Shown here: piece after piece, positions 1-64,000 of the stretch
Layout: each line of letters opens with the position of its first letter
Position numbering within the stretch: position 1 is the first letter of the stretch
Assembly (NCBI GenBank): GCA_018971265.1
Contig: JAGXBE010000001.1
Location: 1,051 to 65,050 of the forward strand
Length of the DNA: 64,000 nt
Reading direction: 5' to 3'
Origin: Patescibacteria group bacterium
GTDB lineage: Bacteria; Patescibacteriota; Minisyncoccia; Phycocordibacterales; Phycocordibacteraceae
Program-made: the position numbers and the translations under genes
The notes under the pieces: model-generated
What the model was told of the DNA's origin: nothing
Seen by the model: only the letters and a program-made list of their open reading frames with translations
Databases searched by the model: none

Positions 1-466
1 GAAATCCACCAAGAGCATTGTAGGAGAAGAAATGGGCGTAGCGCATGGAGCCGACGCCGGCGAGAATGGGCGCGACAGTGCGCACGATAGGCACAAAGCG
101 CGCGAGAATGACCGCGCGGCCACCGTAGGTTTTGAAGAAATCCTGCGTGCGCGCGACGTATGCCTGTTTAAAAAACCGCGAGTCTTTGCGATGAAAAAGA
201 CTCTCGCCGATATTCGCGCCAAACCAGTACCCTACCGAGTCACCGAGTATTGCCATGGCGACGACGACGAAGACTAGGGGTCCGAACGCGAGAAAGCCGC
301 CGGCGGAAAGAAGCCCCGCGACAAAAAGAAGCGAATCGCCCGGAAAAAAGACGCCGAAAAGGAGTCCGCTTTCGGCAAAGATGAGTATTGCTATTCCCAG
401 GTAACCGCCCGTCTTTACGATGGCCATCGGGTCGAGATGTATACACGCGGTCAAAAAATCAAGCAT
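1..466 (-). CDS. DedA/VTT family membrane protein (3' end runs off the window)
   Basis: Manual minus-strand translation from ATG at 466: MLDFLTACIHLDPMAIVKTGGYLGIAILIFAESGLLFGVFFPGDSLLF...GDSVGYWFG...ILARFVPIVRT, the DedA signature motifs. Not in the ORF track because it is open-ended. Confidence 0.9.
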   Translation of the reverse strand, partial: MLDFLTACIHLDPMAIVKTGGYLGIAILIFAESGLLFGVFFPGDSLLFVAGLLSAGGFLAFGPLVFVVVAMAILGDSVGYWFGANIGESLFHRKDSRFFKQAYVARTQDFFKTYGGRAVILARFVPIVRTVAPILAGVGSMRYAHFFSYNALGGF

Positions 467-474
467 TCTCGTAC

Positions 475-482
475 AGTATACT
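475..482. promoter_or_regulatory. Palindromic AGTATACT: candidate shared -10 element (TATACT on both strands) for two divergent genes
   Basis: Only 23 bp separate the start codons at 466 (-) and 490 (+). TATACT lies 7 nt before the + ATG and 8 nt before the - ATG. Confidence 0.55.
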
Positions 483-489
483 AGAAAAT

Positions 490-3261
490 ATGGAATCCGC
501 GCCAAAGCTGTCAACGCCCGAGGAAGAACTTGCCTATTTGCGCGAGCAGGTCGCGCGCAAGGAACAAGAACTTCGGAAACGCGGAACATCGGACATTCAT
601 GCGGAACGTCCGCGCATTATTTCCGAGGAAGTTCGCGCGTATCACGCCGCCGCCCCGGAAATGCTCGCGAACGAATATCGTCTCAGTGATACGGCGGCGC
701 ATGATGCCGCCTCGAAGATATTCGCCGAGCTCAACTTTGGCGGCGATGAGGCCGCAATCGCTTCTCTGCAAGCCACGATGGAAGAAAGGGGAATTAAAAA
801 CGCGCTCATGGTGCTTGAGAAACTCCATAATCCGCATATCACGGACGACTTTCACCGGTATCTCGTGCGCTACGTTGCGGCCGGGCTGCCGCTTACCGGC
901 GCTAATGAGAACGGTCCGCGTTTTCAAGCTCTCCATATGACGCTCTATGAAATCGCACTTCCGGGACCAAAGAACGAAGAATCGAACGCACGCACGAAGA
1001 CGCTTAAAGAGCTCGTCTCCGCCATGGAGCAATTTTACGCGGGACTCCTTTCGGTCGAGGATGCTGCGCCCGGTGAGCCGCACTATTATGCGCTCGAGCT
1101 TGCGGTACCCGCGGACAGTCCCGAACTCCAGTTTTATGCAGCAGTGCCGAGCGGTAAGCGTTCACTTTTTGAAAAACAGCTCCTTGCGATTTTTCCGGAT
1201 GCGCACATCGTGCCGCAGCCGAACGACTACAACATATTCGTGCCGGGCGGCGTCGCGCTCGTTTCGACCGCGCGGCTTGCAGAGAATCCCGCGCTGCCCT
1301 TGAAGGACTATACCGATTTCGACTACGACCCCTTGAACGCCATCACGAACGCCTTTGCCAAAATAGAACACGTCGGCGAGGGCGCTGCGCTCCAGATAGT
1401 CATCGAGCCGCGTGCCGAGCGGCACGTGAAGCATTATCAGAAGATTCTCCGCGCCCTCCGGAAGGGCGAGAAACATACCGCGGCGTTTTCCATCCCGGAA
1501 ACGGCTCTGGGCGAATTCGCACGCGATATCGGCAAAGCGCTGTTTTCGAGCAAACCCAAAGATGAGGAAAGGGCAAAGGAAGTCGAGATTCGCCAGATAG
1601 AGACGAACAAGGCGCACGTCGAGCAGGTGGAAAAAAAGATCGCCACGCCCATCGTCGGCGCAACGATACGCCTCTCCGCTTCTTCAAAGGACGAAAGCAA
1701 GGCGCAGCAGGTGCTCGGCGAACTTGAGGCGGCGTTCAATCAGTTCGCGAATACGCAGGGAAACAGGTTGGAATTCACGCGCGCCGCGAAGCGGCGCGCG
1801 CAAAGCATTTTCGATGATTTTTCTTTCCGTCTGCCAGACTCATCGGCGCTTCCGCTCTCGCTCCGCGAGCTTACGACCATCTATCACTTCCCGCCGTCGG
1901 GCATCGAGAGTTCGCCGCACCTGAAGCAGGCGCGCTTCACGCACGCACCAGCGCCGCTTACACTTACGCAAACGGGCGCGCTCCTCGGCGCGAACAGTTA
2001 TCGGGGACAGGAGACGCGCATCTACCTCGACCCCGAAGATCGCCTGCGCCACCTCTATATCATCGGCCAGACGGGCACCGGCAAGACCGGTCTCATGAAA
2101 AGCATGATCATCCAGGATATTAAAAATGGCGAAGGATGTTGCTTCATCGACCCGCACGGCTCCGACATTCTCGACATCCTCGCTGCCGTGCCGCCCGAGC
2201 GGTACAAAGATGTCATTTATTTCGACCCCGCCGACCTCTCGCGCCCGTTCGGGCTCAACTTCCTCGAGTACGACTTTTCGCGCCCCGAGCAGAAAACATT
2301 CATCGTGAACGAGCTTCTCATGATCTTCCGCCGGCTCTATGGCGACGTTCCCGAAAGTATGGGTCCCGCATTCGAACAATATTTCCGCAACGCAACTCAG
2401 CTCGTGATGGAGGACCCGGCGAGCGGTTCGACGATTCTCGACATTGCGCGCGTGCTCTCCAACAGCGACTTCCGGCGCGCAAAGCTCAATAAGAGCATGA
2501 ACCCCATCGTGAACCAATTCTGGAATGAAATCGCGAGCAAGGCCGGCGGGGACGCGGCGCTCGAGAACATCGTGCCGTACATCACCAACAAGTTCGACGA
2601 CTTCACCGCGAACGATTTCATCCGTCCCATCGTGGGGCAGCAGGAATCCTCGTTCAAATTCCGCGAGGTAATGGATAACAAGAAAATACTTCTCGTGAAC
2701 CTCTCGAAAGGACGTCTCGGCGAAAGAAATGCGAACCTACTCGGCCTCATCATCGTCGGCAAGCTCTTTATGGCGGCGCTCGCGCGCGCGGATAACCCGC
2801 GCGCGGCGTATCCGCCATTCTATCTCTACATCGACGAGTTCCAGAACGTGACTACCGATTCGATCCCCGGCATCCTCTCCGAAGCGCGCAAATATAAGCT
2901 TGCGCTCACGGTGGCGCACCAGTTTCTCAACCAAATTGAAGAGAAGACGCGCGACGCGGTTTTCGGCAACGTCGGTAACATGGCGGTTTTCCGAGTGGGC
3001 GAGGAAGACGCCGAGTTTTTCGCGAAACAATTCGCGCCGGTCTTCGCGACGCTCGACTTCGTGAACATAGAGAACCGCAATGCGTACATAAAGATTCTTG
3101 CGAACGGCATACCCCAGAAGCCGTTTGACATGAAGACGTCGGACTTGCCGGCCTTGAACCACGAACAGGTAGACGACCTTATTCAGCTTTCCTCGCTCAC
3201 CTACGGCCGCGACCGTGCTACAGTTGAGAGTGTGATTCGCGAGCGGTACCTCTCGCATTAA
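490..3261 (+). CDS. VirB4/VirD4-coupling-protein/HerA-like P-loop ATPase with long N-terminal domain
   Basis: DRLRHLYIIGQTGTGKT (Walker A), FIDPHG, LYIDEFQN (Walker B), LSEARKY, AHQF. Start moved from 388 to ATG 490 because of the dedA overlap and the -10 spacing. Confidence 0.85.
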   Translation: MESAPKLSTPEEELAYLREQVARKEQELRKRGTSDIHAERPRIISEEVRAYHAAAPEMLANEYRLSDTAAHDAASKIFAELNFGGDEAAIASLQATMEERGIKNALMVLEKLHNPHITDDFHRYLVRYVAAGLPLTGANENGPRFQALHMTLYEIALPGPKNEESNARTKTLKELVSAMEQFYAGLLSVEDAAPGEPHYYALELAVPADSPELQFYAAVPSGKRSLFEKQLLAIFPDAHIVPQPNDYNIFVPGGVALVSTARLAENPALPLKDYTDFDYDPLNAITNAFAKIEHVGEGAALQIVIEPRAERHVKHYQKILRALRKGEKHTAAFSIPETALGEFARDIGKALFSSKPKDEERAKEVEIRQIETNKAHVEQVEKKIATPIVGATIRLSASSKDESKAQQVLGELEAAFNQFANTQGNRLEFTRAAKRRAQSIFDDFSFRLPDSSALPLSLRELTTIYHFPPSGIESSPHLKQARFTHAPAPLTLTQTGALLGANSYRGQETRIYLDPEDRLRHLYIIGQTGTGKTGLMKSMIIQDIKNGEGCCFIDPHGSDILDILAAVPPERYKDVIYFDPADLSRPFGLNFLEYDFSRPEQKTFIVNELLMIFRRLYGDVPESMGPAFEQYFRNATQLVMEDPASGSTILDIARVLSNSDFRRAKLNKSMNPIVNQFWNEIASKAGGDAALENIVPYITNKFDDFTANDFIRPIVGQQESSFKFREVMDNKKILLVNLSKGRLGERNANLLGLIIVGKLFMAALARADNPRAAYPPFYLYIDEFQNVTTDSIPGILSEARKYKLALTVAHQFLNQIEEKTRDAVFGNVGNMAVFRVGEEDAEFFAKQFAPVFATLDFVNIENRNAYIKILANGIPQKPFDMKTSDLPALNHEQVDDLIQLSSLTYGRDRATVESVIRERYLSH

Positions 3262-3267
3262 AGCCGT

Positions 3268-5286
3268 ATGCAAGAAGGAGAACAAGGATTCCCGCAACCC
3301 AAACAACCCGATGAAAATTCGGAAAAACCGGGCGTACCCGAGGATAAGGGCGAGGCGTGGCTTAGGGAAAACATGGCGTTCCAGAAGGGAGAGTGGACCG
3401 TCACGTCCTCCGAATCCGGGCTAACAGATGCGCGCGACATCGACGATGACTTGATCGATGGAGACGAAGAAGGAAGTCCGAACTCGGGATCATGGATTTT
3501 CGCGCACCCCCTTCGACCGGCCAATGACTCGGAAAACGCAGGGAGGGTTGACAATCAGTCGCCCGGGACCGAGGGCACGCCGAAAGAGTGGCGCGAGAAG
3601 TTGAGGGGGCTTATTAAGGGCGCGAACGAACGGTTTGGATTTAGCGAGCGCGCAGAATCTCTCCAGGGTTATCTCGCAGAGCGTTCGAAAGGTTTTGATA
3701 CGAAAGCGAAAGAGTACGGACCGAAAGCGGAGAAACTTATTCGCTCTCTCGGCGAGAAATATAACAAGCTCGGCTGGAAGTCCAAGCTTGCGGTCGGTGC
3801 AAGTCTCGGCATCGGCGCAGCAGCATTTTCCGGGGTATCAACGTCGCTCGCGCTTCTTTTTGGCGCGGGGCTCGCCGCGCAACGCGTCGCCGGCATGACA
3901 GGCATGTTCCTCAAGTTTGAAAAACATTTGCAAGATACGGGAGAAGGGAAGTCGCAGGGTTTTTTCGCGCAGCAGGAGTGGTACAAAAAAATAGCGGAAA
4001 GACCGGAACAGCAGCGGAAACTCGCCGCGGCAATCATGTCACTCACCTATACCGGAGCCATGAGCGTCTCGATAGGAGAAGCAGTTCATCTCGCAAGCGG
4101 AACCGCTTGGGGCGAGGCAACGCACGAGTGGTTGAAGCAACACTGGCCGTTCGGAACTGCGGAACCGGCGCCCGCGACCGCACATAACGGGCGTGAAGTA
4201 TCCGGAATCATCCGACATCCCGAAGCCGTGCCGGCGCCGAGCGCACCCCCAATGCCGGAAATTTCAGTGCCGGCATCAACCGGGCATGGTGCCGAATACA
4301 TGCTGAAACGAGTCTGGGAAGATCTTCAGGAGAAACATCTTGATCCGAGCAACTACGCGCAAAATAGCGATATTCACCGACTCCTCACGGCCGATGCGCA
4401 TTCAATCGACACGCTTGTACACCAAATCGCCGCCGATCCGCAGCACGGCTTTTTCCATGCGGATGGCACGAGCGTCCGCATCAGTCCGGACGCGCATATG
4501 ACCATCGACGAACACGGCGAGATCCTTCTCTCTGACCCCGGCCACAAACTGACCTGGGCGCCCTCGCATTTGCCGACCACGCCGGCACACTCTCCTGAGG
4601 CGCCCGCCGCGCATTCCGAGGCGGTTCTCAAAAATATCGACTCGCCGGCGGTACCCGAAGTACCTGTTTCAGCGGGCGCATCTCTCCCTGCCGAGACCGT
4701 CGTCGCGCCACACGCACCGGCGGCAGAGCACGCGCCCGCCCCTGAAAGCATTCCGGCAGGGCACCCTGGCACCGAATCGTCCGACGGCCCGGTCCTGCAC
4801 GACAATGAAGGGAGTATCGTGCAGGACAGGGAAGGCAGTCCTGTCCACACCGAAGCATACGGGTCGCTGCCCGAAAATGCGCCGTCTGCAACGGAACATG
4901 CAATTCCGAATCCGGAAGTCCCTCCTCCCCCCGCCGTCGCAATGGAGCACACGAGTCCTTTTATAAATCACAATGCGTTGTCGGTTGACCCGACCCACGA
5001 ACACATCTTCCAGGACACGAACGGTGCTTTGCTTGCCTACGGCAACGATCACGACGCGCAATTCAGGGCGGCGCAGGAGTACGTCAAAACGCACCACGAT
5101 GCGATTATCTGGGTACAAGCGGGGAAACCGGTTTTCTATAACGGCGAATGGAAACCTTGGGTATACTCGGTTCAATATGGCGGCTGGTGGCGAGGCGTAT
5201 ATGCGCTCATCCCTACCGAGGCGCCGGATCCGTCTCAGATAGGCGGTATCAATCCGGAAACGTTTATAAAACAACTCGACAAATAA
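3268..5286 (+). CDS. Large hypothetical membrane-associated protein with Pro/Ala/Glu-rich linker
   Basis: 672-aa ORF 6 nt after the ATPase; hydrophobic segment LAVGASLGIGAAAFSGVSTSLALLFGAGLAA; acidic N-terminus; P/A/E-rich region. Confidence 0.75.
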   Translation: MQEGEQGFPQPKQPDENSEKPGVPEDKGEAWLRENMAFQKGEWTVTSSESGLTDARDIDDDLIDGDEEGSPNSGSWIFAHPLRPANDSENAGRVDNQSPGTEGTPKEWREKLRGLIKGANERFGFSERAESLQGYLAERSKGFDTKAKEYGPKAEKLIRSLGEKYNKLGWKSKLAVGASLGIGAAAFSGVSTSLALLFGAGLAAQRVAGMTGMFLKFEKHLQDTGEGKSQGFFAQQEWYKKIAERPEQQRKLAAAIMSLTYTGAMSVSIGEAVHLASGTAWGEATHEWLKQHWPFGTAEPAPATAHNGREVSGIIRHPEAVPAPSAPPMPEISVPASTGHGAEYMLKRVWEDLQEKHLDPSNYAQNSDIHRLLTADAHSIDTLVHQIAADPQHGFFHADGTSVRISPDAHMTIDEHGEILLSDPGHKLTWAPSHLPTTPAHSPEAPAAHSEAVLKNIDSPAVPEVPVSAGASLPAETVVAPHAPAAEHAPAPESIPAGHPGTESSDGPVLHDNEGSIVQDREGSPVHTEAYGSLPENAPSATEHAIPNPEVPPPPAVAMEHTSPFINHNALSVDPTHEHIFQDTNGALLAYGNDHDAQFRAAQEYVKTHHDAIIWVQAGKPVFYNGEWKPWVYSVQYGGWWRGVYALIPTEAPDPSQIGGINPETFIKQLDK

Positions 5287-5308
5287 ACACCGTGCTATGA
5301 TGCCACCC

Positions 5309-5605
5309 ATGCAAGACGAATTAACCTCCGCAATTGCGAACGACCTCGGCATCGCCGGCCTTCCGCCTGCGGAACAGCAGGCGCTCATCGGACAGTTTGG
5401 AGAGATCGCTCTTAAGGCCGCAACGCTCTCGGTCATGGAGAAACTTTCCGATGAGAAGCGCGCCGCGTTCGCAAAGCTTTCGGAGGAAGGGGATGCCCCC
5501 GCAATCAAGGCCTTCCTCGACCTTGAATTGCCCGGACACGAGGAGGTGGTGAAGCAGGCGGTTGCCGAGGAAGTGAAGCGATTTAAAAATTTTCAGACAG
5601 CATAA
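5309..5605 (+). CDS. Small helical protein, DUF5663-like
   Basis: DLGIAGLPPAEQQALIGQF...EKLSDEKRAAF pattern recalled from CPR DUF5663 proteins. TG-C-TATGAT lies 7 nt before ATG 5309. Confidence 0.6.
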   Translation: MQDELTSAIANDLGIAGLPPAEQQALIGQFGEIALKAATLSVMEKLSDEKRAAFAKLSEEGDAPAIKAFLDLELPGHEEVVKQAVAEEVKRFKNFQTA

Positions 5606-5621
5606 TATATACTTACGTTAT

Positions 5622-6158
5622 ATGAAACCAACCCAGACTGGAATCGCTGTTGCGCTTGCGCTCGTCGTGATCGCGGCGTTCTTTATTTTCCCGGGCCTTT
5701 TGCCCTTCACTTCGTCGGGCGCGGTCGGGACCGAGACGCCTGTTACTAACAATAATGACACGAACGTGCAAACAGCATCTGCCACAGCATCTACCGAATC
5801 TGCCGGTACACCTCCGGTTACGCAGCTTACGGTGACTGACGAAGTCGTCGGTACAGGCGCCACTGCGGTAGCGGGCGACAGTGTAACAGTTAACTATGTC
5901 GGCGCTCTGACTAACGGTACCGTTTTCGATGCCTCCGCCAATCACGGGACTTCCGGCTTTACCTTCACGCTCGGCGCGGGACAGGTCATTAAAGGATGGG
6001 ACGAGGGCATCGTCGGTATGAAAGTGGGCGGCAAGCGAAAGCTCATCATCCCCGCTTCGCTCGCGTACGGCAACCAAGCAATCGGGAACATAATCCCGGC
6101 AAACTCAACTCTTGTTTTCGAAGTTGAGCTTTTAAAGGTACAGACGCAGGGTAAGTAA
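5622..6158 (+). CDS. FKBP-type peptidyl-prolyl cis-trans isomerase, N-terminally membrane anchored
   Basis: VTVNYVGALTNGTVFDAS, FTLGAGQVIKGWDEG, RKLIIPASLAYG, IPANSTLVFEVEL; N-terminal TM helix. Confidence 0.95.
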   Translation: MKPTQTGIAVALALVVIAAFFIFPGLLPFTSSGAVGTETPVTNNNDTNVQTASATASTESAGTPPVTQLTVTDEVVGTGATAVAGDSVTVNYVGALTNGTVFDASANHGTSGFTFTLGAGQVIKGWDEGIVGMKVGGKRKLIIPASLAYGNQAIGNIIPANSTLVFEVELLKVQTQGK

Positions 6159-6267
6159 AAGCTTGCGTTTCTATCAGTAATGTGCTATAAGATTTACTGG
6201 TAAGTAACGGTCTTTTGTATGCCTTGCCCGAGGGTTTGTCGGGTGCACAAGAAAGGAAGGGGTCATT

Positions 6268-6861
6268 ATGATCTCCAGGTTGGTTGCGCGAATCACTCTT
6301 GCGAGTATGCCTCTCTTGCTCGGGGCGTGCGCCTCGATGTCATCTTTCAACGGGTATGTTTCGGCGTCATCCGAAGATGCGAAGAAAGTGGAGCATGGCG
6401 GGTACTCTGATGCGGCGACGGCGCAAATTGCCGTTGTACAGAACCCGGATTTCAACGGCGGCAGAATCTCCCCGCGGGCGCTGAAGAAAATACAGGAATA
6501 CTCGATCTCCTGTCAGCGGCAGATCGACGTACAGCTCGCGGGTGCCGGACAATCCGGGGTGAACGGTGCCGTGCCCTACGGCGTTGCGGGACTCGGTGTC
6601 GGCCCCGCCGCAAAAGCTGCGTTTGCGGGGGCAAGCATGCACGCATACGCGCTCTACGGCGGCATCGCGTATCTCTTGCCGGGTGCAGTGAACGGCCTCA
6701 TCACGGGTTCCTACGCCATGGCATCGGCGAAAGGGACGTGTACGCGCGATTTCTGGGAAGACGTGGTTCACACGGATCCGGATTTCCGCGGCACGCACGT
6801 CGTGGTGGTGTACGCCGGGAAGGCATTCGGTAATTCCATGCCTCCGGCGCTCAAGAAATAG
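6268..6861 (+). CDS. Hypothetical lipoprotein with glycine-rich hydrophobic segment
   Basis: Signal peptide with lipobox LLGA-C; SD-like AAGGAAGGGG upstream; terminator downstream. Confidence 0.7.
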   Translation: MISRLVARITLASMPLLLGACASMSSFNGYVSASSEDAKKVEHGGYSDAATAQIAVVQNPDFNGGRISPRALKKIQEYSISCQRQIDVQLAGAGQSGVNGAVPYGVAGLGVGPAAKAAFAGASMHAYALYGGIAYLLPGAVNGLITGSYAMASAKGTCTRDFWEDVVHTDPDFRGTHVVVVYAGKAFGNSMPPALKK

Positions 6862-6883
6862 CTTCATAACGAGGTACCACTCG

Positions 6884-6936
6884 GAACCGTGTATCTGTTT
6901 GTTTCCAAACAAACGCTGCACGGTTCTTTTATTTTT
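6884..6936 (+). terminator. Intrinsic terminator
   Basis: GAACCGTGTA..GTTTGTTT-CC-AAACAAAC..TGCACGGTTC followed by TTTTATTTTT. Confidence 0.7.
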
Positions 6937-6950
6937 GCTACGGTGTGTAC

Positions 6951-8171
6951 ATGAGTTCGATTTCTTTCACCATAAAGAAGCGCGCGCTGGCGTGTGGCGC
7001 CCGTGCCGGTGTTCTCACAACGCCTCACGGAATCATCCATACGCCCGCTTTTGTGCCGGTCGGCACCAAGGCGGACGTAAAGGGCATCCTGCCGGATGCT
7101 CTGAGTCTGCTCGGTGCCGAGATGGTTCTTGCGAACACCTACCATCTCTATCTGCAGCCGGGTGAGGGAATAGTGCAGAAGGCGGGCGGACTTGCGAAAT
7201 TCATGAACTGGCAGGGTCCGACCATGACCGACTCGGGCGGCTTCCAGGTTTTCTCGCTTGGCGCCGCTTTTGGAAAGACCATCTCGAAATTCGTACAGGG
7301 CGATGCTCCGAGGGAAGAGGCGGTCGCCGTCTATGACGAGAACGTTGCAAGCCAGCACGGTCAGCTCGCGGTCATCGATGAAGAAGGCGTTTCATTCACT
7401 TCTCATCTCGACGGCTCGCTTCATCGCTTCACACCGGAGCGTTCCGTCGAGATACAACACGCGCTCGGCGCGGATATTTTCTTTGCTTTTGATGAATGCA
7501 CTTCGCCAAACGAGCCGCATGACTACCAGAGGGAGGCGATGGAGCGCACGCATCGCTGGGCCGAACGCTCGCTGAAGACGCATCGGCAGAATCTTGAGGC
7601 GAAAAAGCGACAGGCACTCTTCGGTATCGTGCAAGGAGGGCGACACGAAGATTTGCGCAAAGAGTCCGCGCGCGCCATCGCCGCGCTTGGTTTCGATGGC
7701 ATCGGCATCGGCGGTTCGTTCAGCAAAGAGGACATGCGGGGCGCGCTTGCGGCCGCGGTAGGGGAGCTACCGGAAGAGCTTCCTCGGCACTTCCTCGGCA
7801 TTGGCGAGCCGGGCGATATCCTCGAGGGCATTGCGCATGGCATGGATCTTTTTGATTGCGTCGCGGCGACGCGTATCGGGCGGCACGGTTCCATTTACAC
7901 GCGCCGCGGCATCATCCACCTCACGGGCGAGAAGTTTAAGGATGACTTCGACCCGCTTGATCCCGAAATCGGTATCGCCGGCACGGAGAATTTCACGCGT
8001 GCGTACGTGGCGCACCTCATCCGCGCCAAAGAGATGCTCGGCTCGGTGATCTGTTCAATGCATAACGTCGGCTTCATTCTCGACCTCGTCAAGGGTGCGC
8101 GCCAAGCAATCGTCGATGGACGATTCGACGAATATCGTGCAGACTTTGTGCGCACGTACTACCGCTCATGA
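6951..8171 (+). CDS. tgt: tRNA-guanine transglycosylase (queuine tRNA-ribosyltransferase)
   Basis: TPAFVPVGT, LANTYHL, TDSGGFQVFSL, FGIVQGG, DLFDCV motifs. Confidence 0.95.
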   Translation: MSSISFTIKKRALACGARAGVLTTPHGIIHTPAFVPVGTKADVKGILPDALSLLGAEMVLANTYHLYLQPGEGIVQKAGGLAKFMNWQGPTMTDSGGFQVFSLGAAFGKTISKFVQGDAPREEAVAVYDENVASQHGQLAVIDEEGVSFTSHLDGSLHRFTPERSVEIQHALGADIFFAFDECTSPNEPHDYQREAMERTHRWAERSLKTHRQNLEAKKRQALFGIVQGGRHEDLRKESARAIAALGFDGIGIGGSFSKEDMRGALAAAVGELPEELPRHFLGIGEPGDILEGIAHGMDLFDCVAATRIGRHGSIYTRRGIIHLTGEKFKDDFDPLDPEIGIAGTENFTRAYVAHLIRAKEMLGSVICSMHNVGFILDLVKGARQAIVDGRFDEYRADFVRTYYRS

Positions 8172-10222
8172 ATAATTTCAAACTCCACACACCGTTCTTA
8201 CCGGCGGGCGATCAACCGGCGGCCATCGATGCACTTGAGCGGGGCCTCAAGGAAGGGTTGCGGCACCAGACCCTACTCGGTGTGACCGGGAGCGGAAAAA
8301 CCTTCACCATCGCAAACGTCATTGCAAGGTTTAACAAGCCGACCCTTGTCCTCGCGCACAACAAAACGCTTGCAGCGCAACTCGCGCAGGAATATCGGGA
8401 GTTCTTCCCGGAAAATGCGGTGCATTATTTCGTCTCCTATTACGACTACTACCAACCGGAGGCGTACATCGCGCACTCGGACACCTACATCGAGAAAGAA
8501 GCTATGATTAACGCCGAGATAGATCGATTGCGCCACGCGGCGACGCAGGCTTTGCTTACGCGCAAGGACGTCATCATCGTCGCATCCGTCTCGGCTATAT
8601 ACGGTCTCGGTTCTCCGGAAGAGTATCAGAAAGTGCACGTCAAGATAGAGAAAGGAACGGCGGAGAATCGTGCCGCGCTCATCCGCAAACTCGTCGGCAT
8701 TTATTTTGAACGGACGAACGCCGACCTCAATCCGGGGCAGATGCGCGCCATTGGCAACTCACTTGAGTTTATGCCCGTTAACGAGCGGGTGATGTACCGT
8801 ATCGCGTTTGGGGGCGATGTCATCACGGGGATCGATCAGCTTGACCCGGTCTCGCGCGCAAGGATGGCGGAACCGAAATCGGTTTTCGTCTTTCCGGCAA
8901 AACATTTCGTTACGAGCGAAGAGAAGCGCGATAGCGCCCTTAAGAACATAAAGCTCGAGCTCGATGAACAGCTTGCAAAATTCAAGCGTGAGGAAAAACC
9001 GCTCGAGCACGAGCGATTGAAGCGTCGCACGCTCCACGACATTGCGCTCATCCGCGAGCTCGGTTATACGAGTGGCATCGAAAACTATTCTCGCCATTTC
9101 GATGGACGTGCTGCCGGCGAACCTCCGCACACGCTCCTTTCTTATTTCCCGCACAAAAAAGACGGTGCACCGGACTTTCTTACCGTCATCGACGAGTCGC
9201 ACGTTACCGTTTCGCAAATAGGAGGCATGTATGCGGGCGATAAGTCGCGCAAAGACAATCTCGTCGAGTACGGTTTTCGTCTCCCCTCGGCGCGCGACAA
9301 CCGCCCGCTCATGTTCGAAGAGTTCGAAGAGCGCGTCGGACAGGTCGTGTACACGAGTGCGACACCGGGGGATTATGAACGCGCGCATTCCGGGCAGATT
9401 GTCGAACAGGTTATCCGTCCAACGGGGCTCATCGATCCCGAACTCGTCATACGCAATGTGACGGAAACCGGAAAGTACTCGGGACAGATCGCGGATTTCA
9501 TCGGTGAGGCGGAGATCGTTATCAAGCGCGGCGGCCGCGCGCTTGCGACGACGCTCACAAAGCAGATGGCGGAAGATCTCGCGGCATACCTGCGCGAACG
9601 CGGGATAAAAGCCGAGTATCTCCACTCGGACGTGAAGACGATAGATCGCATCGATATTCTCACCAACTTCCGCAAAGGGAGGTTTGACATTCTCGTCGGC
9701 GTGAATTTGCTTCGTGAGGGCCTCGACTTACCGGAGGTAGAGCTCGTCGGTATCCTCGATGCCGACAAAGAGGGCTTCCTGCGGAGCGAGACGTCGCTTA
9801 TTCAAACCATCGGCCGCGCCGCGAGGAATGTCCTCGGCCGCGTCATCCTCTATGCCGATGTCATGACCGGTTCCCTCGAGCGCGCAATTTCAGAAACAAA
9901 TCGCCGCCGCGCGCTCCAGATCGCGTATAACGGGAAGCACGGCATCACACCCGTTTCCATTAAAAAAGAAATTCATGATATCGCGGCGTCTATGCGCACG
10001 GAGCACCAGCGCACCATTGACGAGCTTTTGGTATTGGATACGCTCGCGTACAAAGATGATCCCGCGGCTTTCATCAAGCGCAAGAGGGAAGAGATGGCGG
10101 GGGCGGTGGAGCAACTGGACTTTGAAACCGCCGCGCTCATCAGGGACGAGATCTACAAGCTTGAAGGCATCGGCCCCAGGGCTCGCAAACCCCGCACTCG
10201 CAAGCCACTTTCAGGTTCTTAG
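8168..10222 (+). CDS. uvrB: Excinuclease ABC subunit B
   Basis: [46 protein letters not shown]-terminal UVR domain. Confidence 0.98.
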
Positions 10223-10278
10223 GTGGAGTGATACACTCATGTCGTACCTGCCCCGCCACGGGCAGGAAATTTGCATAG

Positions 10279-12927
10279 ATGACTACTAAAAAACAAAGCG
10301 CCAAGGAAGAGCATAAGCACAAACACGGGAGCGACTGGCTCACTGTGAGGGGTGCGCGTACGCATAACTTGAAAAATATCTCGGTTGAAATGCCACGAGG
10401 CGCAATGACGGTCATCACCGGCCTTTCCGGGAGCGGAAAGTCCTCGCTCGCTTTTGACACCATTTTCGCTGAAGGGCAGCGGCGCTATGTCGAATCACTT
10501 TCCGCGTATGCCCGGCAATTTCTCAATCAGATGGCAAAGCCGGATGTCGACGAGATTGCCGGCCTCTCGCCCGCCATTTCTATAGATCAGAAGAGCCGTT
10601 CCAACAATCCGCGCTCGACGGTTGCCACGGTTACCGAAGTCTATGATTATCTGCGCGTTCTCTACGCGCGTGCAGGCCAGCCGTACTGCGTCCATCACGA
10701 CGTGCCCATCGTGAAGCTATCGAAAGAAGAGATGGTTAAAATGGTATTTGCGCGCGTGGAGGCGAAACGCGCAAGAACGAATACCGAGGTCATGGGCGTT
10801 GCCGTCGACAAGAGTGCCGTAACTATTTATGCACCGGTGGTCGTCGGCCGGAAAGGAGAATACTACCAACTGCTCTACGATCTTCTCGGCAAGGGATACG
10901 AGAAGGTGGTCATCGACGGGAAGCCGCAATTGTTGCGCGAGAAAATCGCCCTCGATAGGAACAAGCGTCACGATATCGACGCCGTAGTCGATAGCATCTT
11001 CGTTTCCGAATTCACGCGCGGGACAGCAAGCGCCCGGGAGCGGCTTTCCGAAGCGCTCGAACTCGCTCTCAAAGAGGCCGATGGCTTGGTGAAAATATCC
11101 CATGCCGACGGTACGCTTGAAACCCTTTCGTCGAAATTCATTTGCCCGGAAGACGGCGCTTCTTTCCCGGAAGTCGAGCCGCGGCTCTTTTCTTTCAACT
11201 CGCCTTACGGCGCGTGCCCCACATGCAACGGACTTGGCACCGAGACTCTTTTTTCCGAAAAATCCTGCCCAACCTGCCTCGGCAAACGTTTGCGGCCCGA
11301 GGCGCTGCGCGTGTACCTTAAAGGAAAGAAAGACAAAACGCTGGGGAAAAATATCGTGGATTTCACCGACATGTCCATCAAAGAAGCGAAAGAGTTCGTC
11401 GACTCTATCGAACTCTCGGAAATGAAATTCGACATCGCCATGCCTATTCTGAAGGAGATAGACAGCCGTCTTACCTTCATGTTGAACGTCGGTCTCGACT
11501 ACCTCACCCTCAATCGTTCGGCGGCGACGCTTTCCGGCGGAGAGGCGCAGCGCATCCGGCTCGCCTCGCAGCTGGGGAGCGGGCTCACCGGTGCGCTTTA
11601 TGTGCTTGACGAGCCGACCATCGGACTCCATCAGCGTGACAACGATCGCCTCATCAAGACGCTGCTCACGCTGAAAGAGCTCGGCAACACCATCCTCGTC
11701 GTCGAACATGACGAAGACACGATTTTTTCTTCCGACTATCTCGTGGACATCGGCCCAGGAGCCGGTACCCACGGCGGCACAGTCGTCGTTTCCGGCTGGC
11801 TCGATGATCTTTTGACCGCGAAGGAAAACGAGACCGGTTCCGCGACGCTCGCGTACCTGCGTCAAGAGAGAGAAATTTCCGTCCCGGAGACGCGCCGCAC
11901 GAGCGAAAAGGGTTCTCTAAAAGTGCGCGGTGCAACGCTCCATAATCTTGTGAACCAAAACATCGACATACCCCTAGGGAAGCTCGTGTGCATTACGGGA
12001 GTGTCCGGAAGCGGCAAATCGACCTTCCTCTACGACATTTTGCATCGCAATATCGCCGCCCGATTTGCGAAGCGGGAAGCAAAGCTCGAGCACATCGCCT
12101 CACTCACCGGCACCGAATACATCGGTCGCGCAGTGCTCATCGATCAGTCTCCCATCGGCCGGACACCGCGCAGCAACCCCGCGACCTATACCGGCGCCTT
12201 TACGCACATTCGCGACCTCTTTGCTGCGACTGCCGAAGCGCGCGCGCGCGGCTGGAAACCGGGACGCTTTTCTTTCAATGTTCCCGGCGGACGCTGCGAG
12301 GCCTGCCAGGGAAACGGTTCCATCGCGGTGGAGATGCATTTCCTCCCGACCGTCTACGTGACCTGCGACATCTGTCTCGGCAACCGCTTCATGAAGGAGA
12401 CGCTCGAGATAACCTATCGAGGGAAAAATATCCATGAAGTGCTTCAAATGACCGTTGAGGATGCGGAGAAGTTTTTCGGCGACATCCCCGCCATCAATGA
12501 CCGGCTCTCGAGTCTGAATGCGACCGGGCTCGAATATCTCACGCTCGGACAGAGCGCGACGACGCTTTCGGGCGGGGAGGCGCAGCGTGTGAAAATCGCA
12601 AGCGAGCTGTACCGCAAAGTAACGATGAAAACCATTTACCTGCTCGACGAGCCGACCGTCGGCCTCCACTATGAGGATGTGAAGAAGCTTATCGAGATTC
12701 TGCAGGAACTCGTGCGGCGCGGGAGCACCGTCGTTGTCATCGAGCACAATCTTGATGTCATCAAAAGTGCGGACCATCTCATCGACTTCGGTCCCGAGGG
12801 CGGTGTGGGCGGCGGCAAAGTGGTCGCAAAAGGTACACCCGAAGAAGTCGCCGATACGGAGGGTTCCCACACGGGCGAATATCTTTCGAAGATTCTGAAA
12901 CGCCATGCAACGAAGCGAGCTCGTTAA
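10279..12927 (+). CDS. uvrA: Excinuclease ABC subunit A
   Basis: GARTHNLKN, two ABC modules ([18 protein letters not shown]; LSGGEAQR twice), zinc-finger cysteines. Confidence 0.98.
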
Positions 12928-14143
12928 ATTCGACCTGCCGGACGTACCCGGTGTGTACCTGTTCAAGCAGGGGAGAAAGATTCTGTATGTCGGGAAAGCG
13001 ACAAATTTGCGGGACCGTGTGAAGTCGTATTTCGACGATGATCTGATAGCGACGCGCGGCCCGCGCGTTGTGGACATGGTGACGAAAGCCGATCGCATCG
13101 CCTTTGAAACGACACCAACGGTGCTTGAGGCGCTTGTGCGCGAAGCCGCACTCATTAAGAAACACCGTCCGTCTGCAAATACCGAAGGGAAAGACGATAA
13201 GACTTTTCTTTACGCGGCGATAACAAACGAGATGATTCCGCGCGTGCTCATGATACGCGGGAAGGATATTGATTTTAAGAATAAAAAATCGCAAGACATC
13301 GCCTTGCGTGCCCTCTATGGCCCGTTCCCGTCGGGCGCACAGTTGAAAGAGGGCCTGCGCCTCATACGCCGCATTTTCCCATTTTTTGATACAGCGAAAC
13401 CAGTGACGGTGCAGAGTAAACACCAAGCGGCGAAGATTGAATTCAACGCGCAGATTAAGCAATACCCCCGTACGTTCGAGGCCGGTGAGTATCGTCGTAC
13501 GATACGGCGGGTGATGCTTTTTTTGAGTGGTCGCGGCAAAGAGCTGCGCGCTCTGCTCGAACACGAGATGCGTGCGGCGGCGAAGAACGAGCGATTTGAA
13601 GACGCAGCCGAAGCGCGCCGCGAGCTTTTTGCGCTCGACCATATTCAAGACGTTTCGCTCATCAAGGATGGAAACCTTACAGGGCTCCGAGCGAATACCG
13701 CAAGCGCCCGCATCGAGGCCTATGACACTGCGCACCTTTCAGGCACGAACGCAATCGGTGTCATGACGGTGATTGAGGACGGCGTGCCGGCCAGACGCGA
13801 GTACCGGACGTTTCGCATACGCAGCGTTCAGAAGAACGATGACATTGCGTCCCTGAAGGAGATACTCATGCGGCGCATCAAGCATCCGGAGTGGTCATTT
13901 CCGAAAGCGATTATTGTGGATGGTGGGAAAGCGCATAAAAAAGCCGCGGAAAATGTGCTGAGTGCGGCTGGCCTCAATATTCCGGTCATAGCCGTGGTAA
14001 AGGATGAACGGCACCGGCCGCGCGAAGTTATCGGCGCACACCGGGTGTTCGTAAGCGATGCCGATGCCGTACTTGCCAATAGCGAGGCGCACCGCTTTTC
14101 GCTTGCGCGGCATCGACGCGCCCGGAGTAAAAGCATTCGTTAA
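12905..14143 (+). CDS. uvrC: Excinuclease ABC subunit C, compact form lacking the C-terminal HhH domain
   Basis: GIY-YIG (PGVYLF..LYVGKA..LRDRVKSYF), UVR motif (FEDAAEAR), RNase H-like domain (IEAYDTAH, IIVDGG); ends after EAHRF. Confidence 0.9.
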   Translation: MQRSELVKFDLPDVPGVYLFKQGRKILYVGKATNLRDRVKSYFDDDLIATRGPRVVDMVTKADRIAFETTPTVLEALVREAALIKKHRPSANTEGKDDKTFLYAAITNEMIPRVLMIRGKDIDFKNKKSQDIALRALYGPFPSGAQLKEGLRLIRRIFPFFDTAKPVTVQSKHQAAKIEFNAQIKQYPRTFEAGEYRRTIRRVMLFLSGRGKELRALLEHEMRAAAKNERFEDAAEARRELFALDHIQDVSLIKDGNLTGLRANTASARIEAYDTAHLSGTNAIGVMTVIEDGVPARREYRTFRIRSVQKNDDIASLKEILMRRIKHPEWSFPKAIIVDGGKAHKKAAENVLSAAGLNIPVIAVVKDERHRPREVIGAHRVFVSDADAVLANSEAHRFSLARHRRARSKSIR

Positions 14144-14219
14144 GTACCAAGTTTGACACCGGTGTCTGCGCCTGTAGTATTCATGATGGAATCTTCCATA
14201 AACCGCCGAGGAGTGTGCT

Positions 14220-14633
14220 ATGTTCGAGTCGACTGTCGTCCTCATCAAGCCGGATGGGGTTCTGATGGGGGTCGGCGAAAGAATCATTGAGCGTTATCTG
14301 ATGTCGAAGTTGGGCCTGCACAAACGCAGAGACATTTACTTTTCGCTCCGCCAGGCAGAAACTTTTTATGGCGAGCACGCCGGACGATTTTATTTCCCGG
14401 GACTCGTGTTGGCGATGACCAGCGGGCCATCAATCGCAATGGTGCTGCAGGGGGAGAATGCAGTGGCTCGAGTCCGCGAACTGAACGGAGCGACAAACCC
14501 GAGTAAAGCCGTCCCAGGCACAATCCGGCACGATTTTCGAAGTGCGGGCGGACCGTTTAACACGGTCCACGGTTCGGATAGTGTCGAGGCCGCTCGTAGG
14601 GAAATGGACGTGGTGTTCTGGAACTTAATCTAG
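14220..14633 (+). CDS. ndk: Nucleoside-diphosphate kinase
   Basis: IKPDGV, GATNP, PGTIR, NTVHGSDS (catalytic His); GAGGAG SD upstream. Confidence 0.96.
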   Translation: MFESTVVLIKPDGVLMGVGERIIERYLMSKLGLHKRRDIYFSLRQAETFYGEHAGRFYFPGLVLAMTSGPSIAMVLQGENAVARVRELNGATNPSKAVPGTIRHDFRSAGGPFNTVHGSDSVEAARREMDVVFWNLI

Positions 14634-14650
14634 TCTTGTTCGCCGTTTTG

Positions 14651-14678
14651 CGCCGCTTCTTTGAGCGGCGTTTCTTTT
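14651..14678 (+). terminator. Intrinsic terminator after ndk
   Basis: CGCCGCT-TCTTTG-AGCGGCG followed by TTTCTTTT. Confidence 0.6.
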
Positions 14679-14692
14679 GGTATACTTTCCTC

Positions 14693-15655
14693 ATGCAAAC
14701 TATCGTCGGCGTGCTGCGTGGCGGGCCGTCGCGCGAACATGAAGTCTCGCTCAAGACGGGTGCGGCCATTCTCGCAAATCTGCCTGAAGACCAATTTCTC
14801 GCGCGTGACATTTATATCGATAAAAATGGCGGGTGGCATGATCGCGGGCGCCCAACCGCGCCCGATCGCGTGTTGCGCCAGCTCGATGTTATTCTCATCG
14901 GTCTTCATGGTGAATACGGCGAGGACGGGGGCGTCCAGAAACTGCTCGACCGGTTCGGGGTCCCCTATGCCGGCGCGGATTCCTTCGGTTCGTATCTCGC
15001 GATGCACAAGCTCATGGCAAAAGTGCGCGCGCAAGAGACAGGGCTCTTCACACCGAAGTTCCGGCACATCGAGCGTGTCGCGGATGCCGAGGCGGCAGTA
15101 CGCGAGATCATCCGTGCCTTCCCGCAGCCGGTTGTCGTGAAGCCGGTCGGTTGGGGTTCATCGATCGGTGTTTCCATCGTGGGCGGGTATGCGCCGGTAC
15201 TCGCCGCAATCGAAGGACTTTTTACCGAAGGCGCGCCGAGTGTCCTCGTTGAGGAATATATCCGAGGTCGAGAAGCGACGGTGGGAGTCGTTGAAAAGCT
15301 CAGGAACAAACCGCTTTACGTACTTCCAACAATCGAAATAATACCGCGGAAGGGAAATTTCTTTTCGTATGCCGCCAAATATTCCGGCGAAACACGCGAG
15401 ATTTGTCCGGGCAATTTCTCTCGCGTCGTGACGGAAGAGCTTCAAAAAGCAGCGGAAATAATGCACCGCGCCCTTGGCCTAAGGCATTACTCGCGCACGG
15501 ATTTTCTTATCGCACCGAAAGGCGTGTATTACCTGGAGACCAACACATTGCCAGGCCTTACCGAGGAATCTCTCCTACCGAAATCACTCGCTGCAGTCGG
15601 CGTTTCGTTTCCAGACTTCCTCTCACATCTGGTCAATCTTGCGCTCACGCGGTAG
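14693..15655 (+). CDS. ddl: D-alanine--D-alanine ligase
   Basis: GGPSREHEVSL, LHGEYGEDG, GSSIG, YLETNTLPG. Start 14693 follows TG-G-TATACT by 6 nt. Confidence 0.95.
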   Translation: MQTIVGVLRGGPSREHEVSLKTGAAILANLPEDQFLARDIYIDKNGGWHDRGRPTAPDRVLRQLDVILIGLHGEYGEDGGVQKLLDRFGVPYAGADSFGSYLAMHKLMAKVRAQETGLFTPKFRHIERVADAEAAVREIIRAFPQPVVVKPVGWGSSIGVSIVGGYAPVLAAIEGLFTEGAPSVLVEEYIRGREATVGVVEKLRNKPLYVLPTIEIIPRKGNFFSYAAKYSGETREICPGNFSRVVTEELQKAAEIMHRALGLRHYSRTDFLIAPKGVYYLETNTLPGLTEESLLPKSLAAVGVSFPDFLSHLVNLALTR

Positions 15656-15666
15656 AGTTTCTGCAG

Positions 15667-15739
15667 GGGCCGTTAGCTCAGTTGGTAGAGCACCTCGTTT
15701 GCAACGAGGGGGTCGCAGGTTCGAATCCTGTACGGTCCA
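15667..15739 (+). tRNA. tRNA-Ala(TGC)
   Basis: Cloverleaf GGGCCGT/ACGGTCC-A with G3:U70; anticodon arm CCTCG-TT-TGC-AA-CGAGG; TTCGAAT loop. Confidence 0.96.
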
Positions 15740-15813
15740 CAGAGCGAGAAAAAGTCGGATTATAGCACCGGCTTTTTCTTGCTTTGTGGCGGCGGATGTA
15801 CAGGATTCGAACC
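15718..15813 (+). repeat. Long inverted repeat folding back onto the tRNA-Ala(TGC) T-arm
   Basis: 15737-15758 pairs with 15768-15789 (22 bp, 3 G-U). 15798-15813 is the exact reverse complement of 15718-15733. Confidence 0.9.
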
Positions 15814-15891
15814 GATACGGTCCATCTATCTTTTTATGTTATCCTGCTACAGTTCGCGCTCTTAGCTCAGTTGGTTAGAGCAGTTCGTTCA

Positions 15892-16000
15892 CCCCGTTAG
15901 ATAATTGGGCGGTTAGCTCAGTTGGTTAGAGCGTACGCTTCACACGCGTAAGGTCACAGGTCCGATTCCTGTACCGCCCACCGGGTGTTATCTAACGGGG
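15892..16000. repeat. Perfect 13-bp inverted repeat flanking the nested tRNA
   Basis: CCCCGTTAGATAA (15892-15904) and TTATCTAACGGGG (15988-16000). Confidence 0.92.
15907..15980 (+). tRNA. tRNA-Val(CAC), nested inside another tRNA gene
   Basis: GGGCGGT/ACCGCCC-A acceptor; TACGC-TT-CAC-AC-GCGTA anticodon arm; ACAGG-TCCGATT-CCTGT T-arm. Confidence 0.93.
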
Positions 16001-16061
16001 CAAGCACGCGAAAGGTCAGGGGTTCGAATCCCTTAGAGCGCACACGGGAGGTGTTCTGTGT

Positions 16062-16132
16062 CGGGCCGGAGTATGCCGGTAGTACGCACGCTTCGGGTGC
16101 GTGTAGACCGGGTTCAATTCCCGGCGGCCCGA
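16062..16132 (+). tRNA. tRNA-Pro(CGG)
   Basis: CGGGCCG/CGGCCCG-A; CACGC-TT-CGG-GT-GCGTG; CCGGG-TTCAATT-CCCGG. G at position 8 instead of the usual U. Confidence 0.88.
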
Positions 16133-16220
16133 CAAAGAACATCTCTCGAAGAGAGGTGTTCTGGACCGCCAGGAATTGAGGGCCGGAGCGCGACGGCGTG
16201 AGGCGGGGTCGCGCAACACT

Positions 16221-16314
16221 CACAACGGGCTATAAGCAAAGCTTTCGTCTCCGTTGTTCCGGAGAGAATAATCATAGGAAGACTTGTGTTACTCTTCCTC
16301 CACAACGGGCTATA
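16221..16314 (+). repeat. 14-bp direct repeat duplicating the 5' end of tRNA-Pro(GGG)
   Basis: CACAACGGGCTATA at 16221-16234 and 16301-16314. Confidence 0.8.
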
Positions 16315-16376
16315 GTATACCGGTAGTACGCATGCATGGGGTGCATGTAGACCGGGTTCGATTCCCGGTAGCCCGA
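16306..16376 (+). tRNA. tRNA-Pro(GGG)
   Basis: CGGGCTA/TAGCCCG-A; CATGC-AT-GGG-GT-GCATG; CCGGG-TTCGATT-CCCGG. Confidence 0.94.
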
Positions 16377-16479
16377 AAGTAGCGAAGCGAGGTAAGGAAT
16401 GGGAACGCGGAACGTTCGCCCGGGAATCGAAGGTCGGAAGGGTGAATTTTATTTTTCCGCGTGATAAAATCGTCCCTAT

Positions 16480-16552
16480 GGGCCATTAGCTCAGTTGGTA
16501 GAGCGCGTCATTCGCATTGACGAGGTCAGGAGTTCGACTCTCCTATGGTCCA
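16480..16552 (+). tRNA. tRNA-Ala(CGC)
   Basis: GGGCCAT/ATGGTCC-A with G3:U70; CGTCA-TT-CGC-AT-TGACG. Confidence 0.95.
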
Positions 16553-16561
16553 CCGTGCTTC

Positions 16562-16632
16562 GGGCCTATAGTTCAGCGGTAGAACGCGTCCATGGCATGG
16601 ACGAGGTCGGGGTCCGACTCCCCGTAGGTCCA
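16562..16632 (+). tRNA. tRNA-Ala(GGC)
   Basis: GGGCCTA/TAGGTCC-A with G3:U70; CGTCC-AT-GGC-AT-GGACG; TCCGACT T-loop. Confidence 0.94.
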
Positions 16633-16723
16633 CAAAATTAACGAGCCGTAATCGGCGATTATAATTTTGTAGGATATCGAGGTATTCCGAGGCGCCACAA
16701 ACAAAAAGTGTTACTATAATTTC

Positions 16724-17125
16724 ATGCTAAAAGAATTTAGACAATTTTTACTTCGCGGAAATGTCGTCGATCTGGCGGTTGGCGTCGTAGTCGGCGCAGC
16801 ATTCGGCACAGTTGTATCAGCTCTCGTCTCTGATCTCTTAACCCCGCTTATCGGCGCGGTCGCTAAAGTCCCTGACTTTAGCAAACTCTCGTTCACCCTC
16901 AACGGAAGCACATTCATGTATGGCCACCTCTTTAACGCGCTCATTTCTTTCGTTCTTGTCGCCGGCGCCGTTTTCTTTTTTGTGGTGAAGCCGATGAATT
17001 TGCTCGTTGCGCATTCGCGCACGGAAGCGCCGGCCGATCCGACAACCAGGAAATGTCCGGAATGCATGAGCGAGATTCCAATCAATGCGAAGCGCTGCAT
17101 GTACTGCACGCAAACCGTTGCTTGA
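16724..17125 (+). CDS. mscL: Large-conductance mechanosensitive channel with C-terminal CxxC..CxxC zinc ribbon
   Basis: MLKEFRQFLLRGNVVDLAVGVVVGAAFGTVVSALVSDLLTPLI; tail KCPEC...RCMYC. Confidence 0.95.
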   Translation: MLKEFRQFLLRGNVVDLAVGVVVGAAFGTVVSALVSDLLTPLIGAVAKVPDFSKLSFTLNGSTFMYGHLFNALISFVLVAGAVFFFVVKPMNLLVAHSRTEAPADPTTRKCPECMSEIPINAKRCMYCTQTVA

Positions 17126-17147
17126 GGCAAATGAAGTTTCCGTAAGC

Positions 17148-17184
17148 TAAAAGCAAAACCCGCCCTGGGCGGGTTTTGCTTTTA
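17148..17184. terminator. Bidirectional terminator between convergent mscL and the SWIB gene
   Basis: Perfect palindrome TAAAAGCAAAACCCGCCC-T-GGGCGGGTTTTGCTTTTA. Confidence 0.85.
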
Positions 17185-17201
17185 TAGTTTTTGGACTCGC
17201 G

Positions 17202-17453
17202 TTAGCTTAAATGCGCCGAGACGAGCTTCGTCATCTCGAACATCGTGACCTCGCTTTTGCCGCCGAAAATCGCCTTCAATTTTTCATCGGCGAGAATATT
17301 TCTCTTGTTCTGGGGATTCTGAAGATTGTTCTTCTTGATATATTCCCAAAGCTTCTTAACCACTTCGGTTCGCGGAAGCGGGCCCGCGCCGATGACCGCC
17401 TCCAATTCCGGAGAAAGGTTGAGCGGCTTCGACAAAGCTGAATTCATAGCCAT
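17202..17453 (-). CDS. Stand-alone SWIB/MDM2 domain protein
   Basis: LSPELEAVIG..PRTEVVKKLWEYIKKNNLQNPQNKRNILADEKLKAIF..VTMFEMTKLVSAHL. Confidence 0.92.
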   Translation of the reverse strand: MAMNSALSKPLNLSPELEAVIGAGPLPRTEVVKKLWEYIKKNNLQNPQNKRNILADEKLKAIFGGKSEVTMFEMTKLVSAHLS

Positions 17454-17535
17454 AGAGTGTGAATTTTGTATTATTGCTAACTGACTGAGTATTATATAGC
17501 ACACTTTAGGCCCCATCTGCTAGAATACAATTACC

Positions 17536-18282
17536 ATGCAAGGGGGAATCTCGGTCGTCCTTAAGGCGGAGCAACTTGGCTCCGTTTTCGGTTTTCCTAT
17601 CACCAACGCGCTCGTTATGACCTGGGCGGTTATGCTGCTCCTTATCGGCTTTGCATTTTTCTTCGGCCGCTCACTTTCACTCGTGCCAACCAAGCTTCAA
17701 AGCGCTGTAGAGTGGGCTTTTGAGGGCGCACTCGCCTATATGACCGAGGTTCTTGAAAGCAAAAAGCTTGCGCGGCGGTTTTTCCCGCTCGTCGCATCAA
17801 TTTTCCTTTTCATTGCGATTGCCAACGAGCTTGAATTCTTTCCGGGCGTCGGCTCATTCGGACTCGTGCACGCCACGAATTTCTTGCCTCTACTGCGTAC
17901 GCCGACAACGGACCTCAATTTTACCCTGGCACTCGCAATGATCTCCTTTTTTACCATCGAGATAACGGGTATCGCGACGCTCGGTTTTTTCAAATATGTC
18001 GGAAAATATGTTAACCTTAAATCACCCATCGGATTTGTCGTTGGGCTTATCGAGTTCATCAGCAACCTTGGTCGGCTTATCTCGTTCTCGTTCCGTCTTT
18101 TCGGGAATATCTTTGCCGGCGAGGTAATGGTGTTGGTCGCCGATTATTTCCTACCGTATTTCCTTCCGGCGCCCTTGATGGGGTTTGAGATGTTCATCGG
18201 GTTTGTGCAAGCCCTGGTTTTTGCGATGCTCACCCTTTTCTTCATAAAGCTCGCGATTACGGAGCCGCACGGAGCGCACTAG
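17536..18282 (+). CDS. atpB: F0F1 ATP synthase subunit a
   Basis: PTTDLN, ISFSFRLFGNIFAGE, FVQALVFAML. Confidence 0.96.
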   Translation: MQGGISVVLKAEQLGSVFGFPITNALVMTWAVMLLLIGFAFFFGRSLSLVPTKLQSAVEWAFEGALAYMTEVLESKKLARRFFPLVASIFLFIAIANELEFFPGVGSFGLVHATNFLPLLRTPTTDLNFTLALAMISFFTIEITGIATLGFFKYVGKYVNLKSPIGFVVGLIEFISNLGRLISFSFRLFGNIFAGEVMVLVADYFLPYFLPAPLMGFEMFIGFVQALVFAMLTLFFIKLAITEPHGAH

Positions 18283-18343
18283 TCTTGCCGTCTGCAAGGA
18301 AGCGCACTTTGTACGGCTCTAGACTATGCGGGCTCTTTACTAA

Positions 18344-18592
<249 letters not shown>

Positions 18593-18689
18593 TTTAAGGA
18601 GTCGGTAAATTTCATGATCGCGCCATATGCAGCCCAATATGGGTATCAAAGACTCTGAACCCGCCTCATTCATTAAAAGTTTTTAACGC

Positions 18690-19139
18690 ATGCAGCAGCT
18701 TCTTTCAGCATTCGGTATTGACTGGCGTCTGCTCATCGCGCAGGCGGTGAATTTCGGCGTCGTCATCGGAGCGCTTTGGTACTTTCTCTACAAACCGGTG
18801 CTCGCCATGCTCGCAAAGCGACAGGAGGTCATTGCGAAGGGGGTGGAGGACGCCGCGCACGCGCAGGCCGCGCTTGCGGGTGCGGACACAGAGGCGTCGG
18901 CGCGCGTTGCGGCAGCGGACACGGAGGCTGAGCGCATCGTTTCAGCGGCCCGCGAAGCGGGGGACGCGGAGAAGACGCGACTCCTGAAGGAAGCCGAGGC
19001 GCGCGCAGTCGCCGTCGCCAAAGACGCGGAGGACCGCGCAAAAGAGGTTGCGGCGCGCGCGAAGCGGGAGAGCGAAAAGGAGATCACGCGGCTTGCTATC
19101 CTTGCCGCGGAGAAACTTCTGAAGAAACACTATGATTGA
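18690..19139 (+). CDS. atpF: F0F1 ATP synthase subunit b
   Basis: GIDWRLLIAQAVNF..FLYKPV, followed by an Ala/Glu/Arg coiled coil; operon position. Confidence 0.92.
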   Translation: MQQLLSAFGIDWRLLIAQAVNFGVVIGALWYFLYKPVLAMLAKRQEVIAKGVEDAAHAQAALAGADTEASARVAAADTEAERIVSAAREAGDAEKTRLLKEAEARAVAVAKDAEDRAKEVAARAKRESEKEITRLAILAAEKLLKKHYD

Positions 19140-19503
19140 CGACTACACGCGCCTCTTGGAGGCCACGGCTGAGCTTGAGGACAAGGCGGCAGCAGATGCA
19201 GCCGTGACGAAGCTCATCTTGCACCTGAAAAGCGCGGGACGTATGAAGATGCTCCCCGAGATCGCGCGCGAACTAAAGAAGGTGGCGGCGCGCCGCCACG
19301 CGCTCCGGCCGTTCGTAGAAGTCGCACATCGGAAAGAAGAGGCAGCTGCGCTCCGTGCCGCCTCTGAGGCGGGCATTATCGCGCGGCACGCGGTTGTGAA
19401 TTACTCCCTCATCCACGGCTGGCGTGCGCGAAGCGCAGGTAAGCTCGTTGATCATTCGGCGAAACGAGCACTTCTACAAATTTACCAAAAGGTCACCCTA
19501 TAA
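19132..19503 (+). CDS. atpH: F0F1 ATP synthase subunit delta (short, divergent)
   Basis: Lies between atpF and atpA; C-terminal [21 protein letters not shown] resembles the delta motif VDPSLIGG..I..GD..ID.S. Confidence 0.7.
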
Positions 19504-19510
19504 CGAATGT

Positions 19511-21067
19511 ATGCAGAGCATTATTGAGAGGATCGAGAAGGAAATCGCCGCTTGGGCTCCGGAGGTCGGTGCGGAAGAGACAGGCATCGTTCGCGCTACC
19601 AGCGACGGCATCGCGGAAATCGACGGCCTTTCGGCGGCTGCGATGTCCGAGATGGTATTCTTCGATCCGACCTTTGATCGCACGCTTGTCGAAGCACTCA
19701 AGGACCCGAATCCCATTTACGGTCTCGTGCTGAATCTCGAGGAAGACGGCGTGCGCGCAGTCATTCTCGGCGATTCCACAAAAATCCACGAAGGGATGCT
19801 TGTGCGCCGTTTGGGACGTCCGCTTTCTATACCGGTCGGCGAGTCGCTTGTCGGACGAGTAGTGAACGCTCTTGGCGAACCGGTCGACGGCAAGGGTCCC
19901 ACCGGCGCAAAAGAGGTACGCCCCATCGAGCGCGAAGCGTACGGCGTCATTGACCGCGCGTCGGTAAACGTACCGCTCCATACGGGTGTGAAGGCGGTTG
20001 ACGCCATGATTCCCATCGGGCGCGGTCAGCGCGAACTTATCATTGGCGATCGCGGCACCGGCAAGACCAGTATTGCCATCGATACCATTATCAATCAGAA
20101 GAGCGAGCCAGCGGCCACACGCCCCGTCTGCATCTACGTCGCCATCGGCCAGAAGGAATCAAAGACGGCCAAACTTGCCGCGGAGCTCGACGCACGCGGT
20201 GCGATGGAGTACACCATCATCGTGTCCGCGCCGGCTTCGGCGCCTGCGGCACTTCAGTTTCTCGCACCGTTTGCCGGGGCGACCATTGGCGAATATTTTA
20301 TGGAGCAGGGCAAAGATGCGCTGGTTGTTTATGACGACCTCTCCAAGCAGGCGGTCGCGTATCGCCAGATGTCGCTTCTGCTGCGCCGTCCGCCGGGCCG
20401 CGAGGCGTACCCAGGCGACATTTTTTACCTGCACTCGCGCTTGCTTGAACGTGCAGCAAAGCTCTCCGAAGAGAGAGGCGGCGGTTCCTTGACCGCACTT
20501 CCCATTATTGAGACGCAGGAGGGCGACGTCTCCGCGTACATTCCGACCAATGTCATCTCCATTACGGACGGCCAAATTTATCTGGAAGCGAACCTTTTCA
20601 ACAAGGGCCAGCGTCCGGCCATTAACGTCGGCATATCTGTTTCGCGCGTGGGCTCTGCAGCTCAGACGAAAGCGATGAAGAAGGTTGCGGGGAAGATCAA
20701 GCTTGAGCTCGCACAATTCCGCGAATTGGAGGCCTTTATGCAATTCTCTTCGGATCTCGACGTCGAGACGAAAAAACGCATTGATGCCGGACGTCGTATG
20801 ACCGAGATACTGAACCAGGGTCGCGGCGCGCCGCTTCCTTTTGAAATGGAGGCATCCGTCATATTTGCTGCGACGAATGGTTACCTGGACAGCGTCGCTC
20901 CCGAAGAGGTGAGCGCAGTCGAGATAAAACTGCGAGAATATCTTGCCCGCGAGGCGGGCGGCGTGCTTACCGCTATCCGCGAGTCTAAAGAGATACGCGA
21001 GGAGTCGGAAAAGGCGCTTCGCGAGAAACTGGACGCATTCATCGCGCGCACCGCATCCGTCGCATAA
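19511..21067 (+). CDS. atpA: F0F1 ATP synthase subunit alpha
   Basis: [38 protein letters not shown]. Confidence 0.98.
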
Positions 21068-21073
21068 GTACCC

Positions 21074-23393
<2,320 letters not shown>

Positions 23394-23394
23394 C

Positions 23395-23640
23395 ATGAAA
23401 ACATTTCATCTCACTGTTGCGCGCATCGGCGAAAACTTATTTGACGAAGAGGTAGTTTCCGTTTCTCTTCCCGGTATCGAAGGGACGTTCCAAATCCTTG
23501 CCGGACACGAGCCGTTCGTCTCCCTGCTTACGGCCGGTACCGTGCATATCAAAAACGCGAACGGGCAAGGGCATTCTTTCGAGACTCCGAAAGAGGGTGT
23601 CGCAGAAATATCGTATTCTCAGGCGACTGTCCTTCTCTAG
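23395..23640 (+). CDS. atpC: F0F1 ATP synthase subunit epsilon (N-terminal beta-sandwich only)
   Basis: LPGIEGTFQILAGHEP; 81 aa, no C-terminal helices. Confidence 0.85.
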   Translation: MKTFHLTVARIGENLFDEEVVSVSLPGIEGTFQILAGHEPFVSLLTAGTVHIKNANGQGHSFETPKEGVAEISYSQATVLL

Positions 23641-23677
23641 TACTTGCATTCAGCCCGTGGGGCGCCATACTAGTGGC

Positions 23678-24097
23678 ATGACTTTTGAAGGAAATGGCGG
23701 TGAGAACGTCTCTCCGCGCCGTAAGATACCTCACTACCACGGGGATGCCGTGCGCGTCCTGCTCGTCGCAAGTGCGCTCGTGCTTATCATTGCCCAGTCT
23801 ACCGGAGCCCAGCTCCCGCTTTCGACGACCGAGGCGGTCATCTCGGCAATGGTACTGGTTGTTTCCGCCGGCATAACGAATCCGACGCAGTCACCGATTC
23901 ATTGGGTAAATGCAATACTCGCGATTACAGGAACGCTCCTTTTCGGCACGACTGCGGTTGAACACTATCGCGCAGGAATGAGTCTTCTCGACCCCTCTTT
24001 CATCTACGTAGAAGCGCTTGCGCTCCTGTCGCTTTTTGCGCTCTATCTTACGACAAGAACCATCCGCGGTTTTCATTTGCACAGGAACCTGTCTTAA
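23678..24097 (+). CDS. Hypothetical four-TM membrane protein
   Basis: Four hydrophobic segments; HYHGD motif; start at MTFEG. Confidence 0.7.
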   Translation: MTFEGNGGENVSPRRKIPHYHGDAVRVLLVASALVLIIAQSTGAQLPLSTTEAVISAMVLVVSAGITNPTQSPIHWVNAILAITGTLLFGTTAVEHYRAGMSLLDPSFIYVEALALLSLFALYLTTRTIRGFHLHRNLS

Positions 24098-24136
24098 TAC
24101 TCGCGCCCCTCTCTTTTCCTGTGGTACACTTTGCGC

Positions 24137-24367
24137 ATGTCCGTCAAGGATTTTCTTCTCAAGAAGTACACTGACTGGAAGTTGAAGGACGTACCGGAAG
24201 CTCAGCGCGATCAGATGCTGGCTCTCGTTTCAAAAGACCCGGACCTTTTTAAAGTCATCGGCGAAGAGATTGAGCGGCGTAAAAAAGGCGGCGAAAGCGA
24301 AATGAAGGCGGCAATGGAAGTGATGAAGAAGCACCGCGACAAACTCTCAGCGCTCATGCAAAAGTAA
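24137..24367 (+). CDS. Small hypothetical helical protein
   Basis: 76-aa ORF preceded by TG-G-TACACT 6 nt upstream. Confidence 0.7.
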   Translation: MSVKDFLLKKYTDWKLKDVPEAQRDQMLALVSKDPDLFKVIGEEIERRKKGGESEMKAAMEVMKKHRDKLSALMQK

Positions 24368-24372
24368 TTTTC

Positions 24373-24876
24373 ATGTCCACTCTGCTTTTTCTTCTCGTTT
24401 TCTTTCAGGCGCTCGGAGCGCTCGTCGGCGCCATCACGGCGGTGTGGAGCGAGCTTGCTTACGTTCGCGCGATGCGAGATGGAAGACTCGATGCAGCCGA
24501 ACGGGCGTATCTCGACGGCATCGCGAAGGGATTGCGTTTTGGCATGCCATTCCTCTTACTCGCTTCTCTGGCGCTCGTCATCGTCGCCTACGTGCTCCAC
24601 GCAGCGCCTCAACCGGCGCTCACCGCAAGCTACTGGGCTTTCATGACGCTCGCACTTCTCATCATCGGCACTTCTTTCGCCCTTTCGCGACGGCGAGTTT
24701 CATTTGCGCTCGGTTCCGCTGGGGTTTTTGCCGCGTGGTGGTTTCTCGTTTTCCTCACGCTTGGACGACTTCCCGCGCTCTCCTTCGGGGCAGCGGCTGC
24801 TCTTTATGTCGTTGCGGCTGCTCTTCTGTACGGAGCACTTCGTTATGCCCGGCTGCTTGCTTCACTTAAACTTTGA
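24373..24876 (+). CDS. Hypothetical multi-pass membrane protein
   Basis: About five hydrophobic helices; tight packing with neighbours. Confidence 0.75.
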   Translation: MSTLLFLLVFFQALGALVGAITAVWSELAYVRAMRDGRLDAAERAYLDGIAKGLRFGMPFLLLASLALVIVAYVLHAAPQPALTASYWAFMTLALLIIGTSFALSRRRVSFALGSAGVFAAWWFLVFLTLGRLPALSFGAAAALYVVAAALLYGALRYARLLASLKL

Positions 24877-24879
24877 ATA

Positions 24880-25449
24880 ATGAAAATCTACATTCTCCTC
24901 GGGCACACCGATGCGGCGACGCTTTCCGGGGCGTTTGCCGACACGTATGAGACGCACGCACGCGCGGCCGGACACGAGGTGCGGCGCCAAAATATCGGCG
25001 AGATGCGTTTCGACCCCATCCTCCACGAGGGTTATAAAAGTATCCAGCAACTCGAGCCGGATCTTGAGACCTTTCGTGAGAACGTTCGATGGGCGGAGCA
25101 CATCGTTATCGTTTACCCCGTCTGGTGGAGTTCAATGCCGGCGATGCTTAAAGGTTTGTTCGATCGTGCGTGGTTGCCGCATTTCGCTTTCAATTTTGCC
25201 GATCACGGCCTCACGTGGACGAAACTGCTCGGGGGACGGACGGCGCGCATCATCACCAGCGCGAACACGGTGCCGTGGCTCCTGCGCTTCATGTATGGGC
25301 CGCCGACCGTCGCTCTTGAGCTTTGTCTTCTTCGTTTTGCCGGCATCAGCGCTCGTTCGACCGTATTCGGTCCCTCCGAGCGCGCCTCGGAAAGGACGAG
25401 AGCCCGATGGTTTTGCAAAGTCGAGCGTCTTGCACGGAAAGGGAAGTAG
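24880..25449 (+). CDS. NAD(P)H-dependent oxidoreductase, flavodoxin-like fold
   Basis: LEPDL..WAEHIVIVYPVWWSSMPAMLKGLFDR. Confidence 0.9.
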   Translation: MKIYILLGHTDAATLSGAFADTYETHARAAGHEVRRQNIGEMRFDPILHEGYKSIQQLEPDLETFRENVRWAEHIVIVYPVWWSSMPAMLKGLFDRAWLPHFAFNFADHGLTWTKLLGGRTARIITSANTVPWLLRFMYGPPTVALELCLLRFAGISARSTVFGPSERASERTRARWFCKVERLARKGK

Positions 25450-25454
25450 CGTCT

Positions 25455-25612
25455 AGGGTGAATCAGTTTGGGTGTCTACCCGATACTGCGTCTTACTTCA
25501 AGACCGCGCGCTCCGACTTGAATTTTGTCGAAAAACGCGAGATAGTGTTTAGAACCGTAGAGTCGATTACCGGCCCCCAACAGCAACTGGAGATGCGCGG
25601 ATTTATTCCGGC
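25455..25612 (+). ncRNA. Candidate structured RNA (6S-RNA-like rod)
   Basis: 180-bp intergenic region with nested pairings found by eye: GGGTGAATC/GATTTATTC, CAGTT/AACTG, TGGG/CCCA, CGATACTGCG/CGTAGAGTCG, apical CGCG..CGAC/GTCG..CGCG. Confidence 0.35.
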
Positions 25613-25629
25613 CACTAATTTTTTATTAA

Positions 25630-26727
25630 ATGTTGAAGATAGGAATTGTCGGTTTACCGAACGTGGGGAAATCCACGCTTTTTAATGCACTCACGAAAGC
25701 GTCGGTGCCGGCGGAAAACTACCCTTTCTGCACCATCGATCCGTCGGTCGGAGTTGTCGGCGTCCCCGATCCGCGGCTCGACGCCCTTACAAAACTTTCC
25801 CGAAGCGAGAAGAAAGTTCCGGCAGCGATAGAGTTCGTCGATATCGCCGGTCTTGTGAAAGGCGCGGCAGAAGGCGAGGGGCTCGGGAATCAGTTCCTCG
25901 CGCATATCCGCGAGACTGATGCCATTCTGCACGTGGTACGTTTCTTTGATGACGCAGCGGTGCTCCATGTGAACGGGGACGTCGAACCATACAAAGACAT
26001 AGAAATAATCAACGTCGAACTCATGCTCGCGGATGCGGAACAGGTTCGCGGGCGGCGCGATAAACTCGAGCGCGATATAGCGATGAATCTGCAAGGGGCA
26101 TCCGTCCTTGACCGTGCGCTCGCCAAACTCGAACAGGGTTTTGCGGCGGGGAAACTCGCGCTCCACGCCGGACTCGATAGCGAAGAGCAAAAACTCGTGG
26201 TACCCATGAATTTGCTCACGATGAAACCGATGCTCTATGCGCTCAACCGAAAGAGTGCCGGACACAACCTCGACGAGCTTGATGACGGGCGCGCGACGCG
26301 GGCGTATGAGATCATCAAAGTGCTCGGTTCTCGTTTCGTGAAAGTCGATGCCGCAACCGAACAGGACTTGAATGAGGTTGCCGATGCCGATCGCGACGGC
26401 TTTCGGGAAGAGTTTGGCGTGCTTGAGGACGGTCTTCGCGACCTTATCCGCGGCGCATACGACACGCTTGGTCTCATCTCATTCTTTACGACCGGCGAAA
26501 AAGAGACACGCGCGTGGACGATACCTCGAGGCAGTACCGCGCCGCTTGCCGGCGCCGCAATTCACAGTGATTTTGCGGAAAAGTTTATTCGTGCGGAGGT
26601 CGTTTCCACCCCCGACCTTCTTTCGAGCGGTAGCTGGGCCGCTGCTCGTGAAGCCGCGAAAATCCGTACGGAAGGGAAAGAATATATCGTCGCCGACGGC
26701 GACGTGATGGTATTTCTTCATGGCTAA
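25630..26727 (+). CDS. ychF: Redox-regulated ATPase YchF
   Basis: GIVGLPNVGKST, NYPFCTIDP, DIAGLVKGA, FFTTGEKETRAW, EGKEY. Confidence 0.97.
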   Translation: MLKIGIVGLPNVGKSTLFNALTKASVPAENYPFCTIDPSVGVVGVPDPRLDALTKLSRSEKKVPAAIEFVDIAGLVKGAAEGEGLGNQFLAHIRETDAILHVVRFFDDAAVLHVNGDVEPYKDIEIINVELMLADAEQVRGRRDKLERDIAMNLQGASVLDRALAKLEQGFAAGKLALHAGLDSEEQKLVVPMNLLTMKPMLYALNRKSAGHNLDELDDGRATRAYEIIKVLGSRFVKVDAATEQDLNEVADADRDGFREEFGVLEDGLRDLIRGAYDTLGLISFFTTGEKETRAWTIPRGSTAPLAGAAIHSDFAEKFIRAEVVSTPDLLSSGSWAAAREAAKIRTEGKEYIVADGDVMVFLHG

Positions 26728-26762
26728 TCGTAAACCTTGGATGCGTGGTATAATGCGCTTCT

Positions 26763-27719
26763 ATGGATAAACCGAAAATAACGGCGAAAGATTTCTTTTT
26801 GTGGGCGGGGGCGATGGTAGCGTTTTATTGGAGCATTATCGCTTTCACTTTCCTCATTTTCGATTACATAAATTACAGCTTCCCGAATCCACTCGCCTAC
26901 TATCCGAGCGATCCGTACCAGAGCGGTATTAGCTACGAAATGGCGTCCCTCATAGTACTCTTCCCGCTCTACCTGCTCTTGGTGCGGTTCATACGCAGAA
27001 GTATAGCTTTGGATTCTTCCCGCAAAGATATTTGGGTGCGCCGCTGGGCGCTCATATTGACGCTCTTCATTGCGGGCATAACGATAGCGGTAGACCTCAT
27101 CACCCTCCTCACCACCTTTCTTAATGGAGAAACGCTTACGACGGCGTTCCTGCTGAAAGTACTTATCATACTCCTTGTCGCGTCCGGAGTATTCATGCAT
27201 TTTATTGCCGATTTACGGGGCTACTGGGATACGTTTCCGCTTCGTCGACGTTCCGTCGGTATTGGTGCTGCCATCCTTGCCGTTGTTACCGTAGTCTCCG
27301 GATTTTTTATCGTCGGCACGCCCGCGCAAGCCCGCCTTGCGCGGTTTGACGCGCAAAAAGTGAGCGATCTCCAGAACATACAGTCGCACGTGGTGAATTA
27401 TTGGCAGGCAAAACATACGTTGCCTACAACGATTACCGATCTCAACAACTCTCTCTCGTACGGTCCTCTGCCGATGGACGCCCAAACGGGGGAGCCGTAC
27501 GGGTATCAGGCAACGGGAACACTTTCGTTCAAATTATGCGCAGTCTTTAATGTGCCGAGTCGTGGCAATCAAAATAGCTACCCTGAATCTTTTTCCGGAC
27601 CTACGATGCCCGTACCGGCGGGTGGCAGAGGAATGGTGCAAGACAATTGGCAACATGGCAGCGGGCAAGTATGTTTCGATCGAACTATCGACCCCAGTTT
27701 CTATCCGCCGGTGAAATAA
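26763..27719 (+). CDS. DUF5671-like membrane protein
   Basis: TAKDFFLW, MASLIVLFPLY, GTPAQARLARFDAQKVSDLQ, FKLCAVF, CFDR; recalled CPR family. Confidence 0.65.
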   Translation: MDKPKITAKDFFLWAGAMVAFYWSIIAFTFLIFDYINYSFPNPLAYYPSDPYQSGISYEMASLIVLFPLYLLLVRFIRRSIALDSSRKDIWVRRWALILTLFIAGITIAVDLITLLTTFLNGETLTTAFLLKVLIILLVASGVFMHFIADLRGYWDTFPLRRRSVGIGAAILAVVTVVSGFFIVGTPAQARLARFDAQKVSDLQNIQSHVVNYWQAKHTLPTTITDLNNSLSYGPLPMDAQTGEPYGYQATGTLSFKLCAVFNVPSRGNQNSYPESFSGPTMPVPAGGRGMVQDNWQHGSGQVCFDRTIDPSFYPPVK

Positions 27720-27760
27720 AGCAGGTCTTGAGATTTTGAATCGAGATTGCGACACTGCAC

Positions 27761-30598
27761 ATGGCGTATGATCACAAAAAAATCGAGAAAGCAGCCCAAG
27801 AGAAGTGGGCGAACCTCGATCTCTACCGAACCGACCTCTCGGACGGTGCGAAGGACCCATATTACCTCCTTGCCGAGTTCCCGTATCCGTCGGGTGATCT
27901 CCACATCGGACACTGGTATGCATTCGCCGTAACCGACATATACGCGCGTCTTTTGCGACTGCGCGGCAAGAATGTCTTTTTCCCGATAGGATTCGACGCC
28001 TTCGGCTTGCCTGCCGAGAATGCAGCGATAAAGCACGGACTCGATCCTGCCGAGTGGACCTACAAGAATATTGCTCGTATGCGTGCACAACTCGCCTCAA
28101 TGGGAGCGTCTTTTGATTGGTCAAGAGAGGTGCTTACCTGTGACCCGAATTACTACCAATGGACACAGTGGCTTTTCGTGAAGCTCTTCGAGCACAAGCT
28201 CGCCGAACATCGCGAGGCATCGGTAAAGTGGTGCCCAAAGGATCAGACCGTGCTTGCGAATGAACAGGTAGTTGACGGTCACTGTGAGCGCTGCGGGACC
28301 GAAGTGGAAGAAAAGACCCTTACCCAATGGTTTCTCAAGATAACCGACTACGCAGAGCGTTTGCTTGCCGGACTTGACGCGCTTCCGTGGCGCGAGGAAA
28401 TAAAGGAAGCCCAGCGCGCATGGATCGGCAAGAGCGAAGGCGCGTACTTGGAGTTTCTTGTTTCCGGGCGCGATGAAAAGATAAAGGTCTTTACGACACG
28501 GCCGGACACGGTGTTCGGCGCAACCTACGTCGTGCTTGCGCCGGAGCATCCTATTGTTTCATCGTTGCTGCCGTCCGTTTCGAATGTGGAAGAAGTCGAA
28601 AAGTACGTCCGTGCGACCGCGAAGAAGACCGAACGCGAGCGCAGTGAGAATAAAGAAAAGACCGGCGTGAAATTGGAGGACGTTTCCGCGATCAATCCGG
28701 CAACGAAGGAGGAGATACCGGTGTACGTCGCCGACTACGTTCTCGCCTCCTATGGCACTGGCGCGGTGATGGCCGTCCCCGCCCACGACGAGCGCGACTT
28801 CGAATTTGCAAAAAAGATGAAGCTTCCAATCAGGGAAGTAGTAATACCCGAACGCATTGATAAGCGGAATCCGCCGGTGTTTGGCAAAAAAAGTGTGGAA
28901 CGTCGGAATGTGCATGCGTTTGTCAAAAACAAAGATGGAAAAATCCTCTGCCTGAAATGGAAAAAATATCCGTGGACTACGTTCCCGATGGGGGGAATTG
29001 AAGAGGGGGAAGACGCTGTCGCTGCAGGGCGACGCGAAGTCGCGGAGGAGACAGGGTATATTCATCTTACGAATCCAAGAATGCTCGGCGGCGAGGTGCG
29101 AGCTGAATATTTTGCCGCACACAAAGATCAGAATAGAATTTCATACACGACTCTCATCGCTTTCGATTTGGAAGACGAAGCGCGTGAGCCGGTTGCCAAG
29201 GAGGAGGGTGAAGCGCATGACATATTTTGGGCGGACCCGAGCGATGTCACTTCCACGAGCATGACGCATGCTGAAATAGACGTATGGCTCGCTCGACTTT
29301 CGAACGAAAAAGGTTTTGCATACGTCGAGTCTGGCATGTTGATCAATTCCGGTGAATTTACCGGCAAGAACAGCGAAGAAGCGAAGTGGGACATCGTTGC
29401 GTATGTGGGCGGCGAGCGTGCGACGCAGTATCGGCTCCGTGACTGGCTGGTCTCCCGCCAGCGTTACTGGGGCTGTCCGATACCGATTGTCTATGATCCC
29501 TCCGGGAAGCCGCACGCGATTCCGGCCGAACACTTGCCGTGGCTTTTGCCGACCGATGTCGACTTCACGCCGACGGGCAAAGCACCGCTCGCGTCGTCAG
29601 CAGAACTTAAAGAGCGCGTGACGCGCATCTTCGGCGAGGGCTGGACGCCCGAACACGATACGCTCGACACGTTTGTCGACTCTTCGTGGTACTTCCTCCG
29701 CTATCTCGACCCGAAGGATGCGCATGATTTTTCCGATGCCGCGCTTATGAGAAAGTGGCTGCCGGTCAATCGCTATTCGGGCGGAGGCGAACACACGACG
29801 ATGCATCTCTTCTACGCGCGCTTTTTCACCAAAGCGCTCTACGACCTCGCGCTCGTACCGGTCGAGGAGCCTTTTACCGAGCGTTTCAATCGCGGTCTTG
29901 TCATGGGTCCCGACGGGCAGAAGATGAGCAAGTCAAAAGGAAACGTGCTGAATCCCGATGAATTCGTAGAGCGCTATGGCGCCGATGCCGTGCGCATCTA
30001 CCTCGCCTTCATCGGCCCTTACAACGAGCCGGGGAACTATCCGTGGAATCTCGATGGCGTCGTTTCCATGCGCAGGTTTCTTGAACGCGCCGCACGCGTC
30101 CTCGATCGTGCAGAGGAAAGGCCTGAAGAACCCGAGATTCAACAAGCAGTTCGGCGCACGAGCGTGAAAATCGCTGCCGACGGCGACCGGTTTAAATTTA
30201 ATACTTGCATTGCCGCGCTCATGACGTTGCTGAACGAGTTCGAAAAGTCGCCGACGGTCTCGAGGATGGCTGCAAGATCTTTTGTTATCATGCTCGCTCC
30301 TTTCGCGCCGCATGCAGCCGAGTTTTTTTGGGAGCAGCTTGACGAAAAAGAGAGCGTCCACCAGACATCCTGGCCGGCAATCGCCCCCTCCGCCGTAGAG
30401 GAAGTCACGGTCGTGCTACAAGTAAATGGCAAGCGCCGCGGATCCGTACGCTTGTCCCCGACCGCTTCGCAAGAGGATGCGATGAATGCCGCCCTCGCGA
30501 TTCCTGGCATCACCAAAATAGTTTCAGGAGAAAGGCCCGAACGCCTCGTGTACGTGCCGGGGAAGGTCGTTAACCTCGTAATGCGCTCGAAATCTTGA
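27761..30598 (+). CDS. leuS: Leucine--tRNA ligase with inserted Nudix domain
   Basis: FPYPSGDLHIGH, FTTRPDT, GTGAVMAVPAHDERD (CP1 editing), DWLVSRQRYWG, KMSKS. Confidence 0.97.
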   Translation: MAYDHKKIEKAAQEKWANLDLYRTDLSDGAKDPYYLLAEFPYPSGDLHIGHWYAFAVTDIYARLLRLRGKNVFFPIGFDAFGLPAENAAIKHGLDPAEWTYKNIARMRAQLASMGASFDWSREVLTCDPNYYQWTQWLFVKLFEHKLAEHREASVKWCPKDQTVLANEQVVDGHCERCGTEVEEKTLTQWFLKITDYAERLLAGLDALPWREEIKEAQRAWIGKSEGAYLEFLVSGRDEKIKVFTTRPDTVFGATYVVLAPEHPIVSSLLPSVSNVEEVEKYVRATAKKTERERSENKEKTGVKLEDVSAINPATKEEIPVYVADYVLASYGTGAVMAVPAHDERDFEFAKKMKLPIREVVIPERIDKRNPPVFGKKSVERRNVHAFVKNKDGKILCLKWKKYPWTTFPMGGIEEGEDAVAAGRREVAEETGYIHLTNPRMLGGEVRAEYFAAHKDQNRISYTTLIAFDLEDEAREPVAKEEGEAHDIFWADPSDVTSTSMTHAEIDVWLARLSNEKGFAYVESGMLINSGEFTGKNSEEAKWDIVAYVGGERATQYRLRDWLVSRQRYWGCPIPIVYDPSGKPHAIPAEHLPWLLPTDVDFTPTGKAPLASSAELKERVTRIFGEGWTPEHDTLDTFVDSSWYFLRYLDPKDAHDFSDAALMRKWLPVNRYSGGGEHTTMHLFYARFFTKALYDLALVPVEEPFTERFNRGLVMGPDGQKMSKSKGNVLNPDEFVERYGADAVRIYLAFIGPYNEPGNYPWNLDGVVSMRRFLERAARVLDRAEERPEEPEIQQAVRRTSVKIAADGDRFKFNTCIAALMTLLNEFEKSPTVSRMAARSFVIMLAPFAPHAAEFFWEQLDEKESVHQTSWPAIAPSAVEEVTVVLQVNGKRRGSVRLSPTASQEDAMNAALAIPGITKIVSGERPERLVYVPGKVVNLVMRSKS
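28850..29314 (+). other. Nudix hydrolase domain inserted in frame in LeuRS
   Basis: Complete Nudix box GGIEEGEDAVAAGRREVAEETGY (28991-29059) between LPIREVVIP and FAYVESGMLINSG. Confidence 0.9.
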
Positions 30599-30623
30599 CT
30601 CTTCGTAATGCATTTGCTATAAA
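30595..30623 (+). promoter_or_regulatory. Sigma70-type promoter
   Basis: TTGACT-17 bp-TATAAA with extended TG; ATG 9 nt downstream. Confidence 0.6.
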
Positions 30624-30632
30624 TTATACCAC

Positions 30633-31715
30633 ATGACTAAGGTTCTCAAGGTCAAAAAGAGCGGAAAAAAAACATCCCAAAGGCGATCCGCTTCCTTTTC
30701 TTTTGATAGCGCCCTGCTCGTAAAGCGCCTCCTTGCTGCGGCTCCAGAACGCGCTCGCGAGGTGCTCGCGCGCCGTTTCGGCCTCGGCACAAACCAAAAG
30801 CGCGAGACTCTTGAGGCCATAGGCGCCCGTTCCGGCATTACGCGCGAACGCGTCCGCCAAATAGAGGCGGTTGGCCTCGAGGCGATTCGTCACAGCAAGC
30901 CCTTCAAGGACGCAAATGCCTCGTTTGAGGAGCTTGCACGGTATATAAAAACTCTTGGCGCTATCGTACCCGAAGATGAACTCATGCAGATGCTCGGTGG
31001 CGATGAAAAGGGCCGCAATCGGTTCCGCTTCTTACTTGTGCTCGACTCCGCTTTTTTTCGCGAACGCGAAACGGACGAGTTCCTTGCGCGCTGGCACGTA
31101 GACAGCGCTACAGCCAAGAGCATTCACAGCGCGCTCTCGAAACTTTACAGCTCTCTCAAGGATAATGACGTGGTCTCAGAGGGCGAGCTTCTCAGCCGTT
31201 TTCTCGATGAACTCAAGGACGTCAACGAGGCATATAAAAATGAAGAAGTTTTGAAGCGATGGCTTTCGCTCTCAAAGCACATCGGAAGTAATCCGCTCTC
31301 CGAGTGGGGTCGAGTGAGCGCACCCGCCATACGCGTCAAGGGCGTCAGAGACTATGCCTATTTGGCTATCAAGCGTCATGGCTCTCCGATGCATTTTTCC
31401 GCGGTTGCCAAAGCAATCGGGACGCTTTTTTCAAAGAAGGCGCACATCGCAACTACGCATAACGAGCTCATTAAAGATCCCCGGTTCGTACTGGTCGGCC
31501 GCGGACTCTATGCTCTTACCGAGTGGGGCTACACGCCGGGCGTGGTACGCGACGTGATTCGCGAAACGCTTCTCGAAAAGGGTCCGATGAAAAAGGAAGA
31601 AATCATCCAGCACGTAAAACGAGCGCGCTTCGTCAAAGACAACACCATTCTCGTCAATCTCAACGACTCGCGATACTTTAAGCGGATGAAAGACGGCCGT
31701 TATACTGCCGTCTAA
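30633..31715 (+). CDS. Sigma-70 region-4-like HTH protein with C-terminal winged-HTH (HARE-HTH-like) domains
   Basis: RRFGL..ETLEAIGARSGITRERVRQIE (sigma 4.2); PMHF..THNELIKDPRFVLVGRGLYAL. No sigma region 2. Confidence 0.8.
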   Translation: MTKVLKVKKSGKKTSQRRSASFSFDSALLVKRLLAAAPERAREVLARRFGLGTNQKRETLEAIGARSGITRERVRQIEAVGLEAIRHSKPFKDANASFEELARYIKTLGAIVPEDELMQMLGGDEKGRNRFRFLLVLDSAFFRERETDEFLARWHVDSATAKSIHSALSKLYSSLKDNDVVSEGELLSRFLDELKDVNEAYKNEEVLKRWLSLSKHIGSNPLSEWGRVSAPAIRVKGVRDYAYLAIKRHGSPMHFSAVAKAIGTLFSKKAHIATTHNELIKDPRFVLVGRGLYALTEWGYTPGVVRDVIRETLLEKGPMKKEEIIQHVKRARFVKDNTILVNLNDSRYFKRMKDGRYTAV

Positions 31716-31831
31716 TCGCCGTGCCCGTAGCGCTTCTCCATCTCTAGAATTAAGCGGACTGTGAGCAAGCGGTCTGTGTCTCCACACTCCTCCGAGGGCG
31801 GTTTGTTGCTATACTTTAGTTACCATAGAGT

Positions 31832-33166
31832 ATGGCGATGAAAAAACTCAAGGAGAAGTTCGGTATCCGTATTATGCCCTGGCCAGTTTTCATGCTCGGC
31901 CTCATGATTCTGTTAACTTCGTTCGTGTTCATGCCCGGCGTCGTCTCGCTCGCTCTCTCATTGGCTCTCTTTCTCGCCCCCGTGTGGCTGCCGTTTCTCC
32001 TTGTCAGTGGTGCGTGGACGCTCTGGATCATTTTCCGGCGTTCGGAATTCATCGCGGAGCAAAATTACATGCTTCTTGAAATTAAACCGCCGCGCGGTCT
32101 TGAAAAGACCCCGCTCGCAATGGAGGCATTTTTCTCCGGCATACACCTCTCCCCGGGTGAAGCCACGTGGTATAAAAAATATATTAAAGGGGCGGTACGT
32201 CCGTGGTGGTCGCTTGAAATAGCTTCTCTGGAAGGAGAGGTGCATTTCTTCATATGGACGCGCGCAGCTTTTCGCAGAATTGTCGAGGCACAGATGTATG
32301 CGCAGTACCCGGGCGTGCAGATAGTCGAGGCCCTCGACTATACGCGTCTCATCACCGCGACATCAAAAGATTGGAGTATTTGGGGTTGCGATTTCGCGCA
32401 TACGGCCGAGGATCCCATTCCCATCAAAACATACATCGAATACGGTCTTGATAAAGTGCAGAAGGAACCGGAACAAGTCGATCCGCTTGCGAACCTTGTT
32501 GAATTTATGGGCTCGATAGGGAAGGGCGAATATCTCTGGCTCCAGCTCATCATCCGCGTCCACAAGGGTGAGAAATACAATAAGTTGAATGCGAGTGGCA
32601 AGGTATATACCTGGAAGGACGAGGCGAGAGATTTGGTACAAAGGCTTCGCGCGGAGACGGTCGGGAAAGTAAAATATAAAGATATATTTACCGGCGAGAC
32701 GCGCGAAACCGACGGATTTCCGAACCCGACAAAAGGTCAGTCGGAGAAAATGGCCGCCATTGAACGCAACGTTTCGAAGCTTGGTTTTGACGTGGGCGCG
32801 CGGGGCGTGTACCTGGCGCGACCGGAAAAGTTCGATCCGATAATGATTTCCGGTTTGACGGGCATCTTCAAGCAGTTTTCTTCGGAAGGATGGAATGGAT
32901 TCAGACCGAGCGGGTGGATGACCGAGTTCGACGACTATCCTTGGGAGTTCGGCGTGAGCAAGCTGAAAGATAAATATAGGACTTGGCTTATCGACGCATA
33001 TCGCCGCCGCCAATTTTTTCACGACCCCTTCAAAAAGGATGCCATGGTGATGAGTACCGAGGAGCTCGCGACCATTTTTCATATTCCTTCACGCGCAATC
33101 GGTACACCGTCTCTCGCGCGCATTCAGTCAGCTACGAGCGAGGCGCCCGCGAATCTTCCGGTCTGA
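31832..33166 (+). CDS. Membrane protein paralogous to the N-terminal domain of the ATPase at 490
   Basis: N-terminal TM helices; shared motifs LLEI, AMEAFF, SLEIAS, PIKTY, DPL, LQLII, EELATIFHIP. Confidence 0.75.
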   Translation: MAMKKLKEKFGIRIMPWPVFMLGLMILLTSFVFMPGVVSLALSLALFLAPVWLPFLLVSGAWTLWIIFRRSEFIAEQNYMLLEIKPPRGLEKTPLAMEAFFSGIHLSPGEATWYKKYIKGAVRPWWSLEIASLEGEVHFFIWTRAAFRRIVEAQMYAQYPGVQIVEALDYTRLITATSKDWSIWGCDFAHTAEDPIPIKTYIEYGLDKVQKEPEQVDPLANLVEFMGSIGKGEYLWLQLIIRVHKGEKYNKLNASGKVYTWKDEARDLVQRLRAETVGKVKYKDIFTGETRETDGFPNPTKGQSEKMAAIERNVSKLGFDVGARGVYLARPEKFDPIMISGLTGIFKQFSSEGWNGFRPSGWMTEFDDYPWEFGVSKLKDKYRTWLIDAYRRRQFFHDPFKKDAMVMSTEELATIFHIPSRAIGTPSLARIQSATSEAPANLPV

Positions 33167-33167
33167 T

Positions 33168-34175
33168 ATGGGTTTCCTCGAACGCCTTTCCTTGGCGACT
33201 TTCTCCGCGCTCCAGTTCCACTTCTTGCGCTTTTTCCGACAGTGGGTGGCAGTGCTCGCGTCCATTATTCTCTTTTTCGGAGCAGGGTATTTCCTCCTTG
33301 CGCCCCCGCAATTTACCGGGATAAAGACAATCGTCATTGCGCAAGGTGCATCACTCCGCACCGTTGCCGGAGAACTTGCGGATGCGCACGTCATTTCGTA
33401 CCCGCTGGTCTTACGACTCTTGCTGCAAGGAAGCGGCGAAGACAGTCACATACAAGCCGGAGCGTATCGCTTTGACGCACCTGAGAATCTCCTCCTCGTC
33501 ATGCACACAATCATTACTGCGGGGTACAGCATCCCCCCGGTTCGCATTACGTTTCCTGAGGGAGCTACCGTGCGGGATATGGCAGCACGAATTGCCGAAG
33601 CACTACCGAGTATATCCGCAACGGACTTTCTTGCGTCGGGGCAGCCATACGAGGGCTACCTTTTCCCCGACACCTATCACTTCTCCTCCTCTGCAGATGT
33701 TTCGTCGATACTAAGGGCGATGCGCGCGAATTTTACCGCGAAGACGACACCGCTCACGGGTGAGATAACCGCCTCCGGCCACTCGCTTTCCGACGCCGTC
33801 ATCATGGCGTCCTTGCTCGAGAAAGAGGCGCGCACGAGTGTGGTCAGACGCATGATCTCGGGCATTCTCTGGAATCGCCTGCAGCGCGGCATGCCGCTCC
33901 AGGTGGACGCGGTTTTCGGCTATATTTATGGCCGCGACACCTACGCGCCTTCTCTTACGGACCTGCGTGTTAACTCGCCCTACAATACCTATACCCACAA
34001 GGGCCTTCCGCCCGGCCCCATCGATAATCCCGGTCTCGACTCGCTTGAAGCAGCGATACATCCGACCCCGACGAAATATCTTTATTATCTCACTGACAAG
34101 GAGGGCGTCATGCACTATGCGACGACCTACGCCGCTCACGAAGCCAACCGTAGAAAATATTTGCAGCCATATTAG
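33168..34175 (+). CDS. mltG: Endolytic transglycosylase MltG
   Basis: ITFPEG, EGYLFPDTY, ASLLEKE, NRL..GMPLQVD, SPYNTY..GLPPGPIDNPG. Confidence 0.95.
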   Translation: MGFLERLSLATFSALQFHFLRFFRQWVAVLASIILFFGAGYFLLAPPQFTGIKTIVIAQGASLRTVAGELADAHVISYPLVLRLLLQGSGEDSHIQAGAYRFDAPENLLLVMHTIITAGYSIPPVRITFPEGATVRDMAARIAEALPSISATDFLASGQPYEGYLFPDTYHFSSSADVSSILRAMRANFTAKTTPLTGEITASGHSLSDAVIMASLLEKEARTSVVRRMISGILWNRLQRGMPLQVDAVFGYIYGRDTYAPSLTDLRVNSPYNTYTHKGLPPGPIDNPGLDSLEAAIHPTPTKYLYYLTDKEGVMHYATTYAAHEANRRKYLQPY

Positions 34176-34184
34176 AATGTGCCG

Positions 34185-35306
34185 ATGAATGTACGCGGAA
34201 AGAAAATATATGTAGGGCTCTCGGGCGGTGTCGATTCCGCAGTATCGGCCGCGCTTTTGAAGCGGGCAGGCGCTCTCGTCACCGGAGTGTTCATTAAGGG
34301 ATGGTATCCGCCCGGAATGCCGTGCACATGGGCAGCCGACCGGCGAGATGCGATGCGCGTGGCGGCGCGGCTCCATATACCGTTCCACACGCTCGACGCA
34401 AGCGCCGAGTACAAAAAAAGCGTCATCGACTATTTGCTTGCAGAGTACCGGGCGGGACGAACACCGAACCCCGACGTCATGTGCAATAAAGAAATAAAGT
34501 TCGGGGTTTTTTATCGGTACGCGCTCCGCGCCGGCGCCGAGTATATCGCGACGGGGCATTACGCACAGACGGCGAATTCAGAGTTGGCTGCGAAAAAGTC
34601 CTCGGATCTCTTCGCCCCCGGCTCGGCCAGACTTCTTTCTCTTCCTCGCCAACATCTGAATTCACCGCTCATGCGGGGAATCGATACAGAAAAAGATCAA
34701 AGTTATTTTCTTTGGGCAGTCCCTCGGGTTGTTCTTGCACGGACGCTCTTTCCCGTAGGGAATATGGAAAAGAGCAGGGTTCGCTCGCTCGCCAGGAAGT
34801 TTGGCATCCCGGTCGCCCAAAAAAAGGATAGTCAAGGAGTCTGCTTTATAGGCGACGTCTCGGTTGACGAATTCTTGCGAAGCGAGTTCGGCGAAGCACC
34901 CGGGCGGGCATATGACGAAAAAGGACGGCTTGTAGGCCAGCATGACAGCGCGCTTCTCTACACTATAGGCGAACGCGTTGCCTTACGAGGGGCGAGTGGA
35001 GGAGGTGGTCCTTGGTTCGTTTACAAAAAAGACATCGCGAAAAATGAGCTTTCAGTGCGGAAAACGCGCCTCCTGAATCCCGCCGGTGCTTTTCTAGAGA
35101 TTTCGTTTACCGACAGCAACTGGCTTCACGAACCCGTTGGAGTTTTAAAAGCCCAGTGCCGCTATCGAGGGGAGCGCATCTCTGGACGTGTCGAAAAAGG
35201 ACGTTTTATTAGCGCCGCGCCGTTTCTCGAGCAACCCGTTCCCGGCCAGTCAATCGTTTTTTACCGAAATGACGAACTCATTGGCGGTGGTATTATCTCT
35301 GCATGA
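34185..35306 (+). CDS. mnmA: tRNA 2-thiouridine(34) synthase
   Basis: SGGVDS, GRTPNPDVMCNKEIKF, ATGHY, KDQSYFL, KKDSQGVCF, PGQ. Confidence 0.96.
   Translation: MNVRGKKIYVGLSGGVDSAVSAALLKRAGALVTGVFIKGWYPPGMPCTWAADRRDAMRVAARLHIPFHTLDASAEYKKSVIDYLLAEYRAGRTPNPDVMCNKEIKFGVFYRYALRAGAEYIATGHYAQTANSELAAKKSSDLFAPGSARLLSLPRQHLNSPLMRGIDTEKDQSYFLWAVPRVVLARTLFPVGNMEKSRVRSLARKFGIPVAQKKDSQGVCFIGDVSVDEFLRSEFGEAPGRAYDEKGRLVGQHDSALLYTIGERVALRGASGGGGPWFVYKKDIAKNELSVRKTRLLNPAGAFLEISFTDSNWLHEPVGVLKAQCRYRGERISGRVEKGRFISAAPFLEQPVPGQSIVFYRNDELIGGGIISA
34570..34667. repeat. Palindromic in-frame insertion inside mnmA
   Basis: CGGCGAATTCAGAGTTGGC ... GCCAACATCTGAATTCACCG terminal inverted repeats; inner AAGTC/GACTT. 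Confidence 0.75.
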
Positions 35307-35716
35307 AGCACGTACCCCTGCGCTTTGCCGCAACAATAATCGCACTTATAATTGTTGCCGCCTTTGTTCTTTCAGTCCCGCATACTCAAGATGAGACAAA
35401 AACCCCAAAAAGGAACGACACGCCCCAAAGCATCCCGAAAGTCACGCTGCGAGACGCCTTTAAAAAGAATTTGCACACGATCACCGGCTCGATCGAAGCT
35501 CCTAATGCGTGCGCCGTGGTGAACGCGAGCGCTACGGTTGCCGGCACGGCATCAAGCACGGGAAGCATACTCATAGCGGTTTCCTTGTCGACCGACACGG
35601 GCGTATGCCTCCAATTACCAACGAACATTAGCTTCGAAGCGGCCGTTACCGCACCTGCCAATTTCCCACTTGAAGCGACGGTGAATGGCGTTGCCGCTTC
35701 CACGACCGTTTTATGA
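35303..35716 (+). CDS. Hypothetical membrane-anchored protein with a Cys pair
   Basis: N-terminal TM; APNAC ... GVCLQ; overlapping start/stop codons with neighbours. Confidence 0.7.
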   Translation: MKHVPLRFAATIIALIIVAAFVLSVPHTQDETKTPKRNDTPQSIPKVTLRDAFKKNLHTITGSIEAPNACAVVNASATVAGTASSTGSILIAVSLSTDTGVCLQLPTNISFEAAVTAPANFPLEATVNGVAASTTVL

Positions 35717-36582
35717 CATCATTGCCCACGATTACCAAGGCCGACGGATCGAGCGAAACCTTCGACCCATCACGCCTACGCGCGTCACTCGAGCGTTCCG
35801 GCGCGGGCGCATATACGGCGGAGCGCATTGCTGAAGCAGTCACAAGCACCGTTACCCCGGGTGCCGCGTCAAGAGAAATTTATTCTCGCGCTTTTGCACT
35901 CTTGCGTAAAGAGGGGCGTCCGATTGCCGCCCGTTACGCACTGCGACGCGCGCTCCTCGAACTCGGCCCCTCTGGGCACCCTTTCGAGGATCTTATATCT
36001 CATTTGTTTCGCGCGGAAGGATGGCAGGTCGAAACACGCAAAATAATCCAAGGGAAGTGCGTGCAGCACGAAACCGATTTTTACGCTTCGCACCCCGAAC
36101 GCGGAGAGTATCTCGCCGCCGAGCTCAAGTACCACAACGATCCCGGCTATAAGACAGATTTAAAGATCGCGCTATACGTGAAAAGCCGTTTTGACGATAT
36201 TTTTGCTTGCGATCCTGCAGTCCGCGCATGTCCAATCGATCGCGGTCTCCTGGTTACGAATACCAAATTCACCTCCGAGGCGATCTCGTATGCTCAGTGC
36301 TCAGGCGTTGAACTTTTGGGTTGGGGTTATCCGGCAAATGACAATCTCTTTATGCGGATGAGCCGCGCAAAAGTGTATCCGATTACGACGCTTACCGGCA
36401 TTACGCGTTCTGAAAAACGGCTCCTTATCGAACACGGTGTCATCGCTGTCGACGAAATAATGAAAAATCGCCGTATACTGGATATACTTCATCTTCCAAG
36501 CGAAAGAATCGGCCGGCTTCTCGCCGAGGCGGATGGACTTCTCGCGTTTTCCCACTCGTCTCATGCTACTGTTTTCTCATGA
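35713..36582 (+). CDS. ATP-cone domain fused to an Mrr-like PD-(D/E)XK endonuclease domain
   Basis: ITKADGSSETFDPSRLRASL (ATP-cone); LGPSGHPFE, HETD..AELKYH, LVTNTKFT. Confidence 0.8.
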   Translation: MTSLPTITKADGSSETFDPSRLRASLERSGAGAYTAERIAEAVTSTVTPGAASREIYSRAFALLRKEGRPIAARYALRRALLELGPSGHPFEDLISHLFRAEGWQVETRKIIQGKCVQHETDFYASHPERGEYLAAELKYHNDPGYKTDLKIALYVKSRFDDIFACDPAVRACPIDRGLLVTNTKFTSEAISYAQCSGVELLGWGYPANDNLFMRMSRAKVYPITTLTGITRSEKRLLIEHGVIAVDEIMKNRRILDILHLPSERIGRLLAEADGLLAFSHSSHATVFS

Positions 36583-37055
36583 CCCATCGCTTCTCAACGG
36601 TATCTTTTGCTGGCGGAATTGCTTTCGGCATCATGCTCGCGAGCGCGTGGTTTCTGACCGGCGGACTCGTACCTTTGCAGGTATCCTACTTCCCGTCTCT
36701 TGCAACAAGCACTCCACCCGCGTCCGCCCAAAGTGGAGCTATTTCCGTTATTGACCAACATTCGGGCAACACGGTAATCGTCGAGTCGGTCACCGTACCG
36801 CCGCCGGGTGTCTGGGTTGCCGTCCGCGAAATGAGCGGGAACAATCTTGGAAATGTTCTCGGGGCAGTTCGAGCAGGCGGTCCGCGCACCAACATCTCCG
36901 TACCTCTCTTGCGTGCGACGGAGCCGAATCGTACCTATGCGGTTGAGCTCTATAGGGACGACAGCAACGGCCCCTTCGACCTTGCCGCTGACAGTGTGTA
37001 TGTTGACTTTGATACTGGGAGACGGGTAGTCGCGTATTTTACGACAACCGAATAA
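36579..37055 (+). CDS. Hypothetical membrane-anchored beta-rich protein
   Basis: N-terminal TM; DQHSGNTV, WVAVRE, GNVLGA, LYRDDSNGPFD. Confidence 0.7.
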   Translation: MTHRFSTVSFAGGIAFGIMLASAWFLTGGLVPLQVSYFPSLATSTPPASAQSGAISVIDQHSGNTVIVESVTVPPPGVWVAVREMSGNNLGNVLGAVRAGGPRTNISVPLLRATEPNRTYAVELYRDDSNGPFDLAADSVYVDFDTGRRVVAYFTTTE

Positions 37056-37056
37056 C

Positions 37057-37854
37057 ATGGCCCCGAAAGAATACAAACCGAAAGCAGGCTACGGACCATT
37101 TGATCCAGCGGGGACCGAACCGTTCAGGGTGAGTCGTTCGAAAATCGACCTTTTTACCGAATGTCCGCGTTGCGCCTACCTGGACCTGCGGCTCGGCGTT
37201 AAACGACCCTCGGGCCCCTCCTTCACGCTCAATAATGCCGTTGATGAGCTCCTGAAACGCGAGTTCGATATCCATCGCGCGAAAGGCACTCAACATCCTT
37301 TGTTGAAACTCTACGGTGTCGATGCGATTCCGCTTGCAGACGAACGTCTCGAGGAGTGGCGCGACGCGCTGCGCCGAGGCATCAGCTATTTACACGTGTC
37401 GACAAACCTTTTCATACGAGGCGGTATTGATGATGTGTGGATCAATCCCGCAGGAGAGCTCATCATCGTTGACTACAAAGCCACCAGCAAAAAAGAAGGG
37501 CCGAGCAAAGAGGAGGACTTGTACGCTTCGTACAAGCGGCAGATGGAAATCTATCAGTGGCTCTTTCGCAAGAACGGGTTTTCGGTATCGCCAGCCGGTT
37601 ATTTTGTCTATGTCAACGGGCGTGCCGACGCCAAAGCGTTCGACGGTAAGCTTGAGTTTGATATAGTGCTCATCCCATATGCGGGCGACGACGCCTGGAT
37701 CGAACCGGCTCTTGTAAAAATGAAAGAAATGCTCGTGAGCGAGGAAATTCCTGGAATCGGCACTTCGTTTAGCGGCGGGCCCTGCGAGTACTGTACCTAC
37801 CGCGAAGCCGCCGGCAAGAAACTGCTCGCGCTCCATCAGAAGGGGAAGAAATAA
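37057..37854 (+). CDS. PD-(D/E)XK nuclease, RecB/Cas4-like with Cys cluster
   Basis: SRSKID..ECPRC, GGIDD..IIVDYK, RQMEIY, CEYC. Confidence 0.85.
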   Translation: MAPKEYKPKAGYGPFDPAGTEPFRVSRSKIDLFTECPRCAYLDLRLGVKRPSGPSFTLNNAVDELLKREFDIHRAKGTQHPLLKLYGVDAIPLADERLEEWRDALRRGISYLHVSTNLFIRGGIDDVWINPAGELIIVDYKATSKKEGPSKEEDLYASYKRQMEIYQWLFRKNGFSVSPAGYFVYVNGRADAKAFDGKLEFDIVLIPYAGDDAWIEPALVKMKEMLVSEEIPGIGTSFSGGPCEYCTYREAAGKKLLALHQKGKK

Positions 37855-38522
37855 TGGAAGTGAAAATTGATTCGTCGTGGAAGAAACATCTTGCGAACGA
37901 ATTCGCGCAGCCGTACTTTGCGGAACTGGCCGCGTTTGTGAAGAAGGAATATGAAGACGAGGCCGTCTATCCGCAGCCGAAAAATATCTTCCGCGCATTC
38001 GACCTTTGTCCGTTTGGAAAAGTGAAGGTGGTTATCTTGGGACAGGATCCGTATCACGGAAAAGGGCAGGCAAACGGACTCGCTTTCGCCGTTGATGAGG
38101 TACAGACGATACCGCCTTCGCTCCAGAACATCTTTAAAGAAATAGAGAGCGATTTCGGAAAGCCGCTCATGCACCGCGACGGCGATCTCACCCGATGGGC
38201 CGTCCAGGGAGTTCTCTTGCTGAACGCGACCCTCACCGTGCGCGCGCATCAGGCCGGCTCGCACCAAGGACGGGGCTGGGAAGAGTTGACCGACGCCGCC
38301 GTGCGCGCGCTCTCGGAGGAGCGTGAGCATTTGATCTTCATGCTCTGGGGCAACTACGCCAGAGCGAAAGGAGCGCATATCGATAGAAATAGGCACCTCG
38401 TCCTTGAGGCACCGCACCCGTCGCCCTTCTCCGCCGCGAGCGGCTTTTTCGGCTCTCGGCATTTCAGTCGCGCGAATGAATACCTCATCGCTCACGGGGA
38501 AACCCCGATCGACTGGCTCTAG
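37854..38522 (+). CDS. ung: Uracil-DNA glycosylase (family 1)
   Basis: VVILGQDPYH, PPSLQNI, GVLLLN, HPSP. Confidence 0.97.
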   Translation: MEVKIDSSWKKHLANEFAQPYFAELAAFVKKEYEDEAVYPQPKNIFRAFDLCPFGKVKVVILGQDPYHGKGQANGLAFAVDEVQTIPPSLQNIFKEIESDFGKPLMHRDGDLTRWAVQGVLLLNATLTVRAHQAGSHQGRGWEELTDAAVRALSEEREHLIFMLWGNYARAKGAHIDRNRHLVLEAPHPSPFSAASGFFGSRHFSRANEYLIAHGETPIDWL

Positions 38523-38543
38523 ATCTTGCGTATACTCAACCTC

Positions 38544-39122
38544 ATGAACCACACGCCACAAATAAAAAAAGCGATCCAGTTCGCCGCACGGAAGCACCAT
38601 GGCCAGATGCGTCTTGAGACGGAACCGTTGCCGTATGTGACGCATCTTTTTTCGACGGCGCTTCTCGTTGCCGAAGACGGCGCAGGGGACGACGTTATCA
38701 CGGCGGCGCTTTTGCACGATACGCTCGAAGATACCGGCACCACGCGCGAGGAACTCATGGACGCGTTCAGCGAACGCGTCGCGGAACTTGTCGAATCGGT
38801 GAGTGAGGTCAAAGAGAAAGACGGAAAAAAACTCAATTGGAAAGAACGCAAGGTAGACTATCTCATGCGCCTTGAGGATGCGGACAGCGATGCAGTACTC
38901 ATCGCCATTGCCGACAAAATAGACAATATCGAGAGCAAGCTCGAGGCGCTTGAAAAAGAGGGTGCAGCGCTTCTTGCGCGCTGGAAGCAGCCGGTAGAAG
39001 AGTACTTGTGGTACCACGGCGAGGCGCTCCGCATCGCACAGAAACGACTGCCGGAACATCGGCTCACGAAACGTCTCGCTGAAATACACGCAAAAGAAAA
39101 GAAGATGCTCTCGGGGAGATAA
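38544..39122 (+). CDS. HD-domain protein, small alarmone hydrolase (SpoT-HD/Mesh1-like)
   Basis: AARKHHGQMR..PYVTH, AALLHDTLED, ADKIDN. Confidence 0.85.
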   Translation: MNHTPQIKKAIQFAARKHHGQMRLETEPLPYVTHLFSTALLVAEDGAGDDVITAALLHDTLEDTGTTREELMDAFSERVAELVESVSEVKEKDGKKLNWKERKVDYLMRLEDADSDAVLIAIADKIDNIESKLEALEKEGAALLARWKQPVEEYLWYHGEALRIAQKRLPEHRLTKRLAEIHAKEKKMLSGR

Positions 39123-39127
39123 CCCTA

Positions 39128-41095
39128 TCACCAAATTTTCGCTCGGTCTTTCGGTTTTCTATACAACAAATCCCCCTTTTGCACGCCAAACGCTTTGTAA
39201 AACTCCGGCAAATTTGAAGCAGGACCGTTGACGCGGAAAATACCGGGCGAATGAGGGTCGGTGAGCACCTGCGTTTTTTCCGTCTCGGGCCGCCGGTTCT
39301 CGCGCTCGAAGAGCGCGAGACCGAGGAAGAAACGCTGTTCGGGGGTAAAACCACTGCGGTTCTTACGTCCCGTTTTTGAAAGGCGGAATTGATATGCATC
39401 GTAGGCGATTGAAGCTCCGCCGAGGTCGGCGATATTTTCACCCAACGTCAACTGTCCGTTCACCTTGAGTCCGTCCGCAACGGTATATTCGTTGAATTGC
39501 CTCACGAGTACCCAGGCTTTTTTATCGAAACGGGCACGGTCTATCTTCGTCCACCACGTCTTCCTGTTTCCCTTGCCGTCAAATTTGGCACCCTGATCGT
39601 CAAAACCGTGCGTTATCTCGTGGCCAATGACCGAACCCATGGCACCATAATTGAGAGCATCATCAGCGTTTGTCGAAAAGAACGGCGGCTGTAGTATCGC
39701 TGCGGGGAAGACAACATCGTTTAACCCGAAACTGCAATACGCGTTTACCGTCTGCGGGCTCATGAACCACTCGCCCCGATCGACCGGTTTTGTAAGGCGT
39801 CGCATCACGCGTGCATGTTCAAACAATGCCGCACGAACGGAGTTTCCGAAATAATCGTCGGGCGAAATGGAAAGGCCGCGATAGTTTTTCCATTTATCGG
39901 GATAACCGAGTTTCCGGTTCATTTGGCGAAGCTTCTGAACCGCCTTTCGTTTTGTCGAAGAACTCATCCAGTCGAGACTCTTGATGCGCGCTTCATATGC
40001 CCTGAAGAGATCCTCAACTACCTCTACGATCTTCTTTTTTGCGTCCGGGCCGAAATACGCTTGTACATATAGCTTGCCGAGGAGCTCGCCAAGGTTGCCG
40101 TTGACGGCGTTCAGGGCGCGGCGCCACAAGGGCTTCATTTTTCTGGTGCCTGAAAGCACGGTGCCGTAAAAAGCAAAGTTTTGCTTCTCGAATGGCGCGG
40201 AAAGGAGGCCTGCCGCACCGCCCACCAAATGCCAGGTAAGGTAGGTTTTCCAATCCTGAAGCGATTCCCTTACGAGCATTCCGTTCACGGCCTTAAAGAA
40301 CCCCGGCTGCATAACAACGACTTCGCGGACATTGCGCGCGCCGATGATTTTGAAAAAAGAGTCCCATTCTACGGCGCGCGCAAGGCGAGCAAGCGCAGGA
40401 CGGCGCATCTTGTGATATGTCTTGTCGACATCGCGCAAATCCTCCTTCGACATGGATATTTCCGCAAGGGAAGTCTCCATGCGCAAAACGGTCTCGGCGT
40501 TGCGTCGCGCCTGCGCTCTTGTTTTTCCCAAAAGCACGAATATGGCTCTAAGATGCTTCTTATACGCCGTACGTACACGCACCGACTCTGCATCATGCTC
40601 CAGATAATAATCGCGATCGGGCATCCCGAGACCGCTCTGGTGGAGGTAAAGAATGTATCGCTCGCTATTTTTCATGTCTTGGTCAACCATCACGCCCCAC
40701 GGGCCTCCTCCGCCGATTTTCTCAAGATGCGCGAATGTATCGACGAGTGAGCGCACATCTTTGATTCCTGCGATGCGGAGAAGCCACGGAGCAAGCGGTT
40801 TCGCGCCAAGTGAATTGCGCTTCTTCATGTCCAAACCGGAACGATAATAATCGCGAACCATTTTTTCTGGACTGCCCGCTTTTAAATTTCTCTTATTTTG
40901 GAGTTCCAAGACAATGGCACGAAGTTTTTTTTCGGTGTCATAGCGAAGCATGTGAAAAGACCCCCAACGGGACTCGTGCGGGGGTATATGATTTTTCTTG
41001 AGCCAGCGGCCGTTTGCATAGTGGTAAAAGTCATCTTGCGGCCGAATGTCTCTATCCATGCCCCGCACGTCAAACCCCTCTCCATTCTTTTTCAT
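39128..41095 (-). CDS. M13 family metalloendopeptidase (PepO-like)
   Basis: PQDDFYHYANG, VNAY, FPAAILQPPF, HEITH, GENIAD, DPHSP. Confidence 0.95.
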   Translation of the reverse strand: MKKNGEGFDVRGMDRDIRPQDDFYHYANGRWLKKNHIPPHESRWGSFHMLRYDTEKKLRAIVLELQNKRNLKAGSPEKMVRDYYRSGLDMKKRNSLGAKPLAPWLLRIAGIKDVRSLVDTFAHLEKIGGGGPWGVMVDQDMKNSERYILYLHQSGLGMPDRDYYLEHDAESVRVRTAYKKHLRAIFVLLGKTRAQARRNAETVLRMETSLAEISMSKEDLRDVDKTYHKMRRPALARLARAVEWDSFFKIIGARNVREVVVMQPGFFKAVNGMLVRESLQDWKTYLTWHLVGGAAGLLSAPFEKQNFAFYGTVLSGTRKMKPLWRRALNAVNGNLGELLGKLYVQAYFGPDAKKKIVEVVEDLFRAYEARIKSLDWMSSSTKRKAVQKLRQMNRKLGYPDKWKNYRGLSISPDDYFGNSVRAALFEHARVMRRLTKPVDRGEWFMSPQTVNAYCSFGLNDVVFPAAILQPPFFSTNADDALNYGAMGSVIGHEITHGFDDQGAKFDGKGNRKTWWTKIDRARFDKKAWVLVRQFNEYTVADGLKVNGQLTLGENIADLGGASIAYDAYQFRLSKTGRKNRSGFTPEQRFFLGLALFERENRRPETEKTQVLTDPHSPGIFRVNGPASNLPEFYKAFGVQKGDLLYRKPKDRAKIW

Positions 41096-41143
41096 ATATG
41101 CAATAGTATATGAATTGCTGGCAGCATGCTATCTTTTCTCGGT

Positions 41144-42952
41144 ATGAACGTACGGGACGTCCGCAAACGATATCTTGATTTCTTCGAAAAAAGGGGGCAT
41201 GCGACCATACCCTCGGCGCCTATCGTACCGGAGAACGATCCGACGACGCTTTTTACTTCTAGCGGCATGCAGCCGCTGGTGCCGTACTTGCTCGGACAGC
41301 CGCACCCGGAAGGCGAACGTCTCGTTAATTCGCAAATGTCATTTCGCGCCGAAGATATCGAGGAAGTGGGAGACAACCGCCACACGACCTTCTTCGAGAT
41401 GCTCGGAAACTGGTCCTTGGGCGACTACTTCAAGAAAGAACAGCTGCCGTGGTTTTTCGAATTCCTCACGAGCAAGGAAGAAGGACTCGGCCTTTCGCCG
41501 GAGAAGCTTTCTGTGACGACGTTTTCCGGTGACGAGGAGAGCGGCATGGCGGCGGACTGTGAATCCGTCACCATCTGGAAGGAGATAGGCATCCCCGACG
41601 AGCGCATCTTCTCGTACGGCACGAAAAAAAACTGGTGGAGCCGCGCCGGGGTACCGAGCAAAATGCCTGCGGGTGAGATTGGCGGGCCTGACTCCGAGGT
41701 CTTTTATGATTTCGGACTCCCTCATGATGCGCGGTTTGGGAAAGAGTGCCATCCCAACTGCGACTGCGGCCGTTTCGTAGAGATAGGGAACTCGGTCTTC
41801 ATGCAGTACGTGAAGCAGGCCGACGGCACGTTCAAGGAATTGCCGAAGAAGAACGTGGACTTTGGCGGCGGCCTCGAACGCCTCACTGCGGCAACCCGCG
41901 GCAACCCGGATATATTTCTCATCGACGTATTCGATGCGGCACGAAAAGTGCTTGATGAACGCTCTGGCAGAGCTTATGGCACGGACGAGGCCACAACGCG
42001 TTCATATCGCATCATCCTCGACCACATGCGCGCAGCGTCGTTCATGCTCGCGTCCGGCATACGCTCATCGAACACCGAACAGGGCTATGTGCTCCGCCGG
42101 CTCATCCGCCGTTCCATCCGCGAAGCGGACAAGCTCGGCATAAAGGATGCGGTGTTGGCGGATGTCGCCGAAGGATTTGGCGCCTCTTACGCGAGCGCGT
42201 ATCCGTTCGTGCAATCGGCGGCGCAGACCATCTGCGAAGAACTGGAGAAAGAAGAAGGGCAATTCAGGAAGACGCTTACGAACGGCATGCGCGAACTAGA
42301 GAAGATGAAGGAAGACATCGACGCGTTCCTCCTCTTCACTACTTACGGATTTCCGATAGAGCTCACTGAGGAGATGGCGAAAGAGCGCGGCGTTGCGCTC
42401 GATATGCAGGCGGTGAAATCAAAAATGGTTGAGCATCAAGCCCTTTCCCGCGCGGGTGCGGCGCAGAAGTTCGCGGGCGGGCTCGCCGACCACGCGGAAC
42501 AAACCGTTCGCTATCATACGGCGCACCACTTGCTCCTCAAGGCGCTCCAGAGAGTACTTGGACCGGAAGTGCATCAGCGGGGGAGCAACATCACGAGCGA
42601 GCGCCTGCGCATAGACTTTTCCTACGGGCAGAAGATGACGGCGGAGCAGAAAGCGGAAGTGGAGAAAATCGTGAATGAGAAAATCGCGGAAGCCATGCCT
42701 GTCATCCGCACCGATATGAAGAAAGAAGAGGCGGAGAAGCTCGGCGCGGAGCGCGAGTTCGGCGCCACCTATCCGGACACCGTTTCGGTGTATTCGGTCG
42801 GCCCCTTGGACAACGCGTTTTCCATAGAGTTCTGTGGCGGCCCGCATGTATCCAACACGAACGAACTCGGCATTGGCGGGAAGAAATTTAAGATACAGAA
42901 AGAAGAAGCGTCTTCCGCCGGCGTTCGCCGCATCAAAGCAGTGTTAGAATAG
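41144..42952 (+). CDS. alaS: Alanine--tRNA ligase, compact form without the C-Ala domain
   Basis: DPTTLFTSSGMQP, HTTFFEMLGNWS, HTAHHLL, EFCGGPHV; ends just after GVRRIKA. Confidence 0.96.
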   Translation: MNVRDVRKRYLDFFEKRGHATIPSAPIVPENDPTTLFTSSGMQPLVPYLLGQPHPEGERLVNSQMSFRAEDIEEVGDNRHTTFFEMLGNWSLGDYFKKEQLPWFFEFLTSKEEGLGLSPEKLSVTTFSGDEESGMAADCESVTIWKEIGIPDERIFSYGTKKNWWSRAGVPSKMPAGEIGGPDSEVFYDFGLPHDARFGKECHPNCDCGRFVEIGNSVFMQYVKQADGTFKELPKKNVDFGGGLERLTAATRGNPDIFLIDVFDAARKVLDERSGRAYGTDEATTRSYRIILDHMRAASFMLASGIRSSNTEQGYVLRRLIRRSIREADKLGIKDAVLADVAEGFGASYASAYPFVQSAAQTICEELEKEEGQFRKTLTNGMRELEKMKEDIDAFLLFTTYGFPIELTEEMAKERGVALDMQAVKSKMVEHQALSRAGAAQKFAGGLADHAEQTVRYHTAHHLLLKALQRVLGPEVHQRGSNITSERLRIDFSYGQKMTAEQKAEVEKIVNEKIAEAMPVIRTDMKKEEAEKLGAEREFGATYPDTVSVYSVGPLDNAFSIEFCGGPHVSNTNELGIGGKKFKIQKEEASSAGVRRIKAVLE

Positions 42953-42956
42953 ACCC

Positions 42957-44003
42957 ATGAAAGTTTTTCGCTCTCTTTTCCGCGGCAAGCGAGGAGAATC
43001 GGTGGTACTGATAGATGTCGGGGCGAGCTCAATCGCCGGTGCCTATGTTCACTACGGTGAAAACGAATCGCCGGCGCTGATTTATATGCGGCGCGTTCCT
43101 ATCGAAATACGGGAGGGCGAGCCGCACGGGCGAGCTATGTTGCGAGCACTCCGGATACTCGGAGACGTTCTTGTGCAGGAAGGTGCGCCGATGCTTGCGC
43201 GCTCTACCGGCAGCGGCAGCGCCGATATCATCCTCGTCTCCGTTGACGCGCCATGGCAAGAAACCTCAGTACGTACCGAACATTTCGAACGGACGACGCC
43301 GTTCACTTTCACCAAGGCTCTCGTTAGCAAGGAGCTCGAGAAAAGCCGCGCTAACGTGCCGGAAAAAGTGCTCGCCGATGAAAGCGTCATCGGCACGATT
43401 CTCAACGGCTACGAGACAACCCGTCCCTATGGAAAAAAAGTACATCGTGCGTCCGTCGTGGTCCTTACTTCGCTTATCGACAAAAAAATAGCGGACGGCA
43501 TCATCTCAATCCTCCAAGGCATCTATCATACGAAACGCATTCTGCCCATTTCAGGCAGCTCGCTCCGCTATCAGGCGATGCGTACAGTGTTTCCGCATGA
43601 ACGGGACGCTCTCATCCTCGATGCCATGGGTTCCTTGACTTCGGTCGTGCTCGTGCGCAAAGGGCTTCTAATGTCCGTCTCAGAAATAGGGGATACCACC
43701 GAGAATGACCCCGCATGGGTGCGCAAAGTCGCGGACGGGTTTGCGGAAATCGCAAAACGCTACCCATTGCCTCGGACTATATTCTTGCTGGCTCATGAAC
43801 CAGAAATTTCTTCTCTTCGCGCAAAACTCGATGAGGCGCGCCTCGGGTCACTCTGGCTCTCAGACAACCCCCCCAAAATAGTCTCTATTTTGGCGAGCCA
43901 TGTCGCAGGATCGATCCAACACGCCAATACGACATCTCCCGACCTTCTTATTCTTCTCATGGCACGCTACTATCAAGCAAAAGGAAAGGAAGAGAAGTTC
44001 TGA
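42957..44003 (+). CDS. Hypothetical protein with FtsA/actin-like fold features
   Basis: VLIDVGASSI, ILNGY, LILDAMGSLT resemble the phosphate-1/2 motifs of the actin/FtsA fold. Confidence 0.55.
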   Translation: MKVFRSLFRGKRGESVVLIDVGASSIAGAYVHYGENESPALIYMRRVPIEIREGEPHGRAMLRALRILGDVLVQEGAPMLARSTGSGSADIILVSVDAPWQETSVRTEHFERTTPFTFTKALVSKELEKSRANVPEKVLADESVIGTILNGYETTRPYGKKVHRASVVVLTSLIDKKIADGIISILQGIYHTKRILPISGSSLRYQAMRTVFPHERDALILDAMGSLTSVVLVRKGLLMSVSEIGDTTENDPAWVRKVADGFAEIAKRYPLPRTIFLLAHEPEISSLRAKLDEARLGSLWLSDNPPKIVSILASHVAGSIQHANTTSPDLLILLMARYYQAKGKEEKF

Positions 44004-44113
44004 CTCCCTTTTCTTCTCTCGACCATCACGCGTAAAAAAATTGAGACGCCTGACAAAACAGCTAATGCACATCCCCTTACGAAACTTGTCCTCCGGGCTG
44101 GTATACTCTCTTT

Positions 44114-45340
44114 ATGCGCAAACTTGATGACATCGTTATACCGTCCTCGCGCCGCAGAGAGGTGGCTGCCACAGACCAGCCGCCCGTTCCCAGTCGAGAG
44201 CCGCTTCGTCTTTCAGAGAAACCGCCAAGACTTCCTTATACGACGCTTGTCGTTGTTTTGCTCATCATAGCTATTTCCGCCGGCGCATTATTCTACTTCT
44301 CCGGCGCCAAGGTTGAGATAACGCCAAATTCTGTTTCTGCGGCGGTCCAAAATTCATTTACCGCAAGTCAGAACGCCGGAAACTTACCTTTCGAGATCGT
44401 TACGGCACAAAAAATAGCGACTCAGAGTGTCGAGGGAAGCGGCACCAAAGAAATGCATTCTTTCGCCTCAGGAACCGTGACCATCTACAATACGCAAAAG
44501 AAGGCACAGCGTCTCATTACGAATACCCGTTTCGCCACCACCGCCGGGCTCATTTTCCGCATCCACTCATCGGTGGTGGTTCCAGCAGCGACAGACCCAA
44601 CAAAACCAGGGAACATAACAGTTTCCGTATACGCCGATCAAGCTGGCAGTTCCTACAATATTGGCCCTTCTTCTTTCACGATTCCAGGACTTGCTGGAAC
44701 GCCGCAAGCAACCATGGTATACGCGCGTTCATCAGGATCGATGACAGGAGGTGCGTCAGGAAATGTTCCGATTATAAACACCGCGACTGAGACGCAGACG
44801 CGCGCGGCGCTCATCACTGCTCTCACTCCGGACTTGGCTGCCAGCATAGAAGCGCAAATACCCGCCGGTTATCTGCTTCTGCCCGGGGCCGCAACTACAA
44901 CGTATCAAGAACTCACGCCGACTCCGTCAAAGACAACAGGGATGGTCGACGTAAGAGAACAGGGAACCATTACGGCCGTCGTCTTCCCGAATGCCGCCCT
45001 CGCAAAAACAATCGCTTCTTCAATTGCAGGGCTTGGGTATCAGGGCGAACCGCTTATTCTTGCCTCCACAAGCGATCTTAGAATGGTGCCGGGTTCCGGA
45101 CAAATGCCCGATTCGCGCACCACTTCATTCTCTTTCACCCTCGCGGGAACCGCTTCTCTTGTATACGATGTCGATACGGCCCGCATCGCCGCAGCGGTGA
45201 GCGGGAAAACCCGTCCAGCCGCCGAGGTAGCGCTTACGAATCTTCCGGAAGTCAAGCGCGCCGTTATCACCCTCCGGCCGTTCTGGAGACAGACGTTCCC
45301 TCAGGACCCCTCCAGCATTTCGGTCGTGGTTACGCATTGA
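44114..45340 (+). CDS. Membrane-anchored protein with baseplate-J/gp47-like domain
   Basis: TM helix, then ASGTVTIYN..LITNTRF..GLIF..VYADQAGSSYNI..MTGG. Confidence 0.6.
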   Translation: MRKLDDIVIPSSRRREVAATDQPPVPSREPLRLSEKPPRLPYTTLVVVLLIIAISAGALFYFSGAKVEITPNSVSAAVQNSFTASQNAGNLPFEIVTAQKIATQSVEGSGTKEMHSFASGTVTIYNTQKKAQRLITNTRFATTAGLIFRIHSSVVVPAATDPTKPGNITVSVYADQAGSSYNIGPSSFTIPGLAGTPQATMVYARSSGSMTGGASGNVPIINTATETQTRAALITALTPDLAASIEAQIPAGYLLLPGAATTTYQELTPTPSKTTGMVDVREQGTITAVVFPNAALAKTIASSIAGLGYQGEPLILASTSDLRMVPGSGQMPDSRTTSFSFTLAGTASLVYDVDTARIAAAVSGKTRPAAEVALTNLPEVKRAVITLRPFWRQTFPQDPSSISVVVTH

Positions 45341-45397
45341 CGACTTTCCCGGCACCTGCTAGATTAAAGGGGTACCTGTATGGATGGCGATCGTTAA

Positions 45398-45679
45398 ATG
45401 AGCGACGGCGAAGAGACAAAAACGACGGCGACTGGCACCGTTGAAGAGGTGTTGCCTAATTCGCTTTTTCGCGTTCGCGTATCCGGATCGGCGAACGCAT
45501 CCCCCGAGGATTTGGCGGAGGGGAGCGCGATTGATAAGGAGGGGGGGAAAGATCTCGTGCTCGCCTATTTGGCAGGTAAAATGCGTCTTCATCGTATCCG
45601 CGTTCTGGTCGGCGACCAGGTGGACATGGTGCTTGATCCCTACGGGGGCCGTGCGCGCATAGTGCGCCGATTAACGTAA
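45398..45679 (+). CDS. infA: Translation initiation factor IF-1 with about 20-aa loop insertion
   Basis: [14 protein letters not shown] ... [29 protein letters not shown]. Confidence 0.93.
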
Positions 45680-45697
45680 TGTATCTAATACTTCACA

Positions 45698-45814
45698 ATG
45701 AAAGTTCGTGCGTCAATAAAAAAACAGCAGCCAGGGGATCAGCTAGTCCGTCGCGGCGGGCGGCTGTATCGTATCAATAAGAAAAAACCGCGTCGCAAGG
45801 CCCGACAAGGGTAG
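45698..45814 (+). CDS. rpmJ: 50S ribosomal protein L36, Cys-free type
   Basis: Manual translation [38 protein letters not shown]; lies between infA and rpsM. Confidence 0.93.
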
Positions 45815-45860
45815 CCGCTCGCGTTTATTTATCCAGAATTTCACAACTTTTCTTTTCTCT

Positions 45861-46241
45861 ATGCGCATCGCTGGTGTCACCGTTCCCGATACAAAGCAGC
45901 TTGGCTATGCCTTGCCGCTTATTTACGGTATCGGAGCAACCCGTGCGCGAGAAATTTTGGAAAAGGCAAACATTGCGAAGAACAGAAAGGCGAGCGAGCT
46001 TACAAACGATGAGGAGCAGCGCATACGTTCGCTCGTGGAGTCTTTCGTTATCGAAGGCGAGCTGCGACGCGAAATAGGACAAAATATCAAACGGCTCAAG
46101 GATATCCGGTCGGCGCGCGGCGCGCGCCATGAACGCGGACTGCCAGTACGCGGTCAGCGTACCAAGACCAATTCACGCACGCGGCGGGGCAACGTCCGTA
46201 AAACAATGACTTCGGGGCGTCGTACGCTTGAAAAAACTTAA
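45861..46241 (+). CDS. rpsM: 30S ribosomal protein S13
   Basis: RIAGV, IYGIG, GLPVRGQRTKTNSRT. Confidence 0.97.
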   Translation: MRIAGVTVPDTKQLGYALPLIYGIGATRAREILEKANIAKNRKASELTNDEEQRIRSLVESFVIEGELRREIGQNIKRLKDIRSARGARHERGLPVRGQRTKTNSRTRRGNVRKTMTSGRRTLEKT

Positions 46242-46247
46242 TCACCT

Positions 46248-46682
46248 ATGGGAAAAAAACGCATTATCAAGAAAAGCGGCAAAGGCCTCGATCAAGGACG
46301 CAAGGAACGTGCGCTTTCGAAAGCAACTAAACGCCACCTCGAAAAGGGTATTCTCCATATCGAGGCGACGTTCAACAATACAAAAGCAATCCTTACTGAC
46401 GAGAAGGGTAATGCGGTCGTCAGTTCTTCTGCCGGCGCTCTCGGTTTTTCTGGTGCGAGAAAATCGACACCCTATGCGGCGGCTAAGGTCGGCGAGTTTC
46501 TTGGCGAGAAGGGTATGATGATCGGCCTCAAAGAAGCATCGGTTGTCATCCGCGGCGTGGGTGCGGGCCGCGAGTCGGTGCTGCGCGCGTTCTCGGGCAA
46601 GGGTGTCCAGATACGTTCCATAAAGGACGTAACGCCGGTGCCACACAACGGTCCGCGCCCACCCAAGCCTCGCCGCGTATAA
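46248..46682 (+). CDS. rpsK: 30S ribosomal protein S11
   Basis: ATFNNT, RKSTPYAA, DVTPVPHNG. Confidence 0.97.
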   Translation: MGKKRIIKKSGKGLDQGRKERALSKATKRHLEKGILHIEATFNNTKAILTDEKGNAVVSSSAGALGFSGARKSTPYAAAKVGEFLGEKGMMIGLKEASVVIRGVGAGRESVLRAFSGKGVQIRSIKDVTPVPHNGPRPPKPRRV

Positions 46683-46703
46683 TTTCCTATCCTTTAACTT
46701 CGT

Positions 46704-47315
46704 ATGATTACTGGTCCACGATATAAAATAGCGAAACGTCTTGGCGCTTCTGTTTTTGAAAAAGCACAGACGCAAAAATTCGCTCTTTCCGCTGACCGCA
46801 GCGCAAAAAATAAACGACGCGGACGCGGACGCGCAAGCGAGTACAGCAAGCAGATGCTCGAGAAACAGAAAGTGCGTGTTACCTACGGTTTGCCGGAACG
46901 GCAATTCCGCAATTATGTCCGGAAGGCACTCGCTGCACACGGGGCAAAGCCGGTCGAACGCCTCCACGAACTTCTCGAACTTCGACTTGATAACGTCATT
47001 TGGCGACTCGGCCTTGCGCCCACGCGCCGTGCCGCGCGTCAGATGGTTGCGCACGGCCACGTGCTTGTTGGCGGGAAAAAGACCCGTATCCCTTCGCGTA
47101 CCCTCTCGGTCGGTGATCAGATTGCGGTACGCGAGGGCTCGAAAGAGCACGGAACCCTGATCGGATTCAATGAACGTTTTCTTGAACGGCCGATTGCGAG
47201 ATGGCTCTCGTGGAACCCAAAGACGATGGAGGGCAGCGTTCTTGAGCGCCCGACCGTGGCATCGGCGGATCCCGCCGGCGACCTCGGTACGGTGCTCTCG
47301 TTCTACACGAGATAA
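46704..47315 (+). CDS. rpsD: 30S ribosomal protein S4
   Basis: SEY..QMLEKQK, LELRLDNV, ARQMVAHGH. Confidence 0.97.
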   Translation: MITGPRYKIAKRLGASVFEKAQTQKFALSADRSAKNKRRGRGRASEYSKQMLEKQKVRVTYGLPERQFRNYVRKALAAHGAKPVERLHELLELRLDNVIWRLGLAPTRRAARQMVAHGHVLVGGKKTRIPSRTLSVGDQIAVREGSKEHGTLIGFNERFLERPIARWLSWNPKTMEGSVLERPTVASADPAGDLGTVLSFYTR

Positions 47316-47369
47316 TTTTATTCGCGTTTATCCACTGTTAATAATTTAATTGGTAATTACGATTGCGTT

Positions 47370-48308
47370 ATGGAATACCACATCACCCTTCCCAGTAAGC
47401 CCCGTATCGTTTCTGAAGAGAACATGCAGGGAATATATGAAATCGACTCGCTGTACCCGGGCTACGGGCACACTCTTGGCAACTCGCTGCGCCGTATAAT
47501 CCTTTCTTCGCTTCCCGGCGCGACCGTCACGAGAGTGAAGATTGAAGGCGTGCCGCATGAGTTCGCCACCATCGAAGGAATGCGCGAGACTGTCATGGAA
47601 ATGCTTCTGAACCTGAAGCGTATCCATTTCATCCTGCATGGCGATGAGCCGCAGACCATATCGCTCAAGGCGAAAGGCACGATCGAGATCACGGCAAAGG
47701 ATTTCAATCTCCCAAGCCAGGTCGAGATAAAGAATCCGGATCAGCATATCGCTGACCTTTCGGGGAAGGCCTCGCTCGAACTCGAGGCGACCATCGAGCG
47801 CGGTCTCGGCTATGTCGCGCGCGAGATGCTCACCAAGGAGAAAGTCGATATCGGTACCATTGCGCTTGACGCCACTTTCACGCCTATCCGCCGCGTGAAC
47901 TACGAAGTAGAGAACATGCGCGTCGGCGATCGCACCGATTTCAACCGTTTGCGTATCCTTATCGAGACGAACGGAACCATTGCACCGCGCGAAGCGCTGG
48001 AGCAGTCGATAGAAATCATGATCCATCAGCTCAAGTCCGTGATTGGTTTTCAAGAAACCGCGCCTCAAGAAGCGGGAGACGGCGGAGTTTCTGAAGAAAC
48101 AATCGATCTTACGAAGGTCAAAATCGCCGAACTCGGTCTTCCGGCGCGCGTCGCTTCTTCGCTCGAGGACGCAGGCATTAAGAGTGCCGCCGGTCTTGCG
48201 CGGAAGTCCGCAAGTGCACTGAAGGAAATAGATGGTATTGGGGAGAAGGCAGTCGAGGAGATTTCAAGTGCGCTTGCTGGCTACGGCCTAACGCTCAAAA
48301 GCGAATAA
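47370..48308 (+). CDS. rpoA: DNA-directed RNA polymerase subunit alpha
   Basis: GYGHTLGNSLRRIILSS, HEF, VENMRVG..TDF. Confidence 0.97.
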   Translation: MEYHITLPSKPRIVSEENMQGIYEIDSLYPGYGHTLGNSLRRIILSSLPGATVTRVKIEGVPHEFATIEGMRETVMEMLLNLKRIHFILHGDEPQTISLKAKGTIEITAKDFNLPSQVEIKNPDQHIADLSGKASLELEATIERGLGYVAREMLTKEKVDIGTIALDATFTPIRRVNYEVENMRVGDRTDFNRLRILIETNGTIAPREALEQSIEIMIHQLKSVIGFQETAPQEAGDGGVSEETIDLTKVKIAELGLPARVASSLEDAGIKSAAGLARKSASALKEIDGIGEKAVEEISSALAGYGLTLKSE

Positions 48309-48317
48309 TATCTATCT

Positions 48318-48671
48318 ATGAGCCAAAGAAGCAAGCCCCGTGCGTTCAATAGGTCAAGCAATCAGCGCCGCGCGCTCTTGCGCTCGCTCGCACGTTCCCT
48401 GGTCATGCAGGAGCGCATTTCGACTACCGAAGCGAAAGCGAAAGAGCTTCGCCCGCTCATTGAACGTCTCGTGACTTACGCAAAGAAAAACACTCTTGCG
48501 AGTCGCCGTCTTGTCAAATCCCGTCTTGACGATGATGCGGCGGTGAAAAAGCTTTTCGACTCGATTGCGCCACGTTACGGCGACCGAGCGGGCGGCTATA
48601 CCCGTGTGGTGAAGCGTACCCGTCGTGGCACCAGCGACGCGCGGAAGCTTGCGTATATCGCCTTTGTTTAG
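48318..48671 (+). CDS. rplQ: 50S ribosomal protein L17
   Basis: RISTTEAKAKELR, RAGGYTR. Confidence 0.96.
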   Translation: MSQRSKPRAFNRSSNQRRALLRSLARSLVMQERISTTEAKAKELRPLIERLVTYAKKNTLASRRLVKSRLDDDAAVKKLFDSIAPRYGDRAGGYTRVVKRTRRGTSDARKLAYIAFV

Positions 48672-48681
48672 TATTCATGAT

Positions 48682-49056
48682 ATGTCTATGACGCCTACAA
48701 AGCCCGACTTTATAACCTATACCATCGATGCGACCGACCGTACGCTCGGGCGGGTGGCGAGCGAGGCCGCGCACGCGCTCCTCGGCAAGCGCTCAGTACG
48801 CTTCGCCAAGAACCAGACGCTTCCCATGCAGGTCATCATCGAGAATGTGAGCAAGCTCCATCTCACCGAACGCCGTATGAAGGGCAAGGTCTACACGCGC
48901 TACACCGGCTACCCAGGAGGGCTCCGTGAAGTGCGCATGGACGAGATGATAGCGAAGAAGGGCATTGAGGAAGTGGTCAAAAAGACGGTTGACGGCATGA
49001 TTCCGCGAAACAAGCTCCGCGCCCCGCGCATGAGGAACTTGGTCGTCACCGCATAA
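48682..49056 (+). CDS. rplM: 50S ribosomal protein L13
   Basis: IDA..LGRVAS..LLGK, YTGYPGGL, GMIPRN. Confidence 0.95.
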   Translation: MSMTPTKPDFITYTIDATDRTLGRVASEAAHALLGKRSVRFAKNQTLPMQVIIENVSKLHLTERRMKGKVYTRYTGYPGGLREVRMDEMIAKKGIEEVVKKTVDGMIPRNKLRAPRMRNLVVTA

Positions 49057-49059
49057 CCT

Positions 49060-49455
49060 ATGGCAACTGCTTTCATCACCGCAGTCGGACGCCGCAAGAC
49101 CGCCATCGCAAGCGTACGCATCACCCCTGCGCCCAAAGCGAGTGTGACGGTCAATGGCAAGTCGCCAAAAGAATATTTCAAGACGAATGAGCGCGCGAAA
49201 GTAGCCGAAGAGGCGCTCGAAGTCGCCGGGAGCGCGGAGTCGTACGCGGTCACCGCGCACATCGAGGGTGGCGGCATCGCGGCCCAAGCCGATGCGCTCC
49301 GCCATGCCATCAGTCGCGCCCTCATCAAGGCAGAGCCGAACACGCGCGCAGTACTCAAGAGCGCGAAGTTTCTCACCCGCGACCCTCGTGCCAAAGAACG
49401 CAAGAAACCGGGTCTCGTAAAGGCTCGCAAAGCCAAGCAGTGGAGCAAGCGCTAG
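49060..49455 (+). CDS. rpsI: 30S ribosomal protein S9
   Basis: GRRKTA, GGG..AQA, LTRDPR..ERKKPG, QWSKR. Confidence 0.97.
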   Translation: MATAFITAVGRRKTAIASVRITPAPKASVTVNGKSPKEYFKTNERAKVAEEALEVAGSAESYAVTAHIEGGGIAAQADALRHAISRALIKAEPNTRAVLKSAKFLTRDPRAKERKKPGLVKARKAKQWSKR

Positions 49456-49469
49456 TTTAATTTAAGGAT

Positions 49470-49498
49470 AAAATCGGTCTATACAGACCGATTTTTTT
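49470..49498 (+). terminator. Intrinsic terminator after rpsI
   Basis: AAAATCGGTCT-ATAC-AGACCGATTTT followed by more T. Confidence 0.75.
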
Positions 49499-49531
49499 GA
49501 CTATGCTTTCCGTTTCAGGCATAGTGGCGGG

Positions 49532-50086
49532 ATGGATGAACACGAAGATGATGTTGTAATGGAACCGGAGCATATGTCTGCCAAAGAAGCAGACGGCGAG
49601 GAAGAGGGGGGGGAGCGACCTGAGAAAAGAATCGCAAAGATGCGCGAGGAGCTTGCCGCGTGCCGAAAAGAAAAACAGGAAAACCTGGATGGCTGGCAAC
49701 GGGCAAAGGCCGACTACGTGAATCTGCTCAAGCGATTTGAAATAGAGACAAAGACCGCGAAACTTTCGGGAGTGGTCAAGGCCGTCGAAACGCTCTTACC
49801 GGCCTTTGACGCGCTCGAGCGCTCCAAGGAGCATGGCGAGATACCGGAGGGATTCCTCGCTATCGCGCGCCAGCTCGAGGGCGCGTTCGCTTCGCTCGGG
49901 CTTATCCCCCTTGGGGAGGTCGGCGAGCGTTTTGACCCGACGTTCCACGAGGCGCTCGGACAAGACGCGGCCGAGAACGCCGAAGTAGACGACACCGTCA
50001 CCGTAGTACTGGAAAAAGGGTGGAAGATCGGTGGGGATGTGGTGCGCCCGGCGAAAGTCCGTGTCGCGCACTTTGCACGCAAATAA
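49532..50086 (+). CDS. grpE: Nucleotide exchange factor GrpE
   Basis: QRAKADYVN, FDPTFHEA, VRPAKV; upstream of dnaK. Confidence 0.95.
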   Translation: MDEHEDDVVMEPEHMSAKEADGEEEGGERPEKRIAKMREELAACRKEKQENLDGWQRAKADYVNLLKRFEIETKTAKLSGVVKAVETLLPAFDALERSKEHGEIPEGFLAIARQLEGAFASLGLIPLGEVGERFDPTFHEALGQDAAENAEVDDTVTVVLEKGWKIGGDVVRPAKVRVAHFARK

Positions 50087-50124
50087 TAAGGAGTATAAAA
50101 TAGACTCTCTAACTTTAAAAATAT

Positions 50125-52029
50125 ATGGCAAAAATTCTTGGAATCGATTTGGGGACGACGAACTCCGCGATGGCAATCGTAGAAGGCGGCGAGCCACGCG
50201 TTCTCGAAAACGCCGAGGGCGCCCGCACGACCCCCTCTATCGTCGCGGTGGGGAAGAACGGCGAGCGCATCGTCGGCACGCTTGCGAAACGTCAGTCGGT
50301 CACGAACCCGCTCAACACCATATTCCAGATTAAACGCTTCATCGGCCACTCCTTTGATGAGCCGGAGGTGCAAAAGGACAAGGCCGTCGTCCCATTTGAA
50401 ATGCGTAAAGCCGACAATGGCGGTATCGAGGTCAAAATGAACGATAAGTGGTATCGCTCGGAAGAGGTTTCGGCGATGATCCTTGGGAAACTAAAAACAG
50501 ACGCGGAGGCCAAACTTGGCGAGAAAATAACCGAGGCGGTCATTACCGTTCCCGCCTACTTCAACGACGATCAGCGGAGCGCGACGAAAGCCGCCGGACA
50601 AATCGCCGGTCTCGACGTAAAGCGCATCATCAACGAACCGACTGCGGCCGCGCTTGCGTACGGATTCAATAAAAAGAAAGATGAAAAAATAGCGGTCTTC
50701 GACTTCGGCGGCGGTACGTTCGATATTTCGGTGCTTGAAGTGGGCGATGACGTCATCGAAGTAAAGAGCACCGACGGCGACGCGCACCTCGGCGGCAAGG
50801 ATATCGACCAGAAGATAATCAACTGGCTCGCGGACGAATTCAAAAAAGAAAGCGGCATCGACGTGCGAGGCGACGCCCTTGCCCGCCAGCGACTCGACGA
50901 GGCCGCGGAAAAGGCGAAAATTGAGCTCTCGAGCGCGATGGAGACGGAAATAAATATCCCGTTTCTTACCTCCGACGCCTCCGGCCCGCGCCACCTGCTC
51001 ATCAAGATGACCCGCGCAAAGCTCGAAGAGCTTTCGGGCGAATTCATCGAGCGCGCGATGGCCATCACCAAGCGCGCGATGGAGGCCTCGCCATTCAAAA
51101 TTGGCGATATCCAGGAGGTCATCCTCGTGGGCGGCCAGACGCGTATGCCGGCTATCCAAACGGCCGTTGAGAAATTCTTCGGCAAAAAGCCGAATATGAG
51201 CGTGAACCCCGACGAAGTCGTCGCGGTTGGCGCCGCTATTCAGGCGGGCATCCTCCAGGGCGATGTGAAAGACATTCTGCTGGTCGACGTCATCCCGCTC
51301 TCGCTTGCCATTGAAACGATGGGCGGCGTCGCAACCAAGATCGTCGAGCGCAATACTGCCATACCAACCTCTCGCTCGCAAACCTTTTCAACCGCGGCCG
51401 ACAATCAGCCCTCGGTTGAGATTCATATCACGCAAGGCGAACGCGCGATGAGCGCTGACAACAAATCGCTCGGAAAATTTATGCTCGACGGCATCCCGCC
51501 GGCTCCCCGTGGCATGCCGCAAGTGGAAGTGACCTTCGACGTGGACGCATCCGGAATCCTCACCGTGAAAGCCAAGGAGAAGACTACCGGGAAGGAGCAG
51601 AGCATCCGTATCGAAGGATCGACCGGTCTCTCCAAAGAAGATATTGAAAAAATGACGGCGGACGCCGAAGCGCACGCCGCGGACGACGCAAAGCGCAAAG
51701 AGCTCATCGATGCGCGCAACATCGCCGACCAGACAGTCTATGCCGCGGAGAAAGCGATAAAGGACAACGGCGAGAAAGCGGGTGCGGAAGTGGTGAAAGA
51801 GGTGCAGGACAAGATCGACGCCTTGAAAGTCGCCCGCGAAAGCGAGGACGCAGGCACCATCAAGGGCGCAACCGAAGCACTTTCTTCGACGCTCTCAAAA
51901 ATTGGGGAAGCCATGATGAAGAGTCAAACACCGCCTACGGGCGAGACCCCGCCGGCCTCTGACGACGGCGGGCAGACGCCCCCACCTGAGCCCTCCGGCC
52001 CCACCGACGCCGAATTTAAAGAGCAGTAA
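50125..52029 (+). CDS. dnaK: Chaperone DnaK
   Basis: [30 protein letters not shown]. Confidence 0.98.
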
Positions 52030-52035
52030 AAGAAA

Positions 52036-53124
52036 ATGACGAAAGATTATTACAACGTGCTCGGCGTCGATCGGAAGGCGTCACAGGACGATATCAAGAA
52101 GGCATTCCGCAAGCTCGCGCACAAGTATCACCCCGACAAAGGTGGTACCGATGAAGCGAGGTTCAAGGAAATCACCGAGGCATACGCCGTTTTAAGCGAC
52201 GACAAAAAGCGACGCGAGTACGATACCTATGGACAGGCGTTTCCCGGCGGCGCCTCCGGCGCACCACAGGGCGGACAGGGCTTCGGCGGGTTCGACTTCA
52301 GCCAGTTCCAGCAAGGATTCGGTCATGGCGGCGTCGAGTTCGATTTCGGCGATCTCTTTGGTGATGTGTTTGGAGGGGCGCGCGGCGGCCAAACCCGGGC
52401 TCCTCGCGGCCGCGATATTTCAATTGATCTCGAGATTCCTTTCAAGGATGCCGTCTTCGGCACCACCCGCACCGTCCTTATCGCAAAAGTCTCTACCTGC
52501 GACATCTGCCACGGCAGCGGGGCCAAGCCCGGCACCGAACTCGAAACGTGCAAAACCTGCAACGGCAGCGGCCGCGTCCATGAGACGCGCAACTCCATCC
52601 TCGGGCAATTCACCAGCGTGCGTACCTGCACCGCCTGTGACGGCAGCGGAAAGATACCAAAAGAAAAATGCACCGAGTGCAAGGGGCATGGCGTGAAGCG
52701 GAAAGAAGAAGAAGTAAAAATCAGCATTCCCGCCGGCATCGATAATGGGGAGATGATACGCCTCCCGCAACAGGGCGAGGCGATAAAGACGGGCATCGCG
52801 GGCGACCTGTATGTAAAAGTGCATGTAAAGCCACACGCAATTTTTCGCCGCGACGGCTCGAACCTTGTCATGGATCTGCCGGTGAAGTTCACCGATGCGC
52901 TTCTCGGCACAACCGTCTCAATCGAATCTCTGGAAGGAAAGACGCTTGAAGTAAAGATCCCGCCAATGAAGCGTGCAGAAGAGCTTTTGCGCGTGCGCGG
53001 CAAGGGTATTCCGGAGGGCAATAGCCGCGGCGATCTTATCATTCGCCTCGAAGTCGCCCTCCCGCATAAACTTTCTGGAAAAGCGAAAAAAGCGGTTGAA
53101 GACCTGCGAAGCGAAGGACTTTGA
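52036..53124 (+). CDS. dnaJ: Chaperone DnaJ
   Basis: HPD motif, G/F-rich region, four CxxCxGxG repeats. Confidence 0.97.
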
Positions 53125-53190
53125 GTTCACCCCTCGGTTTTTCTTTTGCCTCCCGCATTATTGCAGGGTGTATACTATTGTCTATTGTCT

Positions 53191-53712
53191 ATGACCGCAA
53201 CCGGCAGCATCGCACAGGTGAACGCACTCGCGACGCACACTGCGCTCTCGGTGTGGGGCGGCGCAAGCGATTTCCTCATTATCCTCATCCTGCTCTCGGT
53301 ATTCTTTCTCTTCGCATGGTACGTCGGACGGGGGCCCTTCGTCGCCGTACTGCTCGCGTTTTACACCGCTTATGCGCTCTATGTGGCATTTCCGTATATG
53401 GCGTATCTACCGACCGCCCCCGCGGTGACAGCGCTCCTTGCACACATCGGTCTCTATATGGCTCTGACTCTTGGTTTCTATATCATCCTGCGGCGCGTCG
53501 TCGTCTCCGACTTCCTCTACATCGGCATATTCGGGCTCATCGCGCTCTCCTTCCTTGGCGCGGCATTCCTGCTCGCACTCGCGTACCACGTCTTTCCGGT
53601 TGCCTCGGTCTATCACTTCACCCCCGCCGTTGAAATCCTTTTCGCGCCAAAACAATACTTCTTCTGGTGGTTCATCGCCCCCGCCGTCGGCCTCTTCTTC
53701 CTCGCGCGATAA
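53191..53712 (+). CDS. Hypothetical multi-pass membrane protein
   Basis: About five TM helices; start at MTATG. Confidence 0.7.
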   Translation: MTATGSIAQVNALATHTALSVWGGASDFLIILILLSVFFLFAWYVGRGPFVAVLLAFYTAYALYVAFPYMAYLPTAPAVTALLAHIGLYMALTLGFYIILRRVVVSDFLYIGIFGLIALSFLGAAFLLALAYHVFPVASVYHFTPAVEILFAPKQYFFWWFIAPAVGLFFLAR

Positions 53713-53772
53713 GCTTTCAGAATCTCATTCCTCGCTCGCTCGGTAGTAGCATCGCCGTGATATAATTCGCGC

Positions 53773-55026
53773 ATGACGTTTGCTGAAGAGCTGCGGGCGC
53801 GCGGATTGGTAGAACACACCTCAGCGCCGCTCGAGCAAATCCTGGCCGGTGCACGCACGGCGTATTTCGGCATCGACCCGACCGCTGACTCGATGCAGAT
53901 CGGGAATCTCGCCGTCGTGCTCCTCATGAGGCGTCTCGGAGAGGCGGGCAATAAGCTCATGTTTCTCGTCGGGGGCGCCACGGGAACTATTGGCGACCCG
54001 AAAGAAAGAGGGGAACGCCCGATGCTTGACGAAAAGACCGTCGCGGCGAATACCCGCGCGCTCAAGAGCCAGCTGACAAAAATCCTCGGACGAACCTCTT
54101 TCAAGATGGTCGATAATGCGGATTGGCTTTCAAAGGTTAAGCTCCTCCCATTCTTGCGGGATGTCGGCAAGAACTTTACCGTCAACGATTTGATAAAACG
54201 AGATATCATAAAAACGCGCCTTGAAACACCGGATGAGAGTATTTCCTATACCGAGTTCACCTATGCGCTCCTCCAAGGTTTGGATTATCTGACTCTCCAT
54301 GAGAAATATGGTGTCGACCTCCAAGTCGGCGGCTCCGACCAATGGACGAACATGCTCTCCGGTGTCGACCTCATCCGGAAGCGACTAGGGAAGCAAGTCT
54401 ACGCGCTCGGCATGCCGCTTATCACGGACGCTGCGGGCAAGAAATTTGGCAAATCGGAAGGAAACGCGCTTTGGCTCGATCCAAAGAAGACCTCGCCGTT
54501 TCGTTTTTATCAGTTTTGGATGAATCTTCCGGATGAAGGCATCGAGAACTACTTGAAAGTGTACACCTTCCTGCCGCTCTCTGAAATTAATGTGCTTATG
54601 GAGCTGCATCATCGCAACCCTGCCGAACGACAGGCTCAAGAAACGCTTGCGCGTCTCGTAACCGAAATCGTGCATGGACCTGCGGCGACTGCACAAGCGG
54701 CGGCGGCAACCGATGCGCTTTTCGGGGACACGCCTTTCAGCGAGCTCTCGCGCGAAGCGCTTGCCGTTGCGCTTGCCGAAGCTCCGTCAATAACGCTCTC
54801 GGGAAAAGAACTCAGGGACGGTTTTTCACTCGCCGAAGCGCTTGCCGCAGGCGGTCTCGCCTCCTCAAAAAACGAAGCCCGCCGTCTCATTGAAGGGAAG
54901 GGGATTGTGCTCTCCGGAATGACTGTTGAAAATCTCGATCAGAAACTTTATCCGGGCGACCTCGCAAACGGCCATGCCCTCGTACGCCGCGGCAAACAGG
55001 GTGTCTTGATTCTCGTTTTGAAATAA
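53773..55026 (+). CDS. tyrS: Tyrosine--tRNA ligase
   Basis: YFGIDPTADS, QVGGSDQW, KFGKSEG, C-terminal S4-like domain. Confidence 0.97.
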   Translation: MTFAEELRARGLVEHTSAPLEQILAGARTAYFGIDPTADSMQIGNLAVVLLMRRLGEAGNKLMFLVGGATGTIGDPKERGERPMLDEKTVAANTRALKSQLTKILGRTSFKMVDNADWLSKVKLLPFLRDVGKNFTVNDLIKRDIIKTRLETPDESISYTEFTYALLQGLDYLTLHEKYGVDLQVGGSDQWTNMLSGVDLIRKRLGKQVYALGMPLITDAAGKKFGKSEGNALWLDPKKTSPFRFYQFWMNLPDEGIENYLKVYTFLPLSEINVLMELHHRNPAERQAQETLARLVTEIVHGPAATAQAAAATDALFGDTPFSELSREALAVALAEAPSITLSGKELRDGFSLAEALAAGGLASSKNEARRLIEGKGIVLSGMTVENLDQKLYPGDLANGHALVRRGKQGVLILVLK

Positions 55027-55054
55027 AACAAAAATCCGCTATAGTGGCACTATC

Positions 55055-55141
55055 GCGTCGGTGGCGGAGCGGTCAATCGCAACAGGCTGTAAACCTGTCG
55101 GGCATAGCCCTACGAAGGTTCGAATCCTTCCCGGCGCACCA
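55055..55141 (+). tRNA. tRNA-Tyr(GTA), CCA encoded
   Basis: GCGTCGG/CCGGCGC-A-CCA; ACAGG-CT-GTA-AA-CCTGT; long variable arm GGGC-ATA-GCCC. Confidence 0.95.
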
Positions 55142-55200
55142 TGGTTTGGACGAAACCCAGTTTGGGCAAGTCCCGTGTAGCATCAGCGCTGCACCGTGCC

Positions 55201-55240
55201 AAACGGCCTTGGGAAAAATATCCCGGGGCCGTTTTTTATT
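55201..55240 (+). terminator. Intrinsic terminator after tRNA-Tyr
   Basis: AAACGGCCTTGGGA-AAAATA-TCCCGGGGCCGTTT followed by TTTATT. Confidence 0.75.
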
Positions 55241-55260
55241 CGATATGGTATCGTAGTCGC

Positions 55261-56223
55261 ATGAACGATACAAAGCCCGTCCTTGTTTCCGGTATCAAAC
55301 CGACCGGCGACTTGCATATCGGCAATTACTTCGGCGCGATGCGCCAGTTCGTCGAACTTTCAAGGGCGGGGAAGTATCGTCCTTTTGTTTTTGTCGCTGA
55401 TTATCACGCTCTAAATTCAATGCAAGAGCATGAAGAGATGCGCCGGCGCACTCGAGAACTTGTGGTGGCCTACCTCGCCGTCGGACTCGACCCAAAAGAA
55501 GTCGTACTTTTCAAGCAATCCGATGTGCCGGCGCATACCGAACTCTGTTGGATTTTCGACACCATCACCACCATGCCATATCTCATGCGCGCCCATGCGT
55601 ATAAGGATGCGGAGGCGAGGAATAAAGAAATAAACGTCGGTACTTTCAACTATCCGATGCTCATGGCGGCCGACATTCTCCTCTACGACGCGGCGGTCGT
55701 GCCGGTGGGGGCTGATCAGAAACAGCATATCGAGTATGCGCGTGATACCGCGGAAAAGTTCAATCGCGTCTACAGAACCGATCTTTTCAAACTTCCCGAG
55801 CCGTACATCATGGCGGACGTCGCGGTCGTTCCCGGTACCGACGGACAAAAGATGAGCAAGAGTTACGGCAACGTCATACCGCTTTTTGCATCGCGCGAGG
55901 AGCTTGCGAGGCGCGTGATGAGCATCGTTACCGATTCTTCAGGCGAGCGCCCTGAAAACGTGTACGCTATTCACAAGCTCGTGCGAAGCGAGGGCGAGCT
56001 TGAAAAGATGTATGACGAATATCAGGGCGATTACAAGATGCTCAAAGAATTGCTTGTCGAAGATCTCGATCGCTATCTAGCCCCCATTCGCGCAAAGTAT
56101 GAAGAACTCCAAAGCGACCCTGGCATCATTGAGGAAATTCTCGGGGAAGGAAAGCGAGAGGCGCGCGCGATAAGCGAAGCGAAGATGGAAGAGGTGCGCC
56201 GGACCATCGGTGTGGCATACTAG
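55261..56223 (+). CDS. trpS: Tryptophan--tRNA ligase
   Basis: SGIKPTGDLHIGNY, YPMLMAADIL, VPVGADQKQH, KMSKS. Confidence 0.97.
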   Translation: MNDTKPVLVSGIKPTGDLHIGNYFGAMRQFVELSRAGKYRPFVFVADYHALNSMQEHEEMRRRTRELVVAYLAVGLDPKEVVLFKQSDVPAHTELCWIFDTITTMPYLMRAHAYKDAEARNKEINVGTFNYPMLMAADILLYDAAVVPVGADQKQHIEYARDTAEKFNRVYRTDLFKLPEPYIMADVAVVPGTDGQKMSKSYGNVIPLFASREELARRVMSIVTDSSGERPENVYAIHKLVRSEGELEKMYDEYQGDYKMLKELLVEDLDRYLAPIRAKYEELQSDPGIIEEILGEGKREARAISEAKMEEVRRTIGVAY

Positions 56224-56227
56224 TGAC

Positions 56228-57568
56228 ATGGAACGGACGCTCATAGGGGATTTGGGGGGTCATATCGGCGAAACGATATTGATTTCGGGATGGGTAGATG
56301 TCCGGCGCGACCAGGGGAAAATGGTCTTTTTTGATTTCCGCGACCGAAGTGGTCTCGTGCAGGGCGTGGTTCTCCCGGCAAGCGCCGCGATGGAGATGGC
56401 AAAAGACGTCCGGAACGAATATGTTGTTCGTGTCGAAGGGGTCGTGAACAAACGTCCAGAAAAAAATGTTCAGGCCGGAAAGCAAAACGGCGGCCTTGAG
56501 CTTGAAATCAAGGGTATCGAGGTATTGAGCGTCGCGGAGCCGCTTCCATTCGACACCGATGCGGATATCAATCTTGACACAATGCTCGATTACCGACCGC
56601 TCACCATTCGTCGTGAGCGCGAAAAAGCCATTTTCAAGGTCCAGCACGAAATCATCTCCGGTTTTCGTGAGTATCTCGACAAGAACGGCTTCACCGAATT
56701 CCAGGCTCCGAAACTCGTCGGCGACGATGCTGAGGGCGGCGCCGGCGTTTTCAAGGTTGAATATTTTAAAGATCGCAGTGCATATCTCGCAACCTCGCCT
56801 CAACTCTACAAGCAGATGATGGTCGGCGCGTTCGAGCGCGTTTATGCGACCGGTCCCCAATTTCGCGCCGAAAAGCATGCGACGACGCGTCACCTGAACG
56901 AAATCTCCATGCTCGACTTCGAGATGGGTTTTATCGAGGACCATACCGAGGTTATGCGCATGATCGAGGGAGCGCTCAGACACATTACCGACCGACTTGC
57001 AAGGCGCGCCGGTGATGCGTTCGCCGCCACCGGCGCCTCGCTTCCGCTTCTGCCAGAATCGTTTCCGGTTCTGAAGCTCCGTGAAGCGCAGAAAATTCTC
57101 GGCATTTCTCCCGAACCGGATCTTGAGCCAGAACATGAGCGCAGAATATGTGAATGGGCACAAAAAGAGAGAGGGAGCGACTTCATCTTCATCACCCATT
57201 ATCCCGTCTCGAAACGTCCCTTCTATACGATGGAAGATCCCGAAGACCCGGGGTTCACGAAAAGCTTCGATCTTCTTTTCCGCGGCGTTGAAATTCTTTC
57301 CGGTAGCCAGCGCGTCCATGAGTACGGTGTTCTTACCGAGAAAATTCGCGCCAAGGGCCTTAATCCTGAGAAATTTTCGTTCTATCTCATGGCATTCAAA
57401 TACGGGATGCCGCCTCACGGCGGCATCGGCATGGGACTTGAGCGTCTCACACAGAAATATCTGGGGCTCGACAATGTGAAAGAAGCGACGCTCTTCCCTC
57501 GCGACATGAATCGTATTGACGTGCTTCTTTCAAGCTCCATACCCGATGAATCCGACAGCGACATCTAA
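56228..57568 (+). CDS. aspS: Aspartate--tRNA ligase, short archaeal-type (probably non-discriminating)
   Basis: OB fold (GWV..RRDQG..FFDFRDRSG), SPQLYKQ, FRAE, PPHGG.GMGLER; no GAD insertion. Confidence 0.9.
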   Translation: MERTLIGDLGGHIGETILISGWVDVRRDQGKMVFFDFRDRSGLVQGVVLPASAAMEMAKDVRNEYVVRVEGVVNKRPEKNVQAGKQNGGLELEIKGIEVLSVAEPLPFDTDADINLDTMLDYRPLTIRREREKAIFKVQHEIISGFREYLDKNGFTEFQAPKLVGDDAEGGAGVFKVEYFKDRSAYLATSPQLYKQMMVGAFERVYATGPQFRAEKHATTRHLNEISMLDFEMGFIEDHTEVMRMIEGALRHITDRLARRAGDAFAATGASLPLLPESFPVLKLREAQKILGISPEPDLEPEHERRICEWAQKERGSDFIFITHYPVSKRPFYTMEDPEDPGFTKSFDLLFRGVEILSGSQRVHEYGVLTEKIRAKGLNPEKFSFYLMAFKYGMPPHGGIGMGLERLTQKYLGLDNVKEATLFPRDMNRIDVLLSSSIPDESDSDI

Positions 57569-58295
57569 AACCGGTTTTTCCATCGAAACGGAAGCTTACC
57601 AGGGTCCGTTTGAGCTCGTGCTCGAACTTATCGCTGCAAGGAAACTTTTGGTCAACGATCTCGCACTCGCAAATATCACGGAGGATTTCATTCAGCACGT
57701 ACGCGCGCAAGCCGCCTTCCCGGTCGAAGAGACCGCAAATTTCATCCAGATTGCCGCGATGTTGCTTCTCATTAAGTCGAAATCTCTCATCCCCGATCTC
57801 GCCTTGACCCAAGAAGAGAGTGCCGATGTCGAAGACCTCAAGCGACGACTCGAGGCGTACGAGAAAGTCCGCGAGGCCGCGCATGAACTCTCGCGCATTT
57901 TCGGAAAGACCGTGCTGCTGCCGGCAGGGGAGCGAGCCCCCGAAGTTTCTTTCGCGCCGACCCGCGACCTTTCGCAAGATGCGCTCGGGGACGCACTTGC
58001 GCGAGTTCTTGCCGCACGCGAAACAGTCGAGAGGCTTCCTGTCGCAAAGGTAACGCCGCTCGTAACTATCGAAGAGATGATGGATCGATTATCAAAGCGT
58101 GTGGAAAAAGCGTTGACAATCTCTTTTAAAGAATTTGCCGAAAACGCGAAGGAAAAAGTCGAGGTTATTGTCTCCTTTCTCGCGCTCCTTGAGCTTGTAA
58201 AACAGGGCGCTGTCGCCGCAGAACAGTATGGCTCCCATGGGGATATTCGCATACATCACGCCGCCGCAAACGCGGTTCCGCACTACGGGAGTTGA
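57546..58295 (+). CDS. scpA: Segregation and condensation protein A
   Basis: YQGPFELVLELI, LLLIKSKSLIP, VSFLALLELVK. Confidence 0.93.
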   Translation: MNPTATSKTGFSIETEAYQGPFELVLELIAARKLLVNDLALANITEDFIQHVRAQAAFPVEETANFIQIAAMLLLIKSKSLIPDLALTQEESADVEDLKRRLEAYEKVREAAHELSRIFGKTVLLPAGERAPEVSFAPTRDLSQDALGDALARVLAARETVERLPVAKVTPLVTIEEMMDRLSKRVEKALTISFKEFAENAKEKVEVIVSFLALLELVKQGAVAAEQYGSHGDIRIHHAAANAVPHYGS

Positions 58296-58369
58296 AAAGG
58301 GGATTACAGGCCCCTCTTTTCCTTGGGAAATCTTGTTTTTGTGGTGGTGCATACGCTATGATACAAGGC

Positions 58370-58942
58370 ATGCTTACTCCTCCAGCTGCCGTCCTTGCTC
58401 TTCTCTTCGCCTCCGGCGCTCCTCTTGAAAAGACTCGACTCGCGGAGCTCCTAGAACTTAAAGAAGCGGAGCTTAAGATAGCTCTCGCGGCGCTTTCCGA
58501 CTCTCTTGCAGGGAGCGGCATGACGCTCGTTGAGACTGAGACTGAAGCGGAACTGCGCACTGCGGCTGAAGCGTCCACTATCGTAAAGAAATTTCGCGAA
58601 GGCGAACTCACACGCGATCTCGGGAAAGCGAGCATCGAGACACTCGCGGTAATCGCCTATCAAGAGGGTGCGACGCGCGGTGAAATAGATTGGGTGCGGG
58701 GCGTTAACTCTTCCACTTCGCTCCGGACCCTTCTTATCCGCGGCCTCATTGAAGGGAAGGAAGATGCACGAGACAAGCGCCGCATACGATATGCACTTAC
58801 TACCGAGGCGTTCGCATACCTCGGTCTTTCGCGCGGTTCGGAACTCCCGCGCCATGAGGAACTTGCCTCGCAAACTGCGGTGATTATAGAAACGGAAAAA
58901 AATGCTGCTGAAGATGCTCTTGAAGCGAGTTCTCTCGTGTAG
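58370..58942 (+). CDS. scpB: Segregation and condensation protein B
   Basis: LALLFASG, ASIETLAVIAY..TRGEIDWVRGVNS..LLIRGLI. Confidence 0.93.
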   Translation: MLTPPAAVLALLFASGAPLEKTRLAELLELKEAELKIALAALSDSLAGSGMTLVETETEAELRTAAEASTIVKKFREGELTRDLGKASIETLAVIAYQEGATRGEIDWVRGVNSSTSLRTLLIRGLIEGKEDARDKRRIRYALTTEAFAYLGLSRGSELPRHEELASQTAVIIETEKNAAEDALEASSLV

Positions 58943-58955
58943 ATTTTACTTTTTT

Positions 58956-59900
58956 ATGGAGACCCACGATCTTGATGTGCTCGCAAAACACAATCGCTTG
59001 ATGCGCGAGAGCGGTATCGCTCTCTTTTTCGCCTCCGGGTTTCTCGCGATCTTCCTTTTTCTTCCCTCCACGCCAAAGAGCACAGCATCAACTCCGATCG
59101 TCGTTGCGCCATCCGCGCCGGACTCTTTCGCGAACGTTCCCATCGAAGCAAAGGCTGCGATAGTATACGATCTTGTTCTTGGAAAGCCGTTGTACGAGAA
59201 AAATGCTGAAGCCCAACTCCCGCTCGCTTCGCTCACGAAACTTCTCACGATATATGCCGCCCTCTCCATACTCTCGCCGAATACGCCCGTTACCATCCCT
59301 GCCGATGTCGTTCATCTCGATGCGCCGCACGCTTTTCGTGCGGGACAAATATTCTCTCTCTCTGATCTCGCACGACTCACGCTCACCGGTTCTCTTAATG
59401 ACGGCGCCGCTGCGCTCGCCGAAGCGACTGCGGCGCGCGAAAATCGTTCCGAGAGTGCCATGCTTGCCAGCGCCGCGGCGGCGCTCGGACTCTCGCAAAC
59501 CTATGCGGTCAATGGCAACGGGCTTGATGTGAATACGGCGATCTCGGGGGGGTACGGTTCGGCGCACGACCTCGCGCGTCTCGCGGGCGCTTTAGTCGAA
59601 AAAGCACCTTTGATTGCGGAGGCGACGACGAGAAGTTCCGCACAGGCTGTTTCTGAGGGAGGCACGTTTTTCTCGATAAAAAACACCGATCCTATCGTGG
59701 CCACTATCCCGCAGCTTTTGCTTTCGAAAACCGGCTATACCGATCTTGCAGGCGGCAATCTTGCGCTTGTCTTTGATGTCGGCATTGCTCATCCCGTAGC
59801 CATAGTCATTCTCGGCTCATCTGCAAAAGCTCGTTTTACCGACGGCGCTGCGCTCGTCGCCGCTACGTTTGCGCACTTCGCGGGCGTCGCTTCGCTATGA
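58956..59900 (+). CDS. D-alanyl-D-alanine carboxypeptidase (peptidase S11)
   Basis: SxxK (ASLTK), SxN (SLN), KTG (SKTGYT); N-terminal TM. Confidence 0.88.
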   Translation: METHDLDVLAKHNRLMRESGIALFFASGFLAIFLFLPSTPKSTASTPIVVAPSAPDSFANVPIEAKAAIVYDLVLGKPLYEKNAEAQLPLASLTKLLTIYAALSILSPNTPVTIPADVVHLDAPHAFRAGQIFSLSDLARLTLTGSLNDGAAALAEATAARENRSESAMLASAAAALGLSQTYAVNGNGLDVNTAISGGYGSAHDLARLAGALVEKAPLIAEATTRSSAQAVSEGGTFFSIKNTDPIVATIPQLLLSKTGYTDLAGGNLALVFDVGIAHPVAIVILGSSAKARFTDGAALVAATFAHFAGVASL

Positions 59901-60964
59901 TAAGTACCGCTGCGCGCGTGCTCATTCCTTCAGCAACCTCTTTTGCGCTCGGCATAGCATTCGCGCCTTTTCTGGCCAGCATTTTATATCGCGCGAAAGC
60001 ATGGAAGAAAAAAGCGGGGAAGGGTAGTGGTATCGGCGGTGGCGGTACGCCCATCTTCGACGAACTCCACAGAGAGCGGGAGGTTTCGACGCCGCGCATG
60101 GGCGGCATTCTTATCTGGGCTTCCGTACTCGTAACCGCGCTGCTTTTCCTTATCTTTGCGCAAACGCTCGATACCTTCTGGCCAGCACTTAATTTCGTAA
60201 ACCGCCGCGAAACATGGCTTCCTATTTTCGCACTTGCGGCAGGTGCTATCGCGGGACTTATCGATGACTTCCTTGAAGTAACCCGAGGGAAGGGCGGACT
60301 CTCTCTTGCTCGCCGACTTTCTATCGTCGGTGGCATAGGGCTTGTCGGTGGCTGGTGGTTTTACAGCAAGCTTGGCGTAAGCGCGGTCGGTGTTCCTTTT
60401 GCCGCTCCGCTCGTGATCGGGTGGCTGCTGATTCCATTTTTCGCACTCGTTACGCTTGCAATCTACGCAGGCGGTACCATCGACGGGCTTGATGGGCTTG
60501 CCGGCGGTGTTTTCGCCATCATCTTTCTGGTTTATGCGGGTATTGCGTTTGGTGAAGGACAGGCATCGCTTGCGGCATTTGCCGCTTCGGTAGCCGGCGC
60601 GACTCTGGCATTTCTTTGGTTCAATATCCCGCCGGCACGTTTCTACATGTCGGAAACCGGCAGTATGGCTCTCACGCTCGCACTTGCAATGACCGCCTTT
60701 GCTTCCGATGCGCTTGCCGGCGGTGTCGGCGTGTTTGTGCTGCCACTGGTCGCGCTTCCGCTCACCGCAACCGTTCTTACAACGTTCTTGCAAGTCTTTT
60801 GGAAAAAAGTTTTCCATAAAAAGCTGTTCCGCGTGGCTCCGATTCACCACCATTTCGAAGCGCTCGGCTGGCCGGCTGCAAAGGTCACCATGCGCTACTG
60901 GGTTATCACCATCATCGCGGGCGTACTCGGCCTCTCCATCGCCCTCCTTTCGCGTCCATTATGA
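59897..60964 (+). CDS. mraY: Phospho-N-acetylmuramoyl-pentapeptide transferase
   Basis: TPRMGG, GLIDD, DGLDGL, FLWFNIPPARFYM, APIHHHFE. Confidence 0.95.
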   Translation: MISTAARVLIPSATSFALGIAFAPFLASILYRAKAWKKKAGKGSGIGGGGTPIFDELHREREVSTPRMGGILIWASVLVTALLFLIFAQTLDTFWPALNFVNRRETWLPIFALAAGAIAGLIDDFLEVTRGKGGLSLARRLSIVGGIGLVGGWWFYSKLGVSAVGVPFAAPLVIGWLLIPFFALVTLAIYAGGTIDGLDGLAGGVFAIIFLVYAGIAFGEGQASLAAFAASVAGATLAFLWFNIPPARFYMSETGSMALTLALAMTAFASDALAGGVGVFVLPLVALPLTATVLTTFLQVFWKKVFHKKLFRVAPIHHHFEALGWPAAKVTMRYWVITIIAGVLGLSIALLSRPL

Positions 60965-62061
60965 GGTTTGTTCACTCTGGCGATCGTATTTTCTTCATAT
61001 TGATGCTTGCGCTTGCGCTTGCGGGCCTCGCAATCTTCTCCTCAGCGTCCCTGGGCCTTCTCGCTCGCGAGGGCGGGTCGATCTCGCGCGACATTTTGCT
61101 CCAGGCAGGTCTCGGCCTTGGTTTCGGGTTTGCGGCATTTTTCCTTACGCGTACCGCTTCGCTTGATCGGATAAAACGTCTTGCGCCTTATATTTACGGT
61201 GCCACGGTCCTTTTTACCGCGCTCGTTTTCGTTCCTGGAATAGGATTCCATGCGGGCGGGGCAACACGCTGGATCAACCTCCGCTTCACCACCGTACAGC
61301 CCGCTGAATTTTTGAAGATAGGATTCGTGCTTATGCTCGCGTGGTGGCTTGCGCCTCGGGCACGCCAATTCACCGACCCCAAAAAAGGGCTGATCCCTTT
61401 TGCGGCCATACTCGCATTGCCAACCATCCTGTTGCTTATCCAGCCAAATACTTCGACGACACTCCTCATTATCGCTACCGGTTCCGTGATGTATTTCGTC
61501 GCCGGAGCCCCTTGGCGTGATTTCGGTATCCTTACGCTCGGTGTCGTTCTCGGTCTCGGTATCCTCATTTTCATGCGGCCCTACGTATTCGAGCGCATAA
61601 AAACATTCGTCGATCCTTCAGCTCATTCGCTCAGCAGCGGATATCAAATCCAGCAATCTTTGATCGCCGTCGGTTCTGGCGGTCTCCTCGGCCGAGGGTT
61701 CGGTCAGAGTGTGGAAAAGTTCAATTATCTGCCCGAACCCGATGGCGATTCGGTTTTTGCGGTCTTTGCAGAAGAGACCGGTTTTTTCGGCGCAACGGTC
61801 CTTCTCGCGCTCTTCATCGGATTTGCGGCACGCGGGATTGTGATAGCGGGAAACTCGCGGGACTTTTTCGGCGGACTTGTCGCATTCGGGTTTTCTTTCA
61901 TCATAATCCTGCAGGCCTTTATCAATGTCGGCGCGATGCTCGGTATCATCCCGCTCACCGGTCTGCCCCTGCCGTTCATTTCCCATGGCGGAACTGCGCT
62001 TGTGGCGATCTTCCTCATGTGCGGCTTTATCCTCAATGTTGCGGCACGGCATAAAACCTGA
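60961..62061 (+). CDS. ftsW: SEDS peptidoglycan polymerase FtsW
   Basis: GATRWI, QPAEFLK, GYQIQQS, YLPE, PLTGLPLPFISHGG; mraY-murG context. Confidence 0.9.
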   Translation: MRFVHSGDRIFFILMLALALAGLAIFSSASLGLLAREGGSISRDILLQAGLGLGFGFAAFFLTRTASLDRIKRLAPYIYGATVLFTALVFVPGIGFHAGGATRWINLRFTTVQPAEFLKIGFVLMLAWWLAPRARQFTDPKKGLIPFAAILALPTILLLIQPNTSTTLLIIATGSVMYFVAGAPWRDFGILTLGVVLGLGILIFMRPYVFERIKTFVDPSAHSLSSGYQIQQSLIAVGSGGLLGRGFGQSVEKFNYLPEPDGDSVFAVFAEETGFFGATVLLALFIGFAARGIVIAGNSRDFFGGLVAFGFSFIIILQAFINVGAMLGIIPLTGLPLPFISHGGTALVAIFLMCGFILNVAARHKT

Positions 62062-62080
62062 AAGCTGCTATAGTTTACTC

Positions 62081-63220
62081 ATGAAAATAGTGTTTACTGG
62101 CGGGGGGACAGGCGGGCATTTTTATCCGGTCATCGCAATCGCGGAAGCAATACACGATATCGTACGCGAACGGCGGCTTGTCATGCCGCAGCTTTACTTT
62201 CTCGCCCCGGAGCCGCTCGATCAAAAAGCACTTTTTGAGAATAGTATTGTCTATGTGAAGGTTCCCGCGGGTAAGATCCGTCGCTATATCTCACTTCAAA
62301 ATCTTATGAGCGGGTTCACGACTCTTGTTGGATTTTTCTCTGCTCTTTCGATTCTCTTCCGTCTATATCCGGATGTCATCGTGAGTAAGGGAGGATATGG
62401 CAGCATACCGAACGTGCTCGCTGCATGGATTCTTCGTATCCCCATAGTCATCCATGAGTCGGATGCGAAACCCGGTCGGGCAAATCTCCTCGCGGCTCGA
62501 TTCGCCACGAAAATCGCCATCTCTTTCGAGAGCGCCGCAGCATATTTCCCGGAAAATACCCGGGGCAAAATAGCTCGTACCGGTATCCCGGTTAGAAAGG
62601 CCCTCACGCGAGTGGAAAGCGAGGGTGCACGACAGTACCTCGGACTCGAGACGGGGATACCGACCATTCTCATACTTGGCGGGTCGCAGGGTTCGATAAA
62701 AATAAACGAATCAATCCTGTTTTCCTTGCCGGATATCGTTTCCTTCGCTAACGTTATTCACCAGACGGGACTCGCTCATTTTAAGAGTGTCGGGTCAATA
62801 GCGAAGGTCGTGCTCGCGGGAAGCTCGCACGCCGACCGTTATCATCCCTTCAACTACTTCTCCGAAATTTCGCTCCAAAGGGCAGCGGGCATTGCGGATG
62901 TGGTCGTTTCGCGCGCCGGCTCGGGTGCCATAGCTGAAATCGCCCTTTGGAAAAAGCCGGCGATCCTTATCCCGATTCCCGAATCCGTAAGCCATGATCA
63001 GCGTACGAACGCGTATGCATACGCCCGAACGGGAGCAGCGATCGTGCTCGAAGAGGGCAACCTTACGCCGCATATTCTCGGCTCCGAAATACGCCGTATC
63101 GCAAGCGATCCGGAGCTCGGGAAACGCATGGTTGCAGGAGCCGCCGGTTTTACCGACCCTGACGCCGCGCGCATCCTCGCAGAAGCTGTGCTTGCTATCG
63201 CGCTCGCTCACGATTCATGA
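62081..63220 (+). CDS. murG: Lipid II GlcNAc transferase MurG
   Basis: GGGTGGHFYP, KGGY, HESD..PGRAN, GGSQG, SRAG, DQRTNA. Confidence 0.96.
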   Translation: MKIVFTGGGTGGHFYPVIAIAEAIHDIVRERRLVMPQLYFLAPEPLDQKALFENSIVYVKVPAGKIRRYISLQNLMSGFTTLVGFFSALSILFRLYPDVIVSKGGYGSIPNVLAAWILRIPIVIHESDAKPGRANLLAARFATKIAISFESAAAYFPENTRGKIARTGIPVRKALTRVESEGARQYLGLETGIPTILILGGSQGSIKINESILFSLPDIVSFANVIHQTGLAHFKSVGSIAKVVLAGSSHADRYHPFNYFSEISLQRAAGIADVVVSRAGSGAIAEIALWKKPAILIPIPESVSHDQRTNAYAYARTGAAIVLEEGNLTPHILGSEIRRIASDPELGKRMVAGAAGFTDPDAARILAEAVLAIALAHDS

Positions 63221-64000
63221 ATAAAGTTGTCACCCGCTTCGCGCCCTCGCCGACCGGGCTTCTGCATGCCGGTAACTATCGCACGGCAGTTTTTGCGTAT
63301 CTTTTCGCGAAACATGCGCACGGTTCGTTTATCTTGCGCATAGAAGACACCGACAAGGAACGTTCGAGGCCCGAGTATGAAACGAACATCCTTGAGGCGC
63401 TCGCTTGGCTTCAGCTTGATGCGGATCAACGGTATCGCCAAAGCGCCAACGCCATCCGACACCGCGAACTTCTCGAAAAGTTAGTCTCTGAGAACACAGC
63501 ATATGTTTCAAAAGAGACGCCGAGAAATCCGGGCGACAGGGAAGAGGTCATTCGTTTTAGAAACCCGGGCGGGAAAATTTCCTTCATCGACATCGTCCGC
63601 GGCGAAATAGCGATGGATGTCAGCGATTTAGGCGACTTCATCATCGCGCGCTCCTTTGACGAGCCGGTCTTCCACTTTGCGGTTGTCGTCGATGACGCTG
63701 ACGAGGGGGTCACGCACGTGATCCGCGGCGAAGATCATATAGCGAACACGCCACGCCAGATGCTCATCCAACGTGCACTCGGTCTCGCCATCCCCGCATA
63801 CGTACATCTGCCGCTCATTCTTGGTAGCGATCGTTCGAAACTTTCTAAACGTAAGGGGGCAAAGGCGCTTACCGAGTATCGCGATCTGGGTATACTGCCA
63901 GAAGCGATGCTCAATTATCTCGCTCTGCTCGGCTGGAACCCTGGCAACGAGCGTGAATACCTCTCGCGCAAAGATCTTGTCGAAATTTTTGATCTTTCGC
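63217..64000 (+). CDS. gltX: Glutamate--tRNA ligase (partial, runs off the window)
   Basis: Manual translation MNKVVTRFAPSPTGLLHAG..LRIEDTD..VVDD..THVIRGEDH..KLSKR. Confidence 0.95.
   Translation, partial: MNKVVTRFAPSPTGLLHAGNYRTAVFAYLFAKHAHGSFILRIEDTDKERSRPEYETNILEALAWLQLDADQRYRQSANAIRHRELLEKLVSENTAYVSKETPRNPGDREEVIRFRNPGGKISFIDIVRGEIAMDVSDLGDFIIARSFDEPVFHFAVVVDDADEGVTHVIRGEDHIANTPRQMLIQRALGLAIPAYVHLPLILGSDRSKLSKRKGAKALTEYRDLGILPEAMLNYLALLGWNPGNEREYLSRKDLVEIFDLS

Follow-up and report, generated by a model that had tools for sequence, protein, structure and literature searches.

At positions 15856–16042 of the window (the whole 64,000-nucleotide stretch of the source genome that was analysed), one tRNA gene lies complete within another, with all features on the forward (+) strand. 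Throughout, G000 denotes the source genome and other G numbers other genomes, L numbers denote loci, C numbers contigs of G000, and X2 and X4 sequencing runs. The locus opens with the 5′ half of an outer tRNA gene (15856–15887), comprising the 5′ strand of the acceptor stem, the D arm and the damaged 5′ strand of an anticodon stem. A TTCA 4-mer (15888–15891), which fits both tRNA positions 32–35 and the TTYA end usual in the arm family described below, leads into a 13-bp left arm (15892–15904) that is the exact reverse complement of a 13-bp right arm at 15988–16000. Between the arms lie, in order, the dinucleotide TT, an intact tRNA-Val(CAC) gene with no encoded CCA (15907–15980), and a 7-nt linker. 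Beyond the right arm, a non-tRNA CAAG 4-mer (16001–16004), the CRRG end of the arm family, precedes the outer 3′ half (16005–16042), which runs from tRNA position 36 to the discriminator A73 and occurs only once in the source assembly. The cassette so delimited is 109 bp long (15892–16000) with perfect 13-bp arms; 74 of its 109 nt are tRNA, it holds no ORF of 50 aa, and its point of insertion corresponds to position 35/36 in the anticodon loop of the outer gene.

The elements described in the initial annotation are all present where it had placed them. The inner gene is called as Val(CAC) by ARAGORN and matches the Rfam tRNA family with 69.5 bits (E = 2.7e-14). The annotation had also envisaged a transcript of two cloverleaves joined by a 13-bp helix, and the predicted fold of a 201-nt stretch takes just this form (z = −3.96; 0 of 200 shuffles equally stable), with the 5′ leader of the inner gene paired. 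In the outer gene the acceptor stem is perfect, as described there, and so are the D and T arms, but the pairing TTCGT/GCGAA offered as the outer anticodon stem is out of register, since an intact relative in G006 gives the native stem as TTCGC/GCGAA and the 5′ side at the source locus is damaged.

Comparison with relatives bears on the identity of both genes. All 41 genomes searched match the region, and G006 carries an intact tRNA-Val(CAC) at the same locus, upstream of tRNA-Pro(CGG), which is the uninterrupted ortholog that the initial annotation had proposed to look for. The outer halves are identical to this gene over its first 26 nt and over 40 nt from position 36 onward (the exact match spans 16005–16044 of the window), and 13 of 18 Val(CAC) genes at relatives' loci are of the outer acceptor type, with 0–1 mismatches in their leading 25 nt. 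Against the G006 gene the inner one shows 14 differences in 74 nt, and against that of G017 it shows 2 in 74. Because the outer halves match the syntenic ortholog and the inner gene departs from it at so many positions, the outer halves are the resident native tRNA-Val(CAC), whose Val identity had been guessed from the junctions and the 3′ side, and the inner gene is a foreign allele from another lineage. G017 holds a decayed form of the same nesting, in which the outer 5′ half and the inner gene are one base apart over the first 25 nt; the junction pattern occurs in 4 of 251 family genomes, and at tRNA-Val only in G000 and G017.

That the cassette was inserted into the resident gene is thus very probable. 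We hold with the same high confidence the joint proposition that the outer halves are now a pseudogene and that transcription of the inner gene would start at the resident promoter, with ordinary tRNA processing releasing it. Reading from the resident promoter is suggested because the cassette has no room for a promoter of its own. Two observations count against this picture: a promoter scan upstream of the locus called no consensus promoter, and the inner 5′ leader, from which the gene would have to be cut, is paired in the predicted fold. The inner copy, the only Val(CAC) among the 43 tRNA genes that ARAGORN called in the assembly, likely supplies the tRNA in place of the split gene. It had been suggested that the outer halves might furnish an anticodon missing elsewhere, and ARAGORN called no Asn, Phe, Trp, Thr(GGT) or Gly(TCC) gene on the assembly; the idea was dropped, as the outer gene is Val with the same anticodon as the inner one.

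The arms belong to a family. An 8-mer from the arm occurs 24 times in G000, always in head-to-head pairs (12 pairs, 27–115 nt long), and each of 20 simulated fourth-order Markov genomes yielded 1–6 arms and 0 pairs. All 11 non-tRNA copies in G000 are flanked by a 4-bp target duplication lying outside a variable terminal pair; their contents are unrelated, and they sit at start codons, in frame within genes, or in intergenic DNA. The single contig of G350 has 59 arm matches, including three near-identical 98-nt copies and copies nested within one another. Viral contigs also contain 8 stretches with arms 40–70 nt apart. Positions 10–13 of the arm take 29 different sequences. In 97 of 120 elements all four positions pair, and 500 shuffles of the partners gave 15.4 such elements on average and never more than 24; such covariation points to a folded single strand.

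Unlike their siblings, the tRNA cassettes show no target duplication (0 of 106). Their terminal pair is C-G in 75 and T-A in 28 of the 106, a TTYA/TRAA end is present in 89, CRRG stands to the right of the arm in 47 and its complement to the left in 29, and no single cutting rule was found that yields these TTYA/CRRG ends. Two kinds of recombination site were considered for the family and rejected. A resemblance to integron or Xer-type sites was dropped, given that the flank overlap is 4 bp and that G000 has no tail-to-tail arm pair, and the 2-bp crossover of a serine recombinase fits fewer flanks than does the 4-bp duplication.

Between the same arms there is also an element of about 280 bp, the sole gene of which encodes a GIY-YIG nuclease of about 90 residues. 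Arms without a partner in G350 proved to be solitary in 3 of 4 regions, and in the fourth the arm opens a 94-aa ORF whose stop codon lies within a right arm with one mismatch. The ORF is a GIY-YIG domain (PF01541, E = 3e-13); its nearest solved structures are the UPF0213 proteins 1ZG2 and 1YWL, and NCBIfam has no specific model for it. G000 carries a single copy of its own (L308; C41:7666–7941) with near-consensus arms and a 4-bp duplication, in which the conserved residues Y, Y, G, R, H and E are all intact. The gene whose start holds this copy reads as a putative pheT, and the same pheT-like site is occupied in G005 and G007. Among 53 related sequences, the catalytic-type residues are kept in at least 90%, and in a tree of these 53 nucleases (85 columns, bootstrap unsettled) the arm-bounded copies cluster, requiring 2 changes against 8.3 for shuffled labels.

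Metagenome relatives of the nuclease have both arms in 78 of 80 loci (68 distinct sites), a figure inflated because the query overlapped an arm; a core-only query found both arms at 9 of 30 loci, among them 8 of the 9 with the highest scores. Of the 68 metagenome sites, 66 hold elements of 279–284 bp and 48 show a 4-bp duplication. At the level of genomes, examination of 59 of 68 matches found arm-bounded GIY-YIG genes in 4 of the 13 genomes with cassettes and in 2 of the 13 controls. These frequencies do not differ meaningfully, so co-occurrence lends no support to a dependence of the cassettes on the nuclease, and the gene could be cargo rather than mobiliser.

More distant homologues of the small nuclease lie either between other arm sequences or inside split tRNAs that are followed by a full copy, the latter arrangement being present in 9 of 59 loci as well as in L311, L314, L317 and L332. 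A 5′ tRNA fragment with a palindrome, a distant GIY-YIG gene and a full tRNA copy can be seen at L311, L314, L317, L319, L331, L332, L348, L357, L375, L378, L381 and L382, and the palindrome at L332 has the same CTTG/TGAA ends. At L341, L344, L354, L356, L379, L385 and L395, small GIY-YIG genes are found within different inverted arms, which suggests that several enzyme–arm pairs exist.

Nested tRNA genes proved to be widespread. When 401 genomes of the class were searched for a right arm with a T loop behind it, a pattern blind to the cargo, 35 of them had matches. Of 30 loci from the cargo-blind search, 15 have a true T arm, and an intact tRNA lies just upstream in 15 of 15, one of which (L059) matched only through an 8-mer that occurs by chance within an ordinary tRNA. 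A scan of GTDB genomes, of which 41 of 64 parts were read, gave at least 120 loci, from which about 200 are estimated in total; the titles of 80 loci among the matches listed name Patescibacteria groups in 67 cases, only a "bacterium" in 9, and other phyla in 4. The initial annotation had allowed for a one-off pseudogene, and this is countered by the recurrence of the nesting across Patescibacteria; about 100 other genome records have it, most of them from ultra-small bacteria.

Arm-bounded tRNAs make up 109 of the at least 120 GTDB loci and represent 19 anticodons. Since the GTDB pattern required a T loop, the tRNA cargo follows by construction, but the flanks do not. The best match of the flanks is to a tRNA for the same amino acid as the cargo in 91 of 109 cases, to one for another amino acid in 9 and to nothing in 9, which leaves 100 with a tRNA-like flank. 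Of the 67 parsable cases, 49 retain pairing in the acceptor and T stems of the outer gene and depart from the inner gene at 4–19 of 24 stem positions; the shells are therefore different alleles rather than decayed copies of the cargo. Together with the arm family, the native outer gene and the foreign inner one, this correspondence of cargo and target supports a suggestion of the initial annotation, namely that an inverted-repeat-bounded cassette had carried a tRNA into a tRNA.

The point of insertion is not fixed. Among 110 sites, 50 are in the anticodon arm, 20 in the D loop, 2 in the variable or T region and 6 ambiguous, with 32 too decayed to place; 32 of the 110 outer copies have no recognisable T loop. 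Insertion points vary both between and within isoacceptors, and many Ala(CGC) shells lack the anticodon itself. Cassettes that are 94–95% identical lie in different loops in different hosts (L154 in the D loop, L126 and L171 in the variable region), which is not explicable by spread through the outer halves. The cassette copy is sometimes not the sole copy, in that G350 has a second intact Val(TAC); G115 and G433 have one match each, and the pattern missed G157. Nesting in several layers, with one cassette inside the shell of another, was seen at L058 (G225) and L154.

We favour, with a probability of roughly 60%, a reading in which the cassette was moved as single-stranded DNA by the small GIY-YIG nuclease and was guided by the homology of its cargo to the resident gene, which it split. 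The closest known parallel is provided by the Ssn nucleases, single-domain GIY-YIG proteins of about 90 aa that work with a hairpin repeat (NTS/SRM) with asymmetric flanks; they cut single-stranded DNA site-specifically beside the hairpin, do so even when the hairpin halves are on two oligonucleotides, and affect natural transformation (Chenal et al. 2025, PMC11893778). By analogy, the GIY-YIG protein is somewhat favoured as the mobiliser, nicking next to the folded arms, and would thereby free or activate a folded single-stranded cassette. The cassette would then enter as transforming single-stranded DNA, DprA/RecA would mediate the pairing of its tRNA loop with the resident homologue, and short, imprecise overlaps would accompany the joining of its ends within one of the target's loops; we give this sequence of entry, pairing and joining an even chance. 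The ComEC, DprA and RecA families are all present in G000. A broader formulation must be held more tentatively, at somewhat short of even odds: that these elements may constitute a new class of mobile DNA, in which a 280-bp element with only a GIY-YIG gene moves as a single-stranded hairpin with no known transposase, and its gene-less derivatives, guided by their cargo, split and replace tRNA genes of the same kind and so turn over essential genes across Patescibacteria.

One alternative is movement in two steps followed by selection, whereby an empty or nuclease-bearing hairpin first splits a tRNA gene, recombination between arms afterwards gives it a tRNA as cargo, and survival is limited to cognate replacements. 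Such swapping would suit the occurrence of the end 4-mers in either orientation around the near-identical cassettes L124 and L174 (91% identical), the habit of the elements of nesting in their own arms, and the distant GIY-YIG genes that split tRNAs ahead of a full copy. The intermediate it calls for is nevertheless missing from the 30 cargo-blind loci, where no tRNA split by these arms holds a non-tRNA cargo. Nor are unmatched landings common, as at most 9 of 109 tRNA cassettes have no tRNA-like flank, even though non-tRNA sites outnumber tRNA sites 11:1 in G000. The final selective step is also hard to reconcile with the cargo, for tRNAs with C34 anticodons are often dispensable, so that selection on them should be weak, and such anticodons make up 69 of 109 cargos. 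On balance, the two-step route is unlikely.

MITEs and mobile insertion cassettes have terminal inverted repeats, no transposase inside and a target duplication, and derive from a parent with a DDE transposase and the same ends. The tRNA cassettes share with them the short non-coding form, the terminal inverted repeats, the lack of an internal transposase, the target duplications of sibling copies and the passenger gene, and it is conceivable that they too are mobilized by an unseen DDE transposase, with both GIY-YIG and tRNA genes as mere passengers. The 4-bp duplications in all 11 non-tRNA copies and in 48 of 68 nuclease copies, and the missing genome-level link to the nuclease, would be in keeping with this. 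Against it, the terminal pair varies and the inner arm covaries in the manner of a hairpin, and the GIY-YIG gene is the only ORF seen between these arms, in elements of up to 600 bp. Unlike a MITE passenger, moreover, the cargo matches the gene that is struck, the tRNA copies lack the duplication, and the coding partner is a GIY-YIG gene; the cargo-matched targeting would be left unaccounted for. We consider this explanation quite unlikely. As for REP/REPIN elements with a RAYT and the IS200/IS605 group, their Y1 (HUH) transposase family (PF01797) was not found in G000, which is 97% complete, in a search whose control was positive in 6 of 14 genomes.

The initial annotation also proposed that the insert could be an intron of a novel type or a scaffold, with one transcript giving rise to two tRNAs, and the perfect outer acceptor, D and T arms and the stable double cloverleaf speak for this. 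As the initial annotation had maintained, the insert fits neither ribozyme nor archaeal introns: Rfam finds no group I, group II or other intron family at E ≤ 1 within 14000–18000, and by inspection the predicted fold has a small internal loop and a continuous helix in place of a bulge-helix-bulge motif. The annotation's failure to rebuild a canonical outer anticodon loop was likewise borne out, as removal of the arms with 0–6 nt per side never gave a canonical Val anticodon arm at this locus. When the same removal was applied to all 50 anticodon-arm cases and a canonical cognate anticodon arm was sought, 14 could be rebuilt on paper, but these need different trims, and 36, including the source locus, could not. 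An intron or a scaffold is further at odds with the variable insertion sites, 20 of them in the D loop, and with the outer copies that have no T loop; at the source locus, the outer product would only repeat the inner anticodon. Both the two-tRNA route and the scaffold are accordingly very unlikely. In a separate trial, 125 excision joins gave ARAGORN calls scattered over many anticodons and no canonical product.

A local self-duplication of the resident gene with subsequent decay of the outer copy could be imagined from G017, where the outer and inner 5′ halves are so similar, and is extremely unlikely given that the syntenic ortholog matches the outer halves and not the inner gene, which contradicts it at the source locus, and that 0 of 49 intact outer shells share the stems of their inner gene.

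Finally, an assembly chimera over the 20 nt that the two D arms share was addressed with contigs from public sequencing runs; five DNA runs were examined as contigs across the locus, and six RNA runs contained less than 0.1 of the words. A 180-nt contig from X2, which may be the source sample of the assembly, covers 15907–16085 with 0 differences and so spans the inner tRNA, the right arm and the outer 3′ half. The right junction is thus bridged, and the left junction (15888–15898) is without cover in contigs from four DNA runs. A contig from X4 matches the upstream region of the source (15745–15881, 0 differences) and continues into an uninterrupted anticodon arm of another allele; it comes from a strain in which the site is empty, or else is itself chimeric, joined through the D-arm sequence common to both genes. 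Despite the bare left junction and this contig, a chimeric locus is most improbable, because the right junction is bridged, the left arm is the exact complement of the right one, the two outer acceptor strands pair, and the same layout is found in about 100 independent records.

The favoured reading, cargo-guided movement as single-stranded DNA, may also be set against other known systems. Like Ssn, the element has a single-domain GIY-YIG protein (here about 94 aa) with catalytic residues and a hairpin partner; unlike Ssn, a single hairpin is split and has the gene or the cargo as its loop, and there are target duplications and tRNA cargo. The SRM consensus has 0 matches at the locus and around C41 and a match at 1 of 80 nuclease loci, so the element is not Ssn/SRM by the published consensus, and the main text of PMC11893778 mentions neither tRNA nor Patescibacteria. 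In phage T4, SegB is a GIY-YIG enzyme that cuts double-stranded DNA at the TψC motif and spreads by gene conversion between phages (PMC2330249); it resembles the proposed system in spreading tRNA genes along with itself, and the abstract describes neither nested genes nor hairpin arms. The Dada transposons of eukaryotes also target tRNA and snRNA genes, in which their insertion sites are fixed, and have a DDE transposase, duplications of 6–7 bp and no terminal inverted repeats, with no replacement gene mentioned in the accessible portion of PMC3706591.

The cassette shares with prophages and islands that target tRNA genes both its site of insertion and the fact that a tRNA is kept available. 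Those elements carry a gene fragment together with an integrase and rebuild the tRNA at the junction. Unlike them, the cassette contains a complete second gene, lacks an integrase and inserts into more than one kind of loop; the sole tyrosine recombinase match in G000 is Xer-like and lies on another contig. Inter-lineage exchange of whole tRNA genes by a cassette of 90–140 bp that lands in the gene it duplicates is outside the known classes tested, and no description of tRNA-carrying hairpin cassettes was found in the open-access literature searched.

Through such exchange, tRNA alleles would become horizontally mobile in streamlined genomes, and the nesting accounts for fragments of tRNA genes overlooked by annotation tools. 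Were the GIY-YIG protein to act as the mobiliser, this would be a very small transposition system with new chemistry, and cargo-guided insertion by a 90-residue enzyme would have value as a tool. Such a system would also bear directly on the open proposal that Ssn–hairpin pairs are or were mobile, NTS-ssnA-NTS having been proposed as once mobile in the accessible text of PMC11893778.

Elsewhere among the genomes searched, L019, L021 and L026 each combine a 5′ tRNA fragment, a short palindrome of another type and a full tRNA copy. On contig C23 of the source genome (111–428), ARAGORN reports a tRNA-Met(CAT) that is interrupted by 246 nt; this insert may be a genuine self-splicing intron. It also calls a tRNA-Ile(TAT) at C15:17877 and a tRNA-Arg(GCG) at C43:8288 and no Arg(ACG) in G000, hinting that this organism decodes without the usual wobble modifications. 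In the assembly, the tRNA genes for His, Leu(GAG), Gln(TTG) and Ser(GGA) are each present twice and DprA has two matches, in agreement with the 4% contamination figure. In the window, behind tRNA-Ala(TGC), the 3′ part of that gene recurs twice within 15798–15824, inverted over 16 nt at 15798 and in direct orientation over 9 nt at 15816. Downstream of the nested locus (16048–16330), an 11-nt direct repeat flanks tRNA-Pro(CGG) at 16048 and 16153, and 5′ fragments of tRNA-Pro occur at 16180 and 16221, ahead of tRNA-Pro(GGG); these repeats and fragments suggest further old insertions.
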